NCBI GenBank assembly: GCA_027031765.1
Contig: JALVPN010000080.1
Coordinates: forward strand, 1 to 15,234
DNA: 15,234 nucleotides
From: Promethearchaeota archaeon
Lineage (GTDB): Archaea > Asgardarchaeota > Thorarchaeia > Thorarchaeales > Thorarchaeaceae
Reading direction: 5' to 3'
Shown: positions 1-15,234 of the stretch, piece by piece
Layout of the letters: each line of letters opens with the position of its first letter
Position numbering within the stretch: position 1 is the stretch's first letter
Program-made: the position numbers and the translations under genes
Notes under the pieces: model-generated
Database searches by the model: none
Seen by the model: the letters and a program-made list of their open reading frames with translations, nothing else
Told to the model about the DNA's origin: nothing

Positions 1-942
1 CCCCACACGACTGCGGAGCCGTTCCGTTATGGCGTCCGCCTCGCCCACCACGTCCTCCATGCTGACCGTGGTGTAGAACCGGTGCCATGTGCTCCAGACC
101 ACCGGTACCGTCTGCACTGTCCGGGCGCCCATCCTTGTCCTCACGAGTCCCAGGTACTCGTCAGTACACGCCTGAGGACTGTTGCCCACAAGGACTACCA
201 GCTCTTCGGAGATCGAGCTCCCACCCGGTGCAAGGCTGACACCACCCGCCACTGACATGGCCACCAGCTGTGCAATGGCTGGTGTGTCGCCCTCAGGGCA
301 GTAAGCAGCCACGACTGGTTCGTGGGAGAGCGCAGAGGCGAACCCTACGAGTACGCAGCGGTCTCTCAGTGCGGGCCCGTACAGCACAGTGAAAAGGTGA
401 CTGGTGTTCTCACCCCACGTCAGTGTGGCCGTCCTTGTGGGGTCGGCCGTGGAGCGTGGCAGCCGTAACATCCGTATCCTTGGTGACCCCCCACCGAGTG
501 TCTGGACCAGTCCCAGCCCGTCGGGGCCAGTGGAGAGTGGGATGATGGACTGGACGCTGGTCTCCTCTGCGCGACGGTTCCTGAACCTGACCGTGCACGA
601 GTACCCCCGTACACCTTCCCGTACGGCGAGCCGGATGTCGACCTCGGCGGTCTTCTCATAGTCCACAAGCCGCAGGACTGTCGCAATACCGCGTCCAGCC
701 CTGTCCTCAAAGTTCATGGAGCTGAGAGTGCGGAAGGTGAGCCTCCTTGAGTCGTAGACCGTGCTGCTGGTCTCCACCTGCACGTGCACCCCTCTCAGCA
801 ACTCCACTCCTGTTCCAAGGTCGACGAGTGTGACCTCACCGAGCGAGGTGTGGTACAGCACGGCAATGGTGCCGTTCTCAAGGCGTACGTAGTCTTCTGT
901 CACGGTGACCCTGCACTTGTCTGCTACTTCAGTCATTGACAT
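1..942 (-). CDS. Glycoside hydrolase family 36 (alpha-galactosidase)-like protein, N-terminal ~314 aa; runs off the window edge
   Basis: My own translation (not in the ORF track): the frame is open from ATG at 942 (alternatives 936, 960; GGTGGAG just upstream) to position 1. It reads MSMTEVADKCRVTVTEDYVRLENG...MGARTVQTVPVVWSTWHRFYTTVSMEDVVGEADAITERL. A beta-rich N-terminal region is followed by P-x-x-W-S-T-W-x-x-F-Y, resembling the P-x-G-W-C-S-W-Y motif that starts the GH36 TIM barrel. The catalytic aspartates would lie outside the window. Confidence 0.6.
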   Translation of the reverse strand, partial: MSMTEVADKCRVTVTEDYVRLENGTIAVLYHTSLGEVTLVDLGTGVELLRGVHVQVETSSTVYDSRRLTFRTLSSMNFEDRAGRGIATVLRLVDYEKTAEVDIRLAVREGVRGYSCTVRFRNRRAEETSVQSIIPLSTGPDGLGLVQTLGGGSPRIRMLRLPRSTADPTRTATLTWGENTSHLFTVLYGPALRDRCVLVGFASALSHEPVVAAYCPEGDTPAIAQLVAMSVAGGVSLAPGGSSISEELVVLVGNSPQACTDEYLGLVRTRMGARTVQTVPVVWSTWHRFYTTVSMEDVVGEADAITERLRSRVG

Positions 943-980
943 GCTCCACCCGCTGGACATCTGGACCGGAGGCGTGCGTC

Positions 981-1556
981 CTACTTGCGGCTGTCCATGT
1001 ACTTGCGGGCCTCCGCTTCTGCGTCCTCTGCCTCTCCATACTCAAATAGCCTCTTATGCGCCGTGGCCAGCAGCTCCCACACCTCCGCGTCCTTGGGCTG
1101 CATCCTCAGGTACAACTTGCAGTATTCCTTGACCCTGTCCCAGTCGCCGAGCTGCTCGTAGCACCGGGCACTGTAGTAGAGCGCACGTTTGTGGTCTCTC
1201 CTTGGGCCCATGAGCTCGTTGAACACCCTCAGTGCTTCTTCCCACTCCCCAGCCTCGTAGTACGCCATGCCCTCCTCGAACTTGGTCTCCATCTCACCGT
1301 AGTCTGACATCCTGGAGGCGATTGCACCGACAGTGGAGAGGGAGCCACAGCAGGCAACGATGGTTGCAATGGCCATTGCCATCCCCACCGCCATGGTCGG
1401 TGACACCGGCAGGATACCGTTCCCCCCCAGCCATGCAACGATGAGCCCTGCCACAACTATGAGCGCAACGAGCACTGCCAGACCACCGACCCCCAGCCCT
1501 CGCGGCAGGCCGGCTCCGACGCTCTCAGGTCCTCTGCTCTCAGGCTCCTCAATCAT
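981..1556 (-). CDS. Membrane-anchored TPR protein (two N-terminal TM helices, ~3 TPR-like units)
   Basis: ORF 981..1730 overlaps the upstream gene, so I place the start at ATG 1556 (MIEEPESR, 191 aa). Hydrophobic segments GLGVGGLAVLVALIVVAGLIVAWL and MAVGMAMAIATIVACCGSL are followed by TPR-type helices (FEEGMAYYEAGEWEEALRVFNEL; ALYYSARCYEQLGDWDRVKEYCKLYL; VWELLATAHKRLFEYGEAEDAEAEA). Confidence 0.8.
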   Translation of the reverse strand: MIEEPESRGPESVGAGLPRGLGVGGLAVLVALIVVAGLIVAWLGGNGILPVSPTMAVGMAMAIATIVACCGSLSTVGAIASRMSDYGEMETKFEEGMAYYEAGEWEEALRVFNELMGPRRDHKRALYYSARCYEQLGDWDRVKEYCKLYLRMQPKDAEVWELLATAHKRLFEYGEAEDAEAEARKYMDSRK

Positions 1557-1599
1557 ACACTCTGGTCTACTGCCGCCCCTTTTAGGTCTGATGAAACCC

Positions 1600-2250
1600 T
1601 CATTGCTGCATGTCATCATTCCTCTCAGCAGCCCGGGCACGTCCTGCCCTGCGTCTGTGCTCCTCTTCGAGGCGTCGTGAACGGAGCCTGTCACGTGCAA
1701 CCTGGAGCCACCGGTGCACACGCGGTGCAAGGGCCGGGTCGAGTGTCATGGCCAGCTCGGCATATGCTATCGCCCGCTCGTCGTCCTCCTCTATGAAGTG
1801 CGCATTGGCCTTGTTATAGAGTGCCTCAGCATAGTCAGGTCGCAGTGCCAGGGCGTGAGTATACGCCTCCATGGCCTTCCGTCCCTCGCCGAGCCTGGAG
1901 AACGTGTTGCCGAGGTTGTTCCAGCACTCCGCGTCCTCGGGTTCCAGCTCCAGCGCCCTCTCGTAGCACTTCCTCGCACCCTTGAAGTCCGCGAGCATGT
2001 ACAACACGTTGCCCTTGTTGTACCAGACCTCAAAGACCATGCTGTCAATGGCCAGCGCCTCGTCATACGCCTTTTCCGCCTCCTCCAACTGGTCGCACTC
2101 TGTCAGTGCAACCCCGAGGTTGTACCATCCTTCTATGGAGTCGGGGTGCTCCTCAGTATACTGCCTGAGCAACTCGACGGCCTCGTCGCTCATGCCGCTC
2201 TCTATCAGGGCGCACGCCCGGCGGATCCGTTCGTCGACGTGGTGGGCCAT
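1600..2250 (-). CDS. Soluble TPR-repeat protein (~5 repeats, basic C-terminal tail)
   Basis: Canonical 34-aa periodicity: GWYNLGVAL..LEEAEKAYDEALAID; VWYNKGNVL..FKGARKCYERALELEP; CWNNLGNTF..RKAMEAYTHALALRP; ALYNKANAH..ERAIAYAELAMTLDP. Confidence 0.92.
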   Translation of the reverse strand: MAHHVDERIRRACALIESGMSDEAVELLRQYTEEHPDSIEGWYNLGVALTECDQLEEAEKAYDEALAIDSMVFEVWYNKGNVLYMLADFKGARKCYERALELEPEDAECWNNLGNTFSRLGEGRKAMEAYTHALALRPDYAEALYNKANAHFIEEDDERAIAYAELAMTLDPALAPRVHRWLQVARDRLRSRRLEEEHRRRAGRARAAERNDDMQQ

Positions 2251-2436
2251 CTGTCATCGCTGCCACTCGTGTCCGGGGCCGGATAAGTATTGTCCAGTGT
2301 GCAGTGTCACTACTGGCATGCCCATTGTGCCCCCTCACCTGCCCTCGCGCCCTTCAGGACTGGCACAGTGATACGCTGTACCGTCTGTCGTCAGCATTGT
2401 GCGTCCGTCCACTGGCCAGCCCGGGGTGTGTCTGCC

Positions 2437-3288
2437 TCATAGTGGTCGTCGTCGACGGAACCGTGTGGGCCTGAGTCCATGTCGTTGTAGGACTGACATG
2501 GCCCGGTCGACGCCAGAGCCGATGTCCTCCGGCCGGTGTGCGTCCGAGCCCACGGTAAAGCGTGTCACACCGCGCTCGACCAGCGCAGACACCAGCGCCC
2601 TGCCGGGCATCGTGTCGCCGAGTCCCCATCTCACTGACGAGGCGTTCACCTCTGGGACGACACCACATTGGCGCAGGCTCTCGGCCACGGGGTCTACGTG
2701 TCCCTGCCACGCGTCCTCGACCGCGACACCATAGTGTGAGGTACCGTACCTCCGGTATATGTCAAGGTGCCCCAGCACATCGAACATCCGTGACTCGACA
2801 CACTCTACGACCAGTCCGAAGTAGGTCGATACGGTCCTCTCAAGACTACTAGATGCGAAGATGGCCCTTGCCTCGCGCTCGACAGAAATGGCATGCCTGT
2901 CAACGATGTGGACGGAACCGATCACGAGGTCGAAGTCAACGTCAAAGAACCCGTCCGGGAGTGCGGCTGCAACACCACGGTAGTAGTCCACCTCCGCACC
3001 CAGTAGTACGACGAGGCCACTGTCTGCATACCTGTCAGATGCCCCCTTTACTGCTGCCTCGTACTCCACTAGCCACTCCGGTGACGCGGCCGGCACCCAC
3101 TCCTTGCCCACGCGGACAATGCCGTCACTACGCCCCGGGAATGTGTCCACGTGCGTTGTGAAGCAGACCTCAGCGAGCCCGCGGCGGACTGCCTGTGCAC
3201 AGAACTCGTCAATGCTCCCGGTCGCGTCCACCGAGAAGTCAGGGTGCACATGATAGTCGACGCCCCACCTCTCGGCCGGTCCTGCCAT
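2437..3288 (-). CDS. PHP-domain phosphatase, histidinol-phosphatase (HisJ) family
   Basis: PHP metal-binding motifs in the expected order: DYHVH, CFTTH, GAEVDY, D-x-x-IGSVH, DVLGHLD, EVN, GSDAH. GGTGAGG lies upstream of the ATG. Substrate cannot be determined from sequence. Confidence 0.88.
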   Translation of the reverse strand: MAGPAERWGVDYHVHPDFSVDATGSIDEFCAQAVRRGLAEVCFTTHVDTFPGRSDGIVRVGKEWVPAASPEWLVEYEAAVKGASDRYADSGLVVLLGAEVDYYRGVAAALPDGFFDVDFDLVIGSVHIVDRHAISVEREARAIFASSSLERTVSTYFGLVVECVESRMFDVLGHLDIYRRYGTSHYGVAVEDAWQGHVDPVAESLRQCGVVPEVNASSVRWGLGDTMPGRALVSALVERGVTRFTVGSDAHRPEDIGSGVDRAMSVLQRHGLRPTRFRRRRPL

Positions 3289-3326
3289 CAGTGTCGTCCC
3301 TCACCGTCCGTGTGTCCTGCCACTCT

Positions 3327-4565
3327 TCAGAGCGGCTCCGTGCACACATCCGTGGCTGCTGGCCCGTTTACCGGCCTCTCTGTCAGGAAGGTGGCGGCCA
3401 CCCCGCCGGCGAAGCTCGTTACCACGAGGAAGATGATGGAGGCAGCCAGTCCGTATGTGTCGCCGATCAGTCCAAATAGCCATGGCGCCAGTGCTCCTGG
3501 GACTGCGCCGATGGAGAACAGCACGCCGAAGGCGAGCCCCCGGGCATGGGGCGGACTTATCTCCGTCTGGTAGGCCTGGCTCGCCGGTACACCGGCAAAA
3601 TATGTGAAGCCTATGCCGACCAGCACCACGATGAGGGCTGGTAGGTCGAGGGACAGGTTCAGCAGCAGCAGACATGGTGCCAGCAGCAACATCGACATGA
3701 CAATGAACGGCACCCGTTTCCCGACCCGGTCGGACACCCGCGCAAACACGAGCTCGCCGACCAGTCCTGCGGTCAACATTATGGTGGCCAGTATCCCGGA
3801 CGAGAGGGGCTCATAGCCATACCGCAGCGTCAGGTACAGTGGCATCAGCAGGGTGGTACACCTGAACGGTATCCCTCTCAGACCGGTGACGAGGAGCACG
3901 AGTACGAAGTCTCTTGTCCATACACTCCCGCTGGTCTCACTGTCAGTATGACCGTCTGCCGCCCCCGGCGGTACCTGTGGGGCCACCCTGCTCCTGCGTG
4001 AGAACACCATGAGGTAGAGTGTCGGCACGAATACGACCAGCCCGAGCATACCGAGTACGACCAGCGACGGCCGCCAGCCACCGAGGACTACCATCAGTGC
4101 GCTCCCCAAGAAGGGTGTGACTGCCACTCCCACAAGGCCGCCTGCAGCCTGTAGTCCGACAGCCTGTGCTCGTTCCTCCTCTGGGAACCTCTCAGACAGC
4201 GTGGGGAATGCCGACGGGTGGTAGGGCGAAACACCGAGGCCGAGGAGTACCTGGGCCGCTACCAGTATCCAGAGCCCAGTGGCCAGACTCGTGAATAGTA
4301 CCGCGATGGCCGAGAGGAGCACGCTGGCCGGGATGAACACGTCTCTCAGTCCACGGTCACCCAGTGGCCCAACTATGATGTGACACGCTGTCATTGTGAC
4401 CACGACTGCGCTCGTGGCAATCCCTACCTCGGTCAGTGAGAGCGAGAGGTCGGCCATGATCTCGGACAGGAACGGCGACAGTGCACCCGTATATACGTGG
4501 TTGAGAAAGTGTGCGAACATACACGCTACGAGCACGGCGATGGATGCTTTCCGGGTCTTGTCCAC
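3327..4565 (-). CDS. Major facilitator superfamily transporter
   Basis: About 12 hydrophobic segments in two halves. Motif-A-like GPLGDRG and ARVSDRVGKR, plus YHPSAFPTLSERFPEEERAQAVG. Likely start is GTG 4565 (VDKTRK) after GGTGAG; the ORF track begins at 4610. Confidence 0.9.
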   Translation of the reverse strand: MDKTRKASIAVLVACMFAHFLNHVYTGALSPFLSEIMADLSLSLTEVGIATSAVVVTMTACHIIVGPLGDRGLRDVFIPASVLLSAIAVLFTSLATGLWILVAAQVLLGLGVSPYHPSAFPTLSERFPEEERAQAVGLQAAGGLVGVAVTPFLGSALMVVLGGWRPSLVVLGMLGLVVFVPTLYLMVFSRRSRVAPQVPPGAADGHTDSETSGSVWTRDFVLVLLVTGLRGIPFRCTTLLMPLYLTLRYGYEPLSSGILATIMLTAGLVGELVFARVSDRVGKRVPFIVMSMLLLAPCLLLLNLSLDLPALIVVLVGIGFTYFAGVPASQAYQTEISPPHARGLAFGVLFSIGAVPGALAPWLFGLIGDTYGLAASIIFLVVTSFAGGVAATFLTERPVNGPAATDVCTEPL

Positions 4566-4638
4566 CTGCGTCGACTCACCAGTAGAGCTGTACCGCCCGT
4601 TGGCGCCCACCCTAGATTAAGGTCTATCGATGCCGGTC

Positions 4639-4727
4639 AAGAAAAGGCCACACGGACGGGAGTGCTCCCCGTGTGCGATGAGATGACCCGGGTGCGGCTG
4701 ACGGTCAGAAGTGTTCTGACCATCAGC
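4639..4727 (-). other. Two stem-loops followed by a TTTTCTT tract (terminator or structured RNA)
   Basis: Inverted repeat 4697-4727 (GCTGA-C-GGTCAGAA gtg TTCTGACC-A-TCAGC) forms a 14-bp stem with one U-G pair on the minus strand. Second hairpin 4649-4675 (CACACG..GGGA gtgc TCCC CGTGTG). Minus-strand TTTTCTT at 4645-4639. Confidence 0.55.
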
Positions 4728-4877
4728 TATCCGATTCCGACTCTTTTGTTTTCAAGACCTACGGCGACCTGCCTTATAAGTGGCCCAGACCAAGCAATCG
4801 AAGTGTTCCCACGTACACCTAGCCGCGTCACGCAACGGTCTTCTCGGGTAGCGATGGTCCTCTGGCAGTGTCCACGG

Positions 4878-6851
4878 TCAGAGCAGGCCGCACGTCCAGA
4901 GTACAATGCGGAGTGCTAGGCGTGCGTCCTGGCTACTATAGTACTCTCCGAGGAGTCCCCAGTTGTCGATGAAGAAGTTCGAGCCGGAAACGACAACTCT
5001 GCCGCCCCCGCTCGTCTCGAGTGCCCCAAGCACCGCATCACCCGCGTACTGGGCCAGCAGGACTGCGCCTGCGGGCAGGACTAGCGGTGCCCCATAGTAG
5101 TCAAAGGACGACACCCCCGTCGTGATGGGGTGGCTGTGAATGCTCGTCACTACGACCGGGTCACTACTGTCACGCCTGATGTAGTCGTCTGCAAGTGCAA
5201 TGCCTGTCCACTGGAGGAACTCGTTTGCGGACGCTATGTCGAGGCTTGAGTTGTCGAGGGCAGCCACGAACAGCCCGCCCCCATGTGTGACGTACTCCTC
5301 ATAGGCACTGGTCTCTTGGTCTGAGAACTCTATGGAGAAGAGGCTTGGTGATAGTGGGTCGGTCTCATTTGAGCCCCAAGCACAGGGGTCGAGGACGACG
5401 ACGCCGTCGTACCTGGCAAGTCTGTCAGCCGTTATCTCCGCCCTCTCCCTGATCTCGGTGACCGATATCCCACTGGCGGTGAGCAGCCTGTAGAGCTCCT
5501 TGAACTGTCCATAGGTCGTGTCAATGGTCCACGGTGTGTGTACTATGTCGAACGCCACCCTGGCCACCGCAGTCCCGGCTGTGATGTTCACCAGCAGTCC
5601 TGCCGTCCCAGCAGTCGCAGAGCTGAATGTGATGTTTGCCCAGTAGTTGGGCGTGCCGTCGTCAGGTATGGCTATTGTGAGCGTGACGTAGCCGGTCTGG
5701 TTCACGGTCACAGCACCGGGCAGGCTGAACACACCGGGTGTCGTTGACTGGACCTCGACACTATAGCTTGCAGTCCAGCTGTTGATGACCTCAATCTCGA
5801 ACGTGTAGTTGTCACCAAAGAAGAGGCGTTCAAAGTCGAGTGGCAGACTCCCCGGGTGGACGTATGTGACTGGTGGCCTGTTGCCCGTGGTGGCCTCCTC
5901 CTGCAACAGTGCGAGGGCGGCATCGGCATTGAGCTTCCCGGCCCCCACAACGTACTCCGGGTATGGCATCTCGGTCGCACCGGCCATCAGTACTGCCTTC
6001 ACCATCCCCGGTGTCCAGGGTATGTCGTTGGTCACGCAGTAATCAATCACTCTGGCCGCTGCCGCTGCGACCCGTGGTGCTGAAAAGCTCGTGCCGACGT
6101 ACATCTTGTTGCCGTGCACCACATAGCCCCTGGCTGCAATGTCGGGCTTCATTGTCCGGCCGGCCGTTGGGCCCCAGCTTGAGTAGTGTGCTGGCATCCC
6201 CGACTCGTTGAGGGCCGCTGCTGCGATTGCGTACTGGAACACTGCTGGTGAGTTGATACTGTTCCCCCGGATGCCGTGGTCTCCCTCGTTGCCGGCCGCC
6301 GCGACCACGACCACGCCGTGTCGGAAGGCCCACTCAACTATGTCTCTCATGGAGTCGTAGATGGTAGGAGTTGACCCAAGGCTGAGGTTGATCACATCGA
6401 CGCCCTGTTCCACGGCCCACTGGATGGCCGCAATGATTGCGGGTGAGGTCGCATGCCCCTCGTTGTCCAAGACCTTTGCAATGACGAGTCGTGCACTGCT
6501 CGCCCCGCTCAGTATTGTTTCGGCAACGATGGTGCCATGGGGTACGCCGCCTGGCCGTGTGTCGTCTGTTGACAGGTCGTTGCCGCTATACCCGTAGACT
6601 GTCCTGATGAAGCTCTGTCTGGCGACGACCCTCTGCTCCTCCACATAGTTCAGGTCGGCCCCGGAGTCGACCACTGCCACCCGCCCCGCGGTGCCGGTAG
6701 GTGCACCACCGGGCGGGTTCAAGAACAGGTACACCGAGGCACTCCCGATGAACAACATGAGGATGATCATCACGCCGACGAGTTTCACTACAGTGGAGGA
6801 GTCAGACTCCGCCGTCTCATTGTAGTAGGGTTCCCAGTAGTGAGTCCTCAA
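4878..6851 (-). CDS. Membrane-anchored S8 subtilase with Site-1-protease-like (MBTPS1/SKI-1) C-terminal domains
   Basis: Complete catalytic set: VAVVDSG (Asp, codon 6668-6666), HGTIVA (His), AAGNEG (oxyanion Asn), GTSFSAP (Ser), plus DVINLSLG, SSWGP and MKPDI. One N-terminal TM helix (VVKLVGVMIILMLFIGSASVYLFL). A beta-rich domain and an alpha/beta GATase-like domain follow the catalytic domain. Likely start is TTG 6851 with GGTGAT at 6855-6860 (657 aa); the ORF track begins at 7001. Confidence 0.88.
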   Translation of the reverse strand: MRTHYWEPYYNETAESDSSTVVKLVGVMIILMLFIGSASVYLFLNPPGGAPTGTAGRVAVVDSGADLNYVEEQRVVARQSFIRTVYGYSGNDLSTDDTRPGGVPHGTIVAETILSGASSARLVIAKVLDNEGHATSPAIIAAIQWAVEQGVDVINLSLGSTPTIYDSMRDIVEWAFRHGVVVVAAAGNEGDHGIRGNSINSPAVFQYAIAAAALNESGMPAHYSSWGPTAGRTMKPDIAARGYVVHGNKMYVGTSFSAPRVAAAAARVIDYCVTNDIPWTPGMVKAVLMAGATEMPYPEYVVGAGKLNADAALALLQEEATTGNRPPVTYVHPGSLPLDFERLFFGDNYTFEIEVINSWTASYSVEVQSTTPGVFSLPGAVTVNQTGYVTLTIAIPDDGTPNYWANITFSSATAGTAGLLVNITAGTAVARVAFDIVHTPWTIDTTYGQFKELYRLLTASGISVTEIRERAEITADRLARYDGVVVLDPCAWGSNETDPLSPSLFSIEFSDQETSAYEEYVTHGGGLFVAALDNSSLDIASANEFLQWTGIALADDYIRRDSSDPVVVTSIHSHPITTGVSSFDYYGAPLVLPAGAVLLAQYAGDAVLGALETSGGGRVVVSGSNFFIDNWGLLGEYYSSQDARLALRIVLWTCGLL

Positions 6852-7062
6852 GCAATCACCATCGCAGTGGCGCAGCAGTGCTGAACTGCATCCTACGGCC
6901 CGCCGGGAGCAACAAATGCAAAAGAACCTATCGGAGGCGAACATGCCTGTCCTCCCGTAGTGCGCAGCCCTTCCCACCGACCAGGACTCGGAAACCTTCA
7001 ATAGGTGGTGTGCCCTCCCCTGCTTGGAGCAGGGTATGAAGTGTCGACTCGCTACAATTTCA

Positions 7063-7068
7063 TTTATC
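7063..7068 (+). promoter_or_regulatory. Putative TATA box for the P-type ATPase gene
   Basis: TTTATC within an AT-rich patch about 40 nt upstream of ATG 7109, in a divergent intergenic region. Confidence 0.4.
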
Positions 7069-7108
7069 AGTCAGTGCGACACTCGACTACCTAGTTAGAG
7101 GGAACCAC

Positions 7109-10039
7109 ATGACCATGACTGACGCCGCCTCAAGTGTACCCTCCGAGGAGAACGCCTACCACGCCATTCCCCTAGAAGAGCTGCTCCGGGTGCTACGTGT
7201 CGACCCGACGACCGGCCTTCCTCAGGACGAGGTGAGGACGAGACTGGCCCAGTATGGCCCGAACAGTATCCCAAAGGTGAAGGGCTCATTCTGGAAGGTC
7301 TACCTCGCACCAATCCTGAACTGGCTGATCAACATCTATCTTGTGAGCTCCTTCGCACTCGTCATCATTGCATGGCTGTTCCCTATGCTTGAGGCCACCT
7401 CCGAGAACCCCATGGCCCAGGCTGGCTTCTGGCTCAGCATTGTAGCCGTAAACTGCCTTGTCGCCATATTCCAGCAGTTCAGGGCCCAGAAGAAGCTCGA
7501 GGCCCTTGAGAAGCTCTCTGCAGGGGAGGCCCGCGTGCTCAGGGACGGTGTCGAGAAGAAGGTGAACCCCGAAGAGATTGTACCCGGGGACATCGTGAAG
7601 CTCGAACAGGGCGACCGGATCCCCGCCGACGCGCGCATCATCACTGCCACCAACCTGACCACAAATGAGGCTTCGCTGACTGGTGAGAGCGTCCCCTCGG
7701 TGAAAGATGGGTCAGCTGTTGTGGCACCGGATGCAGCCCTCTCCGACCGTGCCAACATGGTCTTCTTCGGTACGTACGTGTCCACAGGCACCGCCACCGT
7801 GGTGGTGGTCGTCACAGGCGGCCGCACAGAGATTGGCAAGATACAGGGCGAGCTCGAGTCATTGAACACAGGGGACATCCCACTGCGCAAGAAGGTCAAC
7901 CTCCTCGCAAAGTACCTCGGCATAGCTGCACTCATCCTGCTGTTCACATCTTTCCTATGGGTGGTCGTCTTTGGCCCGCTGCTACATGGCGAGCCACTCG
8001 ACCTTGACACCACCGTCATCGCATGGCGCATGTCACAGGCCATCACCAGCGCCATGATGATTATGCCCATCAACATCCCGCTCCTCACAACCATCGTGCT
8101 CCTCACCGGCGTCCTCGCAATGGCACGGGAAGGGGTCATCATCAGGGACCTCTCCGCAGTGGAGAGCCTTGGCCGTGTCAGTGTCATATGCTCTGACAAA
8201 ACAGGCACCATGACCCGCAACCAGATGACCGTGAAGTTCTGCTGGGACACTGAGAACCTGTACTACATCACAGGCGATGGGTACGAGCCGAAGGGCGAGA
8301 TTTTCCGGCTCAAGGAACCGTCCGTACTGGACAAGGTCGATGCGACCGACAGGGTCCGCGTCACGGATGTCCTCGGCTGGAAGGGCCTGTACAGACTGAT
8401 CACGTCAGGTGGCATCAACAACGACGCGGAACTCACCGTGAGGGACATCCCCGGACAGGGCACGGTGTGGATGCCGATTGGAGACCCGACCGATGCAGCA
8501 CTCCTGACCCTGTTCCGCAAGAGTGGTCTCGACGAGCAGGAGCTCCGTGGGCGTTTCAAGGTCGTAAAGGAGTTCCCCTTCGACTCAGAGCTCAAGCGCA
8601 TGTCCAAGGTCTGTGAGGACGGCGACGAGTTCATCGCGTTCGTCAAGGGCGCCACAGAGGTCATACTACCACGGTGCACCATGAAGAACGCCCCCGGCCG
8701 TCCTGTCCCCCTCACCTCTGACGACATCGCTGAGATAGAGGCCCTGTCCACGGCATTCGCCGCGAAGGGCTATCGAGTGATATCAGTGGCCTACCGTCAG
8801 CTCAGGCGCGTCCCTGAAGGGCCCAGTGCACGTGACGTGGTCGAGAACGACCTGGTCTACCTCGGCTTCACATGCCTAGTCGACCCACCACGCGAGGGTG
8901 TCCGGGAGGCTGTCAACGCATGCCACAGTGCTGGCATCGAGGTGGTCATGATCACCGGCGATGCAGCAGCCACCGCCAAGACGATTGCCCGCGACCTGAA
9001 CAGCCGCGACGAGGACTCCCTCGTGGTGGAGGGCAGCCAGATCGAGTCGCTGAGTGAAGAGGACTTTGCTCGCGTCAACGTGTTCGCCCGTGTGAACCCT
9101 GCGCACAAGCAGGTCATCGTTGAGAGGTACCAGCGACTGGAGAAGGTCGTCGCAATGACCGGTGATGGTGTCAATGACGCCCTCGCCCTCGCAATGAGCG
9201 ATGCCGGGATTGCAATGGGGATTACGGGCACCGATGTCGCAAAGGAGGCAGCAGACCTTGTGATCACCGATGACAGCTTTGCCTCCATCGTCACCGGGGT
9301 GCACCAGGGCCGTGGCCTCTTCAGCAAGATCCGCAACATGATATACTTCTATGTGTCAATCAACCTCTTTGAGAGCATCCTGTTCTTCGGTGCACTGTTC
9401 CTCCTACCACCGTACTTTGTGTTCCTTGAGACCTGGCAGAAACTCTACCTTGTCGGTACCAGCCATGTCTTCCCGGGCCTCGCACTGGTGTTCGACAAGA
9501 CGTCACCGCACGCCATGGAAGAGAAGCCGCGCGACAGCGAAGAGATCATCACACGGCCCATTGCAGAGTTCATGGCCCTGCACGTAGTCCTCATGGCCGC
9601 CGGTGCTGCGACCGTGTACTTCCTGACCCTCACCGGTTTCATGGGCATCGTCGACATCTATCCCGGGAACCTCACCGGCTACTATGGCGGGATGGTCGAT
9701 GCACGGATGAAGGCTGCGGTCATGCTACTGACGGTCATCCTCTTGGTAGAGAGCTGGGTCGTCCTCATAATCCGCCGGATGAACATGCCGATGTCAAAGG
9801 CCCTGCGCGAGCCCGGCTATAGGCTCTACGTGGTACTGATAGGCCTGATATACGTGGCCCACCTCCTGCTCATGTATGTCCCCCTGGTACAGGCCATACT
9901 GGCAGTCTACGGCCTTGAGTTCTTCTTTGTCCCACTGACGCTCTGGGACTGGACGGTGTGCATTGTTGCTGTCGTCCCTGTGGTCATCGGCATGGAGGCC
10001 TACAAGAAGTACCTGCGCTCACGCGACGTGACCCTGTAG
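7109..10039 (+). CDS. P-type ATPase with a type II (SERCA-like) scaffold, 10 TM helices and non-canonical transport-site residues
   Basis: GDRIPAD, NEASLTGES (7679-7690), CSDKTGT (Asp363, 8195), GDPTDAAL, FDSELKRMS, KGATE, DPPR, MITGD, FARVNP and TGDGVND are all present. M4 reads PINIP, M5 SINLFE, M6 VGTSHVFP. Confidence 0.95.
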   Translation: MTMTDAASSVPSEENAYHAIPLEELLRVLRVDPTTGLPQDEVRTRLAQYGPNSIPKVKGSFWKVYLAPILNWLINIYLVSSFALVIIAWLFPMLEATSENPMAQAGFWLSIVAVNCLVAIFQQFRAQKKLEALEKLSAGEARVLRDGVEKKVNPEEIVPGDIVKLEQGDRIPADARIITATNLTTNEASLTGESVPSVKDGSAVVAPDAALSDRANMVFFGTYVSTGTATVVVVVTGGRTEIGKIQGELESLNTGDIPLRKKVNLLAKYLGIAALILLFTSFLWVVVFGPLLHGEPLDLDTTVIAWRMSQAITSAMMIMPINIPLLTTIVLLTGVLAMAREGVIIRDLSAVESLGRVSVICSDKTGTMTRNQMTVKFCWDTENLYYITGDGYEPKGEIFRLKEPSVLDKVDATDRVRVTDVLGWKGLYRLITSGGINNDAELTVRDIPGQGTVWMPIGDPTDAALLTLFRKSGLDEQELRGRFKVVKEFPFDSELKRMSKVCEDGDEFIAFVKGATEVILPRCTMKNAPGRPVPLTSDDIAEIEALSTAFAAKGYRVISVAYRQLRRVPEGPSARDVVENDLVYLGFTCLVDPPREGVREAVNACHSAGIEVVMITGDAAATAKTIARDLNSRDEDSLVVEGSQIESLSEEDFARVNVFARVNPAHKQVIVERYQRLEKVVAMTGDGVNDALALAMSDAGIAMGITGTDVAKEAADLVITDDSFASIVTGVHQGRGLFSKIRNMIYFYVSINLFESILFFGALFLLPPYFVFLETWQKLYLVGTSHVFPGLALVFDKTSPHAMEEKPRDSEEIITRPIAEFMALHVVLMAAGAATVYFLTLTGFMGIVDIYPGNLTGYYGGMVDARMKAAVMLLTVILLVESWVVLIIRRMNMPMSKALREPGYRLYVVLIGLIYVAHLLLMYVPLVQAILAVYGLEFFFVPLTLWDWTVCIVAVVPVVIGMEAYKKYLRSRDVTL

Positions 10040-10070
10040 CCTGACTGTGACGGACCTCAACAGTGGTGTC

Positions 10071-12026
10071 ATGACCGTGACACAGCTCGGTCCTGTGGAG
10101 CTACCACCTCCTACACTCCTACTCGCAGTGGTCCTGTGCCTGACGGTCATTGCCACGCTCATCGCATGGGCGTACCGAACGCGTCAGCACCAGGTGGCCG
10201 TCCTTGAGAGACTGCTGTCCCAACAGGCCGTTGTCACACTGCCGGAGCTCGCTCAGGCCCTCAGTTCGCCACGCCTGGACCGCCGGACGCTGGTTTCCAT
10301 CGCCCACCAGTGTGGGGCCGCCCTGCTCAGCGTCGGCTCATCAAAGGTGGTCTCACGGCCCCTCCTCCGACAGAGGTTACACCACCTGCTCACAGAAGAT
10401 GCAGTGGTCCACGTGTCCCGCGTGGCCGACCAGTACGACATCCCTGACGGCGTGGTGGCAGCCCTCGTCGAGGACATCGCAGAGGCGGAGCGTCTGGACG
10501 TCGTGCGCACAACAGATGGCGACTACATCTTCGTCCCAGACCTCAAGGCCCGTATCCGGGATGTGCTCGCCTTGCACGGCCGTGTCGACCTGGCATCCGA
10601 GGCACAGCGCATGCGGGTGGGTGCTGACGACCTCCTTGGGCTTGTCCAGCGCTGGGGGTGGCGCCTGCTCGAGACCGACAATAACGTGGTGTTCTCCGCC
10701 GACTGGCTCAAGGACACCCTGAGTCGCATTGTTTCCAGAGCCGGCCACCTTGACATCGGGGCCGCAGCCGAAGAGATTGGGGTCACCCGACTGGAACTGA
10801 TGCGGTTCATCCGAGACCTGGGATGGGAAATGGTGACCACAGACGATGGCCACTGGGTGCCCAGGAGCGTCCTGCTCAGCTCCCTGCGGTCAGAGCTGTC
10901 TGCCGGCCGTCCCATGCAGTATGGGGCGCTGGCCACAGCACTGGCGGTGGACCGGAAGACCCTGGAAGACCTCCTGGATGACCTTGAGGAGGAGCTCGAG
11001 GTGGTGCGCACCAGTTCCCACGTGTTCTCTGCCGTGTACCTGCGTCAGAGGCTTGCTGGGGAGCTACAACGCAAGGGCAAGGTCGACCCGGAGGAGGTTG
11101 CCCGCCGCTATGGTGTTGCCGCTGACAGTATTGTCGGGGCGATGCGCGGCCTCCCGGACACGAGAGTGGCGAAGAGTGGGACCGTGGTATATCTCCCGGC
11201 CCTCCGTAAGTGGGTCACCGACCGGGCGCTCCGAAAGGGTATCATCACCGCCCGCGACGCTGCCTGGTGGGGCCTGTCACAGGTCGAGATGTCCTTCCTC
11301 CTGAAACGGTTCGACCTGCGCTTCATCCTCTCAAGAGGGGGCGACTGTATTGCTCTCGCGTGGGTCAACCGGTATGTGGAGTCGGAGATCAACGCAGGGC
11401 GCACAGTGGACGTCGAGTCGTTGGCCAGCCGCTTTGATATTGAGCCTGGAGTCGCTGAGGCACTCCTGTCCCAGGTCGAGGCCGACGCGGTCTTTACAAG
11501 AACGGGCAGACTGGTGCCGCGACAGCAGCTGGTCAAGGAGCTGTCATCCACCCTCGACCGTTCGGGCTTCATCGACCCTACAACTACCGCCCAGGCCCTC
11601 GGACTGGAGCCCTCGGTGGTCTCTCACATCGTCGAGTCGCTCAGCCAGCACCCGCTGCGTACGCGCGCTGGGAACTACGTCACAGAAGAGGCCATCCTAC
11701 GTCGTGCACGCTGGCATCTCGACAACAAAGGGTTCTACGATGTCCATGCATGGGCCGTGCACCTCGACATCGAAGTGGAGGAACTGTTGGGCGTCCTGTC
11801 CCCTGTACTGAGACCTGGCGAGCACTTTGTGGGCCCTGCTGGCCTCCTGGTAACAGACGAGTTCGTGGCATCCCTCCGCCGACTGGCACGCCGCCCTAAT
11901 GGACTCCCTGTGACCACTCATGCAAAGCACCTTGGGATGCGGCGTGGGGCGCTCATGGCACTGCTGCGTGACAGCGTGGAGGGGAAGTACGAGTCGCGCT
12001 CTGACAGGTACGTGTCGAGCACCTGA
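10071..12026 (+). CDS. Single-pass membrane protein with ~11 tandem winged-helix-like repeats (UFL1/DDRGK1-like)
   Basis: One TM helix (TLLLAVVLCLTVIATLIAWAY) followed by repeats of about 55 aa: helix - G-x-[VIL]-[DT] - helix - helix - beta hairpin (T-x-D/x-G-x-[YVW]-[IV]). Start at ATG 10071 (or GTG 10047), 31 nt after the ATPase stop. The repeats are visible in the sequence; the family assignment is inference. Confidence 0.8.
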   Translation: MTVTQLGPVELPPPTLLLAVVLCLTVIATLIAWAYRTRQHQVAVLERLLSQQAVVTLPELAQALSSPRLDRRTLVSIAHQCGAALLSVGSSKVVSRPLLRQRLHHLLTEDAVVHVSRVADQYDIPDGVVAALVEDIAEAERLDVVRTTDGDYIFVPDLKARIRDVLALHGRVDLASEAQRMRVGADDLLGLVQRWGWRLLETDNNVVFSADWLKDTLSRIVSRAGHLDIGAAAEEIGVTRLELMRFIRDLGWEMVTTDDGHWVPRSVLLSSLRSELSAGRPMQYGALATALAVDRKTLEDLLDDLEEELEVVRTSSHVFSAVYLRQRLAGELQRKGKVDPEEVARRYGVAADSIVGAMRGLPDTRVAKSGTVVYLPALRKWVTDRALRKGIITARDAAWWGLSQVEMSFLLKRFDLRFILSRGGDCIALAWVNRYVESEINAGRTVDVESLASRFDIEPGVAEALLSQVEADAVFTRTGRLVPRQQLVKELSSTLDRSGFIDPTTTAQALGLEPSVVSHIVESLSQHPLRTRAGNYVTEEAILRRARWHLDNKGFYDVHAWAVHLDIEVEELLGVLSPVLRPGEHFVGPAGLLVTDEFVASLRRLARRPNGLPVTTHAKHLGMRRGALMALLRDSVEGKYESRSDRYVSST

Positions 12027-12164
12027 CACTGCTCGTGGTCCAGCGGCCGGCTGACCGGACACGGAGGGCGCACTGCATACTGGGCCCCGGGACATCCGCC
12101 CGGGTCACCGCACACACATGACTACCTATTATTCATGTTCATGGTAGTCCGCCTAGGAACTGCA

Positions 12165-12170
12165 TATATA
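12165..12170 (+). promoter_or_regulatory. Putative TATA box for panB
   Basis: TATATA about 35 nt upstream of TTG 12205. A 7-bp inverted repeat GACTACC/GGTAGTC (12120-12126 and 12143-12149) lies just upstream. Confidence 0.45.
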
Positions 12171-12204
12171 CGTCGCATGCGGTCTGCCCGGTTGGGTTCA
12201 CGAA

Positions 12205-13056
12205 TTGGCCAGAAAGACGACCTACCGCATACGGCAGATGAAGAAGAAGGGCCGCAAGATTGTGATGCTGACGGCCTACGACGCCCCGACAGCACGCATC
12301 CTGAGCGAGTGCGGCGTCGACATCATTCTGGTAGGCGACTCTGTGGGCAACTCCCTCTTGGGCTACGAGAGCACGGTGCCTGTCAAGCTCTCTGATATAG
12401 TCCACCACTGTGCTGCCGTCGCCCGTGCCCGGCCCGACAGCCTTATCGTCGGTGACATGCCGTTCATGTCGTATAAGGTCAGTGTCGAGCAGGCACTGGA
12501 GAACTGTGGCAGGATGCTACAGGAGGGTGGTGCCGAGGCCGTCAAGCTGGAAGGCGCAGGCCGTGTGGTCGAAACGGTGCGTGCAGTCGTCGATGTGGGC
12601 ATCCCGGTGATGGGACACATAGGCCTCACCCCACAGTCAATATACGCGTTCGGGGGCTACCGCGTCCAGGGCCGCACCCATGACGCAGCAGCGGCCCTTG
12701 TCGAACAGGCCCTCGCCCTCCAGGATGCCGGCGTCTTCTCCATCGTCATCGAGCTCGTCCCGGCCGAGACCGCGCGCATGATTACTGAGGCCGTCGACGT
12801 ACCCACCATAGGCATCGGCGCGGGCCCCTACTGCGATGGTCAGGTGTTGGTCCTCTGGGACATGCTCGGCCTCTTCGAGGACTTCAACCCCAAGTTCCTG
12901 AAGAAGTATGCCAACGTCGGGGCCATCATACGTCAGGCTGTCTCTGAGTACGCCCGCGAAGTGCGTGAGGGGGCGTTCCCGACTGAGGAGCACAGCTTTG
13001 AAATGGCCGACTCAGAGTCGGGTCGCCTGTATGGACGCACCGCCGGGGACAACTAG
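12205..13056 (+). CDS. panB: 3-methyl-2-oxobutanoate hydroxymethyltransferase (ketopantoate hydroxymethyltransferase)
   Basis: KIVMLTAYD, ILVGDSVG, IVGDMPFMSY, AVKLEGA, PVMGHIGLTPQS, IVIELVP, TIGIGAG, DGQVLV and PKFLKKY are diagnostic PanB motifs. Confidence 0.97.
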   Translation: MARKTTYRIRQMKKKGRKIVMLTAYDAPTARILSECGVDIILVGDSVGNSLLGYESTVPVKLSDIVHHCAAVARARPDSLIVGDMPFMSYKVSVEQALENCGRMLQEGGAEAVKLEGAGRVVETVRAVVDVGIPVMGHIGLTPQSIYAFGGYRVQGRTHDAAAALVEQALALQDAGVFSIVIELVPAETARMITEAVDVPTIGIGAGPYCDGQVLVLWDMLGLFEDFNPKFLKKYANVGAIIRQAVSEYAREVREGAFPTEEHSFEMADSESGRLYGRTAGDN

Positions 13057-13271
13057 TCCTGCTCGACAACCTCGTTCAGGGCCTTCACTAGGGCCTCCGG
13101 CGAGATCCCGTGCGCAATGGCGCCGTCCTCAATGTTCTCGTACCGGGCCACTGCACACCCGTAACAGTGCAGCCCCCACTCCATGAACGTGGCTGCCGTC
13201 TGCGGCCATCGCATCACTACTTCTGCTATCGTCATCTCTTTCGTGATCTTCGGCTTGGTCTCGGTCTCCAT
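13053..13271 (-). CDS. DUF1858 / hybrid-cluster-protein-associated redox disulfide domain protein
   Basis: ITKEMTIAEVV..WP....F...GLHCYGC....E.IEDGAIAHGI....LVKALN pattern with CxxC. GGTGAGG lies upstream of the ATG. Its stop codon overlaps the panB stop (CTAG, 13053-13056). Confidence 0.88.
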   Translation of the reverse strand: METETKPKITKEMTIAEVVMRWPQTAATFMEWGLHCYGCAVARYENIEDGAIAHGISPEALVKALNEVVEQD

Positions 13272-13288
13272 GTCCTCACCTACTGGTC

Positions 13289-13322
13289 ATTAACAATTGT
13301 GAATAGGGGTTACATCTTTTAA
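13289..13322 (-). promoter_or_regulatory. TATA box (TTAAAA) plus a 16-bp operator-like palindrome upstream of the DUF1858 gene
   Basis: Minus-strand TTAAAA at 13322-13317. Palindrome ATTAACAATTGTGAAT at 13289-13304 has 7 of 8 pairs matching. Confidence 0.5.
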
Positions 13323-13424
13323 CCCTTTCTGTTGGGAACTGCGGGGCGGTGTGGGTACGCCACGTGTCCTCCCTGCCCGTCAGTGCAGTCCCCGCCTGCT
13401 GCTGTCGGTCTGTGTCCGCCGGGT

Positions 13425-14573
13425 TCATCTGCGTATCTCTTCCCTGAGCCTTGAGGCCGAGAACTCATGGACGCGCTCCCTGGCCTCCTCGCGGGCCTCC
13501 CTGTGATGTTCCATGAACTCGACCACCCTTGGTGCCAGCATCTGTTTGCACTCGCCACACAGCAGTTCGCCGCCCCTGCACTTGCGCTCCAGCTCTGCCA
13601 GTTCCCTGTCGTTGGGCATGAAGATGAACTTGAAGAAGCTGAACACCGAGCACACCTCAGGGACACCACCCATCTCTCTCTGCTCCTTGACGGTCGTCCT
13701 CCCGCCAGTGAATGCTGCCATGATCTTCTTCCGGATGAGTGCTGGTGTGTCGGTTGTGTACACACCTGACATCGGGTCTGAGGACGACATCTTTCCGCCC
13801 TCCAGCAGTCCGGGGACGAACTTGCTGAGGACTGTGGCGGGCTTGTAGTAGCCGATCTTCTCGGCCACGTCCCGGGTCACCCGCCAGTGTGGGTCCTGGT
13901 CGATGGCGCAGGGGATCAGGCACGGTGTCCTCTCACCCGTGAGCCACGAGTGCAGGAATGCTGGCACGGCCTGGATGCTCGGATAGAAGATGCCACCGAT
14001 GTTCATACTGTTGTCGAACCCGAACACAGCACGGGCAGTGGAGAACGTGACCCGCTTCGCCACCTGGACTGCAATCTCATACATCAGGTCTATGTGCTCA
14101 ACATCACGCAGGATGAATGTCTTCTCCGGGTCAAAACCAATGGCAATTATGTCGAGGATGTTCTCGTCTGCGAGCTGCTGGACCTTCTCGAAGCTCAGAC
14201 CCTGCTCGAACCAGAACTTCTCATCGTTCGTGATCTGGAAGTACAGTCGCGTGTCGAAGGAGTCCTGGAGCCACTTCGTGAACAGCCATGGCACCAGGTG
14301 TCCGAGGTGTACCTCCCCGCTGGGGCCACGGCCGGTGTACAGGGTGAACTTGACGCCCCTGTCATACATGTCGAGGACCCAGTCCAGGCCCCGGTGTGAG
14401 AAGAACAGCTCCCTCTCCAGCAGGAAGTGGCTGCCGCCCGCCGCCCGGGTGAGCCGTTCCCGTAGCTGCGGTGTTATGAGTTGTGTCCCAAACTGCTCGA
14501 CCAGTCGGTCGTAGTCTACCTTACCGCGGACTTCCCACGGTGTCACGACCATCTCGTCATTGTCCTCTGACAT
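13425..14573 (-). CDS. trpS: Tryptophanyl-tRNA synthetase, archaeal/eukaryal type
   Basis: VTPWEV, YTGRGPSGEVHLGH (HIGH), QITNDEK, IPCAIDQDPHW, KMSSS and AFTGG. Likely start is ATG 14573 (MSEDNDE, 382 aa); TTAATT at 14649-14644 is a candidate TATA box. Confidence 0.97.
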   Translation of the reverse strand: MSEDNDEMVVTPWEVRGKVDYDRLVEQFGTQLITPQLRERLTRAAGGSHFLLERELFFSHRGLDWVLDMYDRGVKFTLYTGRGPSGEVHLGHLVPWLFTKWLQDSFDTRLYFQITNDEKFWFEQGLSFEKVQQLADENILDIIAIGFDPEKTFILRDVEHIDLMYEIAVQVAKRVTFSTARAVFGFDNSMNIGGIFYPSIQAVPAFLHSWLTGERTPCLIPCAIDQDPHWRVTRDVAEKIGYYKPATVLSKFVPGLLEGGKMSSSDPMSGVYTTDTPALIRKKIMAAFTGGRTTVKEQREMGGVPEVCSVFSFFKFIFMPNDRELAELERKCRGGELLCGECKQMLAPRVVEFMEHHREAREEARERVHEFSASRLREEIRR

Positions 14574-14709
14574 TGCTGTGTCCTTCTTCTGAGTGCTCTT
14601 CGGTGCACTGGACGACCGTCCGTCATCTCCCACTGCGTCGTACAATTAAGCGTGCTGGTCTCAGGCACAGCACTGCCCTCCTCTCTCGGTCCTCCCTTCC
14701 CACAGGGCT

Positions 14710-14739
14710 GCGCTGCTGTCAGGGAGCGCGCTGCTGTCA
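14710..14739. repeat. 12-bp direct repeat, two copies
   Basis: GCGCTGCTGTCA at 14710-14721 and 14728-14739, separated by GGGAGC. Confidence 0.6.
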
Positions 14740-15107
14740 TCTACCACGGGCGAGCACTACCAGTCCTACCATGCCACCTGTGCTCAGTGCTACCGCGCCA
14801 GCCATGAGCACCACGGGTGGCAGCCCTCTTCATCAGGTGTGGGGTCGTTCCGGGGCCCGGGCATTTGCGGTCAGGAGGCCCAGCAGAGTGGTACTCTGCC
14901 CCCAGTAGTGGTGTCTGGCTAGTCCCAGTACGTGCGACGCAGGTGGTCCACACTGAATGGCTGCGTACTCCTCACCCCTGGCCTCCTGTATGTTGCTGTG
15001 CGCACCCTGCTGACCGCTGCTGGCCTGTCGTGTGGAGCTGCACAAAACCACAGCTATCCTTATGAGATATGTTTATGACTGCATTGTTACCGTTTGGTGG
15101 CCTGACC

Positions 15108-15234
15108 ATGCAGATTGACGACTTTGAGTTCGAAGAGGAAATGACACACGCGGCTCTTGCAGAGTTCTTGACGAGAATTGCTGAGGACATCAGCAGGGGT
15201 GAGAAGGTCGAGGTCCAGATGCCGAGCCTCCGTG
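15108..15234 (+). CDS. Small protein, amphi-Trp-domain-like, truncated at the window end
   Basis: My own translation (not in the ORF track): MQIDDFEFEEEMTHAALAEFLTRIAEDISRGEKVEVQMPSLR, with an F/E-rich strand followed by an amphipathic helix (AEFLTRIAEDISRG). TTTATG at 15072-15077 is a candidate TATA box. Confidence 0.55.
   Translation, partial: MQIDDFEFEEEMTHAALAEFLTRIAEDISRGEKVEVQMPSLR

Follow-up and report, generated by a model that had tools for sequence, protein, structure and literature searches.

A gene in an Asgard archaeon of the class Thorarchaeia codes for a membrane-tethered subtilase whose predicted ectodomains are confirmed, by structure models and profile alignments alike, to have the three-domain build of the eukaryotic site-1 protease (S1P, also known as SKI-1 or MBTPS1), namely a Peptidase S8 catalytic domain followed by a beta-sandwich and a GIFT domain. 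S1P triggers SREBP and ATF6 signalling and also processes many further proteins of the secretory pathway; its beta-sandwich and GIFT accessory domains were reportedly recognised only through structures from 2024. The S1P-like build of the archaeal protein hints at an archaeal root of S1P.

Domain architecture and membrane topology

The gene lies in a stretch of 15,234 nucleotides, which is hereinafter termed the window. The 657-aa product begins with a short tail in the cytoplasm, followed by a single N-terminal helix that spans the membrane and by the S8, beta-sandwich and GIFT domains (Table 1); Pfam and the structure models bear out the proposal of an earlier note, made from the DNA letters alone, that an S8 domain is here joined to a beta-rich and an alpha/beta domain. 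The AlphaFold model of the whole protein, built without templates, has a pLDDT of 89.3, with 93.4 for the C-terminal module and low values for the tail. The membrane helix is a type II signal anchor: according to the model and a hydropathy scan it is the sole hydrophobic helix, a signal peptide is absent, and the chain terminates with the GIFT domain. A prodomain is likewise absent, there being no room for one because the strand bearing Asp62 starts within about 15 residues of the membrane helix.

Table 1. Features of the subtilase gene and its product; positions are those of the window and residues are counted from the start at 6851.
Feature	Residues	Positions	Strand	Remarks or basis
Whole gene		4878..6851	-	657 codons plus stop (4878-4880), TTG start at 6851
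Cytoplasmic N-terminal tail	1-23	6783..6851	-	conserved family 'YW' motif; alignments A1, A3
Single N-terminal transmembrane helix	24-42	6726..6782	-	hydropathy scan, model helix 20-44, family conservation
Peptidase S8 catalytic domain	~53-320	5892..6695	-	Pfam PF00082, VIA-align
Asp62 catalytic codon	62	6666-6668	-	
His105 catalytic codon	105	6537-6539	-	
Oxyanion Asn188 codon	188	6288-6290	-	
Ser255 catalytic codon	255	6087-6089	-	
Beta-sandwich domain	~325-427	5571..5879	-	structure models
GIFT domain (class I glutamine-amidotransferase-like alpha/beta fold)	~428-657	4881..5570	-	profile A4, VIA-align

Reading frame, start codon and gene neighborhood

The open frame runs uninterrupted to the stop from 7001, its longest reach, and an alternative database gene call begins at an ATG at 6944. 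The TTG at 6851, which was also the choice of the earlier note, is the best-supported putative start, since two lines of comparison agree on it: in the family alignment the homologues begin with the pattern 'M..YW', their Met lying 2-3 residues ahead of the conserved YW, and in seven of 12 syntenic Thorarchaeial loci tblastn similarity to the translation from 6851 sets in at its residue 1-4.

The gene order around the subtilase is kept across Thorarchaeial genera, and the gene is therefore not a contaminant. The neighbors in this conserved order are an MFS transporter (in 10 of 12 related genomes it lies immediately downstream, in the same orientation), a type II P-type ATPase, PHP and TPR proteins, and PanB. 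We do not take them as functionally linked to the subtilase because the genomes compared all belong to a single family; to tie the calcium-type ATPase to a calcium-dependent subtilase would be speculation.

Likeness to S1P across all three domains

In a Foldseek search of the PDB with the whole model, S1P is the best whole-length match, its chains 9csd_A and 8uw8_A heading the list (E 1.2e-33 and 2.8e-33; TM by query 0.70 and 0.68) with alignments of 713-732 columns, whereas the next match covers only 437. VIA-align superposes model residues 53-657 on S1P 206-874 (Z 39.5, rmsd 3.1, 544 residues), and a comparison by shape with the ESM Atlas puts a cluster of eukaryotic S1P closest (TM 0.74, 548 residues aligned), as against less than 0.5 for bacterial S8 clusters. 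At the sequence level, the full-length family profile gives one continuous alignment to S1P (profile 10-625 to S1P 193-851), while all its other PDB matches end near position 302-317. A profile that starts at the KPDI motif and extends to the C-terminal end (A8) has S1P as its best PDB match (E 1.9e-24), well beyond what chance would be expected to yield.

The earlier note had paired, by eye, short motifs of the archaeal protein with motifs of human S1P. HMMER alignments of the family profiles to the PDB chain of S1P reproduce every pair and their colinearity: YGRMKPDIV, NPASMKQALIASA, QGHGKLD and SGYLAISISV, and further on RVLWDQYH, NFRDMYQHLRSMGYFVE, YGTLLMVD, IPALNELLSVWNMGFSD and GGGRIVLYGDSNCLDD, all fall in the matching family columns. 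Domain order, sequence colinearity and mutual packing of the domains, drawn from Foldseek, VIA-align, the Atlas and the profiles, thus agree on an S1P-like architecture that extends past the catalytic core.

The two proteins share the order S8, 'P-like' beta-sandwich and GIFT (S1P structures 8UW8, 8UWC and 9CSD; PMC11231238), the Asp/His/Ser triad with the oxyanion Asn, and membrane tethering that leaves the catalytic part on the non-cytoplasmic side. They differ in that S1P has a signal peptide and autoinhibitory A/B prodomains, which it cuts off by autoproteolysis, all of these being missing from the window protein, and is anchored by a C-terminal helix with a basic tail rather than by an N-terminal helix. 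The GIFT region of S1P, its residues 617-998 (PMC11231238), spans about 380 aa as compared to about 230 aa in the window protein, and identity between the two proteins is just 17-23%. S1P is activated by SPRING and cuts membrane-bound transcription factors in their lumenal loops, after an R-X-(hydrophobic)-X motif; for the Asgard protein, no partner of the SPRING type, no cleavage motif and no substrates of the SREBP/ATF6 type are known. Pfam and NCBIfam scans of the window protein found no S1P-type family: MBTPS1_3rd (PF23094) and MBTPS1_4th (PF23090) give no match on it at E<=1, and a six-frame search of the whole genome with both models returned nothing over the cut-off. Among 34 family members, PF23090 matches one (E 0.026).

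The catalytic domain

The Pfam match to Peptidase_S8 (PF00082; 120.3 bits against a cut-off of 21.8, E 1.3e-34), the order of the catalytic residues together with the oxyanion Asn, and the subtilisin fold (VIA-align to subtilisin BPN': Z 33.9, rmsd 1.7, 236 residues, 34-36% identity) identify the protein as an S8A subtilase. A 54-sequence alignment shows no variation at Asp62, His105, Asn188 or Ser255, and with this set intact the enzyme is predicted to be catalytically competent.

Ranked by similarity scores, the S8 domain shows no special affinity to S1P. A profile of the Thorarchaeial S8 domains finds subtilisin BPN' at E 4e-40 and leaves S1P outside the best 60 matches, and the window-protein domain is itself more similar to BPN' than to S1P. 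The corresponding profile of the longer Asgard forms described below ranks Tk-SP of Thermococcus kodakarensis (4.8e-76), Vpr of Bacillus (3.9e-68) and BPN' (5e-65) ahead of S1P (6.6e-61), so that by profile score Tk-SP and Vpr have the catalytic domains closest to those of the long Asgard forms. The earlier note would have counted a catalytic domain that groups with pyrolysin or bacterial S8A enzymes, far from MBTPS1, against its interpretation, and the ranking by profile scores partly points that way. Tk-SP and Vpr (PDB 3AFG, 9UES, 8JMW) are S8A subtilases that, like the Asgard protein, carry a beta-rich domain after S8. They are without a GIFT domain, are secreted and prodomain-bearing, and lack the N-terminal helix anchor found in the Asgard protein; their structural coverage in the whole-model search ends after about 430 columns.

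The beta-sandwich and GIFT module

The beta-sandwich sits at the position of the 'P-like' subdomain of S1P, and VIA-align matches residues 1-333 of the C-terminal model to S1P 478-874. For the beta-sandwich alone, sequence similarity to S1P is not significant, the profile of the two domains (A4) matching S1P from its position 94 on. Detection depends on the breadth of the profile: a single-sequence phmmer search of the PDB with the C-terminal 340 aa gave only chance-level matches, a profile made from Thorarchaeial sequences only (A2) found IFT52 (E 0.013) but not S1P, and S1P was reached only after widening the profile with distant relatives.

Taken alone, the modeled GIFT domain resembles IFT52 and OST48 more than it does S1P. 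In VIA-align, IFT52 scores Z 25.1 (rmsd 2.1, 203 residues) and OST48 Z 21.4, as against Z 20.9 for S1P, and A4 finds IFT52 in the PDB at E 3.9e-14 as compared to 4e-8 for S1P. C-terminal domains that match generic archaeal surface-protein domains as well as or better than S1P were a further result that the earlier note would have held against itself; the preference of the GIFT domain for IFT52 goes part of the way towards it. The fold of the C-terminal domain recurs in IFT52 and OST48 (PDB 5FMR, 5FMS, 8B6L), in the bacterial STM1381/STM3548 and in ThuA-like proteins, all of which have neither the protease nor the preceding beta-sandwich. IFT52 functions in intraflagellar transport and OST48 in the oligosaccharyltransferase complex, and the others have roles in the cytoplasm. 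In the GIFT region of the window protein, the Pfam matches to DUF4350 and to ThuA stay below threshold, ThuA scoring about 20-22 bits where the cut-off is 33.4; across the family the weak matches are to ThuA, IFT52_GIFT (six of 34 members, best E 2.6e-4), DUF4350, OST48_N and MBTPS1_4th. We considered the Cys of the GIFT motif 'LDPCAW' as an amidotransferase-like nucleophile and rejected it, as it is Phe in some members and missing from the long-form consensus.

Outside S8 enzymes, the shape of the beta-sandwich and GIFT module (query residues 1-332) recurs in bacteria, on M28 peptidases and GH88 hydrolases as well as on Bacillota proteins, with TM by query of 0.65-0.72; these matches are as good as those to S1P (0.61-0.64). 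It follows that the module is mobile and could have been added to S8 domains repeatedly. This opens a reading, which we consider somewhat unlikely, that an archaeal S8A subtilase gained the module independently of the fusion that made S1P, the likeness then reflecting shared building blocks and the module's mode of docking on a hydrolase rather than one fused ancestor. The preference of GIFT for IFT52, the higher scores of S8 with subtilisin and Tk-SP, and the sub-cut-off Pfam MBTPS1 models would be consistent with such an independent origin; on the other hand, the three domains superpose on S1P as a single body, and one unbroken profile alignment spans all of them. What stands of the earlier interpretation is thus the S1P-like build beyond the core, whereas the individual affinities of GIFT (to IFT52) and S8 (to BPN', Tk-SP and Vpr), together with the Pfam MBTPS1 models, partly run against it.

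Distribution and long forms in Asgard archaea

The profile of the beta-sandwich and GIFT module matches 398 of 400 Asgard genomes, representing all 33 families (E down to 1e-111), and the family is usually present in multiple copies per genome. Outside Asgard, the profile gives no more than weak matches, in 65 of 1107 genomes from seven phyla, most of them confined to the GIFT part, and in 42 loci retrieved from these seven phyla an S8 domain was never found next to the module. The S8-linked form was accordingly found only in Asgard among the genomes searched, the 1107 non-Asgard genomes having been picked through a universal 16S pattern scan whose sample left TACK, Thermococci, Thermoplasmatota and many bacterial phyla outside.

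Many of the features that separate the window protein from S1P are present in long Asgard forms of about 1000 aa, which have a signal-like N-terminus, a segment preceding S8 and, on the C-terminal side, additional sequence and a membrane helix (for example, P0163 from Heimdallarchaeota and P0116 from Odinarchaeota). The genome of the window itself codes for such a paralogue with a C-terminal anchor, at contig C198. With S1P these forms share the signal peptide, the C-terminal anchor with its basic tail, the length of about 1050 aa and the type I topology, while the window protein has none of their added features. Long forms and the window protein have a common S8-beta-GIFT core, at 20-33% identity. 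A midpoint-rooted tree of the Asgard sequences places the short Thorarchaeial forms among the long ones. The window protein is a derived, Thorarchaeia-specific branch of the Asgard S8-beta-GIFT family. This branch would have shed its C-terminal anchor along with the signal peptide and the segment ahead of S8, the N-terminus taking over as the anchor.

Origin of the shared architecture

Both the restriction of the S8-linked form to Asgard among the genomes searched and the features that the long forms share with S1P speak against independent assembly. With a confidence a little above an even chance, we favor the reading that the S8-beta-GIFT body of this surface-tethered subtilase comes from one fusion that also yielded S1P and was not built twice; common descent is here inferred from the shared three-domain body. 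A more far-reaching version, which we regard as unlikely, holds that S1P is a vertical descendant of the Asgard S8-beta-GIFT family, and as such an unlisted eukaryotic signature protein, and that the archaeal members already cut surface or membrane proteins site-specifically and close to the membrane, followed in part by cleavage by M50 (site-2-type) proteases.

Similarity by itself gives no direction, and the presence of the full architecture in both eukaryotes and Asgard would also fit a transfer from eukaryotes to Asgard in which S1P was the donor rather than the descendant. We deem this highly improbable given the near-universal and usually multi-copy presence of the family in Asgard, the deep divergence of its subfamilies there (20-30% identity) and the place of the gene within a conserved archaeal gene order. 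Furthermore, the minimal GIFT domain of 230 aa looks less derived than the corresponding region of S1P.

Predicted function at the cell surface

Under the favored reading of a surface-tethered subtilase sharing its fusion with S1P, the tail and the single N-terminal helix would tether an extracellular S8 domain buttressed by the beta-sandwich and GIFT. In S1P the GIFT domain is packed against S8 and restricts access to the active site (PMC11231238). By analogy with that structure, the beta-sandwich may cover a hydrophobic face of S8 and aid its folding in the absence of a prodomain, and the GIFT domain may pack on the S8 loops bearing the oxyanion-hole Asn, thereby restricting access to the active-site cleft. 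Restricted access combined with a surface tether would make the enzyme an endoprotease whose targets lie on the cell surface or close to it; we infer both the accessory-domain roles and the kind of substrate from this analogy.

A different function is possible, albeit well short of probable: a nutritional protease that degrades detrital protein outside the cell, with the neighboring MFS transporter importing the products, in which case the S1P-like body plan would have no bearing on specific processing or signalling. The predicted surface tether, the seemingly active and generic S8A domain with its closeness to BPN', and the MFS gene adjoining downstream are compatible with it. Extracellular S8A peptidases are, moreover, common in sediment archaea, but the same study concludes that their genes do not predict protein catabolism (PMC9123169). 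Just one sequencing run contains this DNA, a hydrothermal vent metagenome that probably represents the source sample and would suit such a lifestyle; no RNA run holding it is listed. As against this, the MFS_1 family is not peptide-specific, synteny inside one archaeal family may be mere relatedness, and the GIFT domain over the S8 loops suggests limited access to the active site, as judged from S1P (PMC11231238).

The earlier note had also proposed a search of the genome for S2P-type (M50) proteases. Three copies are present; however, each of 14 control genomes has M50 proteases as well, and their presence therefore carries no weight, so that we dropped it as evidence. A role of the subtilase in regulated intramembrane proteolysis is not supported.

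Implications

None of the papers covered by our literature search connects S1P to archaea. The interest of these observations rests on the Asgard family rather than on the gene in the window, which belongs to a derived branch: being present in nearly all Asgard genomes searched, and with no S8-linked counterpart found in the other phyla sampled, the S8-beta-GIFT family can be put to the test as a specific candidate for the root of S1P among prokaryotes. The compact, prodomain-free Thorarchaeial form may in turn be an easier model than S1P itself for the roles of the P-like and GIFT domains. If both the Asgard descent of S1P and an archaeal site-specific cleavage followed by M50 cleavage were true, the logic of two-step intramembrane proteolysis would predate eukaryotes.

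Domain Architecture of the Thorarchaeial Subtilase

The subtilase gene lies in an open frame on the reverse strand of the window, which runs from 7001 down to a stop codon at 4878–4880. The TTG at 6851 is taken as its start because two observations agree, namely an N-terminal 'M..YW' followed by a hydrophobic helix in 33 homologues and the onset of tblastn similarity at residues 1–4 of the corresponding translation in 7 of 12 syntenic loci. On this basis, we accept the 657-aa product at 4878–6851 proposed by an earlier note from sequence; the S8, β-rich and α/β domains that it described are likewise all present, the last being a glutamine-amidotransferase-like (GIFT) domain. Asp62, His105, Asn188 and Ser255 are invariant across 54 family members, and the transmembrane helix lies too close to the Asp62-bearing strand for a prodomain to fit in. 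Of the two short Thorarchaeial subfamilies, the one to which the window's protein belongs conserves a 'YW' dipeptide in the cytoplasmic tail, which might serve as a signal for sorting or interaction.

Parts of the subtilase (residues counted from the TTG at 6851) and S8–β–GIFT genes of the same genome
Feature	Position	Strand	Remarks
Cytoplasmic tail	window 6783–6851	-	23 residues; N-terminus
Transmembrane helix	residues 24–42	-	single, N-terminal
Linker	between transmembrane helix and S8	-	about ten residues
Peptidase_S8 domain		-	Pfam 120 bits vs. cut-off 21.8
β-sandwich	residues ~325–427	-	
α/β domain (GIFT)	residues ~428–657	-	
S8–β–GIFT gene	window 4878–6851	-	window gene
S8–β–GIFT gene	contig C174:17345–18391	+	second short paralogue
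S8–β–GIFT gene	contig C198:5233–6168	-	long form; signal peptide, C-terminal helix, basic tail

Likeness to the Site-1 Protease

The eukaryotic site-1 protease (S1P; SKI-1/MBTPS1) consists of a Peptidase S8 domain (187–478), a 'P-like' β-sandwich (479–616) and a GIFT subdomain (617–998) that packs on the loops holding the oxyanion Asn (PMC11231238). An AlphaFold2 model of the subtilase built without templates (pLDDT 89.3, pTM 0.85) points to the same build. In Foldseek searches, human S1P tops the PDB (9csd_A, E 1.2e-33, TM by query 0.70; 8uw8_A, E 2.8e-33, TM 0.68), with matches spanning 713–732 columns as compared to 437 for the next match, Vpr, and about 270 for the subtilisins. VIA-align places model residues 53–657 on S1P 206–874 (Z 39.5, rmsd 3.1, 544 residues), as against a Z of about 33.5 over 236 residues for subtilisins. 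By shape, the nearest ESM Atlas cluster representative is that of an arthropod S1P cluster (TM 0.74, 548 aligned), a plant S1P cluster reaching 0.62 and other S8 clusters at most 0.55.

Sequence profiles extend this likeness. A full-length family profile aligns S1P in one stretch (profile 10–625 on S1P 193–851), whereas every other PDB protein ends near profile position 302–317, and the colinear motif pairs that the earlier note had matched by eye are all printed in the profile alignments at the claimed family columns. A language-model search with the C-terminal part placed a eukaryotic MBTPS1_3rd/4th cluster first (score 0.85), which serves as a lead only.

Individual domains rank differently. 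Against the PDB, the Thorarchaeial S8 profile hits subtilisin BPN' at 4e-40 with S1P outside the best 60, while an S8 profile of the ~1000-aa Asgard long forms ranks Tk-SP (4.8e-76), Vpr (3.9e-68) and BPN' (5e-65) ahead of S1P (6.6e-61); by score, the catalytic domain classifies as generic S8A. The GIFT domain alone is nearest IFT52 (Z 25.1, rmsd 2.1), followed by OST48 (Z 21.4) and S1P (Z 20.9), and a profile of the β-sandwich plus GIFT module, widened with distant relatives, gives IFT52 at 3.9e-14 and S1P at 4e-8. Neither the subtilase nor its family nor the six-frame genome gives a match above cut-off to the Pfam models specific for S1P. By the conditions that the earlier note had set, these domain-level results speak in part against its proposal. 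When the profile starts at the KPDI motif and extends to the C-terminus, S1P leads the entire PDB (E 1.9e-24), with Vpr and tripeptidyl-peptidase 2 behind. S1P is also the only chain that additionally spans the β-sandwich (C-terminal model 1–333 on S1P 478–874; Foldseek E 1.7e-13 over 412 columns).

By shape, the ESM Atlas contains further, bacterial carriers of the β–GIFT module, namely M28 peptidases of Chloroflexota, GH88 glucuronyl hydrolases of Bacteroidota and proteins of Bacillota (TM by query 0.65–0.72), suggesting a mobile accessory module of extracellular hydrolases. Hence, its fusion to S8 independently of that in S1P is a real alternative to common descent of the whole architecture. 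Across 1107 non-Asgard genomes found via a 16S pattern scan, the β–GIFT profile matched in Halobacteriota (26/201), Bacteroidota (18/151), Bacillota (12/151), Chloroflexota (4/101), Nanoarchaeota (2/151), Pseudomonadota (2/201) and Actinomycetota (1/151). All of these score weakly (E 3e-27 at best, mostly 1e-8 to 1e-15), and nearly all cover the GIFT part alone. No frame in 42 such loci matched the S8 model, and in five whole genomes outside Asgard the full-length profile matched over the S8 part only. The S8-linked module was thus not found among the loci and genomes searched in these seven phyla.

Family Forms and Phyletic Distribution

Within Asgard archaea, the β–GIFT profile matches 398 of 400 genomes from all 33 families (E down to 1e-111), a count that includes some GIFT-only proteins. 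An exhaustive profile search recovered 614 family proteins, many of them ~1000–1300 aa with S8 at roughly 150–420 and the module at roughly 480–800; named sources of these long forms are Odinarchaeota, Heimdallarchaeota and 'Promethearchaeota'. In a hydropathy scan, the N-terminus of most long proteins resembles a signal peptide and their final ~30 residues include a transmembrane helix, which is the topology of S1P; their length is also close to that of S1P (1052 aa), and the long form of the window's own genome has the signal peptide, C-terminal membrane helix and basic tail of S1P. Besides its three S8–β–GIFT genes, this genome has about eight further frames of roughly 350–1350 aa (among loci L002–L010) with GIFT but without S8. 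In a midpoint-rooted maximum-likelihood tree of 41 members, the two short, N-terminally anchored Thorarchaeial clades are sisters (100/100) and, with their Odinarchaeial sister, fall among long forms. Accordingly, the N-terminally anchored, prodomain-free form looks derived under the midpoint root.

Genomic Context

The window corresponds to contig C80, and the genome it belongs to measures 2.95 Mb and is 95% complete. The sole sequencing run containing the window's DNA is a hydrothermal vent metagenome. All named close homologues of the subtilase are from Candidatus Thorarchaeota. The locus order, unk320–TPR–TPR–PHP–MFS–S8/GIFT, divergent from P-type ATPase–(winged-helix protein)–PanB, is conserved in 10–11 of the 12 genomes compared, which represent several genera within one family, indicating that the gene is native to Thorarchaeial genomes; we read no functional link from this synteny.

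The divergently transcribed neighbor (7109–10039, +), adjacent in 11 of 12 related genomes, is a type II P-type cation ATPase of 976 aa with Cation_ATPase_N, E1-E2 and Cation_ATPase_C domains. Calcium is bound by subtilases and by the S1P GIFT domain. The following 659-aa protein (10047–12026, +), in the same position in 6 of the 12 syntenic loci, weakly matches E3_UFM1_ligase (PF09743, E 9e-8; 32.5 bits vs. cut-off 23.2, but with no single stretch passing alone) as well as other winged-helix-type domains, and may be UFL1-like, with a eukaryotic flavor. The TPR frames at 981–1730 and 1600–2250 (both -) overlap by about 130 bases; as homologues of the first align only from about residue 102, its true start is probably further downstream and the overlap an artefact of longest-ORF choice.

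Functional Implications

The conserved residues and topology suggest an active-looking protease tethered outside the membrane. By analogy to S1P, the β-sandwich would shield a hydrophobic face of S8 and aid folding, which would explain how the enzyme works without a prodomain, while GIFT would stabilize the oxyanion-hole loops and limit access to the cleft. Given the tether, the active-looking site and this predicted restriction of the cleft, we favor a role as an endoprotease acting on cell-surface proteins. A role in nutrition competes seriously with this reading; on archaeal extracellular S8A peptidases, the general literature cautions against predicting protein catabolism from the genes an organism carries (PMC9123169). 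The suggested tie to regulated intramembrane proteolysis finds no support; M50 proteases are present in the genome but also in 14 of 14 control genomes.

Our literature searches found no paper that treats site-1 protease or MBTPS1 together with Asgard archaea. The S1P-like architecture is well supported by structure and profiles, while the earlier proposal of a candidate ancestor is unproven. As a reading of the S8–β–GIFT family, such ancestry of S1P is plausible, the window's protein being a derived variant of that family.

Follow-up and report, generated by a model that had tools for sequence, protein, structure and literature searches.

An archaeal P-type ATPase family, mostly of Asgard archaea, with a PINIP motif and a histidine at calcium-site positions of SERCA-type pumps

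P-type ATPase subfamilies are defined by the residues of their transport sites. Only one family (P6) has been added to the scheme since 1988, and more are predicted from prokaryotes (Palmgren 2023, PMC10654040). A pump gene in a Thorarchaeote, lying in the 15,234-nt stretch of DNA that was analysed (the window), raises the question of what is transported by a protein that has the build of a Ca2+-ATPase but has lost several of the side chains that bind Ca2+, and whether it belongs to any described class. Direct translation of the gene (Table 1) placed its stop codon at 10037–10039, and the product passed the Pfam cut-offs for Cation_ATPase_N, E1-E2_ATPase, Cation_ATPase, Hydrolase and Cation_ATPase_C (all five). 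[quoted passage not shown] Its score with the superfamily model TIGR01494, 261 bits, lies above the cut-off of 62. The hinge motif carries L692, which is found in 81% of the family, whereas Pro occupies this position in 58/59 canonical pumps. An AlphaFold2 model (pLDDT 85.5) gave a predicted 10-TM P2 fold, with SPCA1, SERCA, Na,K-ATPase and H,K-ATPase as the best fold matches. From its sequence, the pump looks catalytically competent.

Table 1. Features of the pump locus, in window coordinates
Feature	Position	Strand	Remark
TTTATCA, TATA-box-like, inferred promoter	7063..7069	+	~40 nt 5' of ATG; read from sequence
P-type ATPase gene (P0001)	7109..10039	+	single open frame, 976 aa, stop codon included
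M1 segment A67-P-I-L-N71	7307..7321	+	replaces (D/A)-Q-F-K-D entry motif
M2 Q122-Q123	7472..7477	+	SERCA Q108-E109; canonical P2A, P3A, P3B have Q/E/H then Glu
TGES, A-domain dephosphorylation motif, T191-S194	7679..7690	+	G192, E193 invariant in family alignment A1
M4 motif P320-I-N-I-P324	8066..8080	+	replaces PEGLP; I321 = SERCA E309, N322 = G310
DKTGT, phosphorylation motif	8195..8209	+	D363 is the phosphorylated Asp; invariant in family alignment A1
KGA, N-domain	8645..8653	+	K513 is the nucleotide-binding Lys; K513, G514 invariant in family alignment A1
TGD, P-domain, T616-D618	8954..8962	+	invariant in family alignment A1
GDGVNDALAL, hinge motif	9161..9190	+	GDGVND at 9161-9178; canonical pumps have GDGVNDAPAL
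M5 N752-L-F-E755	9362..9373	+	SERCA N768, E771 kept
M6 Y780-L-V-G-T-S-H786	9446..9466	+	V782 = SERCA N796, S785 = T799, H786 = D800
M8 E881	9749..9751	+	SERCA E908 position
Downstream gene	10047..12026	+	659-aa protein; starts 8 nt past pump stop

The residues on which the original prediction was built (PINIP, N752, E755, V782, S785, H786 and E881) were all confirmed, with their coordinates, by direct translation, and its by-eye mapping onto SERCA was reproduced by HMMER alignment to LMCA1, the solved Listeria Ca2+-ATPase, which set PINI opposite PEAL and the His of 'lvgtsHvfP' opposite the Asp of 'nlvnDslP'. Family-wide frequencies were then taken from 42 diverse members and 59 canonical pumps. 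Glu at the E309 position was found in 0/42 family members compared with 59/59 canonical pumps, its place always being taken by a bulky hydrophobic residue (I/V/L/F/W); the N322 position was Asn in 38/42 members and Gly in 52/59 canonical pumps, and the family consensus of M4 reads P(I/V/F/L/W)N(I/L/F)P. In M6, the D800 position was His in 40/42 (Asp in 56/59 canonical pumps) and the N796 position Tyr, Val, Phe or Ile (Asn in 57/59). E755 was present in 42/42 members and invariant in alignment A1, N752 was present in 37/42, and the E881 position was Glu in 39/42, compared with Gln in 37 and Glu in 17 of the 59 canonical prokaryotic pumps. The original list of site residues stands except in two respects: S785, its T799 equivalent (T784-S785-H786 are coded by 9458–9466), is not a conserved ligand, as this position was Thr in 15, Val in eight, Ala in seven and Ser in six of the 42 members, and the conserved N322 had not been singled out.

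The replacements extend to the cytoplasmic entry, where the QFxD motif of M1 becomes APxxN, with P68 in 37/42 members (Gln in 57/59 canonical pumps) and N71 in 35/42 (Asp in 33/59). At the M2 Glu position, 35/42 members had Gln and none had Glu, compared with Glu in 59/59 canonical pumps; this Glu is present in the P3A and P3B references as well. The TPLQ of canonical pumps reads IPLR in the family. In all, five residues that are ~97–100% conserved in canonical pumps are replaced in the family: E309, N796, D800, the M1 Gln and the M2 Glu. On this mapping, Ca2+ site II has been stripped of its side chains and site I has changed, as had been claimed, with E309, N796 and D800 replaced and the N768 and E771 equivalents kept, and the acidic entry residues of M1 and M2 are neutralised. 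The AlphaFold2 model was used for secondary structure only, and side-chain geometry was inferred from the SERCA mapping. P2 pumps unwind M4 and M6 to form the ion site, and the helix breaks of the model fall at the same places (M4 at 319–321 and M6 at 786–787). The pocket remaining at the unwound M4/M6 is predicted to comprise E755 and N752 from M5, N322 from M4, H786 from M6 and E881 from M8.

A one-off degeneration, in which homologues would keep PEGLP and the M6 Asp, failed against 121 close homologues (63–70% identity), all of which have PINIP, N752, E755 and H786, and 120 of which have E881. The site signature marks ~37 clusters (50% identity) and reaches down to ~34% identity. Since the PINIP/His pattern is kept both in the 121 homologues and in the 42 diverse members, it is not the product of chance or of an assembly error; the alignments indicate strong purifying selection on the site residues. 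The only subclade to lose the His (L105, P0141) has H786 and E881 jointly replaced by Gln, together with Ser for both N322 and N752, and E755 unchanged. The joint replacement, seen in one subclade of two sequences, would be expected if the His and the Glu formed a coupled pair. The make-up of the pocket differs within the family: N322 varies in some members (Ser, Thr or Met) and E881 apparently varies in a group reading AIP; one subclade combines Met at the N322 position with an additional Asp following the His (PIMIP ... HD). The neutralised M1/M2 entry, the non-conserved T799 position and the joint H786Q/E881Q subclade add to what the original prediction had described.

In an LG+G4 tree built with care on P2A-like, P3A, P3B and P1B references, the family was monophyletic (100/100) and grouped with the canonical P2A-like pumps (100/100), P3A, P3B and P1B falling outside this group and the order within the P2A-like clade not being settled by the tree. 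The tree originally called for was thus realised in part, placing the family with P2A-like pumps and outside P3A, P3B and P1B, with P2B, P2D, P4 and P5 compared through NCBIfam scores only; a search of 61 genomes for reference sequences yielded no P2C pump. A quick tree had nested the family within canonical P2A, an arrangement that was dropped, as the AU test favoured the canonical pumps together (lnL +91, p-AU 0.96).

The best sequence matches by HMMER were P2A Ca2+-ATPases (LMCA1, 7e-117; SPCA1 and SERCA, ~1e-103), with which the pump shares the domain set, TGES, 10 TM helices and the equivalents of N768, E771 and E908. It differs from them in PEGLP, in the hydrophobic residue for N796, the His for D800, the neutralised entry, NDALAL and IPLR, and it missed the P2A equivalog cut-offs (TIGR01116, 412.9 vs 703.4; TIGR01522, 448.2 vs 798.3), with PINIP for PEGLP and V782 and H786 for the M6 Asn and Asp. 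The P3A model TIGR01647 gave 319.8 against a cut-off of 615.5, and the M6 Asp (D684) and M5 basic residue of that class are absent; the P3B (MgtA) model TIGR01524 gave 322 against 611, the references having PEMLP where the pump has PINIP. For P4 (TIGR01652), the score was 92.8 against 431, with TGES rather than DGET and N..E without Lys in M5, and for P5 (TIGR01657) it was 220 against 618, with PINIP rather than PP(E/A)LP. The P6 pump CtpE, a Ca2+ importer of Mycobacterium, is also a P2-like pump without the M6 Asp (PMC10654040). CtpE, however, retains PEGL, with Ile in place of the M6 Asp and no N-domain Lys, whereas the present pump has PINIP, His786 and the invariant K513. The residue combination fits no described P2, P3, P4, P5 or P6 signature, so that the original claim for P2 to P5 was upheld by class cut-offs and residues alike. 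PINIP as a motif was not found in the literature, and a search for Asgard P-type ATPases found only a generic listing and nothing describing the family.

Among 400 genomes of the host phylum, a profile search found a family member in at least 285 (at least 71%), spread over at least 17 of the 33 GTDB families. These are lower bounds, as only matches with E = 0 were counted; canonical PEGLP pumps score up to ~890 bits (E ~1e-267) with the family profile and divergent members ~1000 bits. Generic DKTGT and GDGVND patterns recovered almost only canonical pumps and were of no use for the distribution. Two of 401 sampled Thermoproteota genomes had a member, and homologues were named as Thor-, Loki-, Hel- and Odinarchaeota. 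The family is old and mostly Asgard-archaeal. The host genome also encodes a separate canonical paralog (PEGLP/NFDE/NLATD), and four other genomes had a family match plus further matches in the canonical range, by score alone, suggesting that the family has its own job. The host encodes three P1B-type heavy-metal ATPases as well. At the locus, the 659-aa downstream protein has a single TM helix at its N terminus as well as repeats of a winged-helix-like module; in another genome of Thor its gene and the end of the pump gene overlap by 20 nt. The gene adjoins the pump in Thorarchaeota only and is missing beside it at 20 loci of other lineages. Across 25 loci there was no family-wide conserved neighbour, and no conserved operon partner or regulator pointing to an ion; the recurrent neighbours (ABC ATPase, DUF362, TFIIB and M24 peptidase) reflect lineage synteny or are generic.

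On balance, we lean towards an active pump of the P2A lineage whose site has been rebuilt for one small ion, with His786 as a ligand or a built-in counter-charge. Such a pump would retain the ordinary E1/E2 phosphoenzyme cycle; site II would be emptied by Ile for E309 and Val, Tyr or Phe for N796, the bridging D800 would become His786, and one small cation or proton would bind in the E755-centred pocket. His786 would serve as a titratable ligand or as a built-in counter-charge partnering E881/E755 when the site is empty, and therefore, we propose, no counter-ion would be needed. We infer the individual residue roles, the stoichiometry and the transport direction. Comparable built-in charges are the Lys of ZntA, KdpB and H,K-ATPase, the Arg of AHA2 and LMCA1 and the His of P1B-4 pumps. 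Built-in counter-ions are an established recurring device, and the M6 His at the ion site of P1B-4 pumps has been proposed as an internal counter-ion (Palmgren 2023, PMC10654040). We propose that H786 is functionally analogous to this His, although P1B-4 pumps (sCoaT/PfeT type) have 6–8 TM helices, SPC in M4 and HEGxT in M6 and show no close sequence relationship.

The ion is probably a small one other than calcium, and the original view that the substrate is uncharacterised was supported. We tentatively place H+ or a monovalent cation first, and leave a small share to substrates outside the classes weighed here. The family and P3A pumps may both have a single protonatable centre, and the E309 position is hydrophobic in both, prokaryotic P3A references having PVALP or PVGLP; plant and fungal P3A pumps have PIAMP. 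However, P3A pumps (AHA2, Pma1 and archaeal) keep the M6 Asp, the M5 basic residue and the M2 Glu, where the family has His, N..E and Gln. With rather more reserve, we consider that the Glu-His-Glu pocket could define an undescribed, mostly Asgard subclass of possibly new P2/P3 chemistry, carrying either a transition metal or H+/one cation with the His as counter-ion. Transport by such a subclass may be inward, because the cytoplasmic cation funnel is gone; the neutralised funnel could mean uptake from outside or, alternatively, phosphorylation without a cytoplasmic-ion trigger.

A divalent transition metal is possible but somewhat doubtful. H786, E755, E881 and N322/N752 would coordinate one Mn2+, Fe2+, Zn2+, Co2+ or Ni2+-type ion, exported or imported by anaerobes that live in metal-rich sediments and vents. 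His, carboxylates and Asn form the classical ligand set of borderline metals, which would fit the pocket, so that the His could be either a counter-charge or a direct ligand. The subclade with Met and an additional Asp (PIMIP ... HD), the Mn2+ transport of the related SPCA/PMR1 pumps and the occurrence of the window DNA in a hydrothermal-vent metagenome point the same way. This metagenome, which may itself be the source of the DNA, was the only data set listed as containing it; no RNA data set was listed. Against this reading, the protein lacks both an M4 Cys and a metal-binding domain at either terminus, the host already has its three P1B pumps, the acidic funnel that would help to attract a divalent ion is neutralised, no metal regulator was found next to the gene at the 25 loci, and P2 scaffolds otherwise belong to hard-cation pumps.

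A one-ion Ca2+ (or Mg2+) pump with an unusual ligand set is unlikely. E309, N796 and D800 are each essential for Ca2+ binding in SERCA, by mutagenesis, and all three are replaced throughout the history of the family; to our knowledge, every single-site Ca2+ pump (SPCA, PMCA and LMCA1) keeps site II and not site I, whereas the family keeps a site-I-like pocket. All curated Ca2+-pump cut-offs were missed widely, and the coexisting canonical Ca2+-type paralog, with the canonical-range matches in the four other genomes, also speaks against it. In its favour are the closest relatives in sequence and structure, which are Ca2+ pumps, the kept equivalents of the site I residues N768, E771 and E908, the public annotation of family proteins as Ca2+-transporting ATPases and the putative Ca2+ ATPases listed in a Saier-lab survey of Asgard archaea (PMC7997004).

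Slightly less likely again is a non-ion substrate, such as the headgroup of an archaeal lipid or a segment of peptide moved as in P4/P5 pumps, with the hydrophobic E309 position as the gate. This position resembles the Ile after the M4 Pro in P4 flippases (PISL vs PINI), and a neutralised funnel would be expected if phosphorylation were independent of a cytoplasmic ion. However, prokaryotic P3A pumps with PVALP are hydrophobic there too, so that the residue is not diagnostic of flipping, and the A domain has TGES rather than DGET. As in ion pumps, conservation of the buried Glu, His and Glu is strict, M5 has no Lys, and the family groups with Ca2+-type, P2A-like pumps, scoring 93 bits with the P4 model (cut-off 431) and 413–448 bits with the P2A models, besides falling far below the P5 cut-off. 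No PF03381 (CDC50) match was found in the 95%-complete host genome, in a search without a positive control, as the control genomes gave none either. P4 pumps have been described as eukaryote-only (PMC10654040). Taken together, nothing points to the lipid or peptide substrate originally suggested, and the idea that the pump might inform on how flippases arose was not sustained: the family appears to bear no mark of a lipid flippase and, on present evidence, has no bearing on flippase origin. Finally, an ATPase that has degenerated or does not transport, whether as a paralog in decay or as a protein with a regulatory role only, would explain the lost classical Ca2+ ligands but is highly improbable, as the replacement residues are themselves conserved to ~34% identity, the catalytic motifs are all intact and the gene is full-length and in at least 285/400 phylum genomes.

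The preferred reading, a P2A-lineage pump rebuilt for one small ion, concerns a family with a wide spread across the archaeal phylum nearest to eukaryotes, whose members are routinely misannotated as 'Ca2+-transporting ATPase'. Inferences on Ca2+ handling in Asgard archaea that are based on its genes are unsafe. The family is also a natural experiment in which site II has been erased and the bridging Asp changed to His, which lets the parts played by the E309 gate, by built-in counter-charges and by site I be tested directly. Present in at least 71% of phylum genomes beside a canonical Ca2+-type paralog, the pump should meet an overlooked housekeeping need for ion transport in these anaerobes.

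The 976-amino-acid protein encoded by the pump gene contains all five Pfam domains typical of a P2/P3-type cation pump. The original prediction had mapped its unusual transport-site residues on to SERCA by eye, and this register was reproduced by a HMMER alignment with the solved Listeria pump LMCA1, in which PEAL corresponds to PINI and the M6 aspartate to His786. An AlphaFold2 model built from a 53-sequence family alignment (mean pLDDT 85.5) gave SPCA1, SERCA and the Na,K/H,K-ATPases as top fold matches (TM-score 0.7-0.8), and its helices were broken at residues 319-321 (M4) and 786-787 (M6), the canonical ion-site geometry. Since the coordinates, the LMCA1 register and the modelled breaks agree, the odd residues do lie where they had been placed.

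Coordinates of the pump gene, its motifs, neighbouring genes and two related loci
Feature	Position	Strand	Remarks
PHP gene	2437-3288		within S8/MFS/PHP/TPR block
MFS gene	3327-4610		within S8/MFS/PHP/TPR block
Subtilase gene (Peptidase_S8)	4878-7001	-	707 aa, divergent to pump; weak ThuA-like C-terminal part
TTTATCA, TATA-like, putative	~40 nt upstream of pump gene	+	sequence
P-type ATPase gene	7109-10039	+	single open frame, 976 codons
TGES	7679-7690	+	direct translation
PINIP (M4)	8066-8080	+	direct translation
DKTGT	8195-8209	+	direct translation
KGA	8645-8653	+	direct translation
TGD	8954-8962	+	direct translation
GDGVND	9161-9178	+	direct translation
N752/E755 (M5)	9362-9373	+	direct translation
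T784-S785-H786 (M6)	9458-9466	+	direct translation
E881 (M8)	9749-9751	+	direct translation
Downstream gene	10047-12026	+	659 aa, 8 nt past pump; one N-terminal TM helix, many winged-helix-like modules
L105, variant pump	G400:C12:277766-280681		genome labelled Bathyarchaeota; PVSIP in M4, S..E in M5
L002, host canonical P2A paralog	G000:C59:6691-8940		motifs read through M6, directly beyond which the bases are masked

More than 120 clusters, most of them named Thorarchaeota, came up at 63-70% identity in a word-indexed search. PINIP, Asn752, Glu755, Thr784 and His786 were retained in all 121 close homologues and Glu881 in 120/121, showing that PINIP and the M6 histidine are a family trait and no accident. 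When 1.84 billion cluster representatives were searched exhaustively with HMMER, the ~37 best clusters, down to ~34% identity, had P(I/V/L/F/W)N(I/L/F)(P/V) in M4 and N..E in M5, with a histidine in M6 and a glutamate in M8; the edge of the family was sharp, with all matches below ~500 bits reading PEGLP, N..E and NLVTD instead. Named members came from Thor-, Loki-, Hel- and Odinarchaeota, 'Promethearchaeota' and one 'Korarchaeota' MAG, the taxonomic label of which may be questionable. On contigs of this MAG (L009 and L010) the pump adjoins an Arf/Ras/Roc small GTPase and a TrpRS/TyrRS-type synthetase; the window likewise has a tRNA-synt_1b gene near the pump (13425-14645, - strand).

Residues were compared position by position between 42 family members and the 59 canonical pumps closest to them. 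The M4 glutamate, present in 59/59 canonical pumps and 0/42 family members, is replaced by Ile, Val, Phe, Leu or Trp, and the M4 glycine by Asn in 38/42; in M6, the asparagine (57/59 canonical) gives way to Tyr, Val, Phe or Ile, and the aspartate (56/59 canonical) to His in 40/42. The M5 Asn and Glu are retained (Glu in 42/42), and the M8 position is Glu in 39/42 family members versus mostly Gln (37) rather than Glu (17) in the 59 canonical prokaryotic pumps. The position of SERCA Thr799 is variable (T15, V8, A7 and S6 of 42), and the conserved polar core therefore consists of Asn322, Asn752, Glu755, His786 and Glu881 plus Gln777. The canonical M1 motif Q-F-x-D, which we take to be Gln56-Asp59 of SERCA1a, becomes (A)P(I/L)xN (Gln in 57/59 canonical pumps, Pro in 37/42 family members), and the M2 Q-E pair, SERCA Gln108-Glu109, becomes Q-Q, the glutamate being present in 59/59 canonical pumps and also in the P3A and P3B references. 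Residues at these SERCA positions line the cytoplasmic Ca2+ entry funnel, which is neutralised in the family, a change beyond those originally listed. Further family marks are the change of GDGVNDAPAL to ALAL, that of TPLQ to IPLR, and an RR pair where M8 ends.

In a careful maximum-likelihood tree of 62 rows, 21 were family members and 31 canonical pumps, seven of the latter from Asgard genomes; four prokaryotic P3A and three P3B pumps, each above its NCBIfam cut-off, were added as references, and the host genome's three P1B pumps formed the outgroup. The family was monophyletic (support 100/100) with a stem length of 0.42 substitutions per site, and together with the canonical P2A-like pumps it formed a clade (100/100) that left P3A, P3B and P1B outside. 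Branching order within this clade was not settled, with the canonical pumps grouping together in 64% of bootstrap replicates; nesting of the family among them, seen in a quick tree, was not upheld (AU test, p-AU 0.96 for the canonical-together tree). The pump scored 413-448 bits against the P2A models of NCBIfam, 320 against P3A and P3B, 220 against P5 and 93 against P4, below the cut-off in each case. As the scores agree with the tree, in which P3A, P3B and P1B were the other classes, the family is an old and distinct branch of the P2A-like lineage. The tree references included archaeal P3A-type H+-ATPase homologues (L137-L141; genomes of 0.5-1.3 Mb, of the class of genome G402) that pass the TIGR01647 cut-off and have PVALP or PVGLP in M4, Lys or Arg in M5 and Asp in M6.

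We ran the family profile against 400 genomes, each representing one species of the phylum to which the window belongs, with membership counted at E = 0 (>~1000 bits; canonical pumps score up to ~890 bits on the same profile). At least 285 of the 400 had such a match, representing 17 of 33 GTDB families; in ten genomes, each from a different one of the remaining families, the best match was a canonical PEGLP/NLVTD pump, and the family is therefore widespread in the phylum, not universal. Only 2/401 sampled Thermoproteota genomes carried a member, one an ordinary PINIP/His pump and the other a variant of the L105 type. Besides three P1B-type heavy-metal pumps, the host genome (2.95 Mb, 95% complete) encodes a canonical paralog at 39% identity (PEGLP, NFDE and NLATD), and four other whole genomes combined a family match with at least one further match in the canonical range, judged by score only. 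This coexistence in the same genomes argues for a separate function of the family rather than a drifted Ca2+ pump.

In SERCA, Glu309, Asn796 and Asp800 are each indispensable for binding two Ca2+ ions, which makes a SERCA-like Ca2+ cycle very unlikely for a pump with this sequence. Where M4 and M6 unwind, one pocket would be left, made up of two carboxylates, two amides and one imidazole, favouring a one-ion pump with Glu755 as the central acceptor. His786 may serve as a ligand or as a titratable built-in counter-charge, the latter a proposal modelled on the counter-ions (Lys, Arg or His) of ZntA, KdpB, H,K-ATPase, AHA2, LMCA1 and P1B-4 pumps (PMC10654040). A coupled His/Glu pair predicts joint loss of both residues, as in the Bathyarchaeia-type subclade (locus L105 and protein P0141), where N322S, N752S, H786Q and E881Q occur all together with Glu755 kept.

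For the pumped ion, H+ or a monovalent cation is our tentative choice, in line with the neutralised funnel, a net site charge of -1 with the histidine protonated, a hydrophobic residue at the Glu309 position as in P3A pumps, and a housekeeping-like distribution. A divalent transition metal, to which the His/carboxylate ligand set, a Met variant in one subclade and metal-rich habitats point, is somewhat unlikely. That subclade, with PIMIP in M4 and Asp directly after the M6 histidine, is more metal-like. Ca2+ or Mg2+ is improbable even with Ca2+ pumps as the nearest relatives, and a non-ion substrate, suggested by the hydrophobic Glu309 position, is the least probable of these. Transport may run inward, which would suit the loss of the cytoplasmic funnel. 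The originally predicted rebuilding of the site stands, but its proposed bearing on the origin of flippases finds no support: the hydrophobic residue after the M4 proline is the sole P4 resemblance and recurs in prokaryotic P3A proton pumps (PVALP), whereas the A domain has TGES, not DGET, the buried Glu, His and Glu are conserved, M5 is without Lys, the P4 model gives those 93 bits and the tree places the family with Ca2+-type pumps. A CDC50 search of the host genome, run without a positive control, gave no match.

Head-to-tail pairs of family pumps occur in some Asgard lineages (L013, 2923-8871; L119, L122, L129, L130 and L134), combining a PINLP-type copy (INDSLAL or INDAPAL) with a PINIP-type copy (VNDALAL); the L118 pair (1187-7495) consists of two PINIP-type copies. 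Such pairing of types suggests paralogs that have sub-functionalised.

Gene context offers no clue to the ion or the direction: across 25 pump loci, no neighbour was conserved family-wide. The pump and the downstream gene may be co-transcribed. The S8/MFS/PHP/TPR block is syntenic with another Thorarchaeote (L008), a synteny at lineage level only. The downstream protein has weak Pfam matches to E3_UFM1_ligase, ANT and PheRS_DBD1; its counterpart overlaps the pump stop by 20 nt in that Thor genome (L008, 8921-10921) and is absent beside the pump in other Asgard lineages.

Literature searches, including 'PINIP' as a term, found no paper describing this family. An Asgard transporter survey has no entry beyond 'putative Ca2+ ATPase' (PMC7997004), a paper on ER-calcium evolution does not treat the family (PMC7016017), and a 2023 review recognizes classes P1-P6 only (PMC10654040). 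P6 (CtpE) has PEGL with the M6 Asp changed to Ile (PMC10654040), whereas the present family has PINIP with Asp changed to His, a different solution. New here are the phylum-wide distribution figures and the tree with P3A, P3B and P1B references, as well as the neutralised funnel at the cytoplasmic entry, the variability at the Thr799 position, the coupled H/E-to-Q/Q variant and the canonical paralog alongside. Taken together, these sequences mark the family as a subfamily of P2A origin whose transport site has been rebuilt into a single ion site.

What the first reader, a model, noticed from the sequence alone, without database searches (positions are those of the whole stretch)
10071..12026. 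Membrane-tethered array of ~11 winged-helix repeats resembling UFL1 with a DDRGK1-like anchor
Seen: one N-terminal TM helix, then ~55-aa units to the C-terminus, e.g. DLKARIRDVLALHGRVDLASEAQRMRV..LLETDNNVVFS / WLKDTLSRIVSRAGHLDIGAAAEEIGV..VTTDDGHWVP / YLRQRLAGELQRKGKVDPEEVARRYGV..VAKSGTVVY / QLVKELSSTLDRSGFIDPTTTAQALGL..LRTRAGNYVT. The segment at 10494-10619 (LDVVRTTDGDYIFVPDLKARIRDVLALHGRVDLASEAQRMRV) resembles the human UFL1 N-terminus as I recall it ([44 protein letters not shown]). Established: the UFM1 E3 ligase is a tandem winged-helix scaffold (UFL1) tethered to the ER by the N-terminal TM of DDRGK1/UFBP1, and it acts on translocon-bound 60S ribosomes. Inference: a single-chain, membrane-anchored archaeal counterpart that may clamp ribosomes or scaffold a ubiquitin-like conjugation system. 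ESCRT-II or PCI-type winged helices, or a membrane-bound DNA binder, are alternatives.
Basis: partly seen in the sequence, partly recalled or inferred. Interest (0 to 1): 0.8.

Follow-up and report, generated by a model that had tools for sequence, protein, structure and literature searches.

The report
Membrane-anchored UFL1-like winged-helix array
A Thorarchaeota (Asgard archaeon) gene encodes a membrane-anchored chain of 11 winged-helix domains that is related to the UFL1/DDRGK1 scaffold of the eukaryotic UFM1 ligase, but this genome shows no UFM1 machinery, many relatives have lost the gene, and its partner is unknown.

Summary
Window 10071-12026 (+) encodes a 651-residue protein with one N-terminal membrane helix followed by 11 winged-helix (WH) domains (AlphaFold2, mean pLDDT 88.7). 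WH2 to WH11 are related to each other at profile level.

The UFL1 resemblance is real:
- Pfam E3_UFM1_ligase scores above its curated cut-off in all nine family members tested.
- A family profile finds the human DDRGK1-UFL1 chimera 8b9x in the PDB (E 4.7e-7) and eukaryotic UFL1 among 1.8 billion proteins.
- The five best Foldseek PDB matches are all UFL1.

The functional reading is not supported here:
- No Ufm1, UFC1, E2 or ubiquitin gene was detected in this 95%-complete genome.
- The protein lacks UFL1's UFC1-binding helix and its ribosome-binding C-terminal domain.
- The gene occurs in only about a quarter of Thorarchaeaceae genomes searched and was lost repeatedly. It evolves much faster than its neighbours.

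Where present, the gene always sits 0-31 nt downstream of an unusual P2-type ATPase.

Best reading: a UFM1-independent, cytoplasm-facing docking scaffold. It is a Thorarchaeal variant of an Asgard module already reported in one sentence by Picchianti et al. 2023. This scan noted the same family before on other DNA.

The parts
10071..12026 (+). CDS of the 651-aa membrane-anchored WH-array protein (stop 12024-12026; alternative GTG start at 10047)
   Evidence: the homologues' N-termini align near this ATG
10110..10178 (+). Single N-terminal transmembrane helix (residues 14-36). It continues as a cytoplasmic helix to residue 51. The basic flank contains the invariant R38.
   Evidence: most full-length homologues have a single N-terminal TM by hydropathy
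10188..10355 (+). WH1 (residues 40-95), next to the membrane, basic, divergent in sequence
10356..10541 (+). WH2 (96-157), acidic, with the conserved wing motif TxDGDY(I/V)xVP
10461..10619 (+). Best UFL1-like stretch (residues 131-183: helix 3 and wing of WH2 plus the start of WH3)
   Evidence: PF09743 positions 28-82; aligned to the UFL1 part of 8b9x_A
10542..10697 (+). WH3 (158-209), the most conserved unit (48% mean pairwise identity)
10698..10862 (+). WH4 (210-264)
10863..11030 (+). WH5 (265-320)
11031..11192 (+). WH6 (321-374)
11193..11354 (+). WH7 (375-428)
11355..11519 (+). WH8 (429-483)
11520..11684 (+). WH9 (484-538)
11685..11855 (+). WH10 (539-595)
   Evidence: WH9-WH11 give the best hhalign match to eukaryotic UFL1 residues 36-179
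11856..12023 (+). WH11 (596-651), basic in every family member
7109..10039 (+). Upstream P2-type (SERCA/SPCA/LMCA1-like) ATPase with PINIP in TM4. Probably co-transcribed: the spacer is 31 nt here and 0-31 nt or overlapping in 13 loci.
7063..7069 (+). TTTATCA, a possible archaeal TATA box 40 nt upstream of the ATPase start. No such element lies in the ATPase-WH spacer. Inference only.
   Evidence: sequence reading

Best explanation
The gene encodes a UFM1-independent, membrane-tethered scaffold of the UFL1/UFBP1 (DDRGK1) winged-helix type. One N-out/C-in TM helix holds a continuous cytoplasmic chain of 11 WH domains against the inner face of the membrane. The array most likely acts as a docking platform that recruits one or more cytosolic protein partners to the membrane. 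The best conserved units, WH2-WH4, are the likely principal docking surface. The gene is probably transcribed together with the upstream P2-type ATPase. It is an accessory, fast-evolving gene of some Thorarchaeaceae, not a core component. Shown: the fold, the repeats, the homology to UFL1, the topology signals, the gene order and the patchy distribution. Inferred: that it binds proteins rather than nucleic acid, which surface does the binding, and co-transcription.
For: Fold and repeats: AF2 mean pLDDT 88.7 with 11 WH units; the repeats are mutually homologous.
Homology to the UFL1 scaffold:
- Pfam PF09743 scores above its cut-off and matches all 9 homologues, best 4.6e-12.
- The family profile finds 8b9x at E 4.7e-7.
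- hhalign against three UFL1 proteins gives 96% probability, E 1.6e-9.
- Proteins found by the family profile in the unbiased 1.8-billion-protein search include one with a full-length PF09743 match (P0063, 262 bits) and two whose N-termini read like UFL1 (P0060, P0066), as well as a DDRGK-domain protein.
- The Foldseek top five are UFL1, and VIA gives Z 12.5 over 228 residues with 8b9x.
In eukaryotes the same array is a non-catalytic scaffold anchored by a TM helix, and its WH domains make protein contacts (PMC10937380).
Against nucleic-acid binding: net charge is neutral to acidic across the family (-26 to +1).
Related WH arrays sit directly after the TM helix of large surface proteins.
The spacer after the ATPase gene is 0-31 nt in 13 loci from at least 9 genera.
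No Ufm1, UFC1, E2 or ubiquitin gene was detected in the genome.
Picchianti et al. 2023 already proposed a UFM1-independent role for Asgard UFL1/DDRGK1 homologues (PMC10183829).
Against: - No partner has been identified and no expression data were found.
- The TM segment is poorly conserved (27% identity), so it may be only an anchor.
- The S8-ATPase-panB block is syntenic even where the WH gene is missing. Adjacency to the ATPase could therefore be inherited position rather than functional coupling.
- The inter-domain geometry is uncertain (pTM 0.50).
- The Pfam Ufm1 model detects no Asgard Ufm1 above its cut-off in 301 genomes, although Ufm1 homologues are reported in nine Asgard clades (PMC12962969). 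Absence of a Ufm1-like modifier is therefore not shown.
Confidence: 0.5

Rival explanations
1. One reading: an archaeal single-chain counterpart of the UFBP1-UFL1 clamp. It would dock large ribosomal subunits at the membrane and/or scaffold a ubiquitin-like (Ufm1-like) conjugation reaction.
For: - The protein is homologous to UFL1.
- Its TM + helix + WH-array architecture parallels UFBP1 TM + helix + WH1' + composite WH + UFL1 WH1-5.
- In the human complex all WH domains except WH1' contact the 60S subunit (PMC10937380).
- Ufm1 homologues are reported in nine Asgard clades (PMC12962969).
Against: - The protein consists only of a TM helix and 11 WH domains. It has no equivalent of UFL1 helix alpha1 (UFC1 binding) or of the UFL1 C-terminal domain and PTC loop.
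- No Ufm1, UFC1, UQ_con or ubiquitin match was found in this 95%-complete genome.
- The gene is found in only about a quarter of related genomes and was lost within genera. That is odd for a device that handles ribosomes.
- Soluble proteins of another Asgard family match the UFL1 and DDRGK models much better (74 and 56 bits). The Thorarchaeal form is therefore a side branch, and its TM anchor may be convergent.
Confidence: 0.15
2. An accessory single-pass subunit or regulator of the upstream P2-type ATPase. It would be analogous to phospholamban/sarcolipin, FXYD proteins or neuroplastin/basigin, with the WH array coupling the pump to cytosolic factors.
For: - The gene always lies 0-31 nt downstream of the ATPase gene, or overlaps its end, on the same strand, in 13 loci.
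- The spacer holds no TATA-like element, whereas panB downstream has one.
- Single-pass partners are a recurrent theme in P2-type ATPases (established knowledge).
Against: - Five related genomes that lack the WH gene keep the orthologous ATPase at 61-66% identity, followed directly by panB. The pump therefore works without it.
- The TM helix is poorly conserved.
- Paralogous TM-WH proteins in other Thorarchaeal genomes are not next to an ATPase.
- Neighbouring unrelated genes are equally syntenic.
Confidence: 0.17
3. A membrane-tethered nucleic-acid binder, for example one that tethers DNA, plasmids or mRNA to the membrane in the manner of the SelB WH array on SECIS RNA.
For: - Winged helices are classical DNA/RNA binders.
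- SelB WH1-4 is the best Foldseek match outside UFL1 (E 1.8e-5).
- Single WH units superpose on MarR, PurR and Z-alpha domains at Z about 8-9.
- WH1 and WH11 are basic in every family member.
Against: - The whole protein is neutral to acidic across the family, and WH2, WH5 and WH8 are consistently acidic.
- Matches to HTH families are sporadic and fall below their cut-offs, whereas PF09743 matches every member.
- The conserved residues are mainly structural Trp, Gly and Leu, not a basic recognition helix.
Confidence: 0.08

Closest known systems
Eukaryotic UFL1 (E3 UFM1-protein ligase 1; Pfam PF09743; PDB 8b9x, 8c0d, 8ohd, 8qfc, 9gy4)
   Same: Both are tandem arrays of PCI-like winged helices. 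Similarity is significant by Pfam, HMMER, hhalign and Foldseek. They share the wing motif (T-x-D-G-x-x-I-x-P) and the G-R-(I/V) start of the following unit. Both are non-catalytic, scaffold-type architectures.
   Different: This protein has 11 complete WH domains in one chain; UFL1 has a partial WH plus five. It has its own TM anchor. It lacks the N-terminal UFC1-binding helix, the C-terminal helical domain and the PTC loop. No UFM1 or UFC1 was detected in the genome. The Pfam match covers only about 55 of 272 model positions in its best stretch.
DDRGK1/UFBP1 (Pfam PF09756)
   Same: Both have an N-terminal TM anchor followed by a helix and cytosolic winged helices. The family profile retrieves a DDRGK-domain protein (P0067, E 4e-4).
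   Different: The DDRGK Pfam model does not match this protein even at E<=10. The post-TM helix is short (to residue 51) compared with UFBP1's long arm. No UFM1-interacting motif (UFIM) was identified. The TM anchor may be convergent.
Asgard UFL1/DDRGK1 homologues (Picchianti et al. 2023, PMC10183829), e.g. the soluble proteins of about 790 aa in another Asgard family (L022-L033)
   Same: They share the same WH repeat superfamily (hhalign 95%, E 4.8e-8) and the same phylum. A UFM1-independent role has been proposed for them.
   Different: Those proteins are soluble. They carry N-terminal zinc ribbons and PCI- and VPS28-like parts, and they match the DDRGK and UFL1 models more strongly. The Thorarchaeal protein is TM-anchored, consists purely of WH domains and is linked to a P-type ATPase gene.
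SelB C-terminal WH1-4 (PDB 1lva, 2uwm)
   Same: Tandem winged helices; the second-best structural class (Foldseek E 1.8e-5).
   Different: No sequence similarity was detected. SelB's array is basic and binds RNA; this array is neutral to acidic.

Membership tests
UFL1 / E3_UFM1_ligase (PF09743) | Score above the Pfam gathering cut-off | tested here: met
   32.6 bits against a cut-off of 23.2, E 8.4e-8; all 9 homologues match, best 4.6e-12. The best stretch covers only model positions 28-82 of 272.
UFL1 / E3_UFM1_ligase (PF09743) | Tandem winged-helix scaffold fold | tested here: met
   AF2 shows 11 WH domains; the Foldseek top five are UFL1 chains at E 3e-11 to 9e-9; VIA gives Z 12.5 over 228 residues with 8b9x_A.
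UFL1 / E3_UFM1_ligase (PF09743) | N-terminal helix alpha1 that binds the E2 UFC1 | tested here: not met
   The N-terminus is a 13-residue tail followed by the TM helix. Every residue after 39 belongs to a WH unit. The role of alpha1 is taken from PMC10937380.
UFL1 / E3_UFM1_ligase (PF09743) | C-terminal helical domain and PTC loop that bind the 60S tRNA sites | tested here: not met
   The protein ends with the wing of WH11 at residue 651.
UFL1 / E3_UFM1_ligase (PF09743) | Partial N-terminal WH completed in trans by DDRGK1 | tested here: not met
   All 11 WH units are complete within one chain. The HMMER alignment to the 8b9x chimera runs straight through the DDRGK1|UFL1 joint.
UFL1 / E3_UFM1_ligase (PF09743) | Co-occurrence with UFM1, UFC1 and UBA5 | tested here: inconclusive
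   No PF03671 or PF08694 match at E<=10, and one ThiF-family gene. However, PF03671 detects no Asgard Ufm1 above its cut-off in 301 genomes, although such homologues are published.
DDRGK1 / UFBP1 (PF09756) | Match to the DDRGK domain model | tested here: not met
   Not listed at E<=10 for this protein, nor at E<=0.01 for any of the 9 homologues. The genome's weak DDRGK matches lie on other contigs.
DDRGK1 / UFBP1 (PF09756) | N-terminal TM anchor with cytosolic WH domains | tested here: met
   Hydrophobic residues 14-36, acidic N-tail and basic flank across the family.
DDRGK1 / UFBP1 (PF09756) | UFM1-interacting motif (UFIM) between the helix and WH1' | not tested
   No model of the motif was available.
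PCI-domain proteins (PF01399) | Match to the PCI model, with a helical-repeat region preceding a single WH | tested here: inconclusive
   No PCI match at E<=10. Single WH units superpose on CSN and proteasome-lid subunits at Z 8-9, no better than on many HTH regulators.
ESCRT-II EAP30 (PF04157) | Paired WH domains that match the EAP30 model | tested here: inconclusive
   No Pfam match. Foldseek E is about 1e-2 to 3e-2, far weaker than for UFL1.
Single-pass regulatory subunits of P2-type ATPases (regulins, FXYD, neuroplastin) | Physical association of the TM helix with the pump | not testable with these tools
   Only gene adjacency is available.

The most novel reading that the evidence does not exclude
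This is a surviving single-chain form of the membrane-tethered UFBP1-UFL1 clamp. On this reading, a TM-anchored winged-helix arc that docks large ribosomal subunits (or another large particle) on the archaeal cell membrane existed before UFM1. The eukaryotic two-protein E3 arose when such a chain split within one WH domain and later gained the E2-binding helix and the C-terminal domain.
Probability: 0.12. Interest if true: 0.9.

Novelty: new variant of a known kind. Interest (0 to 1): 0.55.

Why it matters
UFL1 and DDRGK1 form an unusual scaffold-type E3 ligase that handles ribosomes at the ER, and their origin is poorly understood. [quoted passage not shown] This gene shows a concrete archaeal form: a membrane-anchored, single-chain array of 11 complete winged helices, in a genome where no UFM1 machinery was detected. 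It supports the view that the membrane-proximal WH scaffold is older than UFMylation, and it provides a defined protein for partner hunting. The constant position behind an unusual P-type pump and the repeated losses give testable leads. The significance is limited by three things: the function is unknown, the family is rare, and closer Asgard relatives of UFL1 exist.

Tried and rejected
- Complex prediction of the ATPase (residues 20-976) with the TM segment (residues 1-43): score 0.00, "no answer". This is neither evidence for nor against binding.
- The look-up of sequencing runs: no RNA holder listed. The only holder is a DNA run labelled "hydrothermal vent metagenome", probably the source sample.
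- The search for related loci with the 9-sequence alignment failed for lack of a conserved stretch, and the single protein found nothing. A 6-sequence alignment then worked.
- The look-up of encoding contigs for three distant TM-WH relatives returned only short contigs without informative neighbours.
- I looked for a fixed register that would place the DDRGK1|UFL1 split point in WH2. HMMER aligns UFL1 to WH2-WH3, VIA aligns it to WH3-WH6 and hhalign to WH9-WH11. The register is not determined, so I dropped that claim.
- A Pfam Ufm1 search across 301 Asgard genomes found nothing above the cut-off. It cannot be used to test co-occurrence.
- The protein-atlas feature search returned a eukaryotic UFL1 cluster at only 0.75, which is a lead and not evidence.
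- NCBIfam gave no family for the protein.
- A single-sequence PDB search gave nothing significant.
Full report
**What is there**

Window 10071-12026 (+) is an uninterrupted ORF of 651 codons; an alternative GTG start lies at 10047. The window is a whole contig of a 2.95-Mb assembly that is 95% complete. Close homologues lie on records named Candidatus Thorarchaeota or Promethearchaeota, so the organism is an Asgard archaeon of the Thorarchaeaceae. The only sequencing run that holds this DNA is labelled "hydrothermal vent metagenome".

**Anatomy**

- Residues 14-36 are hydrophobic and are followed by RTRQH.
- Across nine homologues the short N-tail is acidic and the flank after the TM helix is basic. 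By the positive-inside rule the rest of the protein faces the cytoplasm.
- AlphaFold2 on the family alignment A1 (9 sequences, 28-39% identical to the query) gives mean pLDDT 88.7. It shows a helix at 14-51 and then 11 winged-helix units that use every residue up to 651.
- pTM is 0.50, so the overall shape of the chain is not reliable.
- When A1 is cut into the 11 units, hhalign gives 80-98% probability (E to 3e-14) for most pairs among WH2-WH11. WH1 is a WH by structure only.

The observation of one TM helix followed by about 11 units of roughly 55 aa is therefore correct and far beyond chance.

**Relationship to UFL1/DDRGK1**

Several tests, based on sequence profiles, profile-profile comparison and structure, agree:

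- *Pfam.* E3_UFM1_ligase scores 32.6 bits against a cut-off of 23.2. It is the only family matched by all nine homologues, best 4.6e-12. Ordinary HTH families appear sporadically and mostly below their cut-offs.
- *PDB by sequence.* A profile of A1 finds one significant entry, the human DDRGK1-UFL1 chimera 8b9x, at E 4.7e-7.
- *Unbiased search.* In 1.84 billion representative proteins, the profile retrieves proteins that I take to be UFL1, at E of about 2-4e-4. P0063 has a full-length 262-bit PF09743 match. P0060 and P0066 have N-termini that read like UFL1. A DDRGK-domain protein (P0067) is also found.
- *Profile-profile.* hhalign of A1 against those three UFL1 sequences gives 96% probability, E 1.6e-9.
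- *Structure.* The five best Foldseek PDB matches are UFL1 chains (8ohd_A, 8qfc_B, 9gy4_E, 8b9x_A/B; E 3e-11 to 9e-9). SelB WH1-4 follows at 1.8e-5 and ESCRT-II at about 1e-2. VIA-align gives Z 12.5 over 228 residues with 8b9x, well above the Z 8-9 of single-WH matches.

The register is not fixed, however. HMMER aligns UFL1 to WH2-WH3, VIA to WH3-WH6 and hhalign to WH9-WH11. This protein is related to the UFL1-type repeat; it is not collinear with UFL1.

**What it lacks**

The chain is only a TM helix plus WH units. According to Makhlouf et al. 2024 (PMC10937380):

- The human scaffold has seven WH domains: UFBP1 WH1', a composite pWH-pWH', and UFL1 WH1-5.
- It is anchored by the UFBP1 TM helix.
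- It binds UFC1 through UFL1 helix alpha1.
- It binds the 60S subunit through the UFL1 C-terminal domain and PTC loop, and also through most of the WH domains.

The Thorarchaeal protein has no equivalent of alpha1 or of the C-terminal domain. The DDRGK Pfam model does not match it. The genome shows no match to Ufm1, UFC1, UQ_con or ubiquitin, and holds a single ThiF-type gene.

One caveat applies. The Pfam Ufm1 model finds nothing above its cut-off in 301 Asgard genomes, yet Ufm1 homologues are published for nine Asgard clades (PMC12962969). Absence of a Ufm1-like modifier is therefore not proven.

**Distribution and evolution**

- Full-length orthologues occur in roughly 20 of 86 Thorarchaeaceae genomes searched. 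They are found in 9 of 16 genera; two further genera have only paralogue-level matches. None were found in 16 genomes of other Asgard families.
- Only 21 proteins in the 1.84-billion-protein library score below 1e-30.
- The protein is 28-39% identical between genera. The adjacent ATPase is 61-69% identical and panB 73-78% identical.
- In five genomes without the gene, the ATPase is followed directly by panB.
- On an ATPase tree, genomes with and without the gene are interspersed. Well-supported branches force at least two changes, including a difference within one genus.

The simplest reading is that the gene was present at this position in the common ancestor and was lost repeatedly. It is a dispensable, fast-evolving accessory gene.

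**Context**

In all 13 loci examined the gene lies 0-31 nt downstream of a P2-type ATPase gene, or overlaps its end, on the same strand. That ATPase has LMCA1, SPCA and SERCA as its best PDB matches and reads MPINIPLLTT in TM4. The 31-nt spacer in the window has no TATA-like element. Such elements do lie upstream of the ATPase gene and of panB. This is my reading of the sequence, not a tested result.

Co-transcription is therefore likely. But the whole S8-ATPase-panB block is syntenic with or without the WH gene, so adjacency alone is weak evidence of functional coupling. Paralogous TM-WH proteins in two other Thorarchaeal genomes lie elsewhere in the genome.

**Wider family**

- More distant relatives found by the profile are large proteins with a signal peptide, PKD or beta-helix domains and a TM helix. 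In these the WH match begins directly after the TM helix. Other relatives are soluble fusions to TPR or STAND modules.
- In another Asgard family (62 of 68 genomes), soluble proteins of about 790 aa combine zinc ribbons with DDRGK (56 bits), UFL1 (74 bits), PCI (82 bits) and VPS28-like matches in one chain.
- These match the Pfam UFL1 and DDRGK models better than the Thorarchaeal protein does, although hhalign against three UFL1 proteins scores the two about equally. On the Pfam evidence I treat the Thorarchaeal form as a side branch, and its TM anchor may be convergent with that of DDRGK1.

**Mechanism**

The array is neutral to acidic across the family. WH2, WH5 and WH8 are consistently acidic, and only WH1 (next to the membrane) and WH11 are consistently basic. 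The most conserved units are WH2-WH4.

I therefore favour a protein-docking scaffold held at the inner face of the membrane, working without UFM1 (confidence 0.5). This echoes the suggestion of Picchianti et al. 2023 (PMC10183829). The rivals are:

- a ribosome clamp or ubiquitin-like-conjugation scaffold (0.15);
- an accessory subunit of the ATPase (0.17);
- a nucleic-acid tether (0.08).

**Novelty**

The existence of Asgard UFL1/DDRGK1 homologues has been published in one sentence. I found no description of this TM-anchored 11-WH family, of its link to the ATPase gene, or of its pattern of losses. This scan had already flagged the same family on other DNA and had followed up related UFL1-like arrays. 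I class it as a new variant of a known kind.

Noticed in passing
window 7109-10039 (+): P2-type ATPase with intact catalytic motifs but MPINIPLLTT in TM4, where Ca2+ pumps have PEGLP. Its best PDB matches are LMCA1, SPCA and SERCA. Earlier notes of this scan describe it as an Asgard-specific branch with a rebuilt ion site.
   Followed up: partly
L022:433-2799 (-) and L023-L033: Another Asgard family (62 of 68 genomes) has soluble proteins of about 790 aa. In one chain they combine N-terminal Cys-rich zinc ribbons with DDRGK (56 bits), E3_UFM1_ligase (74 bits), PCI (82 bits) and a VPS28-like C-terminus. By Pfam score these are closer candidates for the ancestor of UFL1/DDRGK1 than the Thorarchaeal protein.
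   Followed up: partly
P0025, P0027, P0033, P0058, P0059: In large membrane proteins with a signal peptide and, where scanned, PKD or beta-helix domains, the UFL1-type WH array begins directly after the TM helix. It forms a recurring cytoplasmic tail module.
   Followed up: partly
L052:5680-7551 (+) and L053:4734-7034 (-): Paralogous TM-anchored WH proteins (623 and 766 aa) in two other Thorarchaeal genomes. They lie at unrelated loci, not next to the ATPase.
   Followed up: partly
L015:9948-10880 (-): In one Thorarchaeal chromosome a 310-aa gene on the opposite strand is inserted between the WH-array gene and panB.
   Followed up: no
window 981-1730 and 1600-2250 (-): Two TPR-repeat ORFs overlap by about 130 nt. 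This could reflect a later true start of the downstream ORF, or a frameshift in a single TPR gene.
   Followed up: no
window 1-960 (-): An ORF of 320 aa with no stop before the contig end and no Pfam match.
   Followed up: no
G000:C60:14775-15125 (+): A second, weak match of the WH-array profile in the same genome (E 8e-6), in an open frame of 317 aa.
   Followed up: no
window 4878-7001 (-), 3327-4610 (-), 2437-3288 (-): A subtilase (S8), an MFS transporter and a HisJ-type PHP phosphatase form a block transcribed divergently from the ATPase gene. The block is conserved across Thorarchaeaceae.
   Followed up: partly
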